The translations under genes were made by a program, and so were the position numbers. A stretch of 64,000 bases of DNA from Actinomycetota bacterium (GTDB lineage: Bacteria; Actinomycetota; Thermoleophilia; Solirubrobacterales; Solirubrobacteraceae). Below the pieces are notes generated by a model. The model was not told where the DNA came from and ran no database searches. It saw nothing but the letters and a program-made list of their open reading frames with translations. The stretch lies in NCBI GenBank assembly GCA_009699865.1, contig WLNJ01000005.1, positions 2,186 through 66,185 on the forward strand, written 5' to 3'. This document shows, piece by piece, positions 1 through 64,000 of this stretch; within the stretch, counting starts at the first letter, position 1; each line of letters begins with the position of its first letter.

Positions 1-80
1 CTGTTGATCTGATCTTCATCTGTATCTCTCTCCGATGCCAACCATACGCCCGTCGGCGGGGATGCGCAAATAGCGTCGGT

Positions 81-362
81 TCAGGAGGCCGGATTGGCCT
101 TTGCCCACTTGACAATTGAGCCACTGCCTGTGATGACATCGCCACTGTCAAGAACGAGAATCGGCACGTTCTCTTGACCGCTGAGCGCGCGTACATGAGC
201 TCGCTTGCCGCGCCTCGTCCATGGGAGTAGGCGATAGCCGGGGACAACCTCGAGCTTGTAAGGGTGACCAGCATCCTTGAGTGCCGCACCAGCTCTGCCG
301 CATGGGTGGCCAATGCCGCCGTACGAGTCCTGCTGACCGCAGGTGTAGAGGATCAGACCCAT
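81..362 (-). CDS. small thioredoxin-fold protein (glutaredoxin / GST-N-terminal-like)
   Basis: 93-aa ORF. Its size and pattern (YTCG...HPCG near the N-terminus, VPILVLDSGDVITGS near the C-terminus) resemble glutaredoxin-like proteins. Its ATG shares one nucleotide with the bcp stop (TAATG at 360-364), suggesting co-translation with the peroxiredoxin. Confidence 0.5.
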   Translation of the reverse strand: MGLILYTCGQQDSYGGIGHPCGRAGAALKDAGHPYKLEVVPGYRLLPWTRRGKRAHVRALSGQENVPILVLDSGDVITGSGSIVKWAKANPAS

Positions 363-823
363 TAGACGGGGACTGTGGCGAGCGCTTCACGCAGCTCATC
401 TACGGTCTGGAAGTCCAGTCCAAGTCGGTGGTCGTGGCGGTAGCGCACGACTCCTTCGGCATCAATCATCACGACGCCGCGCTTGGTGCCTGGTGGCAGC
501 TTGCCAACCATGCCGTAGAGGGCGGCAACGGTCTTGGCCTGATCAGCCAGCAGCGGGACATTGAGGTTGTGCTTGGCGACAAACTCGTTGTGGCTGTCAA
601 GGCCCTGCGGGGAGACTCCTACGACGACGGCATCGAGAGAGTCCATGCCTGCGGAGTTATCGCGGTAAGAGCAGAACTGCTTCGTGCATACGGGGGTGTT
701 GTCACCGGGGTAGAAGAGAAGCACCACCCGCTTGCCAAGTTGGTCGCCCAGCTTGAAGTTGCCCGCTGTGCCCTCAAGTTCAAACTCGGGTGCTTTGTCA
801 CCCGGCTGCGGTCCCTTTGCCAT
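362..823 (-). CDS. bcp: thiol peroxidase / peroxiredoxin, Bcp (AhpC/TSA family)
   Basis: 153 aa. Peroxidatic-Cys motif FYPGDNTPVCTKQFC and the overall Bcp layout (APEFEL..., VVGVSPQ, HNLNVPLLAD). Confidence 0.85.
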   Translation of the reverse strand: MAKGPQPGDKAPEFELEGTAGNFKLGDQLGKRVVLLFYPGDNTPVCTKQFCSYRDNSAGMDSLDAVVVGVSPQGLDSHNEFVAKHNLNVPLLADQAKTVAALYGMVGKLPPGTKRGVVMIDAEGVVRYRHDHRLGLDFQTVDELREALATVPV

Positions 824-933
824 CGTTGTTCTCCTCCTCCGAAGGTGTGTGAGGCGATCATCGCAGGTGTGCCGACAGGGGGTCCTAGGGAGGTGACTGC
901 GGACGCGCGTGCGTTCCGTGTCAAACTCCCAGC

Positions 934-2016
934 ATGGGTAGACGGAAGAGCATTGAGAGGGACGAGCCGCGGGCGGTCACATTCCGCCGCAGGGTCAAGT
1001 CGATCCCAATTGTCTTGAGCCTCTTCGTTGTTGTGACGGCCCTGCTGCCGGTTGTACTCCTTGTTGCCGCAGTTGCCGACATCTACTGGATGACCGTCAA
1101 GAAGAAGCCCGCCGTGTTCATCCGAGTGATCGTGTTCAGCGAGGGCTATCTGATCGCCGAGTTCGTCGGAATGATCGCCCTGCTCGTGACTTGGATTGTC
1201 AGCCTTGGTGGCCGGAACCAGCGGATCTTGAGGGGTTCAGCCTTCTGGGTTCAGCAGGCTTGGGCCGGCTGGATGATGTGGGTGGCCGTCAAGGCGTTCC
1301 GCATCAAGCTTGAGGTTGAAGGCCGCGAGAACGCCACTCCAGGTCCGTACATCGAATTCATCCGCCACTCGAGCATCGTTGACAACGTCCTTTCAGCCGT
1401 GACGATCAGCGGTCCGCTGAGAATCGAGCTCAACTATGTCCTCAAGCGTGAGCTTCTCGCGGATCCATGCTTTGACATCGCTGGCCGCCGACTGACAAAC
1501 CATTTCGTCAATCGCGACTCGGGGGATCCAAGGGAAATCGACCGCGTCCGTGCCCTGACCAGCAACTTAAGCGAACGGCAAGGGGCCCTCATCTACCCTG
1601 AAGGCACGCGTGTTTCCGACAAACGACGGCTTAAGGCCCTGAAGGCGATTGGCAAGAATCGGCCTGAGCGTGCGGAGAAGATGTCGGTCCTGAAGTACTG
1701 CCTGCCGCCACGCCACGGTGGACCGCTCGCCTTGCTCGACGCGGCCCCGGAGGCTGATGTGGTCCTTGTCGTCCACGCAGGCCTTGAGGGAATGCGTGGG
1801 ATCAAGGACGTAATTGACGGTGGTTTGGTTGACACGCGGATCGTCGTGCAGATCATTCGCGTGCCAAGGGCATCCATTCCGGCTGGCCCAGCCGCCGCCG
1901 ACTGGCTTGATGACACATGGATTGCGATTGACCACTGGGTTGGCGAGGCGGTTGAGGCAATTGAGGCCGGTGGGGCCGTTCCATCGTTCACAGTTCCTGA
2001 GCCCGTAACCGTTTGA
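934..2016 (+). CDS. membrane-bound lysophospholipid / 1-acylglycerol-3-phosphate acyltransferase family protein
   Basis: 360 aa with N-terminal TM helices. It has the HX4D acyltransferase motif (HSSIVD) and a downstream YPEGTR motif. Confidence 0.7.
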   Translation: MGRRKSIERDEPRAVTFRRRVKSIPIVLSLFVVVTALLPVVLLVAAVADIYWMTVKKKPAVFIRVIVFSEGYLIAEFVGMIALLVTWIVSLGGRNQRILRGSAFWVQQAWAGWMMWVAVKAFRIKLEVEGRENATPGPYIEFIRHSSIVDNVLSAVTISGPLRIELNYVLKRELLADPCFDIAGRRLTNHFVNRDSGDPREIDRVRALTSNLSERQGALIYPEGTRVSDKRRLKALKAIGKNRPERAEKMSVLKYCLPPRHGGPLALLDAAPEADVVLVVHAGLEGMRGIKDVIDGGLVDTRIVVQIIRVPRASIPAGPAAADWLDDTWIAIDHWVGEAVEAIEAGGAVPSFTVPEPVTV

Positions 2017-2792
2017 CGAGCACCGCCGCGATCCTCTTCTGCCTTGGGGCAAGCCTTGTTGTAATGACGGGGTTGTGGGCGGTCAGCCTCGCATTGGAGG
2101 ACAGTTCCATCGTTGACATCTGGTGGGGCGCCGGGTTCGTCGTCCTGGGATGGACTGCACTCGCCCTGACCGGCCCTCGCGCTGGGAGTCAGTGGCTTGT
2201 GCTGCCAATGGTCACAGTTTGGGGACTACGCCTGACCTGGCATCTGGGCCGTCGCAACATTGGCAAGGGCGAGGACCCCCGTTATGTCGCGATGCGCGCC
2301 AAGGCCGGTGACGCTTGGCCAATCCGCAGCCTGTTTGTCGTGTTCTGGCTCCAAGGGCTGATCATGTGGATCGTCTGCCTGCCAGTACTGGCTGTGGTTG
2401 TCTCACATGAGAACCCGGATTCTTGGCTGGATTTGCTTGGCGTTGCGCTCTTCGCAGTCGGCCTGTTTTTTGAGACGGTCGGTGACTGGCAGCTGGACCG
2501 CTTCAAGCGCGACCCGTTCAGCAAGGGCGAGGTCATGAACCGCGGCCTGTGGCGTTACACCCGCCACCCCAACTACTTCGGTGATGCCTGCGTCTGGTGG
2601 GGCATTGGTCTGATCGCCGCATCAGCCGGTGCTTGGTGGGCCTTGGTCGGTCCGGCGCTGATCAACTTCATGCTCGTTCGGGTCTCCGGTAAGGCACTGC
2701 TTGAGAAGGGGCTGACTAAGCGCCGTCCTGGCTACGACGACTACATCCGTCGCACGAGCGGGTTCATCCCGCTGCCACCAAAGAAGCTCTAG
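2013..2792 (+). CDS. DUF1295 / steroid-5-alpha-reductase-like polytopic membrane protein
   Basis: 259 aa with multiple TM helices and the C-terminal RYTRHPNYFGD motif typical of the DUF1295/ICMT-like superfamily. The TTG start overlaps the upstream stop (TTGA at 2013-2016). Confidence 0.7.
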   Translation: MTSTAAILFCLGASLVVMTGLWAVSLALEDSSIVDIWWGAGFVVLGWTALALTGPRAGSQWLVLPMVTVWGLRLTWHLGRRNIGKGEDPRYVAMRAKAGDAWPIRSLFVVFWLQGLIMWIVCLPVLAVVVSHENPDSWLDLLGVALFAVGLFFETVGDWQLDRFKRDPFSKGEVMNRGLWRYTRHPNYFGDACVWWGIGLIAASAGAWWALVGPALINFMLVRVSGKALLEKGLTKRRPGYDDYIRRTSGFIPLPPKKL

Positions 2793-2796
2793 CCGG

Positions 2797-3417
2797 CTAC
2801 CAGCCGAATAGGCCGGGCTTGGTCCGCGTGCGACTCCACGGCGACCAGAGATTCCAAACGAGTCTGTCCACGCTCCCGACGTTCCTGATGCGTACCCAGA
2901 AGGCAACCGCGCCCCTGTGGAGAGTCACGGTTGAATTAAGCGGCACAGTCCGAGCTGACACGGGCAGGGCCGTGCCAGACGGCTGGTGTGGGGTGATGGA
3001 GTACTCAACCTCCCCGGGGCAAGGATCTGACTTGACAATTCGCAGCACGGAACGCTGAGTACCCGGATTCCGCTTCATGTTTACGGAGAGAGACTGCGGA
3101 ACATAGGTCCAGGAGCTACAGAAGTTGATCAAGTGGAGGGTCGATTCCTTTTGGATGTTGTAGTCGGAGACGGTACGGTCGTCGCCCAAGATCTTGCCTG
3201 CAAAGATCAAGCGGATCTGGCTCGGATGCTGCCCTGACCTGTCCTCAATCTCAGTTTTGACTCTGGATATCTTGTCGCTTGGTTCGACCTCAACGGTCAT
3301 GTGCCGTCCCACCTCATCCCTGACATAAAGCTGCATCCCCATCGCGCTCGCTGGGGCCACAGCGAAGATGACGGACACAAGAGTTGTCGCGAGGAGAAGG
3401 TGCTTGCGCATGGTCAT
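2797..3417 (-). CDS. secreted ubiquitin-homologue fusion protein, paralogue B (signal peptide + Ubl + C-terminal beta-rich domain)
   Basis: The preferred start, ATG at 3417, forms an ATGA overlap with the upstream gene's stop (3414-3417). The sequence runs [25 protein letters not shown], then MGMQLYVR...LIFAGK...[13 protein letters not shown]. Ungapped manual alignment to ubiquitin residues 1-70 gives 43/70 identities. There is no LRLRGG tail. Instead it has a ~115-aa Trp-rich domain ([10 protein letters not shown]...FWVRIRNVG...WSPWS). Confidence 0.8.
3327..3400. repeat. near-identical block shared by the two Ubl genes (copy 1)
   Basis: 3327-3400 aligns without gaps to 3962-4035 with 65/74 identities. 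The first 50 nt are 48/50 identical. The block covers the signal-peptide C-region and the first Ubl codons. Confidence 0.8.
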
Positions 3418-3995
3418 CCCGGAAGCATGGCTGACCATGTGGTCCACTTACCGACCTTGGAACCGATCCGAACCCAGCGTGGCTGGAGCTTGGACTTCCA
3501 GATAACGGTTGTTGAGTAGCTGGCGATCCCGTTGGCGTATGACGCGACTGTTGGTATGGGTTGTGACTCAGATGGCGCCGACAGTGAATTGGAGAACTGG
3601 ACTGTCAAAGCTGCTGCCCCAGCGCGGGTGTCGATCGAGTTGGACCACCACCAGGTAGTTGCAGTGGGAATGTTGACAAGCCAGGTCGCCGCTCTCGCGG
3701 GCTGGCGGGAGGCGGTTGGCCAGGCGGTGAGCGTTACTGGAACGTATGAGGACGGCCCGACGATCACATGTAGCGTGCCCTCCTTCTGGATGTTGTAGTC
3801 CTGAAGCGTGCGACCGTCTTGCAGCTCTGTTCCCTTGTAGAAGAGATGCTGCAATGCCGGGGCGGTGCCATACCTATCGAAGAGCTGCTCCTTGAGGAGT
3901 TCGATGCCGGCATTTGGTTCCACCTCAAGTGTCCAAGTCATGCCGACTTGGGTCTTCACAAAAAGCTGCATCCCCAACGCGCTCGCTGGGGCCAC
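3414..3995 (-). CDS. secreted ubiquitin-homologue fusion protein, paralogue A (Ubl + C-terminal beta-rich domain); start uncertain
   Basis: The ORF track starts at GTG 3995 ([15 protein letters not shown]...). The reading frame continues upstream as LSITKRLLLTAALASVIFA, a clear homologue of the paralogue B signal peptide, but with no ATG/GTG/TTG. The only candidate there is ATC at 4044-4046. The Ubl is 39/70 identical to ubiquitin residues 1-70 ([19 protein letters not shown]). The C-terminal domain is homologous to paralogue B (SSYVPVTL...[10 protein letters not shown]...WTTWS). Confidence 0.75.
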
Positions 3996-4035
3996 TGCGA
4001 AGATGACGGACGCGAGAGCTGCTGTGAGGAGGAGG
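3962..4035. repeat. near-identical block shared by the two Ubl genes (copy 2)
   Basis: Partner of 3327-3400 at a constant offset of 635 nt, with 65/74 identical. Confidence 0.8.
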
Positions 4036-4048
4036 CGCTTGGTGATGC

Positions 4049-5575
4049 TTAGGCGCCGTCGCGAAGTGTTGCGACGCCGCCGATCAGACCAAGGAACAGC
4101 GAGCCGTTGGGACCAATGTGAATCCCGGCGTAGTTGTTATTGAAGTTGAGGGTGCCAACGCCAGAGAGCTTGCTCCAGACCTTCTTGCCAGTTGAGGCAT
4201 CAATTGCCGTCCAGAACCATGCGTCTGAGTGGTTCGTCGTCTTGGTCTTTGTGAAGGCGTAGAGGAGGCCGTTGGTGACGGAGAGCTTGGGGACAACGGT
4301 GGGAGCGCTGTCAACTGTGTTCTTCCACTTGACCTTGCAGGTCTTGCCAGCTTTGGTCACATCAATACGCGTGAAGCCGGGCTTGGTTGTGCCACCTGAG
4401 GCAATGTAGTACGGGTTGACATAGCCGTAGTTGTTCTCAACGATCAGCATTGATGAGGATGCTGTCCCGGCGCCGATTAGTGAGTTCTCGGTGGAGCCAG
4501 CACCCTTTGTGAAGACTGGGACCTTGCAGGTCTGAACGCCGGTTGAGGCCTTGTAGACGACAACGTTCATCGGGTCAGCGTTATCGGTAATCGCGACCAA
4601 GCCGCCAGGCAACATGGTTGGTGTAGTGCCTGAGCCCGCATCAACTTGGCCTGGCTTGGTGAGGCCCGTGTTGCCGTAGTTCGCGCTCCTCCAGACCTGG
4701 TGGACTGTGCCGCCCACGGTGTCGAAGTGGTAGAGCGCCTTGTCACTGACGATGTAGACCCCGTCAGAGGCCACCATGAATGAGTTCTCGATCTCCTCGT
4801 GGAGAGTGATGCTGTGGACTGCGCCGGTGGTGGTATTGACCCACCCGACCTTGCCGTTTGTCTTGCTGACGAACCAGATGTTCCCAGCCCAGTCTGGAAG
4901 AGCCGATGACAGTCGCTCGCCAGCGACAGTGTCGGTCCCGGCGGTAAGGAAGCTGGTTAGGTCATATGTGGCGAGAGTGTCAAAGCTGGTCCCAGCGGTA
5001 TTGAGGGCATAGACGCGGATCTTGCGATCGTTTGTGGCTACTACGGGGTGGTCGTTCTTGTCGAGGAAGAAGTAGCCACCTCCGGTGAAGTCTTGGAAGA
5101 TGTTCGCCGCGGCCGGTCCTTCGCGGGTGGGAAGTGACAGCGAGGCGATCTGGTCAAGCGTGGTGGCATTGAGCATCCGTAGCGTTGGGCTGCCGAAGAT
5201 GGTTGGGCACACGGCAACGAGCCGGCCCTGAGTGTCGAAGGTGATGGAGGCACACAGACCAGGGATTGTCATCCCGAAGTTGTTTGTTGTCTGGACGAGG
5301 TTCTTGCCACGTGGGCCGGCACGCCAGTAGGCGTCTGTCATCCACGAGTCGTTGTGAAGGTTGGAGCGACCATTTGGTGCCATGCTCGGATTCTGGGGCG
5401 GGGCGGTGGCCGTGATCTTCTTGGTGGTCCAAGCCTTACCCGAGAAGTCAGGAAGAGTGGTCGCTACTGAGCCAGTGTCGGGGGCAATTGGGGTGACAGT
5501 TGCTGCTGCTGTTGCGGGCAGGGCAAGTACTCCCAGCAGTGCTGCCACAACGAATCTGTGACGCCGTGTCTCCAT
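4049..5575 (-). CDS. secreted beta-propeller-like protein (PQQ/BamB-like repeats), function unknown
   Basis: 508 aa. N-terminal signal peptide METRRHRFVVAALLGVLALPATAAA. The sequence is rich in Gly, Thr and Asn beta-strand segments, with a repeat signature such as WTAIDASTGKKVWSKL and LYAFTKT. It is the first gene of the low-GC operon. Confidence 0.65.
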   Translation of the reverse strand: METRRHRFVVAALLGVLALPATAAATVTPIAPDTGSVATTLPDFSGKAWTTKKITATAPPQNPSMAPNGRSNLHNDSWMTDAYWRAGPRGKNLVQTTNNFGMTIPGLCASITFDTQGRLVAVCPTIFGSPTLRMLNATTLDQIASLSLPTREGPAAANIFQDFTGGGYFFLDKNDHPVVATNDRKIRVYALNTAGTSFDTLATYDLTSFLTAGTDTVAGERLSSALPDWAGNIWFVSKTNGKVGWVNTTTGAVHSITLHEEIENSFMVASDGVYIVSDKALYHFDTVGGTVHQVWRSANYGNTGLTKPGQVDAGSGTTPTMLPGGLVAITDNADPMNVVVYKASTGVQTCKVPVFTKGAGSTENSLIGAGTASSSMLIVENNYGYVNPYYIASGGTTKPGFTRIDVTKAGKTCKVKWKNTVDSAPTVVPKLSVTNGLLYAFTKTKTTNHSDAWFWTAIDASTGKKVWSKLSGVGTLNFNNNYAGIHIGPNGSLFLGLIGGVATLRDGA

Positions 5576-5665
5576 CCCTTGCCAGACGCTACCGCATCAG
5601 ACCCCATTAGGGAACCGGTTGGTGTTGGCGCGACCGCCTTTGGTCGAGGGCGTACGCTCTTTGGG

Positions 5666-6721
5666 ATGGAAACTCGACGCGGACCAAAGGCCCTCTATCG
5701 GGCGTCAGGAGCAGATCTCCCATTTGACGATCCCCTGCGGTCGCATGCGACCGGGATGGAGGGGTACTTCTGGCGCATCACCCAGCCTGAGACTGGGCGG
5801 GTGGTTGTCGCACTGATTGGAGTCAATGATGATCGGGCCGGCGGGCACTGGGCCACGGTCGGGCTGGCAGGGCACCCAGGCGGGTTTCTGAAAGCTGCTG
5901 CGCTGGACGGGGCCACAGCGGACATGGAGGGCTTGGGAGCAAGAACAACCGACGGTCGCTTTGTTGCCAACGGACATTCAGTGCGCGTTGACCTTGGTGA
6001 TGCGGCCAAGCTCGAGCTTGAGGTTGATGATCAGGTCCTCTGGCCACGGCGCCGTTTGGGCGCCTCATCTTGGTTTCACTCCATTCCAGCGCTCAACCAG
6101 TATTGGCACCCACATCTGGTAGACGGGGTGGCCCGAGGGCATGCGGTCATCAACGGAGAAGAGTGGGATCTTGACGGCGCGCGGGTTTACGCCGAGAAGA
6201 ATTGGGGGCGCGGCGGCTTCCCGGCTGAATGGTGGTGGGGGCAAGCCCAGGGCTTTGAGGACGCTGACGCCTGTGTCTGTTTCGCTGGGGGTCGTGTCGA
6301 GACAGGGCCGCTTGGCGTTGAGGTCACCGCACTTGTTGTGCGGGCCGGGGGCAAGTTCCTGCGCCTTGGTGACCCCCTGCTCTCACCCGTGAAGGCTGAG
6401 GTCACGGATGAGGAGTGGCTCTTAACCGGGCGATCGCCTCGCTACCGCGTTGAGGTCCATGGGACTGCCCAACTTGGCGCCGCTCATGTCCTTCCAGTAC
6501 CCCTGCCCGAGGAGCGTCGCAACATCGCGGCAGCGCTCGAACACCTCGGCGCAACCATGACCGTGACCGTCAAGGAGCGCGGTAAGGGAGTTGTCTGGCG
6601 CGGGCATTCCGAGCTCGCTGGCCTTGAGCATGGTGGCCGTGACCGGGCGGAGGCTGAGGCGGGGCGGCGCGGTGGAACGCCCGATGGGTCGGCTGGTCCA
6701 GTTAAAAACTTCACCGACTGA
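5666..6721 (+). CDS. tocopherol-cyclase-family (VTE1-like) protein
   Basis: MEGYFWRITQPE resembles the EGWYF(K/R)V motif of tocopherol cyclases. YAEKNWGRGGFPAEWWWGQAQGF resembles their EKNWGxxFPxxWxWxQ motif. I chose ATG 5666 because the longer ORF start (5558) overlaps the divergent gene. Confidence 0.6.
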   Translation: METRRGPKALYRASGADLPFDDPLRSHATGMEGYFWRITQPETGRVVVALIGVNDDRAGGHWATVGLAGHPGGFLKAAALDGATADMEGLGARTTDGRFVANGHSVRVDLGDAAKLELEVDDQVLWPRRRLGASSWFHSIPALNQYWHPHLVDGVARGHAVINGEEWDLDGARVYAEKNWGRGGFPAEWWWGQAQGFEDADACVCFAGGRVETGPLGVEVTALVVRAGGKFLRLGDPLLSPVKAEVTDEEWLLTGRSPRYRVEVHGTAQLGAAHVLPVPLPEERRNIAAALEHLGATMTVTVKERGKGVVWRGHSELAGLEHGGRDRAEAEAGRRGGTPDGSAGPVKNFTD

Positions 6722-6814
6722 GCAGGCATTTTCAAACTTCGGGTCGCTTATTTAGGTGATCAGTGGCAGGCTGTAGGTGCTTCCACACTCAGAGTTTTGG
6801 AAAGGACCACTCCG

Positions 6815-8179
6815 ATGGCCGTAGAGAAGACGCGTTACCTGCTTGGCGAAGATGACATCCCAACTCACTGGGTGAACATCGCAGCAGACCTTCCCGAGCC
6901 ACCGCTGCCACCGCTAAGCCCAGCCACGGGGCTGCCCGCGGGGCCTGAGGACCTGACACCGATCTTTCCAATGGGGTTGATCATGCAGGAGGTCTCATCT
7001 GAGCCGATGATTGAGATTCCAGAGGAAGTTCGCAACGCCTACGCCCTCTGGCGGCCAACCCCGCTCTTCCGGGCACACAGACTCGAGAAGCTCCTCGACA
7101 CGCCCGCACACATCTATTACAAATACGAGGGCGGCTCGCCTTCAGGGTCGCATAAGCCCAACACGGCCATTCCCCAGGCATACGAGAACGCTCAGGCTGG
7201 CATCAAGAAGCTTGTAACGGAGACTGGTGCGGGCCAATGGGGTAGCTCACTTGCCTTCGCATGTTCGATGTTTGACCTTGAGTGCGAGATCTTCATGACC
7301 GGATCCAGTTATGACTCCAAGCCATACCGAAGGTCAATGATTGAGACGTTTGGCGCAACCGTTCACCGGTCTCCGAGCAACCTGACTGAAACAGGTAAGG
7401 CTAACGCTGGCTCGCCGACCGGCTCGCTAGGCATTGCCATCAGCGAGGCGGTTGAGGTTGCCGCGCAGGATCCCAACGCCAACTACGCGCTCGGGTCAGT
7501 CCTCAACCATGTTCTCTTGCACCAGACGATCATTGGTCAGGAGGCCATGGTGCAGATGGAGATGGCAGGCGAAGAGCCAGACGTAATCGTCGGTTGTGTA
7601 GGAGGGGGTTCTAACTTCGCAGGCATCGCCTTCCCGTTCCTGCGGCGAGTTCTGGCCGGTCAGGCCAACACGCGCTTTGTTGCCGCAGAGCCAGCAGCCT
7701 GCCCAACCTTGAGTCGCGGGGTGTACGCCTACGACTACGGCGACATTGCCGGGATGACACCGATGATGCCCATGTACACGCTGGGCCATGGCTTTGTTCC
7801 GCCAGAGCTTCACGCCGGCGGTCTGCGCTACCACGGCGACGCCCCAATGCTCTGCGGCTTTGTCAAGAGCGGCCACATCGAGGCCAAGGCGTTCAAGCAG
7901 AACGACACATTCGACGCGGCAATCAAGTTTGCGAGGACCGAGGGGATCATTCCCGCCCCAGAGCCTTCCCATGCCATCCGTGCGGCAATCGAGGAGGCGC
8001 TGGCAGCCAAGGAAGCAGGCGAGGAGAGGGTCATCCTCTTCAACCTCTGTGGTCACGGGTACTTCGACATGCAGGCGTATGACGATTACCTCGCGGGCAA
8101 CCTCGAGGACCCAGAGTTCTCCGAAGCTGACCTTGAGGCAGCACTCGCAGCACTTCCAGAGGCCCCAGCCCTTACTTAG
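6815..8179 (+). CDS. trpB: TrpB2-type tryptophan synthase beta-like PLP enzyme
   Basis: About 454 aa with the long TrpB2 N-terminus ([16 protein letters not shown]), the PLP-lysine motif [13 protein letters not shown], and [19 protein letters not shown] lies 8 nt upstream of ATG 6815. No trpA is adjacent. Confidence 0.85.
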
Positions 8180-8191
8180 AGGAGCAGCACG

Positions 8192-8848
8192 ATGACGATA
8201 GATACGGCAAAGCGACCAAGCCTTACCGGCATCAAGCTCGGTGCTGACCCACAGGCGTGGGCGGCGGCAGGGTTCACCATCAGTGGGCGCGCGCTGGCTG
8301 TTGGCGGTGTGACAATTGAGTTCACTACCCCGATTGGCGGGATTGAGTGTCTGGTGTTTGATCATCTCCCCGAAGGGGTCACGGACATTGACGGTTTGCC
8401 GGCCGAAGTGGGACCCGCACTAGCCGACGCAGACCATGAGAACGGGGTCTATTCGATTGATCAGGTTGTCATTGCCACCCCAGAGTTCGACCGCACCGCC
8501 CAGGTGATGCGCGATATGGCACTCGGGTTCACTCGTGAGGCCGTGCGTGAGACTGAGGACGGAACAGAAGTCCGCCAGGGGTTTGTTCGCTCAGGCGATG
8601 CTGTCCTTGAGGTTGTGCACGCTGAAAACGTGACGGGTGAGCACGCCCACGGTTGGGGTCTGGGCTTCATAACGGCAGACCTTGACAAGGCGATCCACGA
8701 CCTAGAGGGGCTGATCGGCCCGCCCCGCGAGGCAATTCAGCCAGGCCGCCGGATCGCGACCATCAGGCGCGATGCGAACCTTGGTATCCCCGTGGTTCTG
8801 ATGGACCCTGAGCAGGCGGAAACGGACGAGGGCGCAGACAAGCCCTAA
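8192..8848 (+). CDS. hypothetical protein, possibly glyoxalase/VOC-like fold
   Basis: 218-aa ORF with coding-like composition. The fold assignment is only a weak impression (IDQVVIATPEFDRTAQ..., LEVVH). Confidence 0.35.
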   Translation: MTIDTAKRPSLTGIKLGADPQAWAAAGFTISGRALAVGGVTIEFTTPIGGIECLVFDHLPEGVTDIDGLPAEVGPALADADHENGVYSIDQVVIATPEFDRTAQVMRDMALGFTREAVRETEDGTEVRQGFVRSGDAVLEVVHAENVTGEHAHGWGLGFITADLDKAIHDLEGLIGPPREAIQPGRRIATIRRDANLGIPVVLMDPEQAETDEGADKP

Positions 8849-8894
8849 TCGGCACGAGGGCGGCCTGTTGGCAGCCGGAGTAGGTTCTGCGGCC

Positions 8895-9716
8895 ATGGCC
8901 GACGCCGTATACATCCCTCTCGGTGACAACCGCTATATGCCCACGGCACTTGCCCGTGGGCCATGGAGTCCCGACCACCAGCACGGCGGCGCACCAACCG
9001 GCTTACTGACTCGCGCGGTTGAACAGGTGCCGACAGGCCAGCCGATGCGCTTGACACGAATCACCTTCGACTTCCTTGGCGCACTGACTTTGGACGAGAT
9101 GACCGTCCGCACGGAAGTTGTGCGACCAGGTAAACGCGTGCAGTGGGTTTCAGCTGTGATCGAGAGCGGTGGCCGGGATGTTCTCCGGGCGATGGCGCTG
9201 TTCATGCGCACGGAGGAGGCCACCTCCCCTGTTGTTGACCTTCAGCCAGCCCCCCTTCCGCTGCCCGGGGACGACCTTCCCAGCGCGGTTGATGAACTCA
9301 ACGCCGGGGAGATGTTCGCGGGTTCGGCCGTTGACATCCGCCTTGCGGGGCAAAAAGATTCATGGATTGCACAGGGTCCAGGGCGCGCTTGGTTCCGCCT
9401 CAAAGTGCCGCTCGTGCAAGGTGAGACGCCAACGCCTCAGCAGCGTGCGGTCAGTGCCGCGGACTTCGGCAATGGCATCAGCGCAGCCCTCGACTGGGGA
9501 GAGTGGCTCTTCGTCAATTCAGACCTGACCGTGAACCTGCTCCGAGTGCCGCAAGGTGAGTGGATCTCGCTCGACTCGGTGATGCGCATCGGGGGGGATG
9601 GCACGGCCCTGACTGAGACCCGCCTAGCTGACGTCGAGGGCGGTATTGGGACTGCGGCACAGAGCCTGTTCGTTGCGCCCTCACCAGGCGCAAGTTCGTT
9701 CGGCAAGAACGCCTGA
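8895..9716 (+). CDS. acyl-CoA thioesterase-like (double hotdog) protein
   Basis: MADAVYIPLGDNRYMPTALARGPWSPDHQHGGAPTGLL matches the N-terminal pattern of thioesterase-like superfamily proteins. The internal ATG 8895 is preferred over the ORF start 8868. Confidence 0.55.
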   Translation: MADAVYIPLGDNRYMPTALARGPWSPDHQHGGAPTGLLTRAVEQVPTGQPMRLTRITFDFLGALTLDEMTVRTEVVRPGKRVQWVSAVIESGGRDVLRAMALFMRTEEATSPVVDLQPAPLPLPGDDLPSAVDELNAGEMFAGSAVDIRLAGQKDSWIAQGPGRAWFRLKVPLVQGETPTPQQRAVSAADFGNGISAALDWGEWLFVNSDLTVNLLRVPQGEWISLDSVMRIGGDGTALTETRLADVEGGIGTAAQSLFVAPSPGASSFGKNA

Positions 9717-9776
9717 TTAGCCCAATAACCCCGCAAATAGCGGGGCTTGTTGGTTGGCAGGTGACACGCGGGGGGC

Positions 9777-10097
9777 TTGGTTGGTAGTTTCGCGGTCGTG
9801 GAAGCCGGAGTCGTACTCAGGAATAGGTTGGTGGTCGCAACGAACACGTGGCGTACCCACGTGGGCGGACCCCTTCCCAAAATTCCAAAGGGTCATCCAC
9901 AGGATCAGATCGAAGCCTTCGAGATGGCACTGATCGAACGCCTTGCAGCAGACGCGACACCGCAGAACGCCAGCGAGGTCGCAGAGCGCACTTGGGACCT
10001 TGTTCATGATCGTCCTGAAGACGATCCGATCAAGGCCAGAGTGATGGAGCTTCACACCGAGCTGATCAAGCTCGGACCGCCCATCATCGAGCCGTAG
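9777..10097 (+). CDS. possible small hypothetical protein
   Basis: Only the C-terminal two-thirds looks protein-like (...QIEAFEMALIERLAADATPQNASEVAERTWDLVHDRPEDDPIKARVMELHTELIKLG). The start is unclear and an overlapping antisense ORF exists. Confidence 0.3.
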   Translation: MVGSFAVVEAGVVLRNRLVVATNTWRTHVGGPLPKIPKGHPQDQIEAFEMALIERLAADATPQNASEVAERTWDLVHDRPEDDPIKARVMELHTELIKLGPPIIEP

Positions 10098-10116
10098 CCC
10101 CCGGGAATACTTACCC

Positions 10117-10139
10117 GTCACCCCGGAGTCACCCCGGGA
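10117..10139 (+). repeat. tandem direct repeat GTCACCCCGG(G)A x2 in the csp upstream region
   Basis: gtcaccccgga (10117-10127) is followed immediately by gtcaccccggga (10128-10139). Confidence 0.7.
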
Positions 10140-10270
10140 GTGCTAGCGTTTAGCTCGTAAGGTCGAACCTTTCGGGGAACGACGAAGTCAGTGCAGTGCA
10201 AGCGAGCAGTGTGCTCCCCAATGGGAAGTTCCGCAACGCAGCACCAGCAGTTAAAAAGGAAGGGCATAAA

Positions 10271-10474
10271 TTGCCTACCGGAACAGTTAAGTGGTTCAGA
10301 GACGACAAGGGCTTCGGCTTCATCACACCAGACGATGGTGCTCAGGACCTGTTCGTGCATTACTCAGCCATTGGTGGCCAGGGTTACCGCTCACTCAGTG
10401 AGGGTGCCAAGGTTTCTTATGAAGAGGAAGCCGGCGAAAAAGGGCCTAAGGCCGTTAACGTCGCTCTGATCTAA
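10271..10474 (+). CDS. cspA: cold-shock protein (CspA family)
   Basis: A TTG start gives [32 protein letters not shown], containing the RNP1 and RNP2 motifs. AAGGAAGG lies about 7 nt upstream. The product is 67 aa, the typical size. Confidence 0.9.
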
Positions 10475-10491
10475 ATCAGACACCATGGGGA

Positions 10492-10531
10492 GCCGCCTTT
10501 GACCGTAAGGTCAGGGCGGCTTTTCTGTTTT
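10492..10531 (+). terminator. intrinsic terminator after csp
   Basis: GC-rich stem gccgcc(t)ttgacc / ggtcagggcggc with loop gtaa, followed by ttttctgtttt. Confidence 0.8.
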
Positions 10532-10581
10532 CTGGGTGAGGGTCCCGGCAGGATTGCCAGCCGGTTCTGCGAAGATCAACC

Positions 10582-11493
10582 TTGATGTCCCACCCTTCTG
10601 GTCCCTCAAACCGCGCGCTTGTACGCCGCCGCCGAGCCGCTGCCCTGCTGCTCTTGGCCGTGGCAGTTGCAGCCGTTGGCTGGGGGTTGACCTCATCCAG
10701 TGTCACTCCCTCGGGTTCGCGTGTTGCATCTTCGGCCGCATCCAGCCCTTCAACGTCTGTTTCAACTGCGACGACGACTACCCAGGCCGCTGACCCCGTC
10801 ACCAACTTGCAGGCGATCACCCCCTTGGTGCCGGGCACGACCCATGTGATCACTGAGGCGGCCCCCTCGGCCGTTAGTAAGCGGCAGGTGGCGCTGACCT
10901 TTGACGATGGCTTCTGCCCCAGCTGTGTCAAGAAGATCGTTGATGTGTTGGTGCAGACAGGGGCCCACGCGACGTTCTTCCCTAATGGCCGCTACTCCGC
11001 GAGCTGGGAGCCCCAGGCCGCTCGAATCAAAGAGATGGTCGCCAACGGGCAACTGACATTGGGTAATCACACCTTCAGCCACAACACCTCAACAACAATT
11101 GGTCCGGATGCCTTTGGCCAGGACCTCCAACGCAACGAGGACTGGATTGAGAAGACCTTCTCCCTCACCGGGCGCCCATGGTTCCGCCCTCCATATGGGG
11201 ACTACAACTCGGGAACCTTGGATAAGGCCGGGCAGCTGGGCTACACCAAGGTCGTGATGTGGTCGGGGACTGTTGCAGACTCAAGCCTGCGAACCCCGAA
11301 GTACATCCTCAACGCGATCAAGTACTGGGCCAAGCCAGGGCGGATCATCCTGATGCACGGCAACTACCCGCCGACCGCGCAAGTGCTTCCACAGATCCTG
11401 ACCATGCTCAAGCGCATGAACCTCACTCCAGTGACGATGTCTGAGCTGTCCCAGGGCGGTACGCGCTCAAGTAGTCCCAGCACCGGATATTAG
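10582..11493 (+). CDS. membrane-anchored polysaccharide deacetylase (NodB homology domain)
   Basis: N-terminal TM segment (AALLLLAVAVAAVGW), a Ser/Thr-rich linker, and then the NodB motifs VALTFDDG, GNHTFSH and RPPYG. Confidence 0.8.
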   Translation: MMSHPSGPSNRALVRRRRAAALLLLAVAVAAVGWGLTSSSVTPSGSRVASSAASSPSTSVSTATTTTQAADPVTNLQAITPLVPGTTHVITEAAPSAVSKRQVALTFDDGFCPSCVKKIVDVLVQTGAHATFFPNGRYSASWEPQAARIKEMVANGQLTLGNHTFSHNTSTTIGPDAFGQDLQRNEDWIEKTFSLTGRPWFRPPYGDYNSGTLDKAGQLGYTKVVMWSGTVADSSLRTPKYILNAIKYWAKPGRIILMHGNYPPTAQVLPQILTMLKRMNLTPVTMSELSQGGTRSSSPSTGY

Positions 11494-11541
11494 GCGCGGC
11501 GACCCTCCGGCGGGCTGGCTCCGTTCGGTAGTCTGCGCCGC

Positions 11542-12702
11542 ATGACCGAATCAATTCCCCAGTACTCCCTTACAGACGAGCAGCTTGCCATCCGCGACAT
11601 GGTTCGCCAGATCACAGAAGAGCGCATCGCCCCCCGCGCAGCTGAGATTGATGCCAAGGGCGAATACCCACACGACTTGCGCAAGCTCCTAGGCGAACAG
11701 GGCATTTACGGGCTCGCGATTCCAGAGGAGTACGGCGGAACTCACACTGATGCGGGCTGCGGCACGCTGACCTTGAATATTGCCGTTGAGGAGATCAGCA
11801 AGGCCTGCGCAAGTACGGCGTTGACTCTGATGGTCGCCGAGTTGGGAACACTTCCAATCAGGATCGCCGGTACCGAGGAGCAGAAGCAGAAGTGGCTGCC
11901 CAAGGTTGCCACGGGCGAGTGGTCATCCGCATTCGGTCTCTCTGAGCCTGAGGCTGGCTCAGACGTTGCCGGCATGCTGACCCGAGCGGTCAAGGATGGC
12001 GACGAGTACGTCATCACAGGGTCCAAGAGTTGGATTACCAACGCTGGGATCGCTGACTATTACATCGTCTTCGCGGTTACTGACAAGGAGGCCAAGCACA
12101 AGGGGATCAGCGCGTTTGTGATGGAAGCTGACCGGCCTGGCTTTGCTGTTACAAGCCTTGAACACAAAATGGGAATCAAGGGCAGCCCGACGGGCAGCCT
12201 TTCCTTCGATGAAGTCCGCCTTCCCGCCGAGAACCTGTTGGGCAGCGAGGGCGAAGGCTTCAAGATCGCAATGCAAACACTTGACCGCAGCCGACTTGGT
12301 GTGGCAGCGCAGGGCCTGGGTATTGCCCAAGGTGCGCTTGACTACGCCAGTGCGTACGCCAAGGAGCGCAAGGCTTTTGGCAAGTCACTGACCGAGTTCC
12401 AAGCAGTCTCAGGCAAGCTTGCCGATGCGGCAATCGGCTGTGCCGCTGGCCGCGAGCTGCTCTACAAGGCTGCCTGTGGCGTGGACCGTCAGGACCCAGG
12501 CTTTGGTGCCATGTCGTCAATGGCGAAGGTGTTCAATGCAGACCATGCGATGAAGACCACCGTCGAGATGGTCCAGGTACTCGGCGGATCAGGCTATGTC
12601 GTTGAGTATCCAATGGAGCGCTTCATGCGCGACGCAAAGATCACCCAGATTTACGAGGGCGCGCAGGAAATCCAGCGCGTCGTCATCGCCCGTTCGCTTT
12701 AG
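11542..12702 (+). CDS. acyl-CoA dehydrogenase
   Basis: 386 aa. GLSEPEAGSDVAGM, WITNAG and the C-terminal QIYEGAQEIQRVVIAR are canonical ACAD motifs. Confidence 0.9.
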   Translation: MTESIPQYSLTDEQLAIRDMVRQITEERIAPRAAEIDAKGEYPHDLRKLLGEQGIYGLAIPEEYGGTHTDAGCGTLTLNIAVEEISKACASTALTLMVAELGTLPIRIAGTEEQKQKWLPKVATGEWSSAFGLSEPEAGSDVAGMLTRAVKDGDEYVITGSKSWITNAGIADYYIVFAVTDKEAKHKGISAFVMEADRPGFAVTSLEHKMGIKGSPTGSLSFDEVRLPAENLLGSEGEGFKIAMQTLDRSRLGVAAQGLGIAQGALDYASAYAKERKAFGKSLTEFQAVSGKLADAAIGCAAGRELLYKAACGVDRQDPGFGAMSSMAKVFNADHAMKTTVEMVQVLGGSGYVVEYPMERFMRDAKITQIYEGAQEIQRVVIARSL

Positions 12703-12716
12703 TCGAAATTGCGGCT

Positions 12717-13541
12717 GTGGGTAAGTCAGAGTTCACGTACACACTGGGCTTTGACCTAGCGTCTAAGCCGAAGACGACCGGGTTCTGCTCCATCAGGTGG
12801 GGTGGGGATGGTCCGTTGCTCAGCCAGCTCTGTGTCGGTGAGACCGCTGAGGGAATTGAACTGCACGACAAGTTCATCTCCAACGGAATCAAGGGTCTCT
12901 ACGGAGGGTTTGATGACGGCCCAATAACCAAGGTTGGGATTGACGCCCCGCTCGGTTGGCCACAACCCTTCGTGGAAGCGATTGCCGCCTACCACGCTGG
13001 AGATCAGTGGCCACTTCCGTTGGACTTCCCCAGGGCGCCATTTGAACGTCGGGAGACCGACCGCTTTGTCAAGGAACAGACCGGCAAGACGGCCCTATCT
13101 GTCAGCACTGACCGGATTGCCTATCCCGCCATGCGGGCCGCGGTCATCCTCAGTGATCTCGCCGCTGCACTCGGCCCGGACAAGGTGGCACGCGATGGGT
13201 CAGGGCTCACCTGTGAGGTCTACCCCGCCGCAGCGCTTCTGATCTGGGCGCCTGAACAGGGCGGCGCTGGAAGTGAGCAGGGCAGCTACAAGAAGGTGGG
13301 CAGCATTCGCGTTCGGCTGGCGGAGATCCTCAAAGACGGGCTGGGACTCTCAGACCCCGATGGGCTTCTGGCGCTGTGCGAGGAGAGCGACGATTGCCTA
13401 GACGCCTTGCTCTCGGCGCTTGTGGCACGCGCGGTTGAGACCGACGCCACGCTCACTCCGCCATCAGATCAGGCGCACCGCCTAGCCCTGACCGAGGGTT
13501 GGATTCACCTTCCCTGCGGTCCGCTCGGCGCGCTTCGGTGA
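12717..13541 (+). CDS. DUF429-like protein (predicted RNase-H-like fold)
   Basis: 274 aa. LGFDLASKPKTTGFC near the N-terminus and VGIDAPLGWP resemble the DUF429 signature. The assignment is from memory only. Confidence 0.45.
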   Translation: MGKSEFTYTLGFDLASKPKTTGFCSIRWGGDGPLLSQLCVGETAEGIELHDKFISNGIKGLYGGFDDGPITKVGIDAPLGWPQPFVEAIAAYHAGDQWPLPLDFPRAPFERRETDRFVKEQTGKTALSVSTDRIAYPAMRAAVILSDLAAALGPDKVARDGSGLTCEVYPAAALLIWAPEQGGAGSEQGSYKKVGSIRVRLAEILKDGLGLSDPDGLLALCEESDDCLDALLSALVARAVETDATLTPPSDQAHRLALTEGWIHLPCGPLGALR

Positions 13542-13611
13542 GCGGCCGTCCCGCCTTCGCAGGTAACCTTCCAGCCATCGCAAACCTCGCCCCAACAAGG
13601 AGCTAACCCCC

Positions 13612-14778
13612 ATGCCAGAAGCAGTCATCGTTGATGCAATCCGTACCCCGATCGGCCGTGCCTTCAAGGGCTCGCTGTCATCACTTCGTCCAGACGAAAC
13701 CCTTGCCTTCATTCTTGATGCTCTGATGGAGCGCAACCCAGGCGTTGACCCCAAGCTTGTTGAAGAGGTCATCTGTGGCTGTGGTCTTCCCCAGGGCCTT
13801 CAGGCCAACAACATTGGTCGCATCGGTGTCCTCCTGAGCAAGCACCTCACACAGGAGACCAACGGTTCAACGATCTCCCGTTACTGCTCATCAGGGCTCG
13901 ACGCAATCCGCGTTGCCTCCAACAATGTCAAGGCAGGACAGGGCGATGTTTACATCGCCGCTGGCGTTGAGTTCGTCTCCAAGTTCAACGAGGCACAGGA
14001 AGCAGTCCGCCCCGATGATCAGAACGAGAACCTCAAGGGCAACAACGGCCAGCCAGACGCCTACATCGCCATGGGCGTAACCGCTGAGAACGTTGCTGAC
14101 CGTTACGGCGTAACTCGCGAAGAGCAGGACGCTTACGCACAGCGCAGCCAAGAGCTTGCTGTCGCAGCTCAGGAGTCCGGCTTCTTTGACCGTGAGATCG
14201 CCCCGATCACCCTTGCTGACGGAACTGTTGTCACCAAGGACGACGGCCCGCGCGCAAGCTCAACCGTTGAGAAGCTCGGAACGCTTGAAGGCGCATTCCG
14301 TGAAGGTGGCACCGTGACCGCAGGCAACGCCTGCCCACTCAATGATGGGGCCGCAGCTTGCCTGATCATGAGCGCCGAGAAGGCCGCCGAGCTTGGCCTG
14401 AAGCCACGCGCACGCATCATCACCGCAGCCACTTATGGCAACGAGCCTGAGTACATGGGCGTTGCTCCGATTGGCGCAATCAAGAAGGTCCTCGAGCGGG
14501 CCAACCTGACAATGGATGACATTGATGTTGTCGAGCTGAACGAGGCTTTCGCAGCCCAGGTGATTCCGATCGCCAAGGAATGTGGAATCGATATGGCCAA
14601 GCTCAACCCACACGGTGGAGCAATCGCTCTCGGTCACCCATTCGGAATGACCGGCGTTCGCATCATGACCACCCTCCTCAATGACCTTGAGACCATGGGC
14701 GGCCGTTACGGCCTTGAGACCATGTGTGTCGCACAGGGTCAGGGCAACGCAATGATCGTGGAGCGCCTCGACGCATAG
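13612..14778 (+). CDS. acetyl-CoA C-acyltransferase (thiolase)
   Basis: 388 aa with [19 protein letters not shown], active-site region [17 protein letters not shown] and [14 protein letters not shown]. Confidence 0.9.
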
Positions 14779-14803
14779 GCGACAGCCACTAAGGCTTTAC
14801 AGG

Positions 14804-14845
14804 CCCGTTCCACTCCAGACGTTGGGGTGGGGCGGGTTTTGTTTT
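14804..14845 (+). terminator. intrinsic terminator after the thiolase gene
   Basis: 13-bp stem cccgttccactcc / ggggtggggcggg with three G-U pairs, loop agacgtt, then ttttgtttt. Confidence 0.75.
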
Positions 14846-14872
14846 GGCGCCCGACGGTTTGAGTAGTGGGCC

Positions 14873-15391
14873 CTAGGGCCGGCCGAGCCGAGCGTTTTCG
14901 AGCCGTTTGGTCCACTCGTCATTTGCACGCTGGACCTTTTCAGTTCCGATTGAGCTTGAGGTGTCCTTGCGGGCCATCGCTGAGGTATCGAGCCGGTCGA
15001 ATTCCTCACGGGCACGGTCGAAGGTGGCTTGGATGTCCTCAAAGTTGGCTGCGCGTAAGCCCTTGATCAGGTCCTTACGGAGCTGGATCTCTGCCTTAGG
15101 TGAGAGCACCTTGAGCTTCTTGGTGCGCGGTGCGGCTGCCGAACGGCCCGGTCCAGTTTTGGCTCGCCCTGAGCCGCGCAGCAATGCTCGCGACGTAGCC
15201 AGCTCATCGTTTGTCAGAGCTGCGTACATCGTCTTGATGGCTTCCGGCGAACGGCTGTCAACAAGGCTGTAGTTGAGGACTCGCAGAACTTCGCGCTTGC
15301 GAGCAGTTCCAGCTAGCTCAGTCATTTGTCCTGCGGCCGCGGAGGTGGAGCCTGAGGGGCGTTCGCGATCCCAATTCATCTTGCTGGCCAT
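14873..15391 (-). CDS. hypothetical protein (basic, predicted helical)
   Basis: 172-aa ORF with no recognisable motif. It is the longest ORF at the locus. Confidence 0.45.
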   Translation of the reverse strand: MASKMNWDRERPSGSTSAAAGQMTELAGTARKREVLRVLNYSLVDSRSPEAIKTMYAALTNDELATSRALLRGSGRAKTGPGRSAAAPRTKKLKVLSPKAEIQLRKDLIKGLRAANFEDIQATFDRAREEFDRLDTSAMARKDTSSSIGTEKVQRANDEWTKRLENARLGRP

Positions 15392-15442
15392 GTGGGTCCA
15401 GCCTAGCCGTCGGGGCTGGGAGAGCCGGAGCTGGTTTGCGGG

Positions 15443-15859
15443 CTAGTCCTCTTGGACTTGCAGCACTGAGAACTCCACGGCGTGGATTTCATTCTCATCA
15501 ATCACCATCACCAGTTGGTACGGGCCTGGTGTGGGGAAGACAACACCACGGAAGTTGAAGGTCATGGTCAACTTCTCCTCCGCGACGTCGTCTATCGCGT
15601 CACGGTCCCGCTGGGAGACCATCTCCGTGCGCGTGCGGGCAACTTCCTCGCCATCGGGGCCTTGAACGATCAGTTCAAACACATGGTCAGCGAGAACCTC
15701 ATCCGCTGGCACAACCAGCCGCAACGCAACATCAAACGATCCATGCGCATGGGGGAAGGACTGTGCCGTGAGGAAATCCCAACCAGCGCCGTAAATATCG
15801 AGCTTGCCATCGGGGCGCTGGATCGCCCCGTCAGCCAGGAGTGCGTAATCAATCCTCAT
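15443..15859 (-). CDS. hypothetical protein
   Basis: Starts MRIDYALLADGAIQRPDGKLDIYGAGWD... The internal ATG 15859 is preferred to the ORF start 15895. No function recognised. Confidence 0.5.
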   Translation of the reverse strand: MRIDYALLADGAIQRPDGKLDIYGAGWDFLTAQSFPHAHGSFDVALRLVVPADEVLADHVFELIVQGPDGEEVARTRTEMVSQRDRDAIDDVAEEKLTMTFNFRGVVFPTPGPYQLVMVIDENEIHAVEFSVLQVQED

Positions 15860-15914
15860 GAGGTCAGGGTAGCGGCGTGGGGCAAATCGCCACACGTGAA
15901 GCCCTGGCCAACCA

Positions 15915-16400
15915 TCAGCCTGCGGCCATACCTTGGAAGCCGACGGTGATCAGCAGGGTTGCGAAGATTGTCATTCCGATTATTGGGGCCCAAGCCCGCT
16001 TGGCGTTTTCGTCCTTAGGGCCTAGGACGACGAGGATTACGACACTGGCCAAGTAGAAACCGAAGACGAGCATTGATGCTGCTTCAGCCCGGAGTCCCCA
16101 GTCAAGGATCACCGCAAGAAATGCGAGGAGTGCCCAAGCTAGGTTTGCGAGGCCGACCTCGATCTGGAAACTGTTGCGCTTGCCCAAATCCCAACCCATT
16201 CGAATCGCATCGGAACGGTGGAAGACTGAGTGTCTGATCCAGGAGAGAAAACCGGCCACGCCGACTGCGAGGAGGCACGCGACCCTGAGGGTGGGCTTTT
16301 CGGCGTGAACGGTGCTCAGGCCGATGCCAACGCCGACGGCGCCGGTGGCATAAGTGAGTCCCATCAGTCCTGCTGAGATTCTCGGGTCTTCCTTGGTCAC
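15915..16400 (-). CDS. integral membrane protein (4-5 TM helices)
   Basis: 161 aa, strongly hydrophobic throughout. Confidence 0.6.
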   Translation of the reverse strand: MTKEDPRISAGLMGLTYATGAVGVGIGLSTVHAEKPTLRVACLLAVGVAGFLSWIRHSVFHRSDAIRMGWDLGKRNSFQIEVGLANLAWALLAFLAVILDWGLRAEAASMLVFGFYLASVVILVVLGPKDENAKRAWAPIIGMTIFATLLITVGFQGMAAG

Positions 16401-16489
16401 GCCTGCCGTTCCTTCCTAGCTCGTATGCATTTGAGAGACACGGAGCGGAGGAACCATGATTCCCATACCCCAGTCAGGGATGTTGCCTG

Positions 16490-17260
16490 TTACTTCGGAG
16501 CCATCCTGATCGCGCCGTCCAAGCGAATGGTCTCACCGTTGAGCATTGGGTTGGCGATGATTGCCAAGGCCAGCTGCCCGTACTCGACTGGGTTGCCGAG
16601 GCGAGGGGGGTAAGGAATAGTCGCGCCGAGCGCTTCGCGTGCTTCTTGGGGCAGCGACGCTAGGAGGGGAGTGTCGAAAAGGCCTGGGGCAATCGTGTTG
16701 ACCCGGATGTTGTGGCGGGACAGGTCGCGGGCTGCGGGAAGAGTCATTGCCACCACACCGCCCTTGCTGGCTGCGTAGGCAAGCTGGCCGATCTGACCGT
16801 CGTAGGCCGCGATGCTTGCCGTGTTGACAATCACGCCGCGCTCGCCATCTGGGCCTTCGGGCTCGTTCTCAACCATTGCGGCGGAGGCAAAACGCAAGAC
16901 ATTGAATGTGCCGAGGAGGTTGACGTTAATAACCGTCTCAAAGGGCTGCAGGCTGTGAGCCCCGTGCTTGGAAGCAGTCCTTTCAGCCCAGCCGATGCCA
17001 GCGCAGTTGACGGCGATTCGTAGACCGCCTTCGAGAGCAGCTGCCTGCTGCACGGCTGACTCAACTTGGGTTGGCTCAGTGACGTCCATGTGAGCAAAGC
17101 GGGCGCCGTCGCCAAGCTCTGCCGCGAGTTGCTCGCCGCGCTCTTGATCACGGTCGGCAATTGTCACCTCTGCGCCTGCTGCGTGGAGGGCTCTCGCGGT
17201 CGCTGCTCCAAGTCCGGAGGCGCCGCCAGCGATCAGGGCTGACTTCTTTGCGGTTTCCAT
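16490..17260 (-). CDS. short-chain dehydrogenase, 3-hydroxyacyl-CoA dehydrogenase type-2-like
   Basis: 256 aa with the Rossmann motif [16 protein letters not shown], and catalytic YAASKGGV. Confidence 0.85.
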
Positions 17261-17296
17261 GGCTGGAGCCTAACCGGGTTTCGGGACTGCTGAGGT

Positions 17297-17869
17297 GTGG
17301 AGTCTCAGGAAGCCAAGGTCTGCGCTGTTAGCATTCACAAAAGAGTGAGTTCTACGCTGATTAGACGCAGTTTGACCGGCCTAGTTTTGGTCGCCCTGAC
17401 GACGGCTGGGCTCTCCCTGCCGGCAGGATCCGTTGGACCAGGGTCTGGCCTTCAAGCTGGGACTGCGCTTGCGGCAACGGCTAACTCCGCGACCTGCAGC
17501 CTTCACCCCCGCGGCGTCATCAACCTCGTTTTCAGCCGGTCGAAGTACCCCAAGATCCGGGCCCACACAGTTGCTGCGATCCGCAAGGGATGGCCACGAG
17601 TACTTGTTGTCAACCGCACTGGTGCCAGCGCGCGCCGTACACGCCTCCTGAGAGGGATTCCGACGCGGCACGGCTATGACCGGGATGAATACCCACCAGC
17701 AGTCGGGCGTGGGCATGGAGTTGGTCTTCAGAGCGGCTCAGGCCCCACTGGCTGGCGGGCTGATGTCGCTTATGTCCCCAGCAAAGAGAACCGCTCGCAC
17801 GGGTCATCCATGGGTGGCAAGCTTCGGAAGTACTGCAACGGAACCAAGTTCCGTTACGTGTTTCAGTAG
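17297..17869 (+). CDS. secreted NucA/NucB-family deoxyribonuclease
   Basis: A signal or TM segment is followed by KYPKIRAHTVAAIRKGWP..VNRTGASARRTRLLRGIPTRHGYDRDEYPPA. This closely parallels Bacillus NucB (RYPETGAHISDAIKAGH...GIPTKPGFDRDEWPMA). Confidence 0.75.
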   Translation: MESQEAKVCAVSIHKRVSSTLIRRSLTGLVLVALTTAGLSLPAGSVGPGSGLQAGTALAATANSATCSLHPRGVINLVFSRSKYPKIRAHTVAAIRKGWPRVLVVNRTGASARRTRLLRGIPTRHGYDRDEYPPAVGRGHGVGLQSGSGPTGWRADVAYVPSKENRSHGSSMGGKLRKYCNGTKFRYVFQ

Positions 17870-18633
17870 CGCTCGGCGCGCCTGAGGTAGATCCGGCCGG
17901 TTTCCAAGACGAGCCATGCGACCACGGTTGCGGCGTCAAGCAGCCAGACGATTGGTATCGCTGCTGGGACGATTGCGGCGGCAAGGAGCGGGCCCCCGTG
18001 GACCCAAAGGCTTGCACCAACCGCGGGGATTACGAGTAACACGACGACACAGCTGCAGCCACAACAGGAAGTTGGTGTCTTGGGCCCATTGCGCCCAACC
18101 GAGTAGATCAGCGCGCCAAGACCAACCGCTGCCGCAAACCATCCCGTTGCCTCCAAGCCACCCATCTGGGTGGACCCACTCGCACTGTCCTGGAGTAGCC
18201 CGCCCGTTGAGATCAGAGCAAACAGCAGGAGGAGCGCGCCGAGAATCAGCAGGAAGACACCGATCAGTGCTGCCCTTGGGCTGGGATAGCGGGACCCGCA
18301 AGCCGGGCAGAGCGCGCCCGGCGAGCCTTGCGTCTGGCGGCAGCCAGGGCAGTCGGTTGGCCCAGCTGCAGCGGCCCAAAGCAAGCCCAGCTGTTCCTTA
18401 GGCGGAAGCTCGCCACCTCCCTCTCCGCGAGTGACATTGGCAAGGACGGGTTGCTTCGGGGAGGGCTCCGCGGGCACCGCAGCCGGGGCTGACCGCGTTA
18501 CAGCAGGGGGACTGGTGAAAGCCGTGGAGAGAGAATCGACCGGCTCGCCGCACTCACCGCAGTACTGCGCGTCAAGACCGAGTTCAGAGCCGCACTGCTC
18601 GCAGTAGTTGGACATCAACCCGGCCGTGTCCAC
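17863..18633 (-). CDS. zinc-ribbon membrane protein
   Basis: N-terminal double CxxC (CEQCGSELGLDAQYCGECGEPV), a second Cys cluster (CPGC...CPAC), then several TM helices. Confidence 0.6.
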   Translation of the reverse strand: MDTAGLMSNYCEQCGSELGLDAQYCGECGEPVDSLSTAFTSPPAVTRSAPAAVPAEPSPKQPVLANVTRGEGGGELPPKEQLGLLWAAAAGPTDCPGCRQTQGSPGALCPACGSRYPSPRAALIGVFLLILGALLLLFALISTGGLLQDSASGSTQMGGLEATGWFAAAVGLGALIYSVGRNGPKTPTSCCGCSCVVVLLVIPAVGASLWVHGGPLLAAAIVPAAIPIVWLLDAATVVAWLVLETGRIYLRRAERY

Positions 18634-19358
18634 CTGACAAAGAGCGAACCGTTCCGCTCTGCCAGATGGGAAAGGACCAAGGGTGTCGCAGCAGCCAGAG
18701 GAGGACCATTTGAAATCCCCATAGCGCCGCCTCCAGCGAGAATCGGCGCGATTGTCACGAACAGGTCATCAACCACATCTGCCGCAACCAGTGCGGCAAC
18801 CAGCTTCGGCCCGCCCTCACAAAGGACACTGCTGACACCCCGCCGGCCCAGCTCCTCAAGGACTGCCTCCGGGGTAACAGCGTCAAGCTCGACCTGTTCA
18901 ACATTGCTCGCAGTGCTTGGCGCTGTGCCACGGGGAACGAAGGCGAGAACCTCCTGCTCTGGGTCACTCAACATTGGCGCCTCAAGCGGCAAGACGCCAG
19001 AACGGCTGATCAACACGGCCAGAGGGTTAGGAGCTAGGCCACGGGCAACCCGTTGACTCTGGCGTTCTGGGTCCCGGATGATCCGGTGATAGCCCTCGAC
19101 GGCAACCGTTGATGTTCCCGCTAGGACGGCATCAACTCGGTCACGAAGAGCCTTGAACACGGCCAGATCGCCGTCGTCGCCGATGCCACCAGACTTGCCG
19201 TCCTCAAGCGACACAGCGCCGTCAGCGGTGACCGCATAGTTGACCCCAACGCGAGGCCGAGGCAATGTTGACCCAACCCCTTCACGAGGGTTCCACGCCT
19301 CTAAAAGGCCGTCCGCATCCACCTCTGCGCGGCCTGGCCAGAGGCGGGTGAAGGTCAT
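18615..19358 (-). CDS. RibD C-terminal-domain / pyrimidine-reductase family protein
   Basis: Contains VGVNYAVTADGAVS, GDLAVFKALRDRVDAVLAGTSTV and LCEGGPKL. The start, ATG 19358, forms an ATGA overlap with the upstream LLM gene's stop. Confidence 0.6.
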   Translation of the reverse strand: MTFTRLWPGRAEVDADGLLEAWNPREGVGSTLPRPRVGVNYAVTADGAVSLEDGKSGGIGDDGDLAVFKALRDRVDAVLAGTSTVAVEGYHRIIRDPERQSQRVARGLAPNPLAVLISRSGVLPLEAPMLSDPEQEVLAFVPRGTAPSTASNVEQVELDAVTPEAVLEELGRRGVSSVLCEGGPKLVAALVAADVVDDLFVTIAPILAGGGAMGISNGPPLAAATPLVLSHLAERNGSLFVRWTRPG

Positions 19359-20329
19359 CGCGGCAGCATGTCGCGGATCAAAGTGGGTACCTGATCGGGT
19401 GCGGCAAGCGGCGTCAGGCACAGGGTGGTGATGCCGCCATCAGCAAACTCAGCAAGGCGGTCGCGCATCTGTTCGGGTGATCCCATAATGCAAATCTCTC
19501 TGATCAGGTCCACTGGCGCAACCTCAAGTGCCTTGACGCGGTCACCGGCATTCCAAGCCTCAAGCATTGGGTCAAGTGCATCGCCCCAGCCGCAGGACCG
19601 GAAGAACTCCTCATAAACCTTCACTGTCGCGTAGCCGGCAAGGACAAACTTGGCAATCCCCATGGCCTGGTCCTCGTCCCCTGGAATGCAGAAGAAGCGG
19701 CAGACAACATCGCTTGAACCCTCGGGTTTACCAGCCTCTCGTTCACCAATCTGGATCTGCTCGGTGACATGTGGCAGGGCGCTGATGGGCAGGAAGTTGA
19801 CAAATGTTCCGTCCGCAATCTTGCCTCCAAGCTGGAGCATCTTGTCGCGCAGCGCTGCGATGTAGATCGGCGGTGCTGTCTCAGGGGGAATCTCAAGCTT
19901 GAACCCACCCGGACCACGCTCGCCGGCGAGAACCGGACGGACTGCCTCGACTGTCTCGCGAACCTTGGTGAGGGGCTTTTCGAATGTGAAGCCATTCCAC
20001 TTCTCAACAATCACATTGGAGGAGGCGCCAATTCCGAGGACGAAGCGTCCATCGCTTGCGTCCTGCAGCGCAGCTGCCTGCTGGGCAAGAAGAACGGGCC
20101 CCCGGGTGAATACGCCGACGACGCCCGTCCCAAGCCTGACCCGCTCAGTCCAAGCCGCGGCAAGCGCCAGCGGCGTGAATCCATCAGGCCCGTTTGTCTC
20201 GCCAGTCCAGATGTCGTCGTAGCCGGCTTCCTCAGCAGCCATGACCAACGGCTTGAGCTGCTTGATGCCAGTCATTGGGAGTGGGAGCGTCAGCCCCCAG
20301 CGGGTATCAGGACGGTTGTCAGCGCTCAT
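19355..20329 (-). CDS. LLM-class (luciferase-like) F420-dependent oxidoreductase
   Basis: 324 aa with AEEAGYDDIWTGE and GIGASSNVIVEKWNG, typical of LLM-family members. Confidence 0.75.
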   Translation of the reverse strand: MSADNRPDTRWGLTLPLPMTGIKQLKPLVMAAEEAGYDDIWTGETNGPDGFTPLALAAAWTERVRLGTGVVGVFTRGPVLLAQQAAALQDASDGRFVLGIGASSNVIVEKWNGFTFEKPLTKVRETVEAVRPVLAGERGPGGFKLEIPPETAPPIYIAALRDKMLQLGGKIADGTFVNFLPISALPHVTEQIQIGEREAGKPEGSSDVVCRFFCIPGDEDQAMGIAKFVLAGYATVKVYEEFFRSCGWGDALDPMLEAWNAGDRVKALEVAPVDLIREICIMGSPEQMRDRLAEFADGGITTLCLTPLAAPDQVPTLIRDMLPR

Positions 20330-20431
20330 CGGTTGGATGGTATGCGACAGGTCCCCAGTTGGTGGGGTGATCTGGCATCAACTCCCCACGCTCACCCGCG
20401 ATTGCCTGCCGGGGTTTAGGATCACAACCCT

Positions 20432-21430
20432 ATGAATACACCTGATCCGAAACTGCCCGACCGCAACCTTGCCCTAGAGCTAGCACGGGTGACCGAATTT
20501 GCCGCCATGGGCGCCGCCGCCTGGATTGGCAAGGGCGACAAGATTGCCGCTGATCAAGCCGCAGTGGACGCCCTCCACTATGTCCTCGCCCGCACGCCGA
20601 TCTCCGGTGTGGTCACTAGCGGCGAAGGCACCAAGGATTCCGCGCCCAAGCTCTACCACGGGGAAGAAGTCGGGTCCGGTGGGCCAGAGGTATCTATTGC
20701 CATTGACCCACTTGAAGGCACTCGCCTGACGGCAGAGGGCTTCCCCGGTGCGATCGCTGTGATCGCCGCATCACCCAAGGGCACAATGTTTGACCCGGGC
20801 GACTCCGTTCCATATATGGAGAAGATTGCAACGGGTGGCGAGTTCGCCGACCTGCTTGAGCTTGATGATCCTGTTGCGACAGTGAAGAAGATCGCTGCTC
20901 GTAAGGGCACAGCTCTTGATCAAGTGACCGTTGTGGTCCTGGACCGTCCCCGCCACGGAGACACAATTGCCGCTATTCGCGGTGCTGGAGCGCGCGTCAG
21001 ACTGATCCTCGACGGTGACATCCTTCCCGTTCTGCTCGCAGCTGACGAGAGTTCAGCCGTTGACATGCTCTGGGGTGTTGGCGGAACACCCGAGACGCTG
21101 ATCGGCTCCGCTGCCTGCCGCTGCAATGGTGGCCAGCTGCTCGCTCGGTTCTGGCCACGCACAGACGAGGAGCGTGCCGTTGGTATCGCTGAAGGCCTCG
21201 ACATGGAGCGCATTTTCACGGCCGAAGAACTTGTTGGGGGGGACGATGTTTTCTTCTCCTGTACTGGTGTGACTTCAGGCGACATCGTCAAGGGTGTGCA
21301 GTTCCGCGATGGACACGTGATCACCGAGTCCCTTTCGATGAGGAGCCGCAGCGGCACCATTCGTCGTATTGAAGGTGTCCACGACCTTGCCAAGATCGAA
21401 GCGATGAAGAAGTCAGCCGCGGCCGGCTAG
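20432..21430 (+). CDS. glpX: class II fructose-1,6-bisphosphatase
   Basis: 332 aa with LELARVTEFAAMGAA.WIGKGDK..AD.AAVDA, IAIDPLEGT and WGVGGTPE, the GlpX signature. Confidence 0.9.
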   Translation: MNTPDPKLPDRNLALELARVTEFAAMGAAAWIGKGDKIAADQAAVDALHYVLARTPISGVVTSGEGTKDSAPKLYHGEEVGSGGPEVSIAIDPLEGTRLTAEGFPGAIAVIAASPKGTMFDPGDSVPYMEKIATGGEFADLLELDDPVATVKKIAARKGTALDQVTVVVLDRPRHGDTIAAIRGAGARVRLILDGDILPVLLAADESSAVDMLWGVGGTPETLIGSAACRCNGGQLLARFWPRTDEERAVGIAEGLDMERIFTAEELVGGDDVFFSCTGVTSGDIVKGVQFRDGHVITESLSMRSRSGTIRRIEGVHDLAKIEAMKKSAAAG

Positions 21431-21439
21431 GCCAGGGCC

Positions 21440-23014
21440 GTGGCGTTTCTTCGCGTTTCTTCACGGTCGTCTGCGATGTTGTCAACCGCAGGACAATCCA
21501 CCTACCGTCTGCTGCTGCGACTGAAGGGCACTCCAGGGATTGTTCTGGGCGCGCTAGTCCTTTCGTCCCTGAGCGTCACCGTGCAAACGGGGATTGGTTT
21601 TGACCCGTCGTACTGGCTCATGTGGGGCGCTGAGATCACATCGGGCAAGCTCGTCACAGCCCACGCTTGGACAAGCTGGAAGCCCCTGCCAATGCCGTTC
21701 ATGGTCGTGTTCAGTCTGTTTGGCAGCGCAGCCCCGTCGCTGTGGATGATTGTCGCCCGCGCGGGCACCCTCGTTGCGACCGCATTGGCATTCCGGATCA
21801 CCTGGCGTCTGATTCTCGACATGTTGCCAGCGGACCCCAAGCAGCTGAGGGCGCAAGTCCCAGCGCTGCTTGGTGGTTGTGTGGCCGCCGCAGGGTTACT
21901 CAGGTTGCTGTTGGGCTGGTCAATGACCGGGTACTCAGAAGGGTTGGCAATCGCGCTGATGCTCGCTGGGGTGGAATGCATGCTCAAGGGGCGCCACAAG
22001 CCAGCACTGTTCTTTTACCTTGCTGCCTGCCTTGGCCGCCCAGAACCACTTTTGGCAGTGATGGCCTACAGCGTCTGGCTCTGGCGCCGGGAACCCGGAC
22101 TGCGCAAGTGGATGCTGGGCGGACCGCTCTTGGTGTTGGCCACATGGCTGATCCCCGAGTGGATTGGCTCAGGGGATCCATTCCGCGCTGGGAAGCTTGG
22201 CAAAGTTGAACACCTGCACCAGACTCAACCGGGTGACAGTAACCCCCTGATCGTGATCAGCGGCGCTTTCACCGCGCTTCCGGCGGCGACAGCAGCCTTC
22301 CTGCCAGCGAGTTTGGTGGCCGTCATCTGGGCAGCCAAGCGGGGCGACCGCAAGCCGCTTCTGCTCAGCGCGATCGGCATTGCGTGGGCGGTCATGGTGG
22401 CGCTCCAAGTCGCTTTCGCGGCATCGCAAACGACACACCCAGGTGTTCTGAGGTACATGATTCCCGCGCAAGCGTTCCTGCTGCTCGTGATCGGCGTTGG
22501 AGCAGGGTCAGGCACCTTCCTGATTGGCAGGGGACTCGAGCGGATTGGGCTGGACCCGAGGGTATCCGCAGGTGCTCTAGCGACCATTGGGGTTGTCGGG
22601 CTGACGGCTTCCATGTCGGTCTCAATCCTTCCCAAGTACGAGGTCATGCAGGATGGCCAAAGGGTTGTCTGGCGCGCGACTAGACAGCTGGACAGGGCAA
22701 TCTCAAGGGCAGGCGGCCCGGGCACAGTCCGACGCTGCCTCCCAATCGCGAACTATCCAAGATGGGATGCGACCATCGCTTGGAAAGTTGGGGTTACTCT
22801 GCGAGCCTTCGGCCGCCGGGGATCACCTCAGGACCCCCTCTCCCGGGCAGACTTCGGGCGGGGGACTACATTCCGACTTACCGGGCGCCTCGCGTCCGGT
22901 AAGAACACTCCCTACAGCCCAGCAGCTGTTGCGCCTGGGGCGACACTTGCAAGCATGGCCGCGCCGTGGTACATCTTTCAGCGCTGTTCGACTAAACGAC
23001 ACAAGAAGAAGTAG
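21440..23014 (+). CDS. large polytopic membrane protein, GT-C-fold glycosyltransferase-like (tandem paralogue 1)
   Basis: 524 aa, about 11-12 TM helices plus a ~130-aa C-terminal soluble domain. It is collinear with the next gene through shared blocks: SWKPLPMPF, YSEGLAIAL/YAEGLTLTF, GRPEPL, WLIPEWIGSGDPFRAG, IAWKVG, FRLTG. It has a basic tail. Confidence 0.6.
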   Translation: MAFLRVSSRSSAMLSTAGQSTYRLLLRLKGTPGIVLGALVLSSLSVTVQTGIGFDPSYWLMWGAEITSGKLVTAHAWTSWKPLPMPFMVVFSLFGSAAPSLWMIVARAGTLVATALAFRITWRLILDMLPADPKQLRAQVPALLGGCVAAAGLLRLLLGWSMTGYSEGLAIALMLAGVECMLKGRHKPALFFYLAACLGRPEPLLAVMAYSVWLWRREPGLRKWMLGGPLLVLATWLIPEWIGSGDPFRAGKLGKVEHLHQTQPGDSNPLIVISGAFTALPAATAAFLPASLVAVIWAAKRGDRKPLLLSAIGIAWAVMVALQVAFAASQTTHPGVLRYMIPAQAFLLLVIGVGAGSGTFLIGRGLERIGLDPRVSAGALATIGVVGLTASMSVSILPKYEVMQDGQRVVWRATRQLDRAISRAGGPGTVRRCLPIANYPRWDATIAWKVGVTLRAFGRRGSPQDPLSRADFGRGTTFRLTGRLASGKNTPYSPAAVAPGATLASMAAPWYIFQRCSTKRHKKK

Positions 23015-23019
23015 ACGAC

Positions 23020-24549
23020 GTGACCGTGACTACCCCCCGAAAGACCATTAGCTGGACCCGACTTCTGCGCGGCGAGCTTGGGCTGCTTGCCGGGTCAACG
23101 GTTGTCGCTGCGATAACCCTCCTGTGGCCATTCAGCGTCAGGTCAGACGCCGTGTATTGGATGCTCTGGGGGCGCGAGCTCACCCAGTTCACGCTAGACA
23201 CCGGCAGTGGCTGGACCAGCTGGAAGCCACTCCCTATTCCCTTCACGACCGTCTACAGCTTGTTCGGGGACAGTGCTGCGTCCGCCCTATGGATGCTGAC
23301 CTCCCGGGCAGCAACATTCTTCGCAGCGGTGCTGGTATTCAGGCTCGTCCGTCGGCTTACAGACCAAGCCCTCAAGCCAATTGGGATCGTCTCGATCCTC
23401 CCTGGGGTGATGGGTGGCCTATTGGCTGGTCTCTGGACCCTCCGTGTCCTTGTTGGGTTCACGGCTCTTGGTTACGCGGAGGGCCTCACATTGACGTTTG
23501 TTCTGCTCGCCGTTGAGCGGGCCCTTGAGGGGAAACACAAGTTTGCTCTGCTCTTTGGTCTTGCGGCCTGCCTCAGCCGGCCGGAGCCACTTGCGTTGAT
23601 GATGATCTACGGACTCTGGCTGTGGTTCAAGCAGCCCGCGCTACGCAAGTGGCTGGTTGCCGGACCGGTTTTCGTTGTCGGAGCGTGGCTGATCCCGGAT
23701 TGGATTGGCTCTGGGGACCCACTGCGTGCACGCTATCTCGGGGGTGTCCACCGCATCGACATGCACTATCCGGGTGACGGCAAGCCATTGAGGATGATCA
23801 AGTTTGCGTTCACCACGCTTCCCACGATGGCCTTCTACGCACTGCCGTTGGGCGTCATCGCCGCCTTGTGGCAGGCGAAGAGAAAGAGTTTCGAGCCAGT
23901 CGCACTACTTGGGCTCGCGCTCACATGGGTAGGTCTCGTGGCGTTCGAAACCGCTCAGGGCACCAATGGACTGCCTCGCTATATGTTCGGAGCTCAAGCG
24001 TGCCTGATCATTGTCAGTGGGTTTGGCGTTGCCGTGTTGGTTGGACTTGTTGCGAAGGCTCTTAACAAGGCGGGAATGCCACTTGAGGGTGCGTTAGCAA
24101 TTCCGGTCTTGACAGCGATGCTGGCAACCGGGGTCTTCGCCCAGAAAGTTCTCTACCCGAGGCTCGCGGAGGTCAAATCCGCCCAAGCCAAGTTCGCTGA
24201 GGCGGATGCCACGCTGACGGATGCAATCAACGCAGCAGGTGGTCCCAAGAAGGTGATTGCGTGCGGCCCCGTTTCGCGATTTGCGCTGTTTGACCCGACC
24301 ATCGCTTGGAAGCTGGGGGAGACATCGTCAGTCCTCTCATACGGCGGAGGCCCTGACGATCCCAACCTTGATGTCCAGTTCAAATTCGGCAGCACCTTCA
24401 GGCTGTATGTCCCAATCGGGCGACGGCCTCTGGATGCCCATATCCGCTCGCGGATAGCCCCAGGAGCGAGACGGGTTGCTGAAGCAGGCGACTGGGTTGT
24501 CTACCAGCGCTGCCTTAAGTGGCGCAAGCGGGGCGCGGCTAAGAAGTAA
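23020..24549 (+). CDS. large polytopic membrane protein, GT-C-fold glycosyltransferase-like (tandem paralogue 2)
   Basis: 509 aa and a paralogue of 21440-23014 (SWKPLPIPF, SRPEPL, WLIPDWIGSGDPLRA, IAWKLG, FRLY). Only 5 nt separate the two genes. Confidence 0.6.
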   Translation: MTVTTPRKTISWTRLLRGELGLLAGSTVVAAITLLWPFSVRSDAVYWMLWGRELTQFTLDTGSGWTSWKPLPIPFTTVYSLFGDSAASALWMLTSRAATFFAAVLVFRLVRRLTDQALKPIGIVSILPGVMGGLLAGLWTLRVLVGFTALGYAEGLTLTFVLLAVERALEGKHKFALLFGLAACLSRPEPLALMMIYGLWLWFKQPALRKWLVAGPVFVVGAWLIPDWIGSGDPLRARYLGGVHRIDMHYPGDGKPLRMIKFAFTTLPTMAFYALPLGVIAALWQAKRKSFEPVALLGLALTWVGLVAFETAQGTNGLPRYMFGAQACLIIVSGFGVAVLVGLVAKALNKAGMPLEGALAIPVLTAMLATGVFAQKVLYPRLAEVKSAQAKFAEADATLTDAINAAGGPKKVIACGPVSRFALFDPTIAWKLGETSSVLSYGGGPDDPNLDVQFKFGSTFRLYVPIGRRPLDAHIRSRIAPGARRVAEAGDWVVYQRCLKWRKRGAAKK

Positions 24550-24575
24550 CTGCGGCGCAGGACCCGACTGGGCAG

Positions 24576-25205
24576 CTAGGAGTCCTCGAACCGCTTGGCA
24601 ACCGACGGCTCGAGCTCACCCTTGGCCAAGCGGCGCAAGAACCCATAAGTGACGAGAACATGGATTTTGGACTGGGTCCAGCGGTAGAGGTGCGAAGAGA
24701 TCTTCTCGGCGATCGCCGGGTAGAAATTTGACACCTCTACATCAACTCGGACTTTGGCTGTGGCCAGAGCATCCCCACCGAGAATTGGCAGGCGGTGAAC
24801 TGTGATCCGCAGCAGTCCCTCTCCCCGGCGGGAGACCAGCAGTCCCCCGGCAATGCTCCAAGTGACAGTCCCAGAGTCACCACTCAGGTCATAAACGGGG
24901 GTCGCGAACGACAGCAGCCGAAAAGGCTTGAAGAGAAACACCACATCCCGCCCATCGGGGCGATAGTGAATTCGGATCAGGTGGAGTGTCACGCGGCTCA
25001 GGTAGGCCCAGTACGTGCGAGCGAGACGCTCCAGATAGCGAGGATTCCAGAGTTCGTCAAGCGCCTCAGCCGGCATCTCGACTGTCGCGGATTGCACTGA
25101 CCGAACGGCGCCATTGGCAGCAGTCAGCGTCTCGTCTTCCAAGTCAGTGACTTCAGCTGGTGTCTGGTGGGGTCTGAACATGAATGGTTTCTGGCGTTCG
25201 TACAA
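24576..25205 (-). CDS. hypothetical protein
   Basis: 209-aa ORF divergent from the MerR gene. No motif recognised. Confidence 0.5.
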   Translation of the reverse strand: MYERQKPFMFRPHQTPAEVTDLEDETLTAANGAVRSVQSATVEMPAEALDELWNPRYLERLARTYWAYLSRVTLHLIRIHYRPDGRDVVFLFKPFRLLSFATPVYDLSGDSGTVTWSIAGGLLVSRRGEGLLRITVHRLPILGGDALATAKVRVDVEVSNFYPAIAEKISSHLYRWTQSKIHVLVTYGFLRRLAKGELEPSVAKRFEDS

Positions 25206-25244
25206 AGGAGTGAACCAGCCCGAGGGCGAACCTCGTACATAGAG

Positions 25245-25262
25245 GTACCCATTGATGGGTAC
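25245..25262. promoter_or_regulatory. perfect 18-bp palindrome GTACCCAT-TG-ATGGGTAC (candidate operator)
   Basis: 8-bp perfect inverted arms separated by 2 nt. It lies in the 46-70 bp divergent intergenic region and overlaps the first possible start codons (TTG 25252, ATG 25255) of the MerR gene. Confidence 0.4.
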
Positions 25263-26121
25263 GGATCAGGCGCAAATGGCGAACAACCTCACAATCAAAG
25301 AAGTCTCTCAGCGGACTGGCCTTGCTGCCAGCACAATCCGCATGTGGGAGCACAGATACGGATTTCCGGCCCCCGCTCGGACGGCTAGCGGCTACCGCCA
25401 CTACACGGATGAGGAAATCGCGCAGATCAAGAGCGTGATCGCCTACCGCGACCGAGGCCTGTCGCTGCCAGTCGCCGTTGAACGAGTGGTGATGAGCGAC
25501 ACGCCGGCCGAGCCGTCGATCTACGCGGCCGTCGCAACTGCCGATGGCGCGCCCGTGCCGCAAGTGCTGCGCAAGAGCACACTCCACGCGCTGTCGCGCG
25601 CAATGGAGCATGAGGCCGTCGCTCAAGGATCCTCAGCGATCTGCTTCGGGGCCTTTCAGGACGAGGCCTTCTACCGGCCGGTTGAGAATCGTTATGTGCA
25701 GATTGCTCGAACTTCAGATGCGACAGTGGTCTTTGCTGACTTCAAGAAGATCAGCGACAAGGGCCCAGGGCAACCGATTGAGATTCCGATTGACGCCGAG
25801 GACGCGCTCGGAAACGAGTGGACAGTGATCATTGACTCGCCTGGCTACGCGGCCTGCCTGATCGGTTGGGAACAGCCACAGAAGGCCTCACGTGGGAGTT
25901 CCCGCGCAACTGAGACCCGGTTTGAGGCGTTTTGGACTGTGGACCCCAAGGTTGTCCGCAGGGCGTCAGAGGTCGCGGCCAGGCTTGCCGGACGGCAAGA
26001 CGCGGCTCTCGGGGATCGCCTGCAGCAGATGCTGTCGGACCGTCCTCTTGCCAGCACTGAGCCGACACAGTCACTGACGAACTTGACGAATCGAATCGTC
26101 AAGTACGTCGAAGTCGCTTAG
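25252..26121 (+). CDS. MerR-family transcriptional regulator with a ~200-aa C-terminal sensory domain (tentatively DICT)
   Basis: The HTH is LTIKEVSQRTGLAASTIRMWEHRYGFPAPARTASGYRHYTDEEIAQIKSV. The C-terminal domain assignment is from memory. Alternative starts are ATG 25255 (AGAGG 9 nt upstream) and ATG 25276. Confidence 0.7.
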   Translation: MMGTDQAQMANNLTIKEVSQRTGLAASTIRMWEHRYGFPAPARTASGYRHYTDEEIAQIKSVIAYRDRGLSLPVAVERVVMSDTPAEPSIYAAVATADGAPVPQVLRKSTLHALSRAMEHEAVAQGSSAICFGAFQDEAFYRPVENRYVQIARTSDATVVFADFKKISDKGPGQPIEIPIDAEDALGNEWTVIIDSPGYAACLIGWEQPQKASRGSSRATETRFEAFWTVDPKVVRRASEVAARLAGRQDAALGDRLQQMLSDRPLASTEPTQSLTNLTNRIVKYVEVA

Positions 26122-26233
26122 CGTCCGGAAGCGTCTTGGGGCGTTGGGGATCTCCCCGCCCGGCTAACGCGAGCTTCGCTCGCACAGTTGCCGGATCGTG
26201 GAGAGTCCCCACGCTCCGCGGGAGCTAGATCCG

Positions 26234-27433
26234 TTAGTGGGGGAGGGGTTCTACTTGGACTATTGAGCCGGTGGGAAGGAGTCCATCGCCGGCCGGGAGG
26301 AGTGCGAGGCCCCAAGCGCCTGACATTGAGGTTGTGCGGTGTGATCCTTGGGCGCCTGTGGTGTGGGCCAGAGGTGGACCGTCAGGGCGGGGCTCAAGGG
26401 TCACTCGGACGGCTTGCTCTCGATTGCGTAGCGGGAGATCCTCGGCGGTTGCCGCAGGCCATGGATCAGGCAGCGGCGTCTGTCCCAATAAGGCGCGTAT
26501 CGCCGGTGCAACAAAGAGCGTGTAGGTCACGAATGCTGACGCGGGGTTACCTGGGAGGCCAAATATCAGCTGGCCGTCAGGGCCAACCCCGAACCAGGTT
26601 GGTCCGCCTGGCTTGAGGGGCACTCGCCAGAAGACCTCCTTGGCATTGAGGTCCTCTGTCAGGACTGCGCGGACATGATCGTGTTCGCCGACTGAGACTC
26701 CGCCGCTTGCGATCACGATCTCTGCCCCGTCGAGCGCGTCGCCCAGCGCTTTGGCCGTGGCTTCCCGAGTATCAGCGCACCTAGCCTTGCTAACTACTTC
26801 AGCGCCGCTTTGCTCCGCCAGGCCGCGAAGGCCGATCCCGTTGGACTCGTGGATTTGCCCAAGGGCTAGGGGCGAGCCAAGATCAGCCAGCTCGTCTCCC
26901 GTTACGACTATCGCGACCCGAGGTCTCACTGTGCAGCAGCCTGCGGCGAGCCCGCAGGCTGCGGTCACGCTCAACTCAGCTGGTCCCAAGACCGTGCCTG
27001 CGCTTAGGGCAACAGCGCCCATTGGGAGATCCTCCCCGGGGAGTCGCACATGGTCTCCAACGGACACCGGGCCTGCGGGCGTAACCACGCCGTCATCAAG
27101 GGTGGCAAACTCGACTGGGACGACGCCAACCCCGTCTGGAGCGAGTGCTCCTGTCGAGATGGCGATCGCCTCTCCATCGTGGAGTTCCCCGGCGAAGGGA
27201 TGTCCGGCGCGTGACTCCCCGATTACACGGAGGGGAACACCGGCGAGGGTTGGGAGGGCGGCGTAGCCGTCCATTGCAGAGGAGGCAAAGGGGGGCATTG
27301 CGTGTGAGGCGAGAACATCGGTGGCCAGTGCTCTGCCCCCGGCTTTAGTGAGATCCACCAACTCAGATCGCGGTTGGCTCACGTGGTCGAGCACAAGACG
27401 CCGTGCGGCAGCTACATCTGCGGGTCGGGTCAA
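26234..27433 (-). CDS. moeA: molybdopterin molybdotransferase
   Basis: PPFASSAMDGYA, GESRAG, TGDEL and SGGVSVGEHD are MoeA motifs. The preferred TTG start at 27433 overlaps the upstream stop (TTGA). The longer ORF start 27520 lies inside the upstream gene. Confidence 0.85.
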   Translation of the reverse strand: MTRPADVAAARRLVLDHVSQPRSELVDLTKAGGRALATDVLASHAMPPFASSAMDGYAALPTLAGVPLRVIGESRAGHPFAGELHDGEAIAISTGALAPDGVGVVPVEFATLDDGVVTPAGPVSVGDHVRLPGEDLPMGAVALSAGTVLGPAELSVTAACGLAAGCCTVRPRVAIVVTGDELADLGSPLALGQIHESNGIGLRGLAEQSGAEVVSKARCADTREATAKALGDALDGAEIVIASGGVSVGEHDHVRAVLTEDLNAKEVFWRVPLKPGGPTWFGVGPDGQLIFGLPGNPASAFVTYTLFVAPAIRALLGQTPLPDPWPAATAEDLPLRNREQAVRVTLEPRPDGPPLAHTTGAQGSHRTTSMSGAWGLALLPAGDGLLPTGSIVQVEPLPH

Positions 27434-28113
27434 GTCCCGTCCCGGCCGGAAATCAAGTAGCCGATCACCCCGGAGCCCGTCATGTGCAGGTACTTGGCAG
27501 CGTCGTAGGTGACATCCCATGTGTAACCCGTCCGATAGGGACCACGATCGATAACTGGCAGCACCATCGACCGCTGACCGTACGACACGCGAACCAGAGT
27601 TCCACAGGGGAGTGTCTTGTGAGCCAAGCCCATCGTGCCCTTTGCGATTCTGCCACCGCAGGCAGCCGCCTGATACTCGCTCGGGCCGCCGAAGATTGTC
27701 GCATTGGCGCGGCGGAAGGACATGATCGTTCCGCTCGGCTGTCCTCCATGTCCTGCGGCCGTCACGCGGAGTTTCACGGGTCCGAACACATTGACATTCC
27801 AGCTAACGCGATAGGACCCTGAAGATGCTGAGTTGGCGGACCCGATACGGGTCCAAGCGCCGTTTCCGCTCTGTCGCTCCAGAGAGACGCGCGTTCGGCC
27901 TCTTCCCACAGAACCTGTAGCAACGTGCGTGTTTCCGCCCAGGGCGTTGATCGGCGCCTTGAGGGACACTCCGGCCGCGCTTGCCGTCAACCAGCCGGCG
28001 TTGGAACCGGGGATCGGGTCACCAGGGGACACTCCGCCGTCGGCTGCCAGCGCTGCCGTCGCGGGCACGCAAAGGGTGAGGAGGGCTGTTAGTGCGGCGA
28101 TTCGCTGGCGCAT
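27430..28113 (-). CDS. secreted RlpA-like double-psi beta-barrel (DPBB) protein
   Basis: Signal peptide MRQRIAALTALLTLCVPATAALA. The C-terminal region ATIFGGPSEYQAAACGG...GLAHKTLPCGTLVRVSY..RSMVLPVIDRGPY matches the RlpA/DPBB pattern. Confidence 0.7.
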   Translation of the reverse strand: MRQRIAALTALLTLCVPATAALAADGGVSPGDPIPGSNAGWLTASAAGVSLKAPINALGGNTHVATGSVGRGRTRVSLERQSGNGAWTRIGSANSASSGSYRVSWNVNVFGPVKLRVTAAGHGGQPSGTIMSFRRANATIFGGPSEYQAAACGGRIAKGTMGLAHKTLPCGTLVRVSYGQRSMVLPVIDRGPYRTGYTWDVTYDAAKYLHMTGSGVIGYLISGRDGT

Positions 28114-28172
28114 AACGTGATTGCGGCCGCCGGCTTGTGGGAAGGGCGGCTACGGGAACTGTCCGACGGAGT

Positions 28173-28505
28173 CTACTGGGGTGCTTCGCTGTCCGCGCTT
28201 GGGCGGTGGTTTCTGTCCTTGGTATCGGGGGCAGAGCCTTCAAGCCGGACCAGCAGTTCACGCATCATTAGGGCTGCTGCTGTCAGCGCAATCTCAGCGA
28301 CTTCCGCGGCCATGCGGACTGCTTCTTGCGCGGCAGCAGCCTTGGCGGCGTCGACAGGACGTGGCGGGACTGCACCCTCTCCGCGTGGAAAATCAGTCCG
28401 CTCCCGTGTAATTGGATCGCCTTCGCGGCGAGCGCTACGGCCCCTTGCGCGGTGCCTCGGCATGCTTCCTAGCAGGCCTTTTTGCTCGTGTCGACGAATG
28501 TCCAT
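28173..28505 (-). CDS. possible small basic protein upstream of the RlpA-like gene
   Basis: 110 aa starting from ATG 28505: MDIRRHEQKG...AAKAAAAQEAVRMAAEVAEIALTAAALMMRELLVRLE. The codon pattern looks coding but I recognise no homology. The alternative is a 540-nt untranslated leader or promoter region. Confidence 0.3.
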   Translation of the reverse strand: MDIRRHEQKGLLGSMPRHRARGRSARREGDPITRERTDFPRGEGAVPPRPVDAAKAAAAQEAVRMAAEVAEIALTAAALMMRELLVRLEGSAPDTKDRNHRPSADSEAPQ

Positions 28506-28656
28506 GTGGCAATCATTGCGCAGGTGTGCCTGCGTCCGTGGTGAGCTTTGCTGCGGGCCGCTACGCTGAGCGTGCTTTAGTAACTGCGGGCGCTGTGTGA
28601 ACAGACCCGCGCCCCCCATCCTTTTGTAATCGAACGAGCTGGAGACGAGCTGACCT

Positions 28657-29757
28657 ATGTCGCAGGTTGAATGGCAGGAACTGGAAGAAGTCAAGGGACT
28701 TCTGGCAAAGGGTCAGAAGGTCGGCGTACTCACGTACACCGAGATCAAGGGGGCGATCGCAGAGATCGACTTCGATGATGCTGATGTCGAAGAGCTCCAC
28801 GGTTACTTCGAGAAGAAGGAAATTGAACTTGTAGAGGAGGACTCTCAGTCGGCAGCGCCAGCAGTTACAGAGGCCGCAGCCCGGAACGAGAAGCGTCGAC
28901 GCAAGTCCGAGCTCTCGATCAAGACGGAGATGACGACCGACTCACTGCAGCTGTTCCTCAAGGACATCGGCAAGGTCCGACTCCTGACCGCTGCTGAAGA
29001 GGTAGAGCTTGCGCAGGGAATTGAGCGCGGCGACCTTGCAGCCAAGGAGAAGATGGTTGAGAGCAACCTCCGCCTTGTTGTCTCGATTGCGAAGAACTAC
29101 CGCAACCAAGGCCTTCCATTCCTAGATCTAATCCAGGAAGGCACTCTCGGCCTAGTCCGTGCAGCCGAGAAGTTCGACTACCGCAAGGGATTCAAGTTCT
29201 CGACTTACGCCACATGGTGGATCCGCCAGGCAATCGCCCGCGCGCTTGCCGACAAGGCCCGCACGATCCGTATCCCAGTTCACGTAGTGGAGAAGCTCAA
29301 CAAGATCAACCGTGCCGAGCGCAAGCTTGTCACTGAGCTTGGCCGTGAACCCACGCATGAGGAAATTGCCAATGTCACAGGGATTGAGGCTGAGGAGGTT
29401 GAGCAGATCAAGCGCTCAGCACAGGCCCCTGTCTCACTTGAGAAGCCGGTTGGCGATGAGGAAGAGTCCGAGTTCGGACAGTTCCTCGCCGACGACAAGG
29501 CCGAATCCCCATATGAGAAGGCTGCCGAGACGCTCACACGCGAGGCACTTGTGTCCGCGCTTGAGAACCTCTCCTACCGTGAGCGCCGCGTGCTTGAGCT
29601 GCGCTACGGCCTTGGTGGCGAGCACCCTAAGACACTCGACGATGTTGGCCGTACGTTCAATGTGACGCGCGAACGTATCCGTCAGATCGAGAACCAGTCG
29701 CTCAAGAAGCTGCAGGGCCTCGCTGATGCCCAGAAGCTTCGCGAAGCAGCAGTCTGA
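28657..29757 (+). CDS. rpoD: principal (group 1) RNA polymerase sigma-70 factor
   Basis: 366 aa with a region 1.1-like N-terminus, region 2 ([37 protein letters not shown]), region 3, and region 4 ([20 protein letters not shown]). Confidence 0.9.
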
Positions 29758-29918
29758 TCCCGGCTCAGTCCGGCACCTGACCGACAGCCCCTCGGGGCGG
29801 CCGCAGCAAAAAATCCTTCCTCCCGAGGCAGGATTAGCTGCGTCCTGCTGGAAACACCTGCTGACAACCCCGGCGCGCCCCTCCTTGGGGCAACCCGAAA
29901 CTCAGGAGGCAGGAACAT

Positions 29919-30491
29919 ATGGAAGCAGCAGGAAACATTGGTGCCGTTGACGACTCGCAGGTGATGGCAGAGCTTCACAAGAAGTGGAAGACCCTGATGG
30001 CGCTGGGCGTACTTGCGCTGCTCGCGGGCCTCGTCTGCATTCTCGTTCCAGCCTTCGCATCGCCTGTCATCGGACTCTTTATCGGCTGGCTCCTCGTCTT
30101 CGGGGGCGTCCTCCAGCTGATCGATGCTTTCTCTGTCAAGGACGGCGGCCGCCAGGTGTCCCGTGCGATTGGCGCACTGCTGACGCTTGGCATCGGTATC
30201 TGGATCGTTGCTTCCGACTACCACGGCACGCATGCCCTCACTGTGGTCCTTGCGATCTGGTTCCTTGCCAGTGGTTCGCTGCGCCTGATCGCAGGACTGA
30301 TGCAGCGCGGAACTCCCGGTGCATCACTTGTGATGGTCAACGGCGTCTTGTCGCTGATCTTGGGCGGATTGATCCTGGGCGACCTTCCCTCCTCAGCAAC
30401 TTGGGCCATTGGCCTGCTGGTCGGGATTGACCTCACCTTCGCCGGAATTGCCTTGATCACAACGGCGAGCGCAGCAAAGAACGCCGGCTAG
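29919..30491 (+). CDS. HdeD-family (DUF308) membrane protein
   Basis: 190 aa with six repeated Gly-, Leu- and Ile-rich TM helices in the DUF308 pattern. GGAGG lies upstream of the ATG. Confidence 0.7.
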   Translation: MEAAGNIGAVDDSQVMAELHKKWKTLMALGVLALLAGLVCILVPAFASPVIGLFIGWLLVFGGVLQLIDAFSVKDGGRQVSRAIGALLTLGIGIWIVASDYHGTHALTVVLAIWFLASGSLRLIAGLMQRGTPGASLVMVNGVLSLILGGLILGDLPSSATWAIGLLVGIDLTFAGIALITTASAAKNAG

Positions 30492-30504
30492 AAGCTTGTA
30501 GTCA

Positions 30505-30530
30505 GGGGTCGCAGGTTTTCCTGCGGCCCC
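30505..30530 (+). terminator. GC-rich hairpin after the hdeD-like gene (terminator-like, no U-tract)
   Basis: 11-bp stem ggggtcgcagg / cctgcggcccc with one G-U pair and loop tttt. Confidence 0.45.
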
Positions 30531-30872
30531 GCCTTCGCCGGCAGGGATTCCACGCGCCACATAGAAAACCCGCACGTGGTCAGTTCCCCCCAACAGTTCA
30601 CCCTCTCCTCGTTAGCTTCCTCGGTAGGCCTTGTGGCTGGCTGCTTTATGTTCGCCATCCTCACCGAGGGCACGCACCCGGGTGAGGCGGCCGTAGCGGC
30701 TACTGCCGTGGCGGGAACAGTTGGTCCGGGCGGATCAACGTCGTTGGCTGGCGAGCTAAGTTCTATGGCCGCTGCGATGAAGGTTCTGATCCGCAGCACC
30801 GCGCGCCGCATCGCCTGAGCCTCTTCTTTCCTAGGCAGGACAACGGCGGCCGTTGGCGAACATTTTTCATTA

Positions 30873-32180
30873 GTGCAGGATCGACTCTTCAAGGAAAGAC
30901 TGCGTGCCTTCTGTGTGGAGGCCGCCATGCAACTCGCCTACGACGCAGAGAACGGCGAGCAGGTTCCGTACGACCTCGTTGACGCAGGCCCAGCGGATGG
31001 CAAACATCAGCCGCTCTGGTGCTACCGGACTCTGACTGGAGAGTTCATCCGCCAGCGGCTTGGTGCGCTTGGGATGCTCCCTTCCTATCTGCCTGCTGCT
31101 TTGGCGATCGAGAAGATGGAAGGCCTCAACGAGTGGCTGCTTGCCAGGGGCGAGCAGCATGTTCCCAACACCGTGCGCGACCGTGCCGACGCCACACTTC
31201 GCGTTTTCCTAGCTGAGGTACTTGGCGAGGACAGCAACTTTGAGTTTGACGAGTCCCGGTTTCAATCTGCGTGGAATGCCCTTGAGGCGATCCTGATTGA
31301 AGGCCACAGCCTGACCTTGCTTGCCGCGCCTATCCACGGGATTGAGATTGAGTCCCTTGAGATCCGGCTGGACAACAACATGATGCTGGTCTCGGCGGAG
31401 TCCATCGAGGCGGAGGCTCTGCCGGGCGACATCTTCCGAGCTGACAGTCTTGGTCTGCCCGTGGTGGCTGTGGTGATTGAGGCTGAGGACAACAGCCCAG
31501 AGGGTCTTGAACAGGCACGCATCCGCCTGCGGAAACTGCTTTGCGCCCTGCGCTTGTTCGGTAGCGCCAGCCCAGCCCTTGGTGGCGCTGCCCGGCTACA
31601 AGTTGAGCGTGGCCCTTGGCAGGTAATGGGCCTTGAGGGCTCAGGGTCGGCCAGGGGAGTTCTCGCTATCGAGACGCGCCAAGAGCATGAACTTGAGAGC
31701 TTCTGCAGGCTTGTTGCCAACCGCTGGCCAAGAGGTGGCGAGATCGCCTGGGCGCTGCGCCGCCATGAGTTTGGCTGTGACCGGATGCACTACCTAGATG
31801 GGCTCAGCGATCATCTTCTTGCCCTGCGCGCGTTGCTTGAGCCAGAAGGGCCTATGAGCGGCCATCTGACCGACCGCCTTGCCGCGCTCTGTGCGGAACC
31901 AAATGACCGGGCCCGCCTTGCGGAGCGCGCGGCTCGAGCAGCCGGGCTTGAACGGACGATTGTTGCTGGCTTGGCAAACCGCGAGACTCAGGCGGAACAG
32001 CTTTGTATCGAGATGGAGATGCACCTGCGGGCGCTGCTCAAGGATGTCATCTGCCAACACTTGGATAGTGATCTTGTGACGCTCGCGGACATGATCCTCG
32101 CTCAATCCGCGGGGATTGAACAGCCGGTCAAGAAGCGACGCCTCGGGTTTGGCGACGGCGCTGACCCGCTTGCTGCTTGA
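30873..32180 (+). CDS. hypothetical protein (acidic, 435 aa)
   Basis: Long uninterrupted ORF with coding-like composition. No motif recognised. Confidence 0.55.
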   Translation: MQDRLFKERLRAFCVEAAMQLAYDAENGEQVPYDLVDAGPADGKHQPLWCYRTLTGEFIRQRLGALGMLPSYLPAALAIEKMEGLNEWLLARGEQHVPNTVRDRADATLRVFLAEVLGEDSNFEFDESRFQSAWNALEAILIEGHSLTLLAAPIHGIEIESLEIRLDNNMMLVSAESIEAEALPGDIFRADSLGLPVVAVVIEAEDNSPEGLEQARIRLRKLLCALRLFGSASPALGGAARLQVERGPWQVMGLEGSGSARGVLAIETRQEHELESFCRLVANRWPRGGEIAWALRRHEFGCDRMHYLDGLSDHLLALRALLEPEGPMSGHLTDRLAALCAEPNDRARLAERAARAAGLERTIVAGLANRETQAEQLCIEMEMHLRALLKDVICQHLDSDLVTLADMILAQSAGIEQPVKKRRLGFGDGADPLAA

Positions 32181-32189
32181 TCTGAACGC

Positions 32190-33377
32190 CTAAACGGTGT
32201 CGGGGAACAGCTCGCCGGCCATCCTGGCCAGCCCAGCAACATCATGTACTTCGCCATGTAGCCGCTCGACTACGGCAAGCCGGACGGGTTTGAGCGACTT
32301 GGTGATCGCCTCGAGGCCGGCTCTGTCCTGCTCGGCGGCGTCACGGGCATCGTCGATCGCGCTGGCAAGTCGGTTTGAGAGGTCATCACCAAGGGCTTCG
32401 CGAACAGCTTTGGCTCGTACGGACTTGCGTTTGACGCCTGGCTGGGGCCTGACCTGGTTGACAATCAGCGCACTGAGAGGCCGCCCGTCTTCGGCGAGGC
32501 GGTCGGCGAGGTACTTGGCTTCAGTAAGTGGCGTGTCCTCTGCCGTTGTGACGATCAGAAAGACAGTGCCGTCGTCGGCGAGCAGCTTGGCTACTCCGCG
32601 CGCACGCTCCGTGAACCCGTCGACCATTCCGCTGATGGCGGCAAAGAACTCAGCTAGGTCTGAGAACAGGTCCACGCCAGTGACACGCTTGAGTAAGCCC
32701 ATTACGATGCCCGTCCCGCTGCCTGCGATCCGCAGACCTAGGCTTGCTGGCTTCATCACTACCTGCATTGCCCGCCCGTCAAAGAATCGTGAGAGTCGCG
32801 CCGGAGCGTCGAGGAAATCGAGCGCGTTACGGGATGGGGGAGTGTCCAAGACGATCAGGTCGTAGTCACCCTCAGTAGAGAGTTCGTAGAGCTTTGCCAC
32901 GGCAGTGAACTCCTGAGCGCCGGCGACGGCCCCTGAGAGCTCCTTGTAGATGCGGTTATCCAAAACCTGCTGAAGACTTGCTGCGTCGGGGGAGAGCCGG
33001 GTGATCAGATCATCAAAGGTCCGCTTGGGGTCCAGTGCCATGGCCCAGAGTTCGCCGCCGGCCTTGACGTCAACTCCTCCCTTGAGGAGGCGTTTGTCTT
33101 CAACGCGGCGGGGGGAGTTGTCAAGACTTTCGAGTCCGAGGGCTGACGCCAATCTCTTTGCCGGGTCGATTGTGACCACGGCAACTCGCAAACCTGACCG
33201 AGCCATCTCAAGGGCGATGGAAGCCGACACGGTTGTCTTACCAACGCCGCCTGGGCCCGCGACCACGCAGACCTTGGATTCCCGCAGGAGCAGGGCAATT
33301 GCGCCGTTCGGGGCGTCTCCGCTCGCGGCGCTCTGGTTCTTTTTGTTTCCGACCACGTCGCTCGCTAGCCTAGTCAC
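32190..33377 (-). CDS. ArsA/GET3-family ATPase
   Basis: P-loop VVAGPGGVGKTTVSASIA, then TIDPAKRL and DTPP, the ArsA-family layout. Confidence 0.8.
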   Translation of the reverse strand: MTRLASDVVGNKKNQSAASGDAPNGAIALLLRESKVCVVAGPGGVGKTTVSASIALEMARSGLRVAVVTIDPAKRLASALGLESLDNSPRRVEDKRLLKGGVDVKAGGELWAMALDPKRTFDDLITRLSPDAASLQQVLDNRIYKELSGAVAGAQEFTAVAKLYELSTEGDYDLIVLDTPPSRNALDFLDAPARLSRFFDGRAMQVVMKPASLGLRIAGSGTGIVMGLLKRVTGVDLFSDLAEFFAAISGMVDGFTERARGVAKLLADDGTVFLIVTTAEDTPLTEAKYLADRLAEDGRPLSALIVNQVRPQPGVKRKSVRAKAVREALGDDLSNRLASAIDDARDAAEQDRAGLEAITKSLKPVRLAVVERLHGEVHDVAGLARMAGELFPDTV

Positions 33378-33491
33378 CCAGTGGCACGTCGGCTCTTTCG
33401 AAGAGGGGCAGGAAGGAATCCTGCCAATTCGGGCGAATACTCACGCCTAGTGGATAACCACGGCGAAAACTCCCGAACGGTGGAAGAGGCG

Positions 33492-34475
33492 ATGACTCAA
33501 CCCGATGCCAACCAGGCTCCTGTGACTACGGAAGAACTTCCGTCTGTCGAGTCGACTGTCCCTGCTCCACAGGCTGATCTTTCAGCACCTGTTGAAGCGA
33601 CCGCTACAGCTCCTGAGGAAGGCGCTGCTCGCATGTCGGCCTCCTCAATGCTCTCAACGGCTGCTCCTGCGGCTGCTCCGGTAGCGCCTCCTGCGCTGGT
33701 TCCGGCTCAGGCACCTCTCGGTGACATGCGCGTCTACGTGCTCGCTAACCAAAAGGGTGGAGTCGCCAAGACCACGACAACGCTCAACCTTGCCGTTGCA
33801 TTCGCCGAGGCTGGGCACCGTGTCCTCTGCATTGATCTTGACCCTCAGGCGAACCTGACTGTGAGCCAGGGCATTGAAGACGATCTTCCCGAGTCCATGT
33901 ACAACGTTCTCTTGGGGCAGATTCCGATCAAGCAGATCATCCAGAAGTGTGAGATTGATGTCGCCGTGTCATCCATTGATGTTGCTGGCGCAGAGCTCGC
34001 ACTCTCATCAACCATTGGCCGCGAGCGCGCACTTCAGCGCGCACTGATCCCCGTCAAGGACGACTACGACTTTGTCTTCATTGACACGCCTCCAAGCCTT
34101 GGCCTCCTGACCATCAACGCGTTCACTGCAGCACACCGCGTGATCGTGCCTGTTCAGTGCGAGTACCTCTCGATGAGAGGGCTCCTTCAGCTTGAGAACA
34201 CACTTGAGATGGTTCGCGAGAACCTCAACCCGAATGTTCAGATTCAGGGCATCGTTCCGACCATGGTCGACACACGCACGCTCCACGCCCAAGAGGCAAT
34301 CGAGCTTCTGGAGGAGAACTTCCAAGGGCGCGTCTTCCGTTCCAGGATCAACCGAACAGTCCGATTCGCTGAGGCACCAGTCCAAGGTATGTCAATTATG
34401 AAATACGAACCGAAGGGCGCGGCGGCCAAGTGCTACCGCGACCTCGCTCAGGAGGTCATGGCAGATGTCCAATAG
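33492..34475 (+). CDS. ParA/Soj/MinD-superfamily ATPase with a Pro/Ala-rich N-terminal extension
   Basis: Deviant Walker A NQKGGVAKTTTTLNLA, then DLDPQANLT and FIDTPPSLG. ATG 33492 is preceded by GGAAGAGG. The 3' end overlaps ftsZ by 11 nt. Confidence 0.85.
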   Translation: MTQPDANQAPVTTEELPSVESTVPAPQADLSAPVEATATAPEEGAARMSASSMLSTAAPAAAPVAPPALVPAQAPLGDMRVYVLANQKGGVAKTTTTLNLAVAFAEAGHRVLCIDLDPQANLTVSQGIEDDLPESMYNVLLGQIPIKQIIQKCEIDVAVSSIDVAGAELALSSTIGRERALQRALIPVKDDYDFVFIDTPPSLGLLTINAFTAAHRVIVPVQCEYLSMRGLLQLENTLEMVRENLNPNVQIQGIVPTMVDTRTLHAQEAIELLEENFQGRVFRSRINRTVRFAEAPVQGMSIMKYEPKGAAAKCYRDLAQEVMADVQ

Positions 34476-35742
34476 AAAGCGCGCCAGCATGCGTGAAGGT
34501 CCTCTGGCCTCACTCTTCCGTAGTACCGAGAATGATCCAGCAGCTCCAGCCCCTGCCCGAGCAGCTGATGAGCAGATTGCGCAGCAGCGCGTTGAGCAAC
34601 CACAGGCTGCAGCACCGGCTCCCGTACAGGCGCAGCCAGTTCACCATCCTGAGCCTACGGCCGCCGACCTCAACAATGGTCAGCCACTGATCCTTGTTGT
34701 TGGTGTTGGTGGAGCAGGCGTCAATGCGGTCGACCGCATGGTTGAGGCCAATGTTGCCGGCGTCGAGTTCATCGCGATCAACACTGATGTTCAATCACTT
34801 CAGAAGTCCACTGCTACCCGCACGCTTCACATCGGTGAAGAGGTTACGCGCGGCCTTGGATCAGGCTCTGACCCTGAGGTCGGACGCCGGGCGGCAATGG
34901 ATGACCACGACACGATCAAGGCTGCCATCCGTGGCGCTGACATGGTCTTTGTTGCTGTGGGTGCAGGTGGAGGCACCGGCACGGGTGCCGCTCCAGTAGT
35001 TGCACGGATTGCCCGTGATGCTGGCGCACTCGTTGTAGGCATCGTGACGAGGCCGTTTGCCTTTGAGGGCACTCGCCGAAGCAAGGCTGCCGACGCAGGT
35101 GTTGAGGCACTCGGCGCTGAGGTTGACACTCTGATCACAGTTCCCAACAATCGGCTGCTCGAGGTACTTGAGCGCGACACATCGATGGTTGACGCATTCC
35201 GTGTCGCTGACGATGTTCTTCGCCAAGGCGTTCAGGGGATCTCCGATCTCGTAACCCTTCCAGGGTTGATCAATCTCGACTTTGCTGACGTCCGCACGAT
35301 CATGACCGACGCCGGCTCTGCGCTCTTGGGCATTGGTATGGGTTCAGGCGAGCGGCGAGCACTCGATGCGGCAGAGGCAGCGATCAGCTCCCCACTGCTT
35401 GAGACCAGCGTTGAGGGTGCACGCTCCATTCTCCTGTCGGTTACAGGCGGCGATGACATTGCCCTCTGGGAGGTCAACGAGGCGGCGAAGGTTGTGGCAG
35501 AAGCTGCTCACCCCGATGCGAACATCATCTTCGGCGCAATGGTTGACAAGAACCTTGGCGACCAGGTCTGGGTGACGGTGGTTGCCACCGGTTACGCCAA
35601 CGAACGTGCTGCTCGCAGAGCCCGCCGTGATGTTGCAGCAGCACTCGGTGAGCCGTCCGGCGAAGTGCGCGTTGAGCGCCGGCGTGAGACTCGCAGTGGC
35701 TCCGACGACCTTGACGTACCCGAGTTCCTCTCGGGGCGCTAG
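34465..35742 (+). CDS. ftsZ: cell-division GTPase FtsZ (with an N-terminal extension of at least ~65 aa)
   Basis: Contains VGVGGAGVNAV, the tubulin signature GAGGGTGTGAAPV, NTD and the C-terminal peptide DDLDVPEFL. The only canonical in-frame starts are ATG 34465 and ATG 34489. Confidence 0.9.
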   Translation: MSNRKRASMREGPLASLFRSTENDPAAPAPARAADEQIAQQRVEQPQAAAPAPVQAQPVHHPEPTAADLNNGQPLILVVGVGGAGVNAVDRMVEANVAGVEFIAINTDVQSLQKSTATRTLHIGEEVTRGLGSGSDPEVGRRAAMDDHDTIKAAIRGADMVFVAVGAGGGTGTGAAPVVARIARDAGALVVGIVTRPFAFEGTRRSKAADAGVEALGAEVDTLITVPNNRLLEVLERDTSMVDAFRVADDVLRQGVQGISDLVTLPGLINLDFADVRTIMTDAGSALLGIGMGSGERRALDAAEAAISSPLLETSVEGARSILLSVTGGDDIALWEVNEAAKVVAEAAHPDANIIFGAMVDKNLGDQVWVTVVATGYANERAARRARRDVAAALGEPSGEVRVERRRETRSGSDDLDVPEFLSGR

Positions 35743-35766
35743 GTCAACCCAGCAAGCCCCGGCGCC

Positions 35767-37242
35767 ATGGCGCTCGGAGTTACAGCAGCAGGACACCCGG
35801 TCTCAGTTGAGGCTGGGGTTCGCGCGTTTGAGGCAGGCGGCAATGCAGTTGATGCAGCGATCGCCGCAGTACTCGCATCGTTTGCCGCTGAGCCACTCTT
35901 GACCGGCCTTGGCGCGGGCGGGTTGATGATGATCGCCGAGCCTGACGGCCGAGCGACATGTCTGGACTTCTTTGTTGAGGCGCCCGGGCGTGGCGCTGAC
36001 CATTCCCGCCGCGCAGAGCTCCTGCCTTGGGAGGTTGACTTTGGTGATGCGGTTCAGGTGTTCAATGCGGGACCGGCGAGCGCCGGGACTTATGGGACCG
36101 CGGCTGGACTGGCTCACGCGTCGAAGCGGTTTGGCTCCCTTCCGCTGTGTGACTTGACCTCCCCGGCCGCAAGGCTCGCGAGGGAAGGGGTCGCCCTCAA
36201 TGCCGAGCAGGCTTATGTGGTGCGAATTCTTGAGGGAATTGTGACTTCGACGCCTGAGGTTGCTGACATCTTCGCGCCAGGTGGGGAGTTACTCCGAGAG
36301 GGTGGAAGCGTCTGCCAGCCTGAGCTTGCCGACGCACTCGACAGGTTGGGCGCCGAGGGCGCCGCCCCTTTCCACACTGGTGATATCGCAGAGATGGTGG
36401 CCGCCTGGCTCGCTGAGCGAGGCGGGTTGATCACAGCAGAAGACCTCGCTGGATATGAAGTGGTTGAGCGCGAGCCGATCACGTCCTCGTACCGGGGCCG
36501 GTCAATCTTGACCACGCCACCTCCCTCTGCTGGGGGAACTCTGGTCGCGCTTGCCCTTGGTCGACTCGGCGAGAATGAGAGCGATCCTGACCCCCTTGCT
36601 CTTGTTCAAGCTATGAGAGAGGCGCAGGATGCGCGCACGGTTGAGTTTCTTGACGGACTGGCAGAACCGGGATTTGCGGATCGATTCCTTGGCGCCCGCC
36701 TCGGGTCCACAACCCATGTGAGCACCCTCGATGCCAATGGGCTGGCGTGCTCAGTCACCTGCTCAAACGGTTCAAGCTCGGGCGTTGTGGTGCCGGGCAC
36801 GGGGATCCATCTCAACAACATGATGGGCGAGCAGGATTTGAACCCCCACGGTTTCCACCAGCATCCGGTGGGCCGCAGGCTCCCCAGCATGATGACTCCG
36901 ACAATCGTCCTCCACGACGGAGCACCTGTCTTAGCGGTTGGAAGTGCGGGCTCGAACAGGATTAGATCCGCAATCCTCCAGACAATCATCGGTGTGATCG
37001 ATCACGGTCTAACCGTGAAGGAGGCCGTCGAAGCGCCTCGGATCCACTTTGAGGCTGGCGTTGTCTACGGGGAACCTGGGGTGGATCTCGCCGGCGTACG
37101 GGAGCTTGATGTGGCTGTGGCCGAGTTCCGAGCGCCCAATCTCTTCTTCGGTGGGGTGCAGGCGGCCTCGCGTGATGCGGCAGGCGTGTTGGATGGTGCT
37201 GGTGACTCCCGCCGGGGTGGGGCAGCTGCGGTGGCGAGATGA
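35767..37242 (+). CDS. ggt: gamma-glutamyltransferase family protein
   Basis: GGNAVDAAIAA near the N-terminus, and the autoprocessing/nucleophile region STTHVSTLDANG. Confidence 0.8.
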   Translation: MALGVTAAGHPVSVEAGVRAFEAGGNAVDAAIAAVLASFAAEPLLTGLGAGGLMMIAEPDGRATCLDFFVEAPGRGADHSRRAELLPWEVDFGDAVQVFNAGPASAGTYGTAAGLAHASKRFGSLPLCDLTSPAARLAREGVALNAEQAYVVRILEGIVTSTPEVADIFAPGGELLREGGSVCQPELADALDRLGAEGAAPFHTGDIAEMVAAWLAERGGLITAEDLAGYEVVEREPITSSYRGRSILTTPPPSAGGTLVALALGRLGENESDPDPLALVQAMREAQDARTVEFLDGLAEPGFADRFLGARLGSTTHVSTLDANGLACSVTCSNGSSSGVVVPGTGIHLNNMMGEQDLNPHGFHQHPVGRRLPSMMTPTIVLHDGAPVLAVGSAGSNRIRSAILQTIIGVIDHGLTVKEAVEAPRIHFEAGVVYGEPGVDLAGVRELDVAVAEFRAPNLFFGGVQAASRDAAGVLDGAGDSRRGGAAAVAR

Positions 37243-37670
37243 GAGCAGGGAACCTTGTGTCCAGATGCTTGTCACTGATTGCTGCGTTGGGGTGTGTCGT
37301 GCTGGCCGGATGTGGAACGCAACAGTCAGCGGATCTCTTCCAGGTCACGCGAACCGGAACGATCTCGGGCGCAAATTTGAAGCTCCTTGTTAACGACTCG
37401 GGCACTGTCACCTGTAATGGGGGAAAGCCGAGGGTCCTTCCGGGGCCGCTGCTGCTCGCCGCGCGTGCCTTGTCAGGGGATCTGGCGGCTGACGCGGGCA
37501 AGCCAGTTGCCGGGGATCCCCCGGTCAACTCTGTCTACCGGTTCCGTGTGAAGTCAGGAGCAGGCACGCTGGACTGGATTGACGGGAGTTTGGGCTTGCC
37601 TGACTCCTACTTGCGACTGTCTCAGTTCACGCGCACTGTTGCCAAGACCGTCTGCGGCCTCGCGCGCTAG
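37239..37670 (+). CDS. lipoprotein, function unknown
   Basis: Signal peptide with the lipobox VLAGC. ATGA overlap with the ggt stop. Confidence 0.55.
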   Translation: MRAGNLVSRCLSLIAALGCVVLAGCGTQQSADLFQVTRTGTISGANLKLLVNDSGTVTCNGGKPRVLPGPLLLAARALSGDLAADAGKPVAGDPPVNSVYRFRVKSGAGTLDWIDGSLGLPDSYLRLSQFTRTVAKTVCGLAR

Positions 37671-38329
37671 GACTCAGGTGGGGAGGCGTCGTGCGGTTCG
37701 TCGTCAGTGCCGAACCGAACTCGCCCGTTGCTCCCGCCGAGCGCCTCCGCCTTGCCAAGCATGGTCACCCGTTTCAGGGCTGCCTTGAAGAGACGCTCCA
37801 GCAGGCCGAGACGCGCTGCTTCATCGCGTAGCTCAAGCAGCGTCTGCTTGGCCTCAAGCCCAAAGTCAACTGTGGAAGCCATGTCATACGCGGTCATCTG
37901 TTCGAGGTCCTCGCCAGAGATCACGCGCTCGGTTGCCTGGGTGTAGAGGTCGGAGTAGACCGTCCGTGTTGTTGCGGCGGAGGCATCACCGGATGCGGGC
38001 GTGTCCTCGAGGAACACAACTGAGCCAGCCGGGTAGGGGAGGTTGTCGTTGCGGTCAAGGAGACGGAATGGGCGTGTCCCGCGGCAGATGATGTTCAAGC
38101 GGCCATCATCGGACTGCTCGACCACCTGTTCGACGACCACGGCGCACCCAACGTCACGCGTCTCGTCCTCAGACGCCCAGACGATCCCAAACTCTTTGTC
38201 CTCGGCGACACAGAGTCCGATCATCGTCTTGTAGCGCTCTTCGAAGATGTGCAGCGGGATGGGCTCCTCGGGTAGAGCTACTAGGCCCAGTGGGAAGAGC
38301 GGGAAGTCTGTTTCGACTGTGTCGGCCAT
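37667..38329 (-). CDS. LON N-terminal (substrate-binding) domain protein
   Basis: From ATG 38329: MADTVETDFPLFPLGLVALPEEPIPLHIFEERYKTMI. The longer ORF (to 38698) runs antisense into the photolyase gene and was rejected. Confidence 0.7.
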   Translation of the reverse strand: MADTVETDFPLFPLGLVALPEEPIPLHIFEERYKTMIGLCVAEDKEFGIVWASEDETRDVGCAVVVEQVVEQSDDGRLNIICRGTRPFRLLDRNDNLPYPAGSVVFLEDTPASGDASAATTRTVYSDLYTQATERVISGEDLEQMTAYDMASTVDFGLEAKQTLLELRDEAARLGLLERLFKAALKRVTMLGKAEALGGSNGRVRFGTDDEPHDASPPES

Positions 38330-38407
38330 CGCCACGATTGTAGGCAGGTTGGGAGTGAGGTTGGAGCGGATGAGCGCCAACGGGGCCGTGGCCGTAAGAA
38401 TCAGGGA

Positions 38408-39832
38408 ATGGCAACAACGACGATTCTTTGGCTCCGCCGCGACCTTCGCATTCACGACCACCCGGCGCTGGCAGCAGCATTGGCGGGCGCGGACCAGGTG
38501 CTGGCCGTGTTCGTGCTCGACCCTGCGGTCTACACGGGGCGTTGGGCGTCTGCCGACAGGACGGAAGCGCTGCTCGTAACGCTCAGGGAACTGCGCGGCG
38601 CATATGAGGCGCGCGGTGGCACCTTGGCAGTCCGAACCGGCGATGCGGAGGAGGTTCTGGTTGGCCTCGCCAAGGAGGTCGGGGCGGCTGAGGTGCATGC
38701 GACGACTGATGCGTCGCCGTTTGCGCTTGCGCGAGACAAGCGGGTCGCCGCGGCTCTTGACGGCGAGGGGCTAGGGCTGACTCGCCACCCGGGGATGTTC
38801 TGTGCGGATATCTCCAAAGTCAAGACACAGGACGGCCGGCCCTACGCAGTATTCACGCCGTTCTGGCGAAACTGGGAGCAGGCCCCTAGACGGGATGTCT
38901 TGGGGTCGCCAGACAGGATTAGCTCACCCGTGGTTGAGCAGGGTGAGATCCCCACGGTTGAGGCCCTTGGACTCCAGCGACTCCTCACTCAACCGTTGCC
39001 CGCAGGAGAAACTGCGGCTCGAGCCCGGATGGAGGAGTGGCTGAGCGATGGCGTCCACCTCTACAAGGATCTGCATAACGATGTTGCGCTTAGTACATCG
39101 CGCCTATCGCCATACCTTCACTTGGGCAGCTTGTCGGCTCGGGAGCTTGAACAGCGGGTGATGGAACTCTCGGGCGAACACCCGGCCGCATATCGCCGTC
39201 AGGTGGCCTGGAGGGACTTCTACGGCCATGTGCTGCTGTATTCGCCCACGAACACCAGAACGGCTTATCAGCCCAGATTCGACGCTCTGGAGTGGTCTGA
39301 TGACCCGGAGGGCTGGAAGGCGTGGTGTGAGGGAACAACTGGTTACCCCATGGTGGACGCCGGAATGCGCGAGCTTGCCGCCACTGGTTTCATGCACAAT
39401 CGCACTCGCATGGTGGTCGCATCGTTTCTAACCAAGAACCTCCACATCGATTATCGCGAGGGTGAAGCGTGGTTCATGAAGCTGCTGCTGGACGGCGACA
39501 CTTCGCAGAACAATGGCAACTGGCAGTGGACGGCTTCCCTTGGTGTTGACCCGGCGCCTTACTTCAAGCGAATCTTCAATCCGGTCCTTCAGCAGAAGAA
39601 GTTTGACCCCGATGGGATCTATGTCCGCCGCTGGGTCCCTGAGCTGAAGGATGTTCCCCTCAAGCGCCTGTTTGAGCCGTGGACAATGAGCGAGGCAGAG
39701 CAGGAAGCCGCTGGCTGTGTGATTGACCGTGACTACCCGGGGCCGATCGTGGATCACAAGCTGGAGCGTCTTCGTGCCATCGATCTGTATCGGGCCACTG
39801 CGCCCGCGACCGACACTGGCCCGCCTAGTTAG
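38408..39832 (+). CDS. phr: deoxyribodipyrimidine photolyase / cryptochrome family
   Basis: ILWLRRDLRIHDHPAL at the N-terminus. The FAD-binding C-terminus carries GYPMVDAGMREL..TGFMHNRTRMVVASFL and DGD...NNGNWQW. Confidence 0.9.
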   Translation: MATTTILWLRRDLRIHDHPALAAALAGADQVLAVFVLDPAVYTGRWASADRTEALLVTLRELRGAYEARGGTLAVRTGDAEEVLVGLAKEVGAAEVHATTDASPFALARDKRVAAALDGEGLGLTRHPGMFCADISKVKTQDGRPYAVFTPFWRNWEQAPRRDVLGSPDRISSPVVEQGEIPTVEALGLQRLLTQPLPAGETAARARMEEWLSDGVHLYKDLHNDVALSTSRLSPYLHLGSLSARELEQRVMELSGEHPAAYRRQVAWRDFYGHVLLYSPTNTRTAYQPRFDALEWSDDPEGWKAWCEGTTGYPMVDAGMRELAATGFMHNRTRMVVASFLTKNLHIDYREGEAWFMKLLLDGDTSQNNGNWQWTASLGVDPAPYFKRIFNPVLQQKKFDPDGIYVRRWVPELKDVPLKRLFEPWTMSEAEQEAAGCVIDRDYPGPIVDHKLERLRAIDLYRATAPATDTGPPS

Positions 39833-39845
39833 GCACGATTAGGGA

Positions 39846-41168
39846 ATGAGAGTCATCAACTGGGCAGACCTTGATGTCGGAGCACGCACGGCCCTCGTCG
39901 CGCGTGAGGCCACTGCGCGGGCGATGTTCGACCCTGCCCTTGGTGAGCAGATCAAGTCACTTGTTGATGATGTTGCCGCTCGCGGGGATCAGGCCGTCAC
40001 TGATGCCACCAAGAGGTTCGATGGCGTCACTCTGGACCCGGGCAGCTTGCTCCTGGGCCCAGCTGAGATTGCTGCTGGGGCAGATCAGATTTCGCCTGAG
40101 GTGAAGGAGGCGATTGCTGTTGCCATCCGCTCCTCGCGAGCCTTCAATGAGGCCGCAGTACCCGAACGGGAGTGGCGCAAGGCGATGTCTGAGGGGTATG
40201 AGGTGGGGGAGAAGATCACTCCGATTACATCGGTGGGTCTGTTCGTGCCAGCAGGGAAGGGTTCGTTCCCGTCCGTTCTGATTCAGATTGGAACGCCGGC
40301 GGCTGTTGCTGGAGTTGCCCAGCAGCTTGTGATCGTGCCGCCCGATCCAGCGACTGGATTGCCAGACCCCGCCGTCCTTGAGGTTGCACGCCAACTTGAC
40401 ATAACCCAGGTCCTCTGTGCAAACGGCCCGGCTGGCGTGGCCGCTGCCGCGCTTGGGACTGAGTCCATTCCGCAGGTGGTCAAGGTAGTGGGGCCAGGCA
40501 GTCCACCTGTGTCAGCGGCGATGTTGGAGTGTCAGCGTCGTGGCTGTGTGACCCAGATGGTCCTAGGCCCAACCGAGAGCGTGATCGTCGCCGACCGGTC
40601 AGCTGATCTAGACCGACTCGCGGCCGACCTTCTCAACGAGGCCGAGCACGGCCCTGATTCATCGGCATTCCTGATCACCGCAGACGCGGAGATTGTCGAG
40701 CCGCTCAGCGAACGGGTCGAAGCTAGGCTCGACGACCTTCCAGCGCAGCGGGCCGAGTGGGCGAGGATCGCAATCACGGACAACGGCGGGGTCATCGTCG
40801 TTTCCGACCTGGCTCAAGCCGCAGCGCTAGTAGACGAGATCGCACCAGAGCATGTTCAGCTGGCGGTAGCCGACCCGGAGGCCCTCCTGGGGTTGATCAG
40901 CCATGCAGGAGAGGTTCTGTTAGGCCAGGGCGCCTCCTTCAGCCTCGCCAACTACACCGTTGGAGTGCCGGCCTCCCTGCCGACCGGGCGATTTGCACGC
41001 GTGTCATCCGGAATCACGGTCGAGACGTTCCTGAAGCGCACGTCGGTTGCAAAGCTCACCGATGCCGCGGCCGAAACGGTTGCCGAGGCAGCCCTCAAGC
41101 TGGCTGAGCACGAAGACTTCCCCGCACACGCCGCTGCGCTCCGCGCCCGACGTGCCCCTTCCTCATAA
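39846..41168 (+). CDS. hisD: histidinol dehydrogenase
   Basis: 440 aa with ARGDQAVTDATKRFDGV, LLNEAEHGPDS and IAPEHVQL motifs. No other his genes are adjacent. Confidence 0.8.
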   Translation: MRVINWADLDVGARTALVAREATARAMFDPALGEQIKSLVDDVAARGDQAVTDATKRFDGVTLDPGSLLLGPAEIAAGADQISPEVKEAIAVAIRSSRAFNEAAVPEREWRKAMSEGYEVGEKITPITSVGLFVPAGKGSFPSVLIQIGTPAAVAGVAQQLVIVPPDPATGLPDPAVLEVARQLDITQVLCANGPAGVAAAALGTESIPQVVKVVGPGSPPVSAAMLECQRRGCVTQMVLGPTESVIVADRSADLDRLAADLLNEAEHGPDSSAFLITADAEIVEPLSERVEARLDDLPAQRAEWARIAITDNGGVIVVSDLAQAAALVDEIAPEHVQLAVADPEALLGLISHAGEVLLGQGASFSLANYTVGVPASLPTGRFARVSSGITVETFLKRTSVAKLTDAAAETVAEAALKLAEHEDFPAHAAALRARRAPSS

Positions 41169-41194
41169 CCTCTCGTTATTGGGATCATTCGTAG

Positions 41195-41227
41195 GAACGC
41201 CCACTGATTGGGGGTTCTTCTTGTTTT
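41195..41227 (+). terminator. intrinsic terminator after hisD
   Basis: Stem gaacgccca / tgggggttc with one mismatch, loop ctgat, then ttcttgtttt. Confidence 0.55.
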
Positions 41228-41290
41228 GACCTCTTCAAGAGGACTAAGTTGGTTATAGAGCAATTCCCAACATTCAAGAGGAGCTTCCAC

Positions 41291-41848
41291 ATGTCTCACA
41301 CCCACCAGAGTTCACACAACGAAGGCCACATGGACTGGACCGTCGTCATTTCAGGTGTAGGTGCCTTCCTCGCCGCGCTGGCGATCGTTGTAGCTCTGTT
41401 CGCCTACAGCAAGGCAAGCAGCGCATCCACGGTCGACTCTGCAAGTAACAGCGTTGCTTCCCCTCCAGCTGCGTCCGCCCCAGCTGCGGCAGTACCAGCA
41501 GCTGCAGCTAGCGCCCCAACTGCTGGCACTGCAATCAACGCCAACCTTGGCGAAATGTTCATCAAGCTGAGTGGGGCCACGGCTCCAGCCGGCCAAGTTA
41601 GCTTCACAACCAAGAACAGCGGTGCGGTCCCCCACGAAATGGTGATCGTCAAGACCGACAAGGCAGCCAATGCCCTCGGAACAGGCGCACGAGTACCTGA
41701 GGCGGGAAGTATCGGCGAGACCGGCGACGTCGAGATGGGTAAGACCAAGACAGTCAAGTTCAATATGAAGCCAGGGCACTATGCGCTGATCTGCAACCTG
41801 CCAGGACATTACGCAGGAGGGATGCGGGCTGACTTCACAGTCAAGTAG
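41291..41848 (+). CDS. membrane-anchored cupredoxin (blue-copper) protein
   Basis: N-terminal TM helix and an Ala/Pro linker. The type-1 copper ligand pattern is H (VPHEMVIV) ... C-x2-PGH-x4-M (ALICNLPGHYAGGM). AAGAGGAG lies upstream of ATG 41291. Confidence 0.7.
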   Translation: MSHTHQSSHNEGHMDWTVVISGVGAFLAALAIVVALFAYSKASSASTVDSASNSVASPPAASAPAAAVPAAAASAPTAGTAINANLGEMFIKLSGATAPAGQVSFTTKNSGAVPHEMVIVKTDKAANALGTGARVPEAGSIGETGDVEMGKTKTVKFNMKPGHYALICNLPGHYAGGMRADFTVK

Positions 41849-41877
41849 CAGCCTCCAGAAAGGGAGAAGTTAGGTTT

Positions 41878-41901
41878 GCGCCCCGGCCAAGGTTGGGGCG
41901 C
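41878..41901. terminator. GC-rich hairpin between convergent genes
   Basis: gcgcccc ... ggggcgc, a 7-bp stem extendable with G-U pairs. No U-tract on either strand. Confidence 0.35.
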
Positions 41902-41924
41902 AGGTCGTACCTAGACCCAATGCG

Positions 41925-42875
41925 TTAAGGCTTCTCGGCGCCGATCATCAGGTTGTAGAAGATCGAAGCTGGAAGACGGCCCTCAAGGAGAGCGCGGTCA
42001 ACCTTCTGCAAGGCGAGGTAGCCGCGGTAGGCGTAGTTACGCCAAGCCATTGGAACATCGGCCGGGTCGGCAGTCGCTTCAAGCGTGCGGTTGGTCCAGC
42101 CAAACCAGTTGGCCAGAAGCTCTTCGCCGACAACACCGACGTGCTCAAAGCCTGCCGCCAGGGCTGGCTCGCTCAGAGCCTTGGGCTCAAAGGCGTGCAC
42201 ATCGACGCACTGCTCAAGGCTGTGGTCATGCTCGGAGCCTGAGCCATCAGCATGGGCAGCCGGTGCTGGCTTGGCGCGCATAATTGCCCTCCACGCTGGC
42301 GCAGCGCGGCCTGCTGCGCCCTTAGGCACGCGGGCAATGCGGTCACCAAGCTTTGATGGCTCGCCACCGAAGAACAGACGTCCTCCGGGCTTGAGCACTC
42401 TGAAGAACTCGGCGAATGAGGCCTCAAGGTCTGGGAGATGATGCAAGACGGCGTGACCAATCACGGTGTCAACGGAAGCATCAGGCAATGGAAGGGATCC
42501 GGCTTCGCAGCAGTGGGTCTCGACTTTCAGATCCAAGCGCTTCGCGTTGGCCTCAAGTGCGACGATCATGCCCGGTGAGATATCAGTCGCCACAACTGAG
42601 TCGCAGGCGCCGCCGAGCAGCAGGTTGAGGGAGAAATAGCCGGTTCCGCAGCCGATCTCAACAATGCGACCAAGGTCCGGCAGGGGGCTTCCTAGGACCT
42701 TCTCCAGCTTGCCGGTGACCTGGCTGAACCCGACGGGTCCGAAGTCAATTCCCCACTTGGAGTCGTAGGTGACGGCGGCCACATCGTGGTAGCGCTCGTT
42801 GACGTCACGGATCTCATCGGCTGTCGAGGGGGCAGTCATTAGGGCTTGGACTCTACCCTTCACAGTCGTGACCAA
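41925..42875 (-). CDS. class I SAM-dependent methyltransferase
   Basis: SAM motif I is VEIGCGTGY, followed by post-I DISPGM. Alternative start is ATG 42839. Confidence 0.75.
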   Translation of the reverse strand: MVTTVKGRVQALMTAPSTADEIRDVNERYHDVAAVTYDSKWGIDFGPVGFSQVTGKLEKVLGSPLPDLGRIVEIGCGTGYFSLNLLLGGACDSVVATDISPGMIVALEANAKRLDLKVETHCCEAGSLPLPDASVDTVIGHAVLHHLPDLEASFAEFFRVLKPGGRLFFGGEPSKLGDRIARVPKGAAGRAAPAWRAIMRAKPAPAAHADGSGSEHDHSLEQCVDVHAFEPKALSEPALAAGFEHVGVVGEELLANWFGWTNRTLEATADPADVPMAWRNYAYRGYLALQKVDRALLEGRLPASIFYNLMIGAEKP

Positions 42876-43626
42876 GTTCTTCCAAGAAAATCAACCCGAT
42901 GGAGTACCCCCGCTTGAGCTGACCGGCGAGCGGACGCTCCCTGACGTGCCCGAGGAGAACTACTGGTACCGCCGCCACCTGGCTGTCTACGAGTGGATCA
43001 CCGACCGCGTTGAAGGCAAGCGCGTTGTTGACCTTGCATGCGGTGAGGGCTATGGCACCGGCCTGATGGCCACAAAAGCCAAATCGGTTGTCGGAGTTGA
43101 GGCCAACCCGGAGACATTTGAGCATGCTCGGCTGCGTTACACGGGCGACAACATCCGCTTTGAGCGCACTCTCGTTGAGATGTTTGACGAGGAGGTTGAT
43201 GTCGCCGTCTTCCTCCAGACCATCGAACATGTTGAGGACGCAGGCGCAATCCTCGAGAAGATCAAGAGCAACCTTGCCCCGGGCGGAGTGGCCTACATCA
43301 GCACCCCGAATGTTCTGACCCTTGCCCCTCCAGGCAAGGACCGGTCAGACAACCCGTTCCACATCTACGAGTACAGGCCTGACGAGTACCTAGAGCTATG
43401 CCTTGACCACTTCCCAAATGTAGAGATGTACGGGCTGTTCCACGCGCGCGTCCTGCGAGCCCATGAGGTTGCAATCAAGTACGGCTGGGACACGGTCCAC
43501 GCCAAGCTTCACATCACTAAGCCGTTCTACGACAGGTTCACCCCGGCGATCAAGAGCAAGGACTTCGCGCTCAAGACAACGGACCTGAACGGCTCGCTGG
43601 ACCTGCTCGCCGTCTGCCGGGTATGA
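42868..43626 (+). CDS. class I SAM-dependent methyltransferase
   Basis: SAM motif I is VVDLACGEGYGT. I chose GTG 42868 because the ORF-track start 42799 overlaps the divergent gene. The stop overlaps the next gene's ATG (ATGA). Confidence 0.7.
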   Translation: MTKFFQENQPDGVPPLELTGERTLPDVPEENYWYRRHLAVYEWITDRVEGKRVVDLACGEGYGTGLMATKAKSVVGVEANPETFEHARLRYTGDNIRFERTLVEMFDEEVDVAVFLQTIEHVEDAGAILEKIKSNLAPGGVAYISTPNVLTLAPPGKDRSDNPFHIYEYRPDEYLELCLDHFPNVEMYGLFHARVLRAHEVAIKYGWDTVHAKLHITKPFYDRFTPAIKSKDFALKTTDLNGSLDLLAVCRV

Positions 43627-45038
43627 CCGGTCGGCCACCGGGGCGTGGGGGCTCGCTTGCGATTGTCCTCCACACACACATGCCCTTTGTGCTCGGACAT
43701 GGAACGTGGCCATTTGGCGACGAGTGGCTTTGGGAGGCAATAGCAACCTCGTACCTCCCACTGCTTGATCTCCTTGACGCTGGCGCACCACTAACGCTCT
43801 CTGTTACGCCAGTTTTGGCTGACCAGCTGGAAAGCCCGGACGTTTACGAGCAGTGCCGCACCTTCCTGCGTGAGCTGCGACCAATGACCCACGCACTTGA
43901 CATTGAGGAGGCCGGGAAGCAAGGGCGCGAGGATGTTGCCAAGGCTTTGTTGGTCTCGGCCGCTGACTACGACAACGCTGCTGACCGCTGGGATGAGATT
44001 GGCGGCGACCTAGTCACCGCTTGGGGCCAACACGCTGTCTGGACATCCAGCGCGACGCATGAGGTCCTGCCGCTGGCCGCAGTTGACGGCGCCGTCCGGA
44101 TGCAGCTGGAATCTGGGATTGCATCGCACCGCCGCAGGTTCTCCCCATGGCGGGGGGGTTTTTGGATGCCAGAATGCGCGCACGCACCATGGATGGACCG
44201 ACTGTTGGCGGAGGCTGGGGTCCATACGACGGTCGTTGACTGGACCGATGTCCTCGGCAAGGGGGGCGCTCGCAACCTTGTTCCCCACAAGTCCCCGGAG
44301 GGCCCGACCTTTGTTCCGATGGACCGCGAGCTGGTGGACCTCGTCTGGGCTGACGGTGGCTACCCCGGCGGTCCCGCTTACCGAAATCATCATGGTCTGA
44401 CGACACATCACCACCGCGCTTGGGCCAATGATGGCCAGGCCTATGACCCAGCCCGCGCGCTCGAAGCTGCTCGCTTGGATGCGCAGGATTTTGTTGACAA
44501 CGTGGAGCGCAGGCTGTCTGAGGCAGTAGGCGCTGGACCCAGCCCACTTGCAGTGCTCGCGATTGACACGGAACTGTTTGGCCACTGGTGGCACGAAGGC
44601 GTGATCTGGCTTGAGGCGGTCATTGCTGAGGCAGAGCACAGGGGCTTGCTGATCGAGAAGCTCGACGATGCCGTTGAGCGGCGCCGACCCGTGCAGATAC
44701 GCGAGGACTTCCCCGAGACAACTTGGGGCCGTAACCGCACCCTTGAAACTTGGTCCGGTCCGAAGTCGGCGGAGTTTGCCTGGCGGATCCGCGCGACCGA
44801 GTTGGCAATCAGAGCCGCAGGCCCAGATGTTGCGTCCCAAGAGACATTGAGAGCGCTGATGGCATTGGAGGCCTCGGACTGGGCATTCCTGCACGACGGT
44901 GGGGCAACGGGCGACTATCCAGCCGAGCGCGCAGCCGGACATCTAGCCGCTCTGCGGGGCGGGGTAGACTCAGCAGTGCACGACCAACTGGCCCTACTCG
45001 CACCGGACCTTCGGTCAAACGCACTCTTCGCACCATGA
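43623..45038 (+). CDS. GH57-family alpha-glucan branching-enzyme-like protein
   Basis: LAIVLHTHMPFV..HGTWPFGDEWLWEAIATSYLPLL is the characteristic GH57 (DUF1957-containing) N-terminus. Also ELFGHWW. Confidence 0.85.
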   Translation: MTGRPPGRGGSLAIVLHTHMPFVLGHGTWPFGDEWLWEAIATSYLPLLDLLDAGAPLTLSVTPVLADQLESPDVYEQCRTFLRELRPMTHALDIEEAGKQGREDVAKALLVSAADYDNAADRWDEIGGDLVTAWGQHAVWTSSATHEVLPLAAVDGAVRMQLESGIASHRRRFSPWRGGFWMPECAHAPWMDRLLAEAGVHTTVVDWTDVLGKGGARNLVPHKSPEGPTFVPMDRELVDLVWADGGYPGGPAYRNHHGLTTHHHRAWANDGQAYDPARALEAARLDAQDFVDNVERRLSEAVGAGPSPLAVLAIDTELFGHWWHEGVIWLEAVIAEAEHRGLLIEKLDDAVERRRPVQIREDFPETTWGRNRTLETWSGPKSAEFAWRIRATELAIRAAGPDVASQETLRALMALEASDWAFLHDGGATGDYPAERAAGHLAALRGGVDSAVHDQLALLAPDLRSNALFAP

Positions 45039-46228
45039 GCAAGCCACGCGTACTGATTCTGTCTTGGGAATACCCGCCGATTGTTGAGGGTGGTTTGGCA
45101 CGCCATGTGCGCAAGCTCTCTGAGCAACTGGTCGCCACCGACGGGGCAGAGGTTCACGTGCTCACCCGCGGAGACGACACCTCACCGGCCGAAGAGGAGA
45201 TGGACGGGGTTCACGTGCACCGCGTTGTCGAGCCCAGCCGGCCGAACGACCTTGGCGAGTTCATCGCTTGGATCGAGCACATGAACGCAGACCTGCTTGC
45301 CGCCGGCGTCGAACTAGGCGACCGTTACGACTTCGACCTTGTCCACGGTCACGACTGGCTTGTGGCCGGGGCGGGCGATCACCTTGCCAAGCGGTTCCGC
45401 TGTCCACTTGTCATGACCGTTCACGCAACTGAGTACGGCAGGCACCAAGGTTGGATCGAGGACCATCCCCAGTCGCACATCCACGGTGTCGAACGGTGGA
45501 TGACAAACAGGGCTGACCGCGTGATCGCCTGCTCGGCCTACATGCGCGACCACATCACTGACATCTACGCGCTCGACGAGGGCTCAGTCGAAGTGATCCC
45601 CAATGGCATTGACCCAATGGACCTTGTCCCCGTCGATGACCTTGACACCCTGCGTGGAAAGTTTGCCAAGCCAGATGAGAGGCTCATCCTCCTAGTTGGA
45701 CGGCTGGTCTACGAGAAGGGCTTCCACCTCGCACTCGAGGCACTCCCGGGGATCATCGAGACGCTCGGCAATGTCCGTTTTCTCGTTGCCGGCTCAGGCA
45801 CGGCTGAAGCCGACCTGAAGGCTCAGGCCACGAAGCTTGGCCTTGACGACCACGGCACATTCCTTGGTTGGATCGGCGACGACGCACTCCACTCGCTCTA
45901 CCGAATAGCTGACCTGACAGTGGTCCCAAGCTTGTATGAACCGTTCGGGCTTGTGGCCCTAGAGGCAATGGCTTCCGGCTGTCCGTGCATCGTCGCTGAC
46001 ACCGGCGGTCTGCGTGAGGTTGTGCCTGAGGGCGACAAGGTGGGACTCAGGTTCAACGGTGGTGACGCAGAACACCTCGCGATCATGATTGAGCGCCTAC
46101 TCAGCGATGACGTGCTGCGAGACCGTCTGGTTGCTGAGGCTTCCGAACATGTACTGAGCTTTGACTGGGCTGATGTAGCCCGCTCAACAGCAGTCGTCTA
46201 CCGCGACCTGCTCGCGGTCAGCGCCTAA
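45035..46228 (+). CDS. GT4-family alpha-glucosyltransferase (glycogen-synthase-like)
   Basis: From ATG 45035 (ATGA overlap): MSKPRVLILSWEYPPIVEGGLARHV. The C-terminal EX7E region is PSLYEPFGLVALEAMASG. The upstream part of the 44750 ORF is rejected. Confidence 0.85.
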   Translation: MSKPRVLILSWEYPPIVEGGLARHVRKLSEQLVATDGAEVHVLTRGDDTSPAEEEMDGVHVHRVVEPSRPNDLGEFIAWIEHMNADLLAAGVELGDRYDFDLVHGHDWLVAGAGDHLAKRFRCPLVMTVHATEYGRHQGWIEDHPQSHIHGVERWMTNRADRVIACSAYMRDHITDIYALDEGSVEVIPNGIDPMDLVPVDDLDTLRGKFAKPDERLILLVGRLVYEKGFHLALEALPGIIETLGNVRFLVAGSGTAEADLKAQATKLGLDDHGTFLGWIGDDALHSLYRIADLTVVPSLYEPFGLVALEAMASGCPCIVADTGGLREVVPEGDKVGLRFNGGDAEHLAIMIERLLSDDVLRDRLVAEASEHVLSFDWADVARSTAVVYRDLLAVSA

Positions 46229-47019
46229 CCCCAGCGCATTGACTGCGGGGTCTCGCGCATTCGCAAGACCTTCGCGGGGGCACCGCCCATGATGGCGTTG
46301 TCGGGCACGTCCTTGGTCACCACTGAGTTGGTGCCGATGATCGTGTTGTCGCCGACAGTCACGCCGCGCAGAATGCAGGCGCCGTAGCCGATCCAGCAGT
46401 TGTGGCCAACCCGGACATCGCGCTTGTAGATCCCCTGAGCTCGGATGGGGCGGTCTACCTCCGCGGCGCCGTGGTCAAAATCGATCAGCATCACTCGGTC
46501 GGCGAGGATGCACTCCCGGCCAATTGAGACATGTTGGAAGGAGCTGATCGTGCACTCCTGACCGAACACGGTCTTGGCGCCGATGACCACCTCACCCTCG
46601 TGGGCACGGATTTTGCACCCGTTGCCGATCCATGACCAGCGGCCGAGGTGGACCTTCGCTTCCTTGCCGATCTCGAAGGTGACATCCGGGCAGATGAAAC
46701 AGAGACCATCCGTGACCAGCCGGCCACGCCAGCGGGCTTTCAGCCAGACCCAGCGCGCCACCATCCGGAAGTACTGAAAGTTGAGCATGTGACTCGAGTG
46801 CATGAACCGCAGCAGCGCGAACGGTCCTCCGTGCGGTGGACCCGGCGGTAGCCGGACAGCATCGGACTGAGTTTCGCTGGGGTGAATGGTCTGGACGTGT
46901 TCCACACTGGGGATGGTAAATCGCCGGGCCTGTTGGAGGAGGTCAGGCAGGACAGGCACCGGGATCGGCACACGGGGCTGGAGTGGCATGATCCGTACCA
47001 ATGGCCGCGAAGGGAACAA
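46225..47019 (-). CDS. hexapeptide-repeat (LbH) acetyltransferase
   Basis: Left-handed beta-helix repeats in the C-terminal half (IGHNCWIGYGACILRGVTVGDNTIIGTNSVV). Its stop overlaps the convergent GT4 stop. Confidence 0.75.
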   Translation of the reverse strand: MFPSRPLVRIMPLQPRVPIPVPVLPDLLQQARRFTIPSVEHVQTIHPSETQSDAVRLPPGPPHGGPFALLRFMHSSHMLNFQYFRMVARWVWLKARWRGRLVTDGLCFICPDVTFEIGKEAKVHLGRWSWIGNGCKIRAHEGEVVIGAKTVFGQECTISSFQHVSIGRECILADRVMLIDFDHGAAEVDRPIRAQGIYKRDVRVGHNCWIGYGACILRGVTVGDNTIIGTNSVVTKDVPDNAIMGGAPAKVLRMRETPQSMRWG

Positions 47020-47951
47020 CCGAAGACCTCACTACACGCCTCCTCGCGGGCGACCGGCGAGCTCTTGCTCGGGCGATCAGCCTAGTTGAGGACAACGACC
47101 CTGCTGGCTGGGAGCTCGTCAAGGCGATCTATCCGAGGACGGGTAACGCGCGCGTCGTTGGCTTGACCGGAGCACCCGGGGCTGGCAAGAGCACTCTGAT
47201 CAGCGCAATGACAAAGGCGGAGCGGGCCCGTGGTAACACCATTGGCGTTCTGTCCATTGACCCTTCGTCCCCATTCACACACGGTGCGCTACTCGGGGAT
47301 CGCATCCGTTTGACCGAGCACTTCCTTGATCCAGGCGTGTTTATCCGCTCAATGGCTAACCGTGGCGCGCTCGGCGGATTGGCCGAAGCTGCCCTACAGG
47401 CGGCTCTGCTGATTGATGCTGCGGGCCGTGACATCGTGCTGCTCGAGACTGTCGGCGTGGGCCAGGCCGAGGTTGATGTCATCAACCACGCTGACACTGT
47501 CGTACTCGTTCTGATCCCTGGCTCGGGTGACTCGATTCAAGCTCTCAAGGCTGGGATCATGGAGATTCCGGATGTGATCGTTGTCAACAAGGCTGACCAT
47601 CCGCTGACCGAGACCATGGTCCGTGAGGTCCGCGCGGTTTTGGCACTTGGACCTCGGGAGGGTTGGGTGCCGCCGATCGTCAAGACCGAGGCAGTCCACG
47701 ACAAGGGCATTGATGAGCTGATCGAGAAGCTCGACGAGCACCGGGCCTACATTGAGGCCGAGGGCACGCTGGTTGAACGCCGCAAGCGCAACCTCCGGTC
47801 TGAGGTCCTGGCAATCGCGACCGGTCGCCTGCGACGTGATCTTGAGGACCGCATCGAAGCCACTCCCGAGTTCGCCGACCTCCTTGAACAGGTCTCCCAG
47901 AGAAAGATCGACCCTGCCTCAGCCGCGAGTCAGATCCTGGAGGATCTCTAG
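47001..47951 (+). CDS. meaB: methylmalonyl-CoA-mutase-associated G-protein chaperone MeaB/ArgK
   Basis: Contains GDRRALARAISLVE, the P-loop GLTGAPGAGKST, ETVGVGQ and VNKAD. Confidence 0.85.
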   Translation: MAAKGTTEDLTTRLLAGDRRALARAISLVEDNDPAGWELVKAIYPRTGNARVVGLTGAPGAGKSTLISAMTKAERARGNTIGVLSIDPSSPFTHGALLGDRIRLTEHFLDPGVFIRSMANRGALGGLAEAALQAALLIDAAGRDIVLLETVGVGQAEVDVINHADTVVLVLIPGSGDSIQALKAGIMEIPDVIVVNKADHPLTETMVREVRAVLALGPREGWVPPIVKTEAVHDKGIDELIEKLDEHRAYIEAEGTLVERRKRNLRSEVLAIATGRLRRDLEDRIEATPEFADLLEQVSQRKIDPASAASQILEDL

Positions 47952-47995
47952 GCGCAGGAAGTTGCCGTGAGCGTTCCTACGCCCACGCTAACCGG

Positions 47996-49144
47996 CTAGC
48001 AGCCGAGCTTGCGTGCGATGACCATTTGCTGCACCTCATCAGTGCCTTCGCCAATGGTCAAGATCTTCGCGTCGCGGTAAAGCCTGGAGATTGCGTACTC
48101 GTCAATCCAGCCGTAACCGCCGTGGATCTGCACGGCTTCCTCAGCAGCCCAGACAGCAAGTCGGCCGGTCTTTAGCTTGGCCTGCGCGGCCGTGAGGCTG
48201 AAGTCAAGGCCGGCGTCCTTCTCAAGTGCAGCCTTGTAGGTCAGCAGGCGAGCGCCTTCAAGTTCAGCTGAGATGTTGGCGATCTTGGCCTGGATCGCTT
48301 GGAACTTGCCGATCTTCTGTCCAAAGGCAACACGCTCGTTGGCGTAGGCAATCGCAAGGTCAAGTGCGCCTTGAGCAAGGCCGACACCCATTGCGGCCAC
48401 GCCAATGCGGCCAATGTCGAGGATCTTGAGGAACTGCTTGAAGCCCTCGCCGCGTGGGCCGAGGAGGTTCTCCTCTGGGACCTTGCAGTCGGTGAAGGTG
48501 AGAGGGCGAGTATCGGAAGCGTGCCAGCCGATCTTGCCGTACTGCTGGCCTTGCTCATAGCCGGGTGTTCCGTTAGGAACGAGCAGGTTGCTGATCTCCT
48601 TGCGACCGTTGGCGTCCTCGCCGGTTACAGCAGTAATCGCGACAACGCCTGACATGGATGTTCCAGCGTTAGTGATGAACTGCTTTGCGCCGTTGATGTT
48701 CCACTCGCCGCCTTCAAGGTTTGCTCGGGTTTGCGTGTTGCCCGCGTCTGACCCGGCCTCAGGCTCGGTCAGACCAAACGCGCCGAGGAGCTCACCGGCA
48801 CAGAGCTTTGGCAGCCATTCGGCTTTCTGCTCGTCACTGCCGAAGAGGTAGATGGGCTGGGTGCCCAGAGAGGTGTGCGCGCAGAGCGTGATTGCCACGC
48901 TTGAGTCAATGCGGGTTAGTTCCTCAACAGCGAGCGCGTAGGCAAGCGAGTCACCGCCGGCGCCGCCCACCTCCTCGGGGAAGGGGATACCCATCCAACC
49001 GAGCTTGCCCATCTTCTCCACGATCTCTGTGGGGACGCGCTTGTTGTGGTCGATCTCCTCTGCGATTGGGGCGACTTCGCCTTCGGCAAATTCGCGCACG
49101 GAGTCACGCAGGAGACGGTGTTCATCTGAGAGGTCGAAGTTCAT
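47996..49144 (-). CDS. acyl-CoA dehydrogenase
   Basis: 382 aa with GLTEPEAGSDAG, FITNAG and TIGEGTDEVQQMVIAR. Confidence 0.9.
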   Translation of the reverse strand: MNFDLSDEHRLLRDSVREFAEGEVAPIAEEIDHNKRVPTEIVEKMGKLGWMGIPFPEEVGGAGGDSLAYALAVEELTRIDSSVAITLCAHTSLGTQPIYLFGSDEQKAEWLPKLCAGELLGAFGLTEPEAGSDAGNTQTRANLEGGEWNINGAKQFITNAGTSMSGVVAITAVTGEDANGRKEISNLLVPNGTPGYEQGQQYGKIGWHASDTRPLTFTDCKVPEENLLGPRGEGFKQFLKILDIGRIGVAAMGVGLAQGALDLAIAYANERVAFGQKIGKFQAIQAKIANISAELEGARLLTYKAALEKDAGLDFSLTAAQAKLKTGRLAVWAAEEAVQIHGGYGWIDEYAISRLYRDAKILTIGEGTDEVQQMVIARKLGC

Positions 49145-49157
49145 GCTGATGATGTTC

Positions 49158-50603
49158 TCAGGCTGCGAGTGATTCGGCCAGGGTCACGAGCAGACGGACG
49201 CCGAAACCGGCACCGCCCTTCTTGGCGTAAGGGAGGTCGACATCGTCGGCAACGCCGGCGATATCGAGGTGGGCCCAAGGAATTTCATCGCCGGCAAAGT
49301 GGTGCAGGAACTCCGCGGCCGTTGATGCTCCGGCCACACGCTTGCTGGCCGTGTTGCGGATGTCCGCGTAGACCCCTTCGATCATCTTTCTGTACGACGG
49401 GTGCAGGGGCATGCGCCAAAGGGGCTCGCCGCTGCCGTCGGACGCGGCCATCAGCGTGGCCGCCCACTCGTCGTTGTTGGAGAACAGACCTGCGTACGCC
49501 GGCCCGAGCGCGATGTCCATCGCGCCGGTCAGGGTCGCCAAATCGACAATCCGCTTGGCGCCCTCAGCCTTCGCCTTGACCAAACAGTCAGCAAGGACCA
49601 AGCGGCCCTCTGCGTCGGTGTTGTCAATCTCAATCGTCGTTCCGTCTGAGGCGGTGACAATGTCGCTCGGCCTCATTGCGGAGCCTGAGAGGAGGTTCTC
49701 TGTTGCCCCAACCACGCTGATCACAGGGACTTGCACGTTGAGTTCGATGATTGCGGCAGTGGCTTCCAGGACTGCTGCGCCACCTGACATGTCGAACTTC
49801 ATGCCCTCCATGCCAACGCTTGGTTTGATCGAAATACCACCGCTGTCAAAGGTCACGGCCTTGCCAACAAGTGCGAGTGGCTCCGCGGTAACACCGGGCG
49901 GGTTCCACTTCAGGACGATCATGCGGGGCTCGCGGTCAGTGCCCTGGGCGACTGCGGCAAAGGCGCCACATCCTGCGGCGATCAGCTGGGCTCGGTCGAG
50001 GGTCTCAAGGGTCGCGTGCTCGCTCAGCTCAGCGATCTCAGCTGCGCGTGCAGCCAGCGCGTCGGGTGTCATCTCATTGGGTGGTGAGTTCTGCAGGTCA
50101 CGCGCCCGGTTCTGAGCTGCCGCGAGCAGAATCCCGCGGGCAACTGGAACGGTCCGGTCATCGTGATCACTGAACATGACCTCGGCTGCAGGTTCGCGAC
50201 GTTCAGGGTCATTGCCCTTGCGCGTGTCCCAACGGTGGGCTGACAGCGCCATTCCCTCAACAAGGCCTTCGACGGTTGCGTCATCAGCATGGTGGGGGAT
50301 TTCGATGCAGAGGGTCGCGCAGCCAAGTGAGCGGGCCTTGGTTTCGACTGCGGCAGCAGCTCGACGGGCCTTCTCGGGAGTTAGGTCATCGCGCTTGCCA
50401 AGCCCGTAAATGATGAAACGGAGATCGCCACCGTGGGTGACGGCAACGGAGCCGATCGAGGTCTTCGCCTCGCCGCGCTCGACGAGCGAACCGAGGAATC
50501 CATCCTCAAAGTCATGGGCGACACCTTCCCCGTCAAAGACGGGAACTGCAACGGTGTCGGCGCCTGTATCGGTGGGGGCTTGGGTCGTGGCTTCGATGTG
50601 CAT
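49158..50603 (-). CDS. pepA: leucyl aminopeptidase (M17)
   Basis: VGKAVTFDSGGISIKP and the M17 signature NTDAEGRLVLAD. Confidence 0.9.
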   Translation of the reverse strand: MHIEATTQAPTDTGADTVAVPVFDGEGVAHDFEDGFLGSLVERGEAKTSIGSVAVTHGGDLRFIIYGLGKRDDLTPEKARRAAAAVETKARSLGCATLCIEIPHHADDATVEGLVEGMALSAHRWDTRKGNDPERREPAAEVMFSDHDDRTVPVARGILLAAAQNRARDLQNSPPNEMTPDALAARAAEIAELSEHATLETLDRAQLIAAGCGAFAAVAQGTDREPRMIVLKWNPPGVTAEPLALVGKAVTFDSGGISIKPSVGMEGMKFDMSGGAAVLEATAAIIELNVQVPVISVVGATENLLSGSAMRPSDIVTASDGTTIEIDNTDAEGRLVLADCLVKAKAEGAKRIVDLATLTGAMDIALGPAYAGLFSNNDEWAATLMAASDGSGEPLWRMPLHPSYRKMIEGVYADIRNTASKRVAGASTAAEFLHHFAGDEIPWAHLDIAGVADDVDLPYAKKGGAGFGVRLLVTLAESLAA

Positions 50604-50685
50604 GGTTGATCAGCCTATCGCCGGGGCGACATTCCGGCGCGTGACCGTTACCATCCGCGGCCCGACCTTCGAGACCGGAGACACA

Positions 50686-51864
50686 ATGCCCAAGACAGTC
50701 ATTCTTTCCGCAGCACGCACACCGATCGGCCGTATGTCCGGCGGACTCGCTTCGCTGACCGCAGTTGAACTTGGTGGGATTGCCATCGCAGGCGCGCTTG
50801 ACCGTGCCGGCGTGACAGGTGAGCAAGTTGACCATGTCGTGATGGGCACAGTGCTCCAAGCCGGACAGGGACAGATCCCTTCCCGCCAGGCACAGATCAA
50901 CGGTGGTATCCCGAAGGAAGTCACCTCTGAGACTGTCAACAAGGTCTGCGCTTCAGGCGTTCGCGCCGTTGCGATCCTTGATTCCTACATCCGCTGTGGT
51001 GATGTCAACGTTGGTGTTGGCGGCGGCATGGAGTCAATGACCAACGCCCCTTACTTGCTTCCGGGTGCCCGTCAGGGCTTCCGGATGGGCGATGTGAAGG
51101 CTCTTGACGCAATGATCAAGGACGGCCTGACTAACCCATTCAGCGGCAAGCACATGGCCCACGAAGCCAGCGAGGTCTCCGCTGAGATCGGAATGGACCG
51201 CGCTGAGATGGACCGCTGGTCACTACGTAGCCATGAGCTTGCGATCGCAGCAATCGAATCTGGCCGTATGGCAGAGGAGATCGTTCCAGTGACGATCAGC
51301 AGCAAGAAGGGCGACACCATCGTTGACACTGACGAAGGCCCACGCGCTGACACAACCCTTGAACGGCTTGAGGGCCTTTCGCCGATTTTCATGAAGGACG
51401 GGAGCCACACTGCAGGCAATGCCCCTGGAGTAAATGACGGCGGTGGCGCTCTCGTGCTCGCATCAGACGAGTGGGCTGAGGCAAACGGCAAGACTCCGCT
51501 GGCTGAGATTGTCGGACACGCTCAGGTTGCCGGCGACTTCGCCTACCTAGCGACCACGCCCGGACACGCTTCACAGAAGGCACTTGAAGCTGCTGGTCTG
51601 ACTGCAGGAGATATTGATGTGTGGGAGATCAACGAGGCCTTCGCCTCGGTCACCCTGAACACAATCAAGATGCTTGACCTCGATGAGGCCAAGGTCAATC
51701 CCAACGGTGGCGCAGTTGCTCTTGGCCATCCAATTGGGGCCTCTGGTGCTCGGATCATCGGCACGCTCGCGCTTGAACTCAAGCGTCGCGGTGGCGGACT
51801 TGGCATTGCTGCCATCTGCTCCGGTGGCGGCCAGGGTGACGCGATCATCATTCGCGTCTCCTAG
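50686..51864 (+). CDS. acetyl-CoA acetyltransferase (thiolase)
   Basis: From ATG 50686: MPKTVILSAARTPIGRMSGG. Also VNKVCASG, NEAFA and GGAVALGHPIGASG. The 5' part of the 50410 ORF is antisense to pepA and is rejected. Confidence 0.9.
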   Translation: MPKTVILSAARTPIGRMSGGLASLTAVELGGIAIAGALDRAGVTGEQVDHVVMGTVLQAGQGQIPSRQAQINGGIPKEVTSETVNKVCASGVRAVAILDSYIRCGDVNVGVGGGMESMTNAPYLLPGARQGFRMGDVKALDAMIKDGLTNPFSGKHMAHEASEVSAEIGMDRAEMDRWSLRSHELAIAAIESGRMAEEIVPVTISSKKGDTIVDTDEGPRADTTLERLEGLSPIFMKDGSHTAGNAPGVNDGGGALVLASDEWAEANGKTPLAEIVGHAQVAGDFAYLATTPGHASQKALEAAGLTAGDIDVWEINEAFASVTLNTIKMLDLDEAKVNPNGGAVALGHPIGASGARIIGTLALELKRRGGGLGIAAICSGGGQGDAIIIRVS

Positions 51865-51873
51865 GCTGAACAC

Positions 51874-52635
51874 ATGACTGGCCGCGCTGCGGCGTTCTTT
51901 GACCTTGACCGAACCCTGATTGCGGGCTCTGCTGCCTTTGAATTTGGCAGGGCTTCTTATCGGGCGGGTCTCGTACGCCGCCGTGACCTAGTCAAGTTTG
52001 GTCTGGAGAACCTGCGCTTCCGGCTGGTCGGGTCAACTGATGAGCGCACGGACGCTCTGCGCGACAGCATCTCCAAGCAGATTGAGGGCGCGGATGTGAA
52101 GGCAATGCAGCGCCTTGCCCCAGATGTGTTGGCGGGGATCCTGCCCCGCCTCTACCCACAGATGCTCGAGGAGGCGTGGGGCCATCAGGATGCTGGTCGG
52201 TCGATTTACATCTGCACGGCCGCATCGCAGGAGATCGCCTCGGCACTGGCACGGATTGTTGGGTTTGACGGGGCGATCGGGACAACCTCGGAGATTGTTG
52301 ACGGTCGCTATACGGGACGCAGCACAGGCCACTTCACATATCGGGAGGGCAAGGCTGATGCGATGCGCGAGTTTGCCGCCAAGGAGAACATCGACCTTTC
52401 AAAGTCCTACGGCTACTCGGACTCTGAGTCCGACCTGCCAATGCTCCGCGCCGTTGGCTACCCAGTTGCTGTCAACCCTGACCGTGAACTGGCCCGCATT
52501 GCAAAGGACGAGGATTGGCAGGTGCTGACCTTTGAGACCATCGGAAGGCGCCTCGCGCTGGGTGGTGCCATCGGCACGACCGCGTTTGTTGGTGGTATGG
52601 CAGCGATGCTGAACCGACGAAGGGACATTGGGTGA
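51874..52635 (+). CDS. HAD-IB family hydrolase (SerB-like)
   Basis: HAD motif I is AAFFDLDRTLI, with a late DSESDLPML motif. Confidence 0.7.
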   Translation: MTGRAAAFFDLDRTLIAGSAAFEFGRASYRAGLVRRRDLVKFGLENLRFRLVGSTDERTDALRDSISKQIEGADVKAMQRLAPDVLAGILPRLYPQMLEEAWGHQDAGRSIYICTAASQEIASALARIVGFDGAIGTTSEIVDGRYTGRSTGHFTYREGKADAMREFAAKENIDLSKSYGYSDSESDLPMLRAVGYPVAVNPDRELARIAKDEDWQVLTFETIGRRLALGGAIGTTAFVGGMAAMLNRRRDIG

Positions 52636-53762
52636 GCAACATTCTTGGTTTGACCGATGAGGAACGAGAGATCCAAGCCCTCGCTCGCCGCTTCGCGGAC
52701 GAGAAGGTCGCGCCTGGTGCAGCCGAGCGTGACCGGGAGAAGAAGTTCCCCAAAGCGCTTGTCACCGAACTGGGCGAGCTGGGTCTGCTTGGTGTGCCCG
52801 TGCCGGTTGAGCATGGGGGTGCCGGGTCGACATTCACGGCGGCAGCCCTAGTCATCAGTGAGCTGGCCCGAGTCGATTCAAGCCTTGCCGTAACGGTCTC
52901 CGTCCACCTCTCAGTTGGGACTCAGCCAATCCTGCTGTTTGGCACTGATGAGCAGATTGAACGCCTAGTGCCACCGCTGGCGCAAGGTCACAGGCTGGCG
53001 GCGATCGCCTTGACTGAGACCCACGCGGGGAGTGACCTCGGCGCGGTCAAGACCGAATACCGCGATGGCAAACTTCACGGCAGCAAGCAGTGGGTTACCA
53101 ACGGTTCCTACGCGGGCGAGATTGTCGTCGTCGCCAAAGACACTGAGGCCGACGGCAAACTGAGCGCCTTCATCGTCAGCCGTCCTGCTGAAGGAATGTC
53201 CGTGATCGGAGAGCAGAAGAAGATGGGGCTGCACGCCTCAAACACCGCTGACCTAGCTTTTGATGGTGTCGCTTGCGAACGGCTCGGCGAGCCCGGAGCG
53301 GGCATGCGCGTTGCTCTTAGCGTGATGGACGGAGGCAGGATTGGAATCGCCGCACAGGCAACCGGGTTGGCTCAGGGAGCCATGGACCTTGCGATCGAGT
53401 GGGCAAAAGAGCGCGAGGCATTCGGCGGACCGATTGCAAGGCTCGGACAGATCCAAGCCAAGATCGCGGAGATGAGCACTGACATTGAGGCAGCACGCGC
53501 CCTGATGCTGAGGGCAGCAAGGCTGAAGGATGCTGGCGAACCGCACACGATTGAAGGAGCGCAGGCCAAGCTGTTTGCCAGCCGTGTCGCCCGGTTCCAA
53601 ACAGGCGAGGCAATCCAGATCCTTGGTGGCGCCGGCTACATGGAAGACCTGCCAGCCGAGCGCTACTACCGCGACGCCAAGATCACCGAGATTTACGAGG
53701 GCACCAGTGAAGTTCAGCGCATCGTGATTGCCCGCGGTTTGCTGGGCGACGCAGCCCGCTGA
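52632..53762 (+). CDS. acyl-CoA dehydrogenase
   Basis: 376 aa with [17 protein letters not shown] and [16 protein letters not shown]. The GTG start overlaps the upstream stop (GTGA). Confidence 0.9.
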
Positions 53763-53832
53763 AGGGGCCAGTTCTCAGCGCTGGCCGTTCTTGGCAGCCG
53801 CCCTACCGCGTGCGGCCGTAGACTCAACGCCG

Positions 53833-55491
53833 ATGGCAGCCGAACCCCGCTCATTTAGTGACGACCTTGAGCGTTGGCGCAAGGAGACCTTTGAGGCCTC
53901 CAAGGAGCGCGACGTTTCCTTCACCACGCTCTCAGCCGAGCCGGTGAAGCCCCTCTACACCGAGGCCGACCTGTCCGAGGACCGTTCAGCTTCGATCGGC
54001 CTGCCGGGCGAGTACCCCTTCACCCGCGGTGTTTACGGATCGATGTACCGCGGCCGCCTTTGGACGATGCGCCAGTTCGCCGGCTTTGGCACAGCGGAGG
54101 AGACCAATGAGCGCTTCCATTATCTGCTCGAACATGGGCAGACCGGCCTCTCGACAGCCTTTGACATGCCATCGCTGATGGGACATGACTCCGACCACCG
54201 ACTCTCGCTCGGCGAGGTTGGGCGTGAAGGAGTGGCAGTTGACTCACTGGCAGACATGGAGCGCCTCTTCCAAGGCATCCCGCTTGGCGAGGTCTCGGTC
54301 TCGATGACGATCAACGCTCCCGCGGCAATGATGCTCGCTTTCTATGTTGCCGCCGCCGAGAAGCAAGGTGTCCCGGCAGCGCAGCTGGCGGGGACCATCC
54401 AGACCGACATTCTGAAGGAGTACATCGCCCAGAAGGAGTGGTGCTTCCCTGTTGACCCTGCAATGCGCCTAGTGGGGGACATGATCGAATGGTGTTCGAA
54501 GGAGATGCCGCGCTGGCATCCGGTTTCGATCAGCGGCTACCACATCCGTGAGGCTGGTTCGACCGCAGCCCAAGAGCTCGCGTTCACACTCAAGAACGGC
54601 CTTACCTATGTGGAGCAGGCGGTTGAGCGGGGTCTAGATGTTGATGACTTCGCACCGCGCCTCTCGTTCTTCTTCAACGCGCAGATTGACTTCTTTGAGG
54701 AGATTGCCAAGTACCGCGCAGCCCGCCGGATCTGGGCCCGCGAGCTGAAGGAGACCTTTGGCGCCAAGGACCCCAAGTCATGGCTGATGCGATTCCACAC
54801 GCAGACGGCCGGCGTATCGCTGACAGCTCAGCAGCCGCTCAACAACATTGTCCGTACTGCCATTGAGGCATTGGCAGGGGTGCTCGGTGGCACGCAGTCG
54901 CTCCACACGAACTCCTATGACGAGGCACTCGCCTTGCCAACTGAGGAAGCGGTTCGGGTGGCCCTTCGGACCCAGCAGATCATTGCTACTGAGACCGGTG
55001 TGACCAACACGATCGACCCACTCGGTGGGTCCTACGCGGTTGAGGCAATGACCGACGCAATCGAAGCTCAGGCTTACGACTACTTCCGTCGGATCGACGA
55101 GCTGGGAGGCATGGTCGCCGCAGTCAAGGAAGGGTTCCCACAGCGTGAGATCGCCGATGCGTCCTTTGAGCTGCAACAGGAGATTGAGGCTGGACGCAGA
55201 ATTGTCGTCGGCGTCAACGCTTACACCGAGGGCGATGAGGCCCAGACCGACATCCTCAAGGTGCACCCGTCATTGGAGACCAAACAGGTGGAGAGCCTCA
55301 AGGCCCGCAAGGCCAACCGTGATGCAGCCAAAGTTGACGCAACCCTCGCCGCGCTCACGGCCGCTGCCGCCACGGATGCCAATCTGATGCCGTTCCTGCT
55401 CGACTGCGCCAGGGTTGAAGTGACCGAGGGTGAAATGGTTGCTGCGATGCAGACAGTCTTTGGGTCGTACACCGAAACGCCGGTCTACTAA
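53833..55491 (+). CDS. B12-dependent acyl-CoA mutase, large (substrate-binding TIM-barrel) subunit
   Basis: From ATG 53833. Motifs are [42 protein letters not shown] and [16 protein letters not shown]. There is no B12-binding domain at the C-terminus. Confidence 0.85.
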
Positions 55492-55510
55492 GCATCAAGG
55501 GGGAGAGCAC

Positions 55511-55957
55511 ATGGCAATTCACGGAAGCGCAACAGAGGTCATCAATGCACCAATAGCGGAGGTCTACAAGGTCGCTGCCGACGTTGAGAACTCTCCCAAG
55601 TGGCAGCCCGAGATCAAGGACGTTGAGGTTCTCGAGCGGGACGGCGACGGCAACCAGACGCGCGTGCTCACTGAGAGCGACGCGAAGGTCAAGACTGTCA
55701 AGAGTGAGCTTGAGTTCAGCTACGACGAGCCAAACGGCCTGTCGTGGAAGCAGAAGAAGGGCGACATGAAGTCCGTTGAAGGCTCATGGACCCTTAAGGA
55801 TCTTGGTGATGGGACGACTGAAGCAACCTATGAGATGACTGTCGACATGGGCCGGACACTCGGTCTGGTTATCCGCGGACCGCTCGTTGACCTCCTCCGC
55901 GGTCAGATGGTTGACACCATGCCGGGCAAGCTGAAGGCGTTCATTGAACAGGGCTGA
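55511..55957 (+). CDS. SRPBCC (START/polyketide-cyclase-like) protein
   Basis: 148 aa starting [33 protein letters not shown], the typical SRPBCC N-terminus. GGGGGAGAG lies upstream of the ATG. Confidence 0.65.
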
Positions 55958-56028
55958 CCGCCCCTCTGGGCGCAAGGGCGGTACGATCCGCCGCGCCCTA
56001 CGGTCCGTACACAGAAGGGCACAAACAC

Positions 56029-56439
56029 ATGACTGAAACAGCCACATCACGCAAGATCCGAGTAGTTGTCGCCAAGCCTGGCCTTGATGGTCACGACCGT
56101 GGCGCCAAGATCATTGCCCGCGCCCTGCGCGACGCTGGCATGGAAGTCATCTATACGGGCTTGCACCAGACTCCAGAGCAGATCGTGGAGACCGCGATTC
56201 AGGAGGACGCCGACGCCGTTGGCCTTTCAATCCTGTCTGGAGCACACATGACCTTGGTCCCAAGAATCGTCGAACTCCTGCGCGAGCAGGACTCAGGCGA
56301 CATCCTTGTGACAGTCGGAGGCACAATTCCTGCCGACGACATTCCCGAACTGAAGGCTCTCGGCGTTGCCGAAGTATTCACGCCGGGCGCCTCCACGCAG
56401 GCGATTATCGACTTCATCCGCGGCGCAGTACTGGCCTAG
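56029..56439 (+). CDS. acyl-CoA mutase small subunit (cobalamin-binding domain)
   Basis: 136 aa. [25 protein letters not shown] carries the DxHxxG B12 motif, followed by GLSILSGAH. Confidence 0.85.
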
Positions 56440-56484
56440 GAGAAGACTGGAAAGAACCAACCGGGGGACTGGTACGTAAACTCA

Positions 56485-56513
56485 TTGACTCGTCAGTCAG
56501 TTTTCGACACTAT
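56485..56513 (+). promoter_or_regulatory. putative sigma-70-type promoter of the etf operon with an embedded inverted repeat
   Basis: TTGACT (56485-56490), a 17-nt spacer, then CACTAT (56508-56513). This is about 45 nt upstream of the etfB ATG. The -35 region and spacer contain TGACT-cgtc-AGTCA. Confidence 0.35.
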
Positions 56514-56557
56514 TCAACCCGCCCCATCCCGACAAGCAACAGGAGGACGAACACGCC

Positions 56558-57358
56558 ATGAAGATTTGCGTCCTGGTTAAAGAGGTACCGGACGCCGCAG
56601 TGGACAAGAGAATCGACCCAGCAACGGGCCGTCTCGACCGCAGCGGTGAGACCAACCTCAACCCATACGACACACACGCGATCGAAGCAGCAATGCAGAT
56701 CCGCGAAGACGAAGGCAACGGCATCGAAGTAGGCGAGATTGTCGCCGTAACGATGGGCCCATCGGGTGCAGAACGCGCACTCCACAAGGCCGTATCGCTC
56801 GGTGCCGACCGTTCGATCCACCTTTCAGACGACACGCTTGCAGGCAGCGACGTGGCCGCAACCGGCTACGCCCTTGCCAAGGTTCTCGAGAGCGAGAACC
56901 CTGACCTGGTCCTTCTCGGCCAGCAGTCAGATGACGGCGAGTGCTACACGATCGGCGCAGTTGTGGCCGACCACCTGAAGATGCCATCCGTGACACAGGT
57001 AGTGAAGATGGTCGTCACGGCAGGAAACGCCAAGTGCGAGCGTCAGGCCGAGTACGGCTACGACACCGTGCAGGTTGACTTCCCGGCTGTTATCTCAGTT
57101 GGCGATGCCATCAACGAGCCACGCTACCCATCGCTTAAGGCGATCATGGGCGCCAAGAAGAAGCAGCTGGATGTCAAGTCCGCAGGCGACGTTGGAATCG
57201 ACGCAGGCCGTGTTGGAACCGATGGTTCCAAGGTTTCCTGTGGCGACTTCAAGGCTCCGCCCGCAAAGGCAGCAGGTCAAATAATTGAAGACGAAGACAC
57301 CAACGACACGGTCGCACAGATTGTGGCGTGGCTTGAGGAAAGGAAGCTGATCGCATGA
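56558..57358 (+). CDS. etfB: electron transfer flavoprotein beta subunit
   Basis: Starts MKICVLVKEVPD, then NPYDTHAIEAA and LLGQQSDDG. AGGAGGA lies upstream. Confidence 0.9.
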   Translation: MKICVLVKEVPDAAVDKRIDPATGRLDRSGETNLNPYDTHAIEAAMQIREDEGNGIEVGEIVAVTMGPSGAERALHKAVSLGADRSIHLSDDTLAGSDVAATGYALAKVLESENPDLVLLGQQSDDGECYTIGAVVADHLKMPSVTQVVKMVVTAGNAKCERQAEYGYDTVQVDFPAVISVGDAINEPRYPSLKAIMGAKKKQLDVKSAGDVGIDAGRVGTDGSKVSCGDFKAPPAKAAGQIIEDEDTNDTVAQIVAWLEERKLIA

Positions 57359-58329
57359 GCAGCGTTCTCGTATACGCACTCCACAACAATGGAGTAATCA
57401 ACAAGAACTCACTCGGGGCAATCTCCGAGGGTTCACGTGTTGCCGGCGAGCTCGGCGGCCAGTGTGACGTCGTCGTTGTTGGCGGCGCAGACCTGACCAA
57501 TGACGTACTTGCCGCCCTTGGCAACTACGGCGCCAAGAAGGTCTACAAGGTTGACGGCGCAGAAGGCCTCTCTCAGCCAGTGATCGACGCAATGGCACAG
57601 CTTGTTGGAGCCAATGGCTACAACTACGCTCTCTTCGGAGGCGGACTGCTGGGCTTCGAGATCGGCGCAGGACTGGCCGCACGTCTCGATGCCGGTGTGA
57701 CCATGGAGGTCACAGCCATCAACGTTGACGGTGGCAAGGCAGTCGCAGAGCGTCCGATTCTCGGTGACTCTCAGATCTCGATCTCCAAGTACCGGAGCGA
57801 CCTGGGCATCATCATCGGCCGAATCAATGCGTTTGAGGTCAAGGAGAGTGGCGGAACCGCTGAGGTCGAAGATCTCGCAGTGACGTTCTCCGAATGGACC
57901 AGCCGCGCAACGATGGTCACTCGCGGCGAGCAGCGCGGTGCTGACATCAACATCGAGGATGCAAAGGTACTTGTCGCTGGTGGGCGCGGACTTGGTGCAG
58001 CAGAGGGCTTCCAGCTCTGCGAGGACCTTGCTGAGTCGCTCGGTGGCGCTGTTGCCGCAACCCGTGCGGTTGTGGATGCGGGTTGGTTCCCGTACGCAGG
58101 CCAGATTGGCCAGACAGGCAAGACCGTTGCTCCGAAGCTCTACCTCGCTGCTGGCATCTCAGGTGCCATCCAGCACAAGGTGGGCATGCAGGGCTCGGAG
58201 AACATCATCGCCATCAACAAGGACGCAAACGCTCCGATTTTCGAGTTCTCGGACCTCGGCATCGTTGGCGACCTGAACGCGATTCTGCCCAAGCTGACTG
58301 AGGCCATTAAGGCCAAGAAGGGAAGCTGA
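57355..58329 (+). CDS. etfA: electron transfer flavoprotein alpha subunit
   Basis: The C-terminal FAD motif is [31 protein letters not shown] overlap with etfB. Confidence 0.9.
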
Positions 58330-58333
58330 TCAC

Positions 58334-60064
58334 ATGTCGGGCAATGGCAAAGTAGCTCCAATTGGATTTCCACCGCCGGTGGACTCGCCAGCCGAGTTCA
58401 TCAAGCGCGGAGTAGATGGGGAAGACGAACGGATTGAGGTAGGCGTAGCGATTGTCGGCGGGGGAACCGCCGGCCTCGCATGCGCCAATCGTCTGCTGCA
58501 GCTGTTGGCCGACGATCCGGAAACGATGGAGAAACTGGGTGAGGTCCCGGTTGCCGTCGTTGAGAAGTCGAAGACCTGTGGCGGCCACAACCTCTCGGGT
58601 GCCGTTGTGCGCCCGGAGCCGCTGGAGGAACTCTTCCCAGACTTGAGCCGGGAAGATTGGCGCAAGGCAGGCTTCGCCTTCGGCGAGGTCAAGAAGGAAG
58701 CTATTTACCTCCTTCCCAATGGGAAGACCAAGGTTCGCATCCCGCCGCCACCACCGCTTAAGAACCACGGCAATGAGGTCATTTCAGTCGCCGCAATGTG
58801 CCGCTTCATGCAGCAGAAGGCAGAGGAAGGTGGCGCGTACATCCTCACTGAGACCGCTGCTTCACAGCTGCTCGTTGAGGACGGAACCGTCAAGGGCGTT
58901 CGCTCGGGCGACAAGGGTCGAGGCAAGGACGGCGAGCAGCTTGGCAACTTTGAGCCAGGCGTCGACGTTGCAGCCAAGGCCACTGTTCTTGCTGACGGAT
59001 GCTGGGGCAGCCTCACAGGCGCCGCAATCCGTGAGTTTGGTCTCGGCAAGGACCGCGAGCCACAGACCTGGGAGCTCGGCGTTAAGGAAGTTTGGAAGGT
59101 GGCCAAGCCACTCGACAAGGTCATCCACACGGTTGCCGGTTGGCCGCTGAAGATCAGCGCCAAGCACCACCAGATTGGCGGATCTTGGATCTACCCAATG
59201 AAGGACGAGAAGACCGGAGACGACATGGTCTCGATCGGCTTCGTCGTGGATTTGGATTACGCAGACGCCACAACATCACCGCATGACCTGCTTCAGCAGT
59301 TCAAGACGCACCCAATGGTCAGGAAGATTCTTGACGGTGGCGAGCGCGTCGCATGGGGTGCCAAGGCACTGCCAGCTGGCGGCTACTGGGCGGTTCCAAA
59401 GCTCTCAATGCCAGGGGCTGTGATTGTTGGTGACTCGGGAGGACTGGTCAACACCGCTGCTCTCAAGGGAGTCAACTACGCAATCAAGTCAGGCATTCTT
59501 GCCGCAGAGGCCATCTACGCCAACCTGAAGGCCGGCGAGCCGCTTGAGAAGTACGAGGCTGCTGTTGAGGACTCCTTCATCGGCAAGGACCTCCATGAGG
59601 TCCGAAATGTACGCCAGCCGTTCGCGAAGGGCTTGATCCTCGGTGGGCCGCTTGTCAACCTGATGATCGCCACCAAGGGCAAGTTCCCAGGCGGCCGTTG
59701 GCCACTGCATCGGAATGATGCTCAGCCAATGTTCATCGGCAAGATGGACAAGAAGTACCCCAAGCCTGACGGCAAGCTCACCTTCGACAAGCTGTCGAGC
59801 GTGTTCATCACAGGTAACTCGACGCGCGACGATGCGCCCAATCACATCCGCGTGAAGAAGACTGTTCCGCGTGAGGTGGCTGAGACATGGAAGTGGATGT
59901 GCCCAGCTGGGGTCTATGAGATCCCGGATGACGCGCCCGCAACAGGCGACGTCGATGTGGTCGTCAACTACACCAACTGCGTGCAGTGCGGCGCCATCAC
60001 TGCCAAGGGTGGGCGTCTGACACCCCCTGAAGGCGGCGACGGTCCTCTCTACCAAATCACCTGA
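58334..60064 (+). CDS. electron-transfer flavoprotein:quinone oxidoreductase (ETF-QO)
   Basis: The FAD motif is [14 protein letters not shown]. The C-terminal 4Fe-4S region is WMCPAGVYE...NCVQCGAI. Confidence 0.85.
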
Positions 60065-60107
60065 GTTTTTAGGCTTTCGAGACGGGTTGGCGGACTCATG
60101 AAGTCCG

Positions 60108-60121
60108 TTGACTCGTCAGTC
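60108..60121 (+). promoter_or_regulatory. second copy of the 14-nt motif TTGACTCGTCAGTC
   Basis: Exact match to 56485-56498. It is immediately preceded by the hairpin cggact-catga-agtccg (60091-60107). Confidence 0.3.
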
Positions 60122-60162
60122 GAAACTTGCGCGATGGTCGCGGGTTAGAGAGACTTGTGAAG

Positions 60163-61017
60163 ATGTTGACCAGGGTCCCAGCGGTATTAGTAATCGCGAG
60201 CGCGGCGTTTGCCGCAACAGCAATGGCTGACGGCCAAGCGATGCCAAACGTTCATCCGACCGTGGTCGTGCCGGTCATAACTCACGGACCAGCAGGAGCG
60301 GCCGGCGCCCCAGCCTCGCTGAGGGTCACAAAGTGTGCGACTAGTTCGGTCCTAGCTAACCGGAGGCTTGAGATCCAAGCCCACATGATTGCGGTCACGG
60401 GGACAGTGTCAATGCAGATCCGCGCGCATCTGTTTTACAAGCCCGTCGTCGGAGCAGAAAGGGAGTTGAAGGTGGCAGGGTCCTTGGGTGACTGGGAGCC
60501 GGCTATCTCAGTGAGGACAACTCGCAACTGGATCTTCAACAAGAAGATTGACTCCCTTCCATCCCCAGCTAGGTATCGGATGGAGGTTGACTATCAGTGG
60601 AACGGAAGTGGGTCCAAGGTGGTCAAACACCAGATGCTGAGGACCGTGTCCTGTAACCAGCCTGACTACCGGCCTAACCTCACAATCACCGGGGTTGTCA
60701 GGACGCTCGTCGTTAGCGGCAGCAAGGTCCGCTACGCGGTGACGGTGCGCAATAGCGGCAAGGGGACAGCGCTTGCCGCACAGCTGCGACTGATGATCCT
60801 CCCTGCGGCGACGCCGTTCTATTACCCGGTTGATTCGCGCGGGACTCGACTCTCGACAGGGACGATCAAGGTTGGTGAGTCGAAGGTTCTCTCTATTGAT
60901 GCGCCGAGCTGCTTCGCCGGTAGTACGGCCCTGATTGAGGTGGATCCAGGCAACCTTTTGGCCGAGTCCAACGGCGACGACAACATCTGGACGGGCGGCT
61001 GCTGGCTACCGGACTGA
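60163..61017 (+). CDS. secreted protein with a C-terminal CARDB-like domain
   Basis: Signal peptide [22 protein letters not shown]. The C-terminal [15 protein letters not shown]...[17 protein letters not shown] resembles the CARDB pattern. Confidence 0.5.
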
Positions 61018-61051
61018 CCCCGAGCGCCTCTCCCCGCTAGAATCATTTTCA

Positions 61052-61267
61052 ATGCGATCCTCGATCCACCCCGAATACATTGAGTCTCAGGTGCGATGCA
61101 CCTGCGGCAACCAGTTCACCACGCGCTCGACGACAGCCGAGATCAGCGTGGAAATCTGCTCGGAGTGCCACCCGTTCTACACCGGCCGTCAAAAGCTAGT
61201 TGATACAGGTGGACGCGTCGAGCGATTCCAGCGTCGTGCGGCCAAGAGCCGCCCGGCAGACGGCTGA
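61052..61267 (+). CDS. rpmE: 50S ribosomal protein L31
   Basis: 71 aa: MRSSIHPEY...CTCGN.F......[24 protein letters not shown]. Confidence 0.9.
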
Positions 61268-61280
61268 GCAGGTCCGGCTG

Positions 61281-62246
61281 GTGAGCGGGGAGGCCACAGA
61301 GGCCACCCGGCTGCCTGATGGGCGCCTGATGGCTGGTAACGACGCCCCAGTGGGCGGTCAGGCCATCCTTGAAGGCGTGATGATGCGCGGCGTCGGCATC
61401 TGGGCTGTAGCGGTCCGTGAGCCGGAGGGTGAGATTGAGATCCGAAGCTTCCCTCTCAAGTCGGTACTCCGGCGCCACAGAGCACTCCGGCTGCCCGTGA
61501 TCCGCGGGGCCGTTGCTCTCTTTGAGTCAATGGGGATTGGTTTCAAGGCGCTGCAGATCAGCGCGGACATCCAACTCGGGGAGGAAGAGGAACTCAGTCG
61601 CGGTGCTTGGATCGGCGCGATGATCCTCTCGCTCGGACTTGCAGTGGGACTCTTCTTCGTAATCCCTGTTGCGCTGACAAGCCTGATCCGCGGGCAGCTG
61701 CACTCCTCGCTTCTGTTCTGGCTTGTCGAAGGTCTCCTGAGGACCTCCATTTTCTTGGGCTATCTCGCTCTCCTAGCGAAGATGCCTGACCTGCGGCGCG
61801 TGTTTGAGTACCACGGTGCTGAGCACAAGACGATCGCTTGCTATGAGGGCGGTCAGCCACTGACTCCTGAGAACGCTGAGCGCTATTCAAGGCTCCATCC
61901 ACGCTGTGGTACGAGCTTCCTACTGATTGTGATGGTCATCGCCATCTTCATGTTTGCGCCGATCGGCCTTCCGGCTTGGTACTGGCTTGTGCTCTCACGA
62001 ATCCTTGGGGTTCCGCTGATTGCTGGGCTCTCCTTTGAGGCAATCCGCTGGTTCGGCCGCAACCGGTCCAAAAGCTGGGTGCGTAGCCTGATGTGGCCAG
62101 GCCTTCAGCTCCAGAGGCTGACGACTCGCGAGCCTGATCACGATCAGCTTGCCGTTGCAATTGCCTCTCTCCGTGCCGTTCTTGATGGCGAGGACCCGGC
62201 CGACCTTGCCGATGCCGCCAATGCTGGTCTTGAAGTCGCAGCCTGA
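61281..62246 (+). CDS. DUF1385 (YqhQ-like) membrane protein
   Basis: Contains GGQAILEGVMMRG, YHGAEHKTIACYE and RLHPRCGTSF. The start is GTG 61281 or ATG 61329. The ORF-track start 61200 overlaps rpmE. Confidence 0.8.
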   Translation: MSGEATEATRLPDGRLMAGNDAPVGGQAILEGVMMRGVGIWAVAVREPEGEIEIRSFPLKSVLRRHRALRLPVIRGAVALFESMGIGFKALQISADIQLGEEEELSRGAWIGAMILSLGLAVGLFFVIPVALTSLIRGQLHSSLLFWLVEGLLRTSIFLGYLALLAKMPDLRRVFEYHGAEHKTIACYEGGQPLTPENAERYSRLHPRCGTSFLLIVMVIAIFMFAPIGLPAWYWLVLSRILGVPLIAGLSFEAIRWFGRNRSKSWVRSLMWPGLQLQRLTTREPDHDQLAVAIASLRAVLDGEDPADLADAANAGLEVAA

Positions 62247-62257
62247 GGCCGACGGCG

Positions 62258-63307
62258 ATGATTGAGGAACTGGTTGGGAGAATAGAGGCACGCTTTGCTG
62301 AGCTTGAAGCCTCGCTTTCGGACCCAGCTGTGATCGGCGACCGGAATGCTTTTGAGGCCGCAAGCCGCGCCTACTCAGATCTCGAAGAGCCGGCTCGCAT
62401 TGCCAAGGAATGGCGGCGTGCGGTAGGGGATGAGCTGGGCGCCAAGGAACTCCTCGCCGATGGGGACGACCCTGAGATTCGCGAGATGGAGACAGCAGCC
62501 AAGGCTGACCGTGAGGTCCTTGAGGAGCAGATCCGTTTTGCAATGGTTGAAGCAGATCCGAATGACTCCCGCGATGTGATTGTGGAGATCCGACCCGGCG
62601 CCGGTGGTGATGAGGCCAGTCTCTGGGCTGGAGACCTCCACAGGATGCTCGTTCGGTATGCAGAGCGGCGTGGCTTCCAGACGGAGGAGCTTGGTGGCGG
62701 CGAGGGCTCTGCCACGTTTGCGATCAAGGGCAATGGCGCCTACTCGGTATTCAAGTTTGAGGGCGGGACACACAGGGTCCAGCGTGTGCCCGACACAGAG
62801 TCTCAGGGGCGGATCCACACTTCGACGGCGACCGTGGCCGTGCTTCCGGAAGCCGATGAGGTTGAGGTTGATGTCAAGCAGAGCGACCTTCAGATAGATG
62901 TCTATCGCTCCTCGGGGCCAGGTGGCCAGTCAGTCAACACCACTGATTCGGCGGTTCGGATCACCCACAGGCCTACGGGCATCGTGGTCTCCATGCAGGA
63001 CGAAAAGAGTCAGCTCCAAAACAGAGAGAAGGCCATGCGGGTTTTGCGTGCACGTCTCCACGAGCGGGCAATGGAGGAGCAGCAGGCAAAGCTTGCCGCG
63101 GAAAGGTCAGCCCAGGTTGGTACCGGCGCTCGCGGCGAGAAGATCCGGACCTACAACTTTCCTGAGCGGCGGGTCAAGGATCACCGCGTTGGTCTCTTGC
63201 TGCACGACCTTGATGCAGTTCTGGACGGCGACCTTGATGACTTCACATCCGCGTTGCAGGATGAGGAAAAGCGCCAACGGCTCGAGGAACAGGCGCTCGG
63301 ACAGTGA
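62258..63307 (+). CDS. prfA: peptide chain release factor 1
   Basis: Contains RVQRVPDTESQGRIHTSTATV and the GGQ motif SSGPGGQSVNTTDSAVRITH. Confidence 0.95.
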   Translation: MIEELVGRIEARFAELEASLSDPAVIGDRNAFEAASRAYSDLEEPARIAKEWRRAVGDELGAKELLADGDDPEIREMETAAKADREVLEEQIRFAMVEADPNDSRDVIVEIRPGAGGDEASLWAGDLHRMLVRYAERRGFQTEELGGGEGSATFAIKGNGAYSVFKFEGGTHRVQRVPDTESQGRIHTSTATVAVLPEADEVEVDVKQSDLQIDVYRSSGPGGQSVNTTDSAVRITHRPTGIVVSMQDEKSQLQNREKAMRVLRARLHERAMEEQQAKLAAERSAQVGTGARGEKIRTYNFPERRVKDHRVGLLLHDLDAVLDGDLDDFTSALQDEEKRQRLEEQALGQ

Positions 63308-64000
63308 CGCTGGCCCCGCTCGCACTGGTGCGGGAAGGGGCTGCTCAGCTCGCGGAGGCGGGCTGTGAAACACCGCAGCTGGACGCGGAGATTCTGGTTG
63401 CGCACTCACTGGGCACCGACCGGACGGGCTTGCGCCGCATGTCTGAGGAGCCACTAGGCGAAGCGAACGAGGCCGCTGCGCGAGGCCTGCTTGCCAGACG
63501 TGCGCAGAGGGAACCTGTCGCCCAGATTGTTGGCTACCGGTGGTTTAGGAATATTCAGGTCGGCGTTGACAGTCGTGTGCTGACGCCTAGGCCGGAGACC
63601 GAGCTTCTGGTGGAGTGGGGTGTGGGCCTGCCAGCGGATGCCCGCGTGGCAGACATTGGTACTGGGAGTGGTGCGATCGCGCTCGCGCTAGCCGATGAGC
63701 GCCCGGACCTTCAGATCACGGCAAGCGACGTCGATTCCGGCGCTTTGGATGTAGCACGGGCAAACGCGACCCGGCTGGGTCTGGAGATCACTTTCGTACA
63801 GGGAGACCTGCTTGACGCGGTTGATTCTGAACTTGACGCCTTGATCTCAAATCCGCCTTACATCAGCGATTCTGAGCTGACCGGTCTGGACCCTGAGGTC
63901 GTGGACTATGAGCCCCATCTCGCACTTACCGCTGGTCCCGACGGTCTGGAGACCGTAGAGCGGCTGGTGGAACAAGCTGCCCTACGCAAGATCCCTCGGA
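63304..64000 (+). CDS. prmC: release-factor glutamine N5-methyltransferase PrmC (3' end beyond the window)
   Basis: My own translation from GTG 63304 (GTGA overlap with the prfA stop) gives ...REPVAQIVGYRWF...VLTPRPETE...DIGTGSGAIALA...LISNPPYI. The frame is open to the window edge. Confidence 0.85.
   Translation, partial: MTLAPLALVREGAAQLAEAGCETPQLDAEILVAHSLGTDRTGLRRMSEEPLGEANEAAARGLLARRAQREPVAQIVGYRWFRNIQVGVDSRVLTPRPETELLVEWGVGLPADARVADIGTGSGAIALALADERPDLQITASDVDSGALDVARANATRLGLEITFVQGDLLDAVDSELDALISNPPYISDSELTGLDPEVVDYEPHLALTAGPDGLETVERLVEQAALRKIPR

What the first reader, a model, noticed from the sequence alone, without database searches (positions are those of the whole stretch)
2797..5575. 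Operon of a secreted beta-propeller and two secreted ubiquitin-homologue fusion proteins
Three co-directional minus-strand genes are packed tightly. There is an ATGA overlap at 3414-3417. The signal-peptide-like frame of the middle gene begins directly after the TAA stop of the first gene at 4049-4051.

Gene 1 has a Sec-type signal peptide and PQQ/BamB-like propeller repeats.

Genes 2 and 3 each encode a signal peptide ending ...[10 protein letters not shown]. Two residues later a complete ubiquitin-type domain begins (MQLFVKT... and MQLYVR...). It retains LIFAGK and DYNIQKE(S/G)TLH almost verbatim. A shared ~110-120 aa Trp-rich C-terminal domain follows (YVP...WVRI...W..WS).

My ungapped manual alignment to eukaryotic ubiquitin residues 1-70 gives 43/70 and 39/70 identities. 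The only bacterial secreted protein I know with this level of identity to ubiquitin is Bacteroides fragilis BfUbb, which also has a signal peptide and lacks the GG terminus.

I do not recognise this architecture as a described system: a duplicated Ubl fused to an extra domain and coupled to a secreted propeller. Possible roles are an interbacterial toxin, a eukaryote-directed ubiquitin mimic, or a surface or adhesion module.
Basis: partly seen in the sequence, partly recalled or inferred. Interest (0 to 1): 0.9.

Follow-up and report, generated by a model that had tools for sequence, protein, structure and literature searches.

The report
Exported ubiquitin-domain proteins beside a propeller
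A freshwater actinobacterium carries an operon for a secreted propeller protein and two exported proteins that begin with a eukaryote-type ubiquitin domain, and these belong to a large, apparently undescribed class of bacterial proteins that place near-perfect ubiquitin outside the cell.

Summary
Three tightly packed minus-strand genes encode a Sec-exported 8-bladed BamB/YxaL/Rv3035-like propeller and two proteins built as signal peptide, then ubiquitin (Pfam PF00240 at 64 and 72 bits; 39/71 and 43/70 identity to human ubiquitin), then a ~110-aa beta-rich tail.

Two corrections apply. Gene 2's signal peptide has no canonical start codon: ATC sits where relatives have TTG or GTG. The two C-terminal tails are not detectably homologous.

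Context changes the picture. The propeller is ancestral at this syntenic locus (more than 4000 homologues). Ubiquitin genes were inserted downstream in one freshwater Solirubrobacterales-like clade, in 0 to 3 copies. Single-copy relatives keep 86-95% identity to eukaryotic ubiquitin.

A scan of 185,579 prokaryotic species genomes gave 423 ubiquitin loci. In the 75 non-clade loci examined, a signal peptide usually ends directly before Met1 of a ubiquitin 82-99% identical to human. Downstream are surface anchors such as autotransporter barrels, SLH, T9SS and IPTL-CTERM domains. Purifying selection is strong (dN/dS about 0.07).

Only BfUbb and BoUbb were found in the literature. The best reading is extracellular ubiquitin display. 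The target is unknown.

The parts
4049..5575 (-). Gene 1: a 508-aa exported 8-bladed beta-propeller of the BamB/YxaL/Rv3035 fold type. The TAA stop is at 4049-4051.
   Evidence: ORF. AlphaFold model has pLDDT 83.4 and pTM 0.87. Foldseek PDB top hits are 7evf/7eq5 YxaL, 9p3g/9p3f Rv3035 and BamB, with probability 1.0 and target-normalised TM 0.72-0.76. There are 4295 homologues at E<=1e-3, mostly unnamed actinobacterial proteins.
5501..5575 (-). Signal peptide of gene 1 (METRRHRFVVAALLGVLALPATAAA|T).
   Evidence: Sequence. Hydrophobic core has mean Kyte-Doolittle 3.0. Residues 1-24 have pLDDT below 50 in the model. The RR pair is not conserved in the family consensus, so this is Sec-type rather than Tat-type.
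5576..5755 (.). Intergenic region between gene 1 and the divergent tocopherol-cyclase-like gene; presumed promoter region of the operon.
   Evidence: Gene calls on the identical Logan contig L001 place the divergent gene start at window position 5756. The sigma-70 consensus scan found nothing.
3414..4046 (-). Gene 2: signal peptide, ubiquitin domain and the clade-conserved C-terminal beta-sandwich (210 aa counted from ATC). The TGA stop is at 3414-3416.
   Evidence: Translation. Pfam PF00240 scores 64.1 bits. Orthologues are listed.
4044..4046 (-). ATC codon 2 nt after the gene 1 stop; the likely near-cognate, translationally coupled start of gene 2.
   Evidence: It aligns with the second ATG of gene 3. 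Orthologues have TTG 1-2 nt after the propeller stop (L008, L004) or an overlapping GTG (L002). The ATC is identical in contigs from at least four samples.
3972..4046 (-). Signal peptide of gene 2 ([25 protein letters not shown]|M).
   Evidence: Public gene callers start this gene at ATG 3971 and so omit the signal peptide.
3759..3971 (-). Ubiquitin domain of gene 2. It is 39/71 identical to human ubiquitin. L8 is Q, I44 is F and K48 is T. K6, K27, K63 and H68 are kept. There is no RGG tail.
3417..3758 (-). C-terminal domain of gene 2 (114 aa, 9 Trp). It is the clade-conserved type, with the motif ...GAAALTVQ...SYANGIA.YST.V.W.SKL.PRW.R.G.K.GKWT.W.
   Evidence: Alignment A5. AlphaFold gives an all-beta model with pLDDT 70.5. 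Foldseek gives only weak FN3/Ig-like hits, with E>=0.06. dN/dS against orthologues is 0.13-0.45.
2797..3417 (-). Gene 3: signal peptide, ubiquitin domain and a different beta-rich tail. It is 206 aa from ATG 3417, or 204 aa from ATG 3411. The TAG stop is at 2797-2799.
   Evidence: Pfam PF00240 scores 72.1 bits. The exact protein is in public data as an 'unannotated protein [freshwater metagenome]'.
3337..3417 (-). Signal peptide of gene 3 ([27 protein letters not shown]|M). The ATGA overlap with the gene 2 stop is at 3414-3417.
   Evidence: Codons 11-30 are 54/60 nt identical to gene 2, against about 48% identity in the ubiquitin part.
3127..3336 (-). Ubiquitin domain of gene 3. It is 43/70 identical to human ubiquitin. 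RLIFAGK and [11 protein letters not shown] are verbatim. L8 is E. I44, K48, K63 and H68 are kept. There is no RGG tail.
2800..3126 (-). C-terminal domain of gene 3 (~109 aa, 7 Trp, 2 Cys). It resembles Big_9/cadherin-like repeats of giant adhesins.
   Evidence: An exhaustive phmmer search gave 23 hits. One is an orthologue at 91% identity. The rest are repeats in 0.5-7 kaa proteins. Of the four checked against Pfam, two are built of Big_9/Cadherin_4/5 repeats, one has weak Big_9 beside He_PIG Ig domains, and one is an RCC1/Big_13 protein. Pfam does not hit the domain directly. It shows no homology to the gene 2 tail.

Best explanation
The locus is an operon for three exported proteins in a freshwater Solirubrobacterales-like (Thermoleophilia) actinobacterium.

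Gene 1 is a Sec-secreted, probably non-enzymatic, 8-bladed scaffold propeller. It is ancestral at this chromosomal position.

Genes 2 and 3 are lineage-specific additions downstream of it. In each, a Sec signal peptide is removed at, or two residues before, Met1 of a ubiquitin beta-grasp domain of eukaryotic origin. The mature protein therefore exposes a ubiquitin domain at its free N-terminus, carried on a ~110-aa beta-sandwich.

The two proteins are diverged members of a broad class that I could not find described. In that class bacteria export a near-canonical ubiquitin as the outermost module of a secreted or envelope-anchored protein.

Inferred steps:
- The beta-sandwich serves as stalk or attachment, possibly docking on the co-expressed propeller or on the cell wall.
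- Ubiquitin is the functional, outward-facing ligand.
- Gene 2 is made at a low level by termination-reinitiation at ATC.
- After duplication, the two copies in this genome evolved under relaxed constraint.

The molecular target of the displayed ubiquitin is not known.
For: Shown for the window:
- The genes are tightly packed (a 2-nt gap and a 4-nt overlap).
- The ubiquitin-domain assignment is secure.
- All three proteins have signal-peptide features.
- The propeller fold is supported, and its nearest solved relatives are extracytoplasmic docking scaffolds. Rv3035 forms a stable periplasmic heterodimer with FecB (PMC13041763).

Shown for the clade:
- The same slot between the propeller and the DUF1295 gene holds no ubiquitin gene (L013), one (L006, L008), two (window) or three (L004/L096). 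L002/L019 has a gene with two tandem ubiquitin domains at its start.
- The first ubiquitin gene is always on the propeller's strand and starts between -4 and +40 nt from its stop.
- Single-copy ubiquitins are 86-95% identical to human.
- The gene 2 tail is under purifying selection.

Shown for the wider class:
- 423 ubiquitin-encoding stretches were found in GTDB species genomes.
- In 70 of 73 evaluated loci, a tripartite signal peptide ends directly before Met1.
- Ubiquitin identity to human is 82-99%.
- The downstream modules are envelope anchors suited to the host. They include the autotransporter beta-domain, with ubiquitin as the only recognised domain of the passenger. They also include IPTL-CTERM, PEP-CTERM-like tails, three SLH domains, the T9SS C-terminal domain, OmpA, and Big_9/cadherin and FN3 domains.
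- Median pN is 0.09 against pS 0.90, dN/dS is about 0.07, and ubiquitin GC3 tracks host GC with r=0.92. These are long-resident bacterial genes under strong constraint, not contamination.
- Ruminococcus albus 7 plasmid pRUMAL01 carries the same build.
Against: - No SignalP run and no experimental localisation are available.
- The gene 2 signal peptide depends on an ATC start. If initiation occurs instead at GTG 3995 or ATG 3971, the product would be cytoplasmic.
- No anchor motif (LPXTG, transmembrane segment or SLH) is present in the window proteins, so they may simply be released.
- The propeller link could be promoter hitch-hiking. The slot lies between a gene end and a convergent gene, and propellers are not adjacent to ubiquitin genes in other phyla.
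- The model of the gene 2 tail has only moderate confidence and matches no family.
- The window's ubiquitin domains have lost parts of the canonical L8/I44 surface, so whatever constrains the canonical members may not apply here.
- Only the best 80 of the 423 loci were inspected, and ranking by a query that includes a signal peptide favours loci with leaders. One inspected locus (L093) has no leader.
Confidence: 0.6

Rival explanations
1. BfUbb-like diffusible antibacterial toxins. The exported ubiquitin proteins would be released, taken up by competing bacteria and inhibit a periplasmic or envelope target, with the variable tails setting target range.
For: BfUbb and BoUbb are the only characterised bacterial ubiquitin homologues. 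They have an SPI signal peptide cleaved exactly at Met1 and lack GG (PMC5705921, PMC11467351). The locus shows copy-number variation and conserved leaders with diverging mature parts, as is often seen in toxin families. Dyella species encode a free signal peptide plus Ub(1-73).
Against: These are not stand-alone 76-aa proteins. There is no C-terminal cysteine or disulfide, which is reported as crucial for BfUbb: gene 2 has no Cys at all. No immunity-like small gene lies in the operon. The SusCD/ButCD import route is specific to Bacteroides. In the wider class ubiquitin is tethered to the producer's own surface, the opposite of a diffusible toxin. dN/dS is below 1 throughout.
Confidence: 0.12
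2. Ubiquitin serves only as an inert, very stable, fast-folding N-terminal cap or solubility module. The function would lie in the C-terminal beta-sandwiches (adhesion or carbohydrate binding), and the link with the propeller would be accidental co-transcription.
For: The tails are Ig/FN3/cadherin-like, typical of adhesins. The window's ubiquitin surfaces have drifted, with dN/dS 0.24-0.58 against 0.10-0.19 in single-copy relatives. The insertion slot favours read-through expression.
Against: In many lineages ubiquitin is the whole cargo, with only an autotransporter barrel or a C-terminal sorting signal after it. A cap role would not hold 82-99% identity to eukaryotic ubiquitin across phyla with dN/dS about 0.07. 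Single-copy members of this very clade keep 86-95% identity.
Confidence: 0.15
3. Gene 2 is a decaying or cytoplasmic copy. Loss of its start codon would mean it is either untranslated or made from an internal start as a cytosolic ubiquitin-like protein, so only gene 3 would be exported.
For: No ATG, GTG or TTG opens the signal-peptide frame. Gene callers start at ATG 3971. Gene 2 has the most diverged ubiquitin surface.
Against: The ORF is intact. The signal-peptide codons are kept in frame and are 90% identical in nucleotides to gene 3 over codons 11-30. The tail has dN/dS 0.13-0.45. Orthologues also use weak starts (TTG or GTG) at the same coupled position. The ATC is fixed in several samples.
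Confidence: 0.1
4. An intracellular ubiquitin-like conjugation or tagging system, of the Bil/Bub type or analogous to Pup.
For: The host is an actinobacterium, a phylum that has Pup and proteasomes. A ubiquitin-family domain is present.
Against: Signal peptides are present. There is no free GG or GGQ C-terminus, because ubiquitin is followed by a fused domain. No E1/ThiF, E2/UBC or JAB/DUB gene occurs among the neighbours' Pfam annotations. The sequence is eukaryote-type ubiquitin, not Pup and not the divergent Bil ubiquitin-like proteins.
Confidence: 0.02

Closest known systems
BfUbb / BoUbb, the secreted ubiquitin homologues of Bacteroides fragilis and B. ovatus
   Same: These are bacterial genes of eukaryotic ubiquitin type, 61-63% identical to human ubiquitin, which is the same range as the window's 55-61%. 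They have an SPI signal peptide with the mature protein aligned to Met1, no GG terminus and are extracytoplasmic. In B. fragilis, ubb also sits next to beta-propeller genes (PMC5705921).
   Different: BfUbb is a stand-alone 76-aa diffusible toxin. Its activity needs a C-terminal disulfide, import through the SusCD-type ButCD transporter and a periplasmic PPIase target (PMC11467351). The window proteins are two-domain fusions without that cysteine, occur in a Gram-positive-type host and are encoded downstream of a propeller in one operon.
Secreted ubiquitin carboxyl-extension proteins of cyst nematodes (for example Globodera rostochiensis GrUBCEP12)
   Same: The order is the same: signal peptide, ubiquitin, C-terminal extension. 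They are exported from the producer (described in PMC5705921).
   Different: These are eukaryotic effectors delivered into plant cells. The extension is a 12-aa peptide released by host processing at an intact ubiquitin C-terminus. The window proteins lack RGG and carry folded ~110-aa domains.
Eukaryotic ubiquitin precursors (polyubiquitin; Ub-L40 and Ub-S27a fusions)
   Same: They are the probable ultimate source. Relatives keep LRLRGG followed by a fused domain (L004 and L018), and L002/L019 have two ubiquitins in tandem.
   Different: The eukaryotic precursors are cytosolic, are cleaved by deubiquitinases and feed a conjugation system. The bacterial genes have signal peptides, host-like codon usage and mostly a mutated G76.
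BamB / YxaL / Rv3035 eight-bladed PQQ-like propellers
   Same: They share the fold of gene 1 (Foldseek probability 1.0, target-normalised TM 0.72-0.76). They are exported and act as docking scaffolds. Rv3035 is an actinobacterial envelope protein that binds FecB (PMC13041763).
   Different: Sequence identity is only 12-15%. Gene 1 is about 110-140 residues longer. Pfam PQQ_2 is below its cut-off and no NCBIfam model matches. No partner or function is known for this family of more than 4000 members.
Bacterial ubiquitin-like conjugation systems (Bil/Bub operons, CBASS Cap2) and Pup
   Same: They involve a beta-grasp or ubiquitin-like tag in bacteria. This comparison rests on general knowledge and on PMC10557695, which appeared.
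   Different: Those systems are cytoplasmic, need a free C-terminal Gly and adjacent E1/E2/DUB or PafA/Dop genes, and their ubiquitin-like proteins are not close in sequence to ubiquitin. None of this applies here.

Membership tests
Ubiquitin family (Pfam PF00240) | Profile HMM score above the curated cut-off | tested here: met
   Gene 2 scores 64.1 bits and gene 3 scores 72.1 bits against a cut-off of 25.4. Identity to human ubiquitin is 39/71 and 43/70.
Ubiquitin family (Pfam PF00240) | Beta-grasp fold of the domain itself | not tested
The fold is inferred from 55-61% identity and from conserved core residues (I3/L3, V5, L15, V17, I23, L43, L50, L56, Y59, I61, L67).
Ubiquitin as a conjugatable modifier | Free C-terminal LRLRGG, plus E1/E2 enzymes | tested here: not met
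   The tails read VGPSSY and NFCSSW and continue into a fused domain. No ThiF, UBC or JAB genes occur among the neighbours.
BfUbb-type secreted antibacterial ubiquitin | SPI signal peptide with the mature N-terminus at ubiquitin Met1 | tested here: met
   The sites are PASALG|M and PASAMG|M, or ASA| two residues earlier. The heuristic -3/-1 rule and a hydrophobic core are satisfied. SignalP was not available.
BfUbb-type secreted antibacterial ubiquitin | Stand-alone ~76-aa mature protein with a C-terminal cysteine or disulfide needed for toxicity | tested here: not met
   The mature proteins are about 180-185 aa. Gene 2 has no Cys, and gene 3 has none inside its ubiquitin domain. The feature is taken from PMC11467351.
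BfUbb-type secreted antibacterial ubiquitin | Killing of related strains through SusCD import and PPIase binding | not testable with these tools
   This needs culture assays. The host has no outer-membrane SusCD system as far as its lineage suggests.
BamB/PQQ-like 8-bladed beta-propeller (gene 1) | Sequence profile match (PF13360 PQQ_2) | tested here: inconclusive
   The score is 24.8 bits against a cut-off of 27.6. There is no NCBIfam hit and no PDB sequence hit.
BamB/PQQ-like 8-bladed beta-propeller (gene 1) | Eight-bladed propeller fold similar to solved members | tested here: met
   The model has pTM 0.87. Foldseek hits to YxaL, Rv3035, BamB and tetrathionate hydrolase have E 5e-11 to 1e-9 and target-normalised TM up to 0.76.
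PQQ-dependent dehydrogenases | PQQ- and metal-binding catalytic residues | not tested
   These enzymes appear only as lower-ranked, longer Foldseek hits, with target-normalised TM 0.41-0.45. The active site was not examined.
Clade-specific ubiquitin plus C-domain family (Solirubrobacterales-like MAGs) | C-terminal ~105-aa domain with the motif GAAALT.Q...SYANGIA.Y....W.SKL.P.W.R.G...GKWT.W | tested here: met
   Gene 2 aligns over its full length at 46-69% identity. Gene 3 does not.
Clade-specific ubiquitin plus C-domain family (Solirubrobacterales-like MAGs) | Position directly downstream of the propeller gene in the PALP ... DUF1295 syntenic block | tested here: met
   Window, L004/L096, L006, L008, L015, L002 and L019/L020. 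L013 is an empty site.
Pan-bacterial 'signal peptide - ubiquitin - anchor' class (proposed here) | Signal peptide ending at ubiquitin Met1, followed by a recognisable envelope-anchoring module | tested here: inconclusive
   The signal-peptide and ubiquitin part is met. The window tails are beta-sandwiches without a recognised anchor motif. Other members carry PF03797, PF00395, PF18962, PF18203 or PF00691.

The most novel reading that the evidence does not exclude
Bacteria from many phyla export a ubiquitin of eukaryotic origin and display it on their surface. The phyla seen include Pseudomonadota, Bacteroidota, Bacillota, Actinomycetota, Verrucomicrobiota, Gemmatimonadota and Lentisphaerota. 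The ubiquitin is kept almost invariant by selection. The purpose would be to engage ubiquitin-recognising machinery of eukaryotes such as grazers or hosts, or an equally conserved partner, which would amount to an unrecognised inter-kingdom mimicry system. The window's operon would be the Thermoleophilia branch of that system. Here the module is docked to a secreted propeller, has duplicated, and is diversifying behind a conserved signal peptide.
Probability: 0.3. Interest if true: 0.95.

Novelty: new variant of a known kind. Interest (0 to 1): 0.8.

Why it matters
Ubiquitin is regarded as a hallmark of eukaryotes. [quoted passage not shown]

This locus led to a different picture. Hundreds of bacterial species appear to carry long-resident, strongly constrained ubiquitin genes behind signal peptides. 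The attached modules are surface anchors. The carriers include cultured strains such as Ruminococcus albus 7, Saccharibacillus sacchari DSM 19268, Dyella species, Rhodoferax lacus, Leeia oryzae and Pseudovibrio denitrificans.

If this holds, two questions become directly testable:
- Why would a bacterium need canonical ubiquitin outside the cell?
- Does it act on protist grazers, on hosts or on other bacteria?

The work also exposes a systematic annotation error. Gene callers start these genes at ubiquitin Met1 and lose the signal peptide, and RefSeq attaches protein-ubiquitination GO terms to them.

For the window itself, the value is a natural series of 0, 1, 2 and 3 copies, plus a gene with tandem ubiquitin domains, at one syntenic site. 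That series shows how the module is gained, duplicated and relaxed.

Tried and rejected
- The full-length homologue search with gene 3 was swamped by eukaryotic polyubiquitins and gave no family information beyond the exact public copy.
- A 'shared' C-terminal domain was rejected. BLASTP gave no alignment and hhalign gave probability 0.1%. MAFFT lines up WVRI..VG, but this is not significant.
- Sequence-based naming of the propeller gave nothing usable. Pfam was below its cut-off, and NCBIfam and PDB sequence searches found no match.
- The word-indexed search with the gene 2 tail found only 4 proteins. The JGI metagenome scan found only 2 loci. The clade family is therefore rare in those data.
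The 4-row alignment gave only a moderate model and non-significant fold matches.
- The promoter and terminator scan was at chance level. Rfam and tRNA scans of the window found nothing.
- No second ubiquitin gene or propeller paralogue lies elsewhere in the window.
- A phage origin was not supported: there was no hit in 50,697 phage records.
- The conserved ~330-aa neighbour of proteobacterial ubiquitin-autotransporter genes reminded me of SET-domain motifs (..ELINHS....Y....F.FF.NY.F). Pfam at E<=10 and a PDB profile search gave no support, so I do not claim it.
- A Tat signal for gene 1 (TRRHRF) was rejected because the RR pair is not conserved in the family.
- A frameshift or read-through fusion of gene 1 and gene 2 was rejected. 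The frames differ, and an internal signal peptide would make no sense when orthologues have their own start codon.

Full report
**1. What is in the window**

On the minus strand lie three ORFs: 4049-5575 (508 aa), 3414-4046 and 2797-3417.
- Gene 1 ends with TAA at 4049-4051.
- Two bases later the gene 2 frame reads ATC ACC AAG CGC CTC..., which translates as [32 protein letters not shown]....
- The TGA stop of gene 2 overlaps the first ATG of gene 3 (ATGA, 3414-3417).
- Gene 3 reads [33 protein letters not shown]....

The region is convergent with a DUF1295 gene that ends at 2792. It is divergent from a tocopherol-cyclase-like gene whose called start corresponds to window position 5756.

A Logan assembly (L001) is 99.99% identical to the window over 12 kb. 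Contigs from at least four samples carry the same gene 2. The sequence is therefore not an assembly accident.

**2. The ubiquitin domains are real**
- Pfam PF00240 scores 64.1 bits (gene 2) and 72.1 bits (gene 3) against a cut-off of 25.4.
- BLASTP against human ubiquitin gives 39/71 and 43/70 identities without gaps.
- Gene 3 keeps RLIFAGK and [11 protein letters not shown] verbatim. Gene 2 keeps only [11 protein letters not shown].
- Neither has the RGG tail.
- On the canonical surface, gene 3 has L8 changed to E but keeps I44, K48, K63 and H68. Gene 2 has L8Q, I44F and K48T.

**3. The leaders**

All three N-termini have basic residues, a hydrophobic core (mean Kyte-Doolittle 2.6-3.0 over 10 residues) and small residues at -3 and -1. 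SignalP was not available, so this is a heuristic result.

The gene 2 leader has no ATG, GTG or TTG. The first canonical start (GTG 3995) lies inside the hydrophobic core.
- The ATC at 4046-4044 aligns with the second ATG of gene 3.
- In relatives, the first ubiquitin gene starts with TTG 1-2 nt after the propeller stop (L008, L004) or with a GTG overlapping it (L002).
- I therefore infer translationally coupled initiation at a weak or near-cognate codon.
- Public gene calls begin these genes at the ubiquitin Met and lose the leader.

**4. The C-terminal tails are two different domains**

BLASTP aligns genes 2 and 3 at 52% identity over the leader and ubiquitin only.

The gene 2 tail belongs to a well-conserved ~105-aa domain in relatives, with the motif ...GAAALTVQ...SYANGIA.YST.V.W.SKL.PRW.R.G.K.GKWT.W.
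- A profile of that domain against the gene 3 tail gives hhalign probability 0.1%.
- An AlphaFold model of the gene 2 tail is all-beta with eight strands, at moderate confidence (pLDDT 70.5, pTM 0.64).
- It finds only weak FN3/Ig-like matches (E>=0.06, TM<=0.5).

The gene 3 tail was searched exhaustively against 1.84 billion representative proteins.
- It hits one orthologue and otherwise repeats inside long proteins of 0.5-7 kaa.
- Of four of those checked against Pfam, two are built of Big_9/cadherin-like repeats, one has weak Big_9 beside He_PIG Ig domains, and one is an RCC1/Big_13 protein.

Both tails thus look like extracellular beta-sandwich modules, but they are not a shared duplicated domain.

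**5. The propeller**

By sequence, gene 1 has no family above threshold.

With 43 homologues, AlphaFold gives pLDDT 83.4 and pTM 0.87, with residues 1-24 disordered.

Foldseek against the PDB puts these first, with probability 1.0 and target-normalised TM 0.72-0.76:
- the secreted Bacillus propeller YxaL;
- the mycobacterial envelope protein Rv3035, also solved in complex with FecB;
- BamB.

These are docking scaffolds rather than enzymes. Rv3035 forms a stable periplasmic heterodimer with FecB (PMC13041763).

The family is large: 4295 proteins at E<=1e-3, named only as hypothetical, from Solirubrobacterales, Baekduia soli and 'Actinomycetes bacterium' MAGs.

**6. History of the locus**

Relatives with the same flanks (PALP, tocopherol-cyclase-like, propeller | DUF1295, acyltransferase, peroxiredoxin) show a series:

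| Locus | Ubiquitin genes in the slot |
|---|---|
| L013 (propeller 58% identical) | none; 7 nt between the propeller stop and the DUF1295 gene |
| L006/L016, L007, L008/L017 | one |
| Window | two |
| L004/L020/L096 | three, the third with a 300-aa Ig-rich tail |
| L002/L019 | a gene with two ubiquitins in tandem before the C-domain (downstream not examined) |

More distant propeller homologues sit in other contexts without ubiquitin. The propeller is therefore ancestral, and the ubiquitin genes are later insertions that then expanded.

Ubiquitin identity to human tracks copy number:
- 86-95% in single-copy genomes. P0267 differs from human at 4 of 73 positions and ends LRL-SS.
- 46-79% in multi-copy genomes.
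- 55% and 61% in the window.

Rough Nei-Gojobori estimates give dN/dS of 0.10-0.19 among single-copy genes and 0.24-0.58 for the window copies. This indicates relaxed constraint rather than demonstrated positive selection.

The gene 2 tail has dN/dS 0.13-0.45, so the gene is maintained.

Between the two window paralogues, codons 11-30 (the end of the leader plus MQL) are 54/60 nt identical, whereas the ubiquitin codons are about 48% identical. This points to gene conversion or to selection confined to the leader.

**7. The wider class**

I scanned one genome per 185,579 prokaryotic species with patterns from the family alignment. The scan gave 499 matches, of which 423 encode a relative. The best 80 were fetched.

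Five are the actinobacterial clade (Solirubrobacterales or 'Actinomycetes' lake MAGs). The other 75 come from very diverse bacteria, many on long contigs of cultured strains.

Findings in these loci:
- Ubiquitin is 82-99% identical to human.
- In 70 of 73 evaluated loci, the residues before Met1 form a tripartite signal peptide whose -3/-1 site abuts Met1. Position -1 is Ala in 62 of them.
- The G75-G76 pair is usually altered (LRLRGS, LRLRGY, LRLRGT, LRLRGP) or the tail is shortened. Three Dyella species have a stop codon after LRL.

What follows ubiquitin is an envelope-anchoring or stalk module:

| Module after ubiquitin | Where seen |
|---|---|
| Autotransporter beta-domain, with ubiquitin the only recognised domain of the passenger | Rhodoferax, Loktanella, Marivivens, Pseudovibrio, Methylophilaceae; a cluster of 15 loci |
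| IPTL-CTERM | L024 |
| Short Pro-rich linker, transmembrane segment and Arg-rich tail, resembling PEP-CTERM-type sorting signals | Halieaceae, Gemmatimonadota |
| Three SLH domains | Saccharibacillus, Cohnella |
| T9SS C-terminal domain | Bacteroidota |
| OmpA-like peptidoglycan-binding domain | Nanopelagicales |
| Big_9/cadherin, FN3, Listeria-Bacteroides repeat, CBM_X2 | various |

Synonymous sites among 67 such genes are saturated (median pS 0.90), while pN is 0.09. Unsaturated pairs give dN/dS of about 0.07. Ubiquitin GC3 (0.17-0.96) follows the GC content of the host locus with r=0.92.

These are therefore long-resident bacterial genes under strong purifying selection. They are not eukaryotic contamination. 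The one clear contaminant is L061, a 530-bp contig carrying a 100% identical ubiquitin followed by a basic extension (GGAKKR..., 80 aa), which looks like a eukaryotic ubiquitin-ribosomal-protein fusion.

Ruminococcus albus 7 plasmid pRUMAL01 encodes the same build. RefSeq calls it 'ubiquitin family protein' and attaches ubiquitination GO terms.

Caveats:
- Only 80 of the 423 loci were inspected.
- The ranking favoured loci with leaders.
- One locus (L093) has no leader.

**8. Literature**

The library holds 28 papers that mention BfUbb.
- They describe a 76-aa secreted toxin 63% identical to ubiquitin, with SPI cleavage exactly at Met1 (PMC5705921).
- Later work covers its import by the SusCD-type ButCD transporter, its PPIase target, the need for a C-terminal disulfide, and a second homologue, BoUbb (PMC11467351).

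Eight further searches on bacterial, secreted, surface-displayed or horizontally acquired ubiquitin found nothing on the architecture described here. NCBIfam release 20 has no model for it. Absence from this library is not proof of absence from the literature.

**9. Interpretation**

Shown:
- This is an operon of three proteins with export signals.
- It contains two true ubiquitin domains of eukaryotic type at the mature N-terminus.
- The association with the propeller is clade-specific.
- The proteins share their build with a broad bacterial class of exported ubiquitin proteins.

Inferred:
- Ubiquitin is the outward-facing functional module, because in many lineages it is the only cargo of an anchor.
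- The window's beta-sandwich tails act as stalk or attachment.
- They may dock on the co-expressed scaffold propeller.
- Gene 2 is translated from ATC by reinitiation.

The target is unknown. The near-invariance of the whole ubiquitin surface in canonical members suggests a partner as conserved as the eukaryotic ubiquitin-binding machinery. The habitats (lake and ocean plankton, rumen, rhizosphere) are rich in protists. This is conjecture. The window's own copies have lost part of that surface.

The BfUbb toxin model, an inert-cap model, a decaying gene 2 and an intracellular conjugation system are weighed as rivals. Each is less well supported.

**10. Verdict**

The finding is real and interesting. 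It needs two factual corrections: the start codon of gene 2, and the non-homologous tails.

It is best filed as a new fusion variant of the secreted bacterial ubiquitin homologue. Its chief value is that it opens onto a widespread, seemingly unrecognised phenomenon: exported, often surface-anchored, near-canonical ubiquitin in bacteria.

Noticed in passing
L021-L095 (GTDB species genomes; for example L021 6037-7218, L042 6079-8808, L038 6070-11313, L059 6064-6615): Near-canonical ubiquitin (82-99% identical to human) sits directly behind a signal peptide. It is followed by autotransporter, SLH, T9SS, IPTL-CTERM, PEP-CTERM-like or OmpA anchors in many phyla. In total, 423 loci were detected in 185,579 species genomes.
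   Followed up: partly
L024 4658-5821, L065 7237-8235, L039 7195-8193, L031 7240-8238, L089 7195-8193, L035 4793-5782(-), L088, L051, L050, L025, L040: A conserved ~330-aa protein (35-44% identity, no signal peptide) lies next to the ubiquitin-autotransporter or ubiquitin-IPTL gene in 11 loci, mostly proteobacterial by record title, in three different orientations. It has no Pfam, NCBIfam or PDB match. Motifs such as ELINHS and Y...F.FF.NY.F recall SET domains, but that is unsupported.
   Followed up: partly
L023 6070-6288, L028 6070-6288, L043 6028-6246: Three Dyella species encode a signal peptide plus ubiquitin that ends with a stop codon right after LRL, in place of R74. This gives a free exported Ub(1-73), the closest parallel to BfUbb.
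   Followed up: no
window 3957-4016 versus 3322-3381: The signal-peptide ends of genes 2 and 3 are 54/60 nt identical, while the adjoining ubiquitin codons are about 48% identical. The same pattern appears in L004 paralogues 2 and 3, which share the leader MILRRLIPLVV... This suggests gene conversion or selection confined to the leader.
   Followed up: partly
window 3971 and 4046; L008 653 and 719; L004 2159 and 2231: Public gene calls start these genes at the ubiquitin Met (giving 184-185 aa) and miss the signal peptide, because the true starts are TTG, GTG or ATC coupled to the upstream stop. JGI names one of them 'ubiquitin C'. RefSeq calls the R. albus protein 'ubiquitin family protein' and attaches ubiquitination GO terms.
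   Followed up: yes
L002 3836-4231; L019 793-1602: In the closest relatives (propeller 95-96% identical), the first gene is signal peptide, ubiquitin, a second ubiquitin and then the C-domain. This tandem di-ubiquitin recalls a polyubiquitin origin. L004 and L018 copies keep LRLRGG before the fused domain.
   Followed up: partly
L061 1-530: A 530-bp contig in the Paracoccus marinus NBRC 100637 assembly carries a ubiquitin 100% identical to human, followed by GGAKKR.... It looks like a eukaryotic ubiquitin-ribosomal-protein fusion and is most likely eukaryotic contamination.
   Followed up: no
L093 5341-6024 and 6049-6732: An Acidimicrobiales MAG has two tandem ubiquitin genes (69% and 92% identical to human) with a 152-aa beta-rich tail. 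No signal peptide or upstream start is present, making this an exception to the exported pattern.
   Followed up: no
L098 3926-4666 (Ruminococcus albus 7 plasmid pRUMAL01, WP_013483628.1): A cultured rumen bacterium carries a signal peptide, ubiquitin (88% identical to P0267, the clade ubiquitin used as query) and a ~150-aa tail on a 420-kb mobilizable plasmid. It sits in a run of small hypothetical genes, with a dockerin protein 1.2 kb downstream. It would be a convenient experimental model.
   Followed up: partly
L008 5413-6174: A heliorhodopsin gene (PF18761) lies 4 kb from the ubiquitin locus in a related Solirubrobacterales MAG. This is consistent with a sunlit freshwater lifestyle for the clade.
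   Followed up: no
literature: PMC5705921: In B. fragilis, the ubb island is also bordered by beta-propeller genes and contains a truncated one. This may be coincidence, but it parallels the propeller-ubiquitin adjacency seen here.
   Followed up: no
window 5558-6721: The longest-ORF start of the tocopherol-cyclase-like gene (GTG 5558) would overlap the start of gene 1. Gene calls on identical contigs use either position 5756 (321 aa) or 5579 (380 aa). The size of the divergent promoter region is therefore uncertain.
   Followed up: no

Follow-up and report, generated by a model that had tools for sequence, protein, structure and literature searches.

Tandem genes for putatively exported ubiquitin-domain proteins at a variable locus of a freshwater actinobacterium

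The window, that is the whole 64 kb stretch of DNA analysed here (67 ORFs of at least 80 aa), was found to carry two adjacent genes, designated A and B, each encoding a protein with a ubiquitin (Ub) domain. In the explanation that is considered probable, A and B are tandem paralogues of one gene type, built of a signal peptide, a eukaryote-derived Ub domain and a C-terminal beta-sandwich, and are co-transcribed and translationally coupled with an upstream gene for a beta-propeller-like protein (Table 1). Both products would be exported, and the Ub fold would work extracellularly, through non-covalent contacts. This account draws on the observed gene structure, fold, homology, synteny and evolutionary rates.

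Organisation of the locus

Copy A is the one with the LIFAGK motif, which an earlier, sequence-only reading of this DNA had named paralogue B. Its product matches P0001 exactly (206 aa; NCBI 'unannotated protein [freshwater metagenome]'). The start codon of A, ATG 3415-3417, overlaps the stop codon of B as ATGA, and the putative start of B follows the stop codon of the propeller gene as TAA-GC-ATC; translational coupling is proposed because of these two junctions, and the propeller gene is presumed to be the first gene of the operon. A scan of positions 2400-6000 for promoters and terminators gave nothing informative. Both frames are intact and the GC3 of A and B (0.70-0.73) is like that of the neighbouring genes. 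Eukaryotic contamination or a chimeric assembly was rejected in view of this GC3 and of synteny that is kept in at least six independent assemblies.

Table 1 Features of the locus in window coordinates.
Feature	Position	Strand	Comment
Paralogue A	2797..3417	minus	downstream copy, 206 aa; stop TAG 2797-2799
A signal peptide	3343-3417	minus	25 residues, then MG before Ub domain
A Ub domain	3121-3336	minus	
A divergent C-terminal domain	2800-3120	minus	
Paralogue B	3414..4046	minus	upstream copy, 210 codons counted from ATC; stop TGA 3414-3416
B signal peptide	3978-4046	minus	23 residues, then LG before Ub domain
B Ub domain	3756-3971	minus	
B C-terminal beta-sandwich (CTD)	3417-3755	minus	
Stop-start junction propeller/B, TAA-GC-ATC	4044..4051	minus	ATC 2 nt after propeller stop
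Signal-peptide core segment of B, direct-repeat copy 1	3972..4022	minus	near-identical DNA to A segment
Signal-peptide core segment of A, direct-repeat copy 2	3337..3387	minus	near-identical DNA to B segment
Beta-propeller-like gene, 508 aa, secreted (predicted)	4049..5575	minus	ORF; N-terminal signal peptide METRRHRFVVAALLGVLALPATAAA

The propeller-like protein gave a weak PQQ_2/BamB-type Pfam match (E=2e-5), below the curated cutoff. Its gene stands directly upstream of a ubiquitin-like (Ubl) gene in the related loci L001-L008 and L010, with 70-96% identity, and its omega is 0.057 when compared with L004 (MAG GCA_026392255.1). The array that follows differs among genomes in which the propellers are 90-96% identical: the window has B and A, L004 has A only, L007 has a di-Ubl gene and L010 has three genes. 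The locus is thus a fast-evolving, hypervariable array, whose copy number in close relatives ranges from one to three. The A orthologue of L004 is truncated at its C-terminus and carries G35W, P38A, I44T and H68Y, at positions where A of the window retains the canonical residues, and this L004 copy may be decaying.

When A and B are aligned, codons 11-30 agree at 54 of 60 nt, against 30-73% in other segments of the same alignment. Since pS between A and B is 0.14 in a 17-codon stretch of the signal peptide and saturated (0.855) in the Ub domains, the near-identical signal-peptide segments point to gene conversion. In L004 the upstream region of B is joined to the body of A, as would result if recombination between the two signal-peptide repeat copies had deleted the DNA between them.

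Predicted export and domain structure

The N-terminus of A is a classic n-h-c signal peptide with an ASA end, and B has the same signal-peptide sequence, in the same reading frame, ahead of its called start. Gene callers begin B at Met1 of the Ub domain (185 aa) and the ORF list begins it at GTG 3995; from either start the product of B would be cytoplasmic. Upstream of GTG 3995 there is no in-frame ATG, GTG or TTG, and the ATC at 4046-4044 is the only candidate start for the signal peptide. We infer that translation of B begins at this ATC: the TAA-GC-ATC junction and an intact downstream signal-peptide frame also occur in L004 and L007, and the homologous position is TTG in L002, L003 and L010 and ATG in A. 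Programmed frameshifting out of the propeller ORF to reach the frame of B was rejected as unnecessary because homologues start with TTG or ATG at this same position.

An in-frame signal peptide of the same kind is present at all orthologous loci, and export of A and B by a Sec-type signal peptide seems likely. The junctions ASA-MG in A and ASA-LG in B directly precede Met1 of the Ub domain, and on inspection of the sequences cleavage after ASA or after A-x-G would satisfy the -3/-1 rule in both, given the ATC start in the case of B. The mature Ub domain would begin at the signal-peptidase site or within two residues of it. As ubiquitin is a fast-folding protein, a Tat signal was considered too; neither A nor B has a twin-arginine motif, the RRS(I/F) of L002 and L003 is only weakly Tat-like, and the idea was left aside.

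The Ub domains were recognised by the Pfam ubiquitin model PF00240 with E=3e-20 (72.1 bits) for A and E=1e-17 (64.1 bits) for B, the gathering cutoff being 25.4 bits, while NCBIfam holds no dedicated model and gave sub-threshold Rad23 matches only, by way of the Ub domain. The AF2 model of B has a mean pLDDT of 77.9; its Ub part superposes on ubiquitins of the PDB with an rmsd of 0.8-1.0 Å over 71 residues (Foldseek probability 1.00), and ubiquitins were the only Foldseek matches of the full-length model. Of 14 hydrophobic core positions, four are changed in A and five in B, every change being from one hydrophobic residue to another.

Residue mapping agreed with the sequence-only reading on several points, namely that K63 and the segment 58-68 are retained in both paralogues, that LIFAGK is retained in one of them (A), and that neither keeps L8 (E in A, Q in B). 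On the surface, A keeps I44, F45, G47, K48 and H68, B has lost I44 and K48 and also has R42 and A46 replaced, and the I36/L71/L73 patch is absent from both.

After the Ub fold each protein continues into a C-terminal domain (CTD) of about 107-113 aa. The CTD alone was used as query for homologues, since searches with full-length A were swamped by eukaryotic polyubiquitins. The CTD profile retrieved 81 proteins, in almost all of which just 0-2 residues follow the domain, and its partners in other proteins are Big_13 Ig repeats, RCC1 propellers and BspA-type LRRs. A hydrophobicity heuristic detected signal peptides in 27 of 46 Met-initiated matches of at least 300 aa. The CTD of B belongs to this family, since a profile made from non-Ubl sequences alone matches it with E=1e-28; it is 58-67% identical to its orthologues and keeps all family-invariant residues. 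The CTD of A is divergent: an HMM built without A-type sequences gave no match, and hhalign against the B-type CTD gave a collinear alignment that is weak (P=0.06), so that homology is not statistically established. A BLASTP alignment of A with gene 1 of L010 reaches residue 165.

The AF2 model of the CTD (pLDDT 87.6) is a beta-sandwich, and its nearest PDB structures are FN3 domains, at a level that is not significant (E=0.08, TM 0.43). No sequence relative was found in the PDB and no model in Pfam or NCBIfam, and the Pfam and NCBIfam models of the T9SS CTD, PEP-CTERM, LPXTG and SLH did not match A or B. The CTD appears to be an undescribed FN3-like C-terminal domain of exported actinobacterial-type proteins, and in A and B its most likely use would be to fix the protein to the cell envelope, to sort it there, or to bind a partner.

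The sequence-only reading had taken the Ubl domains to be probably non-conjugatable, and on the present data this can be put more strongly, as predicted signal peptides are added to the missing Gly-Gly (GG) and the missing enzymes. The Ub fold passes from TLHLI or TLHVI directly into the CTD, as that reading had noted, and A and B have no C-terminal or internal GG, only single glycines of the G47-K48 type. A Pfam scan of the 67 ORFs (most at E<=1e-5) bore out the reported absence of conjugation genes from the 64 kb, as it detected neither CBASS components nor any ThiF/E1, UQ_con/E2, JAB/MPN, OTU or USP domain, and PADLOC gave no matches among the six genes of the locus. The proposal that A and B are not conjugatable is thus supported by the lack of GG, by the lack of an E1, E2 or DUB gene in the window and by a predicted location in the wrong compartment; export from the ATP-containing cytoplasm would by itself exclude conjugation. 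With no enzyme gene found in the 64 kb, a cytoplasmic system for conjugation or defence, comparable to Bil, Bub, CBASS-Cap2 or ISG15 and with its enzymes encoded elsewhere, is scarcely credible: it would fit the Met1 start given to B by gene callers, if the signal peptides are ignored, and the internal LRLRGG still present in relatives L009 and L010 (gene 2), but the signal peptides are conserved across the family, and A and B are eukaryotic-type in sequence, while Bil and Bub Ubls are structurally related yet divergent in sequence.

Divergence and origin of the pair

An ungapped count over Ub positions 1-70 gave 34 identities between A and B, 43 between A and Ub and 39 between B and Ub, exactly the numbers of the sequence-only reading, and BLASTP gave 43/70 for A-Ub, 39/71 for B-Ub and 40/85 for A-B. 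That reading had explained the pattern either by constraint toward the eukaryotic sequence or by two separate acquisitions, and neither is supported here. The identity matrix revealed the same relation for every member of this small Solirubrobacterales/Actinomycetes family; its consensus agrees with Ub at 65 of 70 positions, and some members reach 61-66/70. The 34 identities between A and B consist of 30 shared ancestral Ub residues and four shared derived ones. Because the pattern is family-wide and the consensus is so close to Ub, it has the signature of an ancestor that was essentially eukaryotic Ub and of lineages that diverged from it independently, in a star-like manner; with a near-invariant donor at the centre of the star, any descendant that has diverged will resemble the donor more than it resembles its siblings. 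The answer to the identity puzzle is in this sense ordinary, and instructive.

The dN/dS between A and B could not be computed because their synonymous sites are saturated (pS 0.855), and the A orthologue in L004 was used instead. Omega was 0.62 for the Ub domain, a value from one pair and few sites, whereas the CTD gave 0.22 and the flanking genes 0.04-0.06. When the Ub-domain changes were polarised against Ub, about twice as many fell on the L004 branch. The Ubl domain is 49-51% identical to those of L002 and L003, compared with 56-82% for the neighbouring genes. By these comparisons the Ub domain of the window lineage is evolving fast.

The tandem arrangement, the junction motif SS..YVP, the 54/60 nt signal-peptide segment and the conserved synteny together indicate, from sequence comparison, a single acquisition of eukaryotic Ub; an ancestor would have acquired it once, and duplication would have been followed by rapid, independent divergence of the copies. 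Separate acquisition of ubiquitin by each paralogue, for which the 34/70 identity and the saturated synonymous sites might speak, is very improbable, as the two genes are immediate neighbours whose stop and start codons overlap, they share the signal peptide and a two-residue linker before Met1, they have the same junction TLH[LV]I..SS..YVP and collinear C-terminal ends (WVRI...VG...W..WS), and one to three such genes occupy the same syntenic site in relatives. The other explanation offered earlier, that the Ub domains are held near the eukaryotic sequence by mimicry so as to bind Ub-binding proteins of a grazer or host, is judged unlikely for this pair. It gains from the surface residues kept by A and from a wider bacterial class of signal-peptide-bearing Ub proteins, described below, whose strong conservation (median 64/70 to Ub) goes with omega of 0.04-0.11 in related pairs, with a saturated median pS of 0.87 against a median pN of 0.11 over all pairs, and with a Ub GC3 that tracks host GC from 0.20 to 0.96. 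The copies of the window are, however, the most diverged members of that class; residue mapping runs against a constraint toward the eukaryotic surface (L8 is lost in both copies and I44 and K48 in B, where R42 and A46 are replaced too, and the I36/L71/L73 patch is gone), the omega of 0.62 in the A lineage is against it as well, and star-like divergence fully explains the identities.

Decay of one or both genes into relics without function, B having lost its start codon and A being under relaxed selection, is distinctly unlikely. The missing ATG, GTG or TTG before the B signal peptide, the omega of the A Ub domain, the truncated and substituted L004 orthologue and the absence of B from L004 would all agree with it. 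It is opposed by the intact frames with GC3 like that of the neighbours, by the conserved CTD of B, by ATC and an intact signal-peptide frame that persist in three lineages at the position where homologues have TTG or ATG, and by the canonical residues that L004 has lost and A of the window still has.

The wider class and comparison with known systems

A genome scan retrieved 338 bacterial Ub-encoding loci. Among the best 80 of these 338, the signal peptide directly abuts Met1 in 65 of 84 Ub domains, GG is mostly lost, and most of these loci have the layout of signal peptide, Ub without GG, and a variable tail. In L029 and L031 the Ub leads into a T9SS sorting domain, and the tail of L025, which matches NEAT-LRR and porin family models, is read here as an SLH-like region. 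Constraint toward the eukaryotic sequence is real in this wider class, to judge from its identities and omega values. Cultured isolates in it include Conexibacter, Saccharibacillus, Paenibacillus, Dyella, Rhodoferax and Aquiluna; the protein of this class in Conexibacter sp. CPCC 205762 has the same junction, ASALG|MQIF. The pair in the window appears to consist of diverged members of this widespread and apparently undescribed bacterial 'signal peptide + ubiquitin' class; no description of the class or of this actinobacterial family was found in the open-access literature, including two beta-grasp surveys of the Aravind group.

It is tentatively suggested, at somewhat less than even confidence, that the pair is a fast-evolving offshoot of a class spread over at least 10 phyla, in which a Sec signal peptide is set on Met1 of a near-native Ub that is cut before Gly-Gly, continues into surface-anchoring or extracellular modules (the T9SS sorting domain, SLH-like or transmembrane tails, the new CTD) and is under strong purifying selection. 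If this is true, many free-living bacteria, most of them aquatic, expose ubiquitin on their surface or release it there, and it could engage the Ub-binding machinery of eukaryotic grazers or hosts or serve as a weapon of the kind described below for Bacteroides fragilis. To judge from the scan, the design is widespread among bacterial phyla; extracellular, non-conjugated ubiquitin would then be a general bacterial tool, and the use of the conserved surface of ubiquitin outside the eukaryotic cytoplasm would become testable.

With the Ubls of Bil, Bub and CBASS Cap2/Cap3 operons and with ThiS/MoaD, A and B share the beta-grasp fold, but those proteins are Gly-terminated, encoded beside E1/E2/JAB genes and cytoplasmic, none of which is true of A and B. 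Eukaryotic Ub and its fusions (polyubiquitin, UBA52, RPS27A) are closer, in the PF00240 domain, the 56-61% identity, the fold and the arrangement of an N-terminal Ub with another polypeptide; A and B differ in having no LRLRGG, hence no release by a DUB, in being exported (as predicted) and not cytosolic, and in the partial or complete replacement of the I44 and I36 surface patches. The secreted Ub extension proteins of cyst nematodes (Globodera) also combine signal peptide, Ub and C-terminal extension and are used outside the producer (PMC5705921). Their 12-aa extension is removed by cleavage inside the plant cell, and their target is the host cytoplasm (PMC5705921), whereas the extension of A and B is a folded domain with no GG cleavage site.

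The only characterised relative is BfUbb of Bacteroides fragilis, to which BoUbb of B. ovatus was added in 2024; both are secreted ubiquitin homologues (PMC3352274, PMC5705921, PMC11467351). BfUbb has an SPI signal that annotation had overlooked, is cleaved exactly at Ub Met1 and has no terminal Gly (PMC5705921); it is antibacterial, acting through a periplasmic PPIase after SusCD import (PMC11467351). A and B resemble BfUbb and BoUbb as eukaryote-derived Ub in bacteria, with an SPI signal peptide that sets the mature start at or near Met1 (here predicted) and was overlooked by gene callers, with no terminal Gly-Gly and hence no capacity for conjugation, and with a site of action outside the cytoplasm of the producer (again predicted here). 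By analogy with BfUbb, the biological role that we favour is interaction or antagonism between organisms.

More specifically, A and B might be BfUbb-like secreted antagonists of related bacteria, with the CTD as a receptor-binding or tethering module; this is a real possibility, if a doubtful one. It is suggested by the shared layout of an SPI signal abutting Met1 with no GG (PMC5705921, PMC11467351) and by the fast evolution, copy-number variation, deletion and truncation among near-identical genomes, which are typical of conflict genes. Against it, A and B are each identical to BfUbb at just 30 of 70 positions, fewer than to Ub (the BfUbb sequence was checked against PDB 8hm3_A), no immunity gene or target is evident, and BfUbb is imported to the periplasm by a Bacteroides SusCD transporter, while the host of A and B belongs to Thermoleophilia, which are presumably monoderm. 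The toxin activity, PPIase target and SusCD import of BfUbb are not obviously transferable. BfUbb is moreover a stand-alone protein of 76 aa from a gut Bacteroides, whereas A and B each have about 110 further residues, a predicted beta-sandwich, after the Ub fold and lie in a tandem array coupled to a secreted propeller gene. The design known from BfUbb, a signal peptide set on Ub Met1 and no Gly-Gly, is thus now seen in a freshwater actinobacterium, joined to a new C-terminal domain and a variable gene array.

Two ubiquitin-like genes with predicted signal peptides

Both ORFs were present where the sequence-only reading had placed them, namely A, the downstream gene, which that reading had labelled paralogue B, and B, the upstream one. 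BLASTP gave identities of 43/70 (61%) between A and ubiquitin (Ub), 39/71 (55%) between B and Ub and 40/85 (47%) between A and B, and the ungapped count over Ub positions 1-70 (43, 39 and 34, respectively) reproduced exactly the earlier manual figures; each copy is indeed closer to Ub than to its neighbour. The residues singled out by eye were also seen in the alignment to Ub: K63 and segment 58-68 are kept in both products, LIFAGK is found only in A, and L8 is replaced by E in A and by Q in B. The Ub surface patches proposed for mapping are eroded: the I44 patch reads E-I-H-I in A and Q-F-H-I in B, the I36 patch is gone from both, and K48 is lost from B. Hydrophobic core positions are substituted solely by other hydrophobic residues, and hence the fold is probably kept.

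A signal peptide, not noticed by the earlier reader, is predicted on both products. By sequence inspection, that of A has a positive n-region, a hydrophobic core and an AxA site abutting Ub Met1. The frame of B extends 5' of the start in the ORF list to encode its predicted signal peptide, and this upstream stretch contains no ATG, GTG or TTG. The homologous codon is ATG in A and TTG in L002, L003 and L010, three related loci in which it overlaps the stop of the upstream secreted propeller-like gene or lies 2 nt past it. As ATC is the only candidate, its arrangement is kept in three lineages and its homologues are TTG or ATG, B likely initiates at this non-canonical codon, probably through termination-reinitiation coupled to the propeller stop. 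The ATG of A overlaps the TGA of B as ATGA. Because gene callers set the starts of B and of most homologues to Ub Met1 or "MAM", the signal peptide is lacking from these annotations; that of BfUbb was likewise overlooked by annotation (PMC5705921).

Coordinates of the ubiquitin-like genes, their elements and related arrays
Feature	Position	Strand	Remarks
A	2797-3417	-	ORF; Pfam ubiquitin model, E=3e-20
B	3414-4046	-	ORF; Pfam ubiquitin model, E=1e-17
Candidate ATC start of B	4046-4044	-	2 nt past the TAA of the propeller gene; sole candidate
TAA-GC-ATC junction, propeller stop to B	4044-4051	-	also in L004 and L007, signal-peptide frame intact
Signal-peptide-coding repeat	3337-3387 (A) and 3972-4022 (B)	-	~90% DNA identity
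Array of the window			B+A
Array of L004 (MAG GCA_026392255.1)			one gene: upstream region of B and body of A, C-terminally truncated
Array of L007	769-1605		one gene, two Ub domains in tandem
Array of L010	2233-4742		three consecutive signal-peptide-Ubl genes; the second (2876-3493) with internal LRLRGG

In both A and B the Ub fold continues directly into a C-terminal domain (CTD), and no GG occurs at either junction, as had been read. A Pfam scan of all 67 ORFs of at least 80 aa in the window found no ThiF/E1, UQ_con/E2, JAB/MPN, OTU or USP domain and no CBASS component, in agreement with the earlier search by eye, and PADLOC gave no match at the Ubl locus; the Pfam matches obtained were to housekeeping genes (FtsZ, sigma-70, release factor, HisD, methylmalonyl-CoA mutase, ETF, thiolases and others). 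The view that A and B are non-conjugatable is correct as far as can be read from the sequence, and is reinforced by their predicted export. In L009 and in the second gene of L010 a full internal LRLRGG precedes the CTD (RGG-P and RGG-S, respectively), from which it follows that the ancestral fusion probably took in a whole ubiquitin. The Gly-Pro junction of L009 would be resistant to deubiquitinases.

A variable array and its C-terminal domain

In every assembly with flanking sequence available, the Ubl gene or genes lie directly 3' of the same gene for a 480-508-aa secreted propeller-like protein, with a convergent DUF1295 gene downstream. The relatives are annotated as Solirubrobacterales (Thermoleophilia, Actinomycetota) or as "Actinomycetes bacterium" MAGs from lakes. 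The Ubl site differs among genomes with propellers 90-96% identical (see table); the third gene of L010 encodes a 410-aa product with an Ig-like C-terminal region. Between A and B, 54 of 60 nt are identical in the signal-peptide-coding segments (pS 0.14 over a 17-codon core), whereas synonymous sites of the Ub domains have reached saturation (pS 0.855), which indicates gene conversion between these segments. L004 could have lost the body of B through recombination at the same repeat, and the deletion appears to have been mediated by it.

A heliorhodopsin gene lies a few genes from the Ubl locus in L002 (10625-11404) and L003 (5413-6174); none is among the Pfam matches of the window. Two adjacent large ORFs of the window (+ strand, 21440-23014, 524 aa, and 23020-24549, 509 aa) had no Pfam match at E<=1e-3.

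Searches with the CTD only disclosed a very small full-length family, with one A-type and six B-type relatives. A CTD profile run against 1.84 billion representatives matched 81 proteins (E<=1e-3). In almost all of them 0-2 residues separate the end of the domain from the C-terminus, and N-terminal to it lie Big_13 Ig-like repeats, RCC1 propellers or BspA-type LRRs. A simple hydrophobicity heuristic assigned signal peptides to 27 of the 46 Met-initiated matches of at least 300 aa. This strictly terminal position on diverse exported cargo suggests that the CTD may serve as a sorting or envelope-attachment module. The CTD of B matched a profile built from non-Ubl proteins only (E=1e-28); that of A is far more diverged, with no HMM match when A-type sequences were left out and a collinear hhalign alignment (P=0.06). 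The CTD has no sequence relative in Pfam, NCBIfam or the PDB. Its AF2 model (pLDDT 87.6) is a beta-sandwich, the nearest solved folds being FN3 domains of cytokine receptors, at a non-significant level (E=0.08, TM 0.43). In the matched proteins P0131-P0207 the domain spans ~110 aa, has the conserved motif D.R.GA..LTVQ.S...PSD..P.PT..SYA.GI....P.WVRVGN..GKW..W and is apparently undescribed.

Divergence of the copies from ubiquitin

The greater closeness of each copy to Ub had been explained either by constraint toward the eukaryotic sequence, that is mimicry of a ubiquitin-binding surface, or by two separate acquisitions. The dN/dS (omega) comparison of A with its L004 orthologue gave 0.62 in the Ub domain and 0.22 in the CTD, against 0.04-0.06 in four flanking genes whose proteins are 95% identical; between A and B themselves synonymous sites are saturated. 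When the 21 Ub-domain differences between A and L004 were polarised with Ub as the outgroup, about 10 fell on the L004 branch (among them G35W, P38A, I44T, F45Y and H68Y) and about 5 on that of the window, so that part of the relaxation belongs to the L004 copy, which is possibly decaying; even so, change on the window branch outpaces that of the neighbouring genes several-fold. Relative to L002 and L003, identity is 49-51% in the Ub domain and 58-60% in the CTD, at or below the least conserved neighbour (range 56-82%). Selection for staying close to the eukaryotic sequence would give the opposite of what A and B show.

The identity matrix accounts for the pattern, since every diverged family member is closer to Ub than to its siblings, three members are still identical to eukaryotic Ub at 61-66 of 70 positions and the family consensus reaches 65/70. 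Judged from these sequences, the ancestor was essentially eukaryotic Ub, from which the lineages drifted off independently; with a near-invariant donor at the centre of the star, such a pattern is expected. A, B and Ub agree at 30 of the 70 positions; at 13 others the Ub residue is kept in A only, and at 9 in B only. Derived changes shared by A and B number only four (I3L, T9V, K33R and V70I), of which T9V and V70I are absent from A's own orthologue. Separate acquisitions are very unlikely, as A and B have signal peptide, linker and junction motif in common, lie in tandem and occupy a syntenic site. Neither they nor mimicry, which the eroded patches and the omega of 0.62 also oppose, are needed for A and B.

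The wider class and known exported ubiquitin

The A/B locus pointed to a much larger class, which merits systematic study. When one genome from each GTDB species was scanned for the pattern [DS][GD][RKG][TS][LV][SQ][DY]YNI, 338 stretches were confirmed to encode Ub, in bacterial assemblies and in a few archaeal ones. The counts for the best 80 loci are indicative only, since these were ranked by similarity to B and positions 52-61 are biased by the pattern. In 65 of their 84 Ub domains a hydrophobic signal peptide, its -3 and -1 residues small, abuts Met1; the median identity to Ub is 64/70, and conservation drops past residue 70, GG being left in ~8%. Hosts belong to Pseudomonadota, Verrucomicrobiota, Bacteroidota, Bacillota, Actinomycetota, Myxococcota, Planctomycetota, Lentisphaerota and cyanobacteria, and include isolates with large contigs. 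In all, hundreds of bacterial genomes across many phyla have a signal peptide joined exactly to Met1 of a near-native Ub without GG; the cultured isolates with this layout include Conexibacter sp. CPCC 205762, Saccharibacillus sacchari DSM 19268, Paenibacillus faecis, Dyella acidiphila, Rhodoferax lacus and Ca. Aquiluna IMCC13023.

Nothing follows Ub in Dyella; L029 and L031 carry a T9SS type A sorting domain (38-44 bits, cutoff 23), and the Saccharibacillus tail, matching NEAT-LRR and porin family models, may be read as SLH-like. Other tails comprise up to 2000 further residues, or a hydrophobic helix, putatively transmembrane, with an Arg-rich tail. Related pairs have omega of 0.04-0.11, synonymous sites taken over all pairs are saturated at a pN of 0.11, and Ub-domain GC3 follows host GC from 0.20 to 0.96. 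These genes are resident, ameliorated and strongly constrained rather than contamination. Two loci are probably eukaryotic genes in bacterial assemblies, as contamination or chimeras: a Ub-RPS27A-like fusion on a 530-bp contig of Paracoccus marinus NBRC 100637 (L083), and a polyubiquitin-like sequence at the end of a 181-kb alphaproteobacterial MAG contig (L086).

No description of the actinobacterial A/B family or of a broad signal peptide-Ub class was found in the open-access literature. The only characterised case of exported bacterial ubiquitin is that of BfUbb and BoUbb (PMC5705921, PMC11467351). BfUbb is secreted, with a 27-aa SPI signal cleaved exactly at Ub Met1 and no terminal Gly. 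It is an intraspecies toxin, taken up via a SusCD transporter, whose target is a periplasmic PPIase (PMC5705921, PMC11467351). A and B have the same defining layout, a signal peptide abutting Ub Met1 and no terminal Gly, but differ in host, in sequence (30/70 to BfUbb), in their folded CTD and in forming an array coupled to the propeller gene. Their most likely role is extracellular, as a non-covalent binding or antagonism module that the CTD would tether outside the cell. A and B are a new architectural variant of exported bacterial ubiquitin of the BfUbb kind, carried in a hypervariable array.
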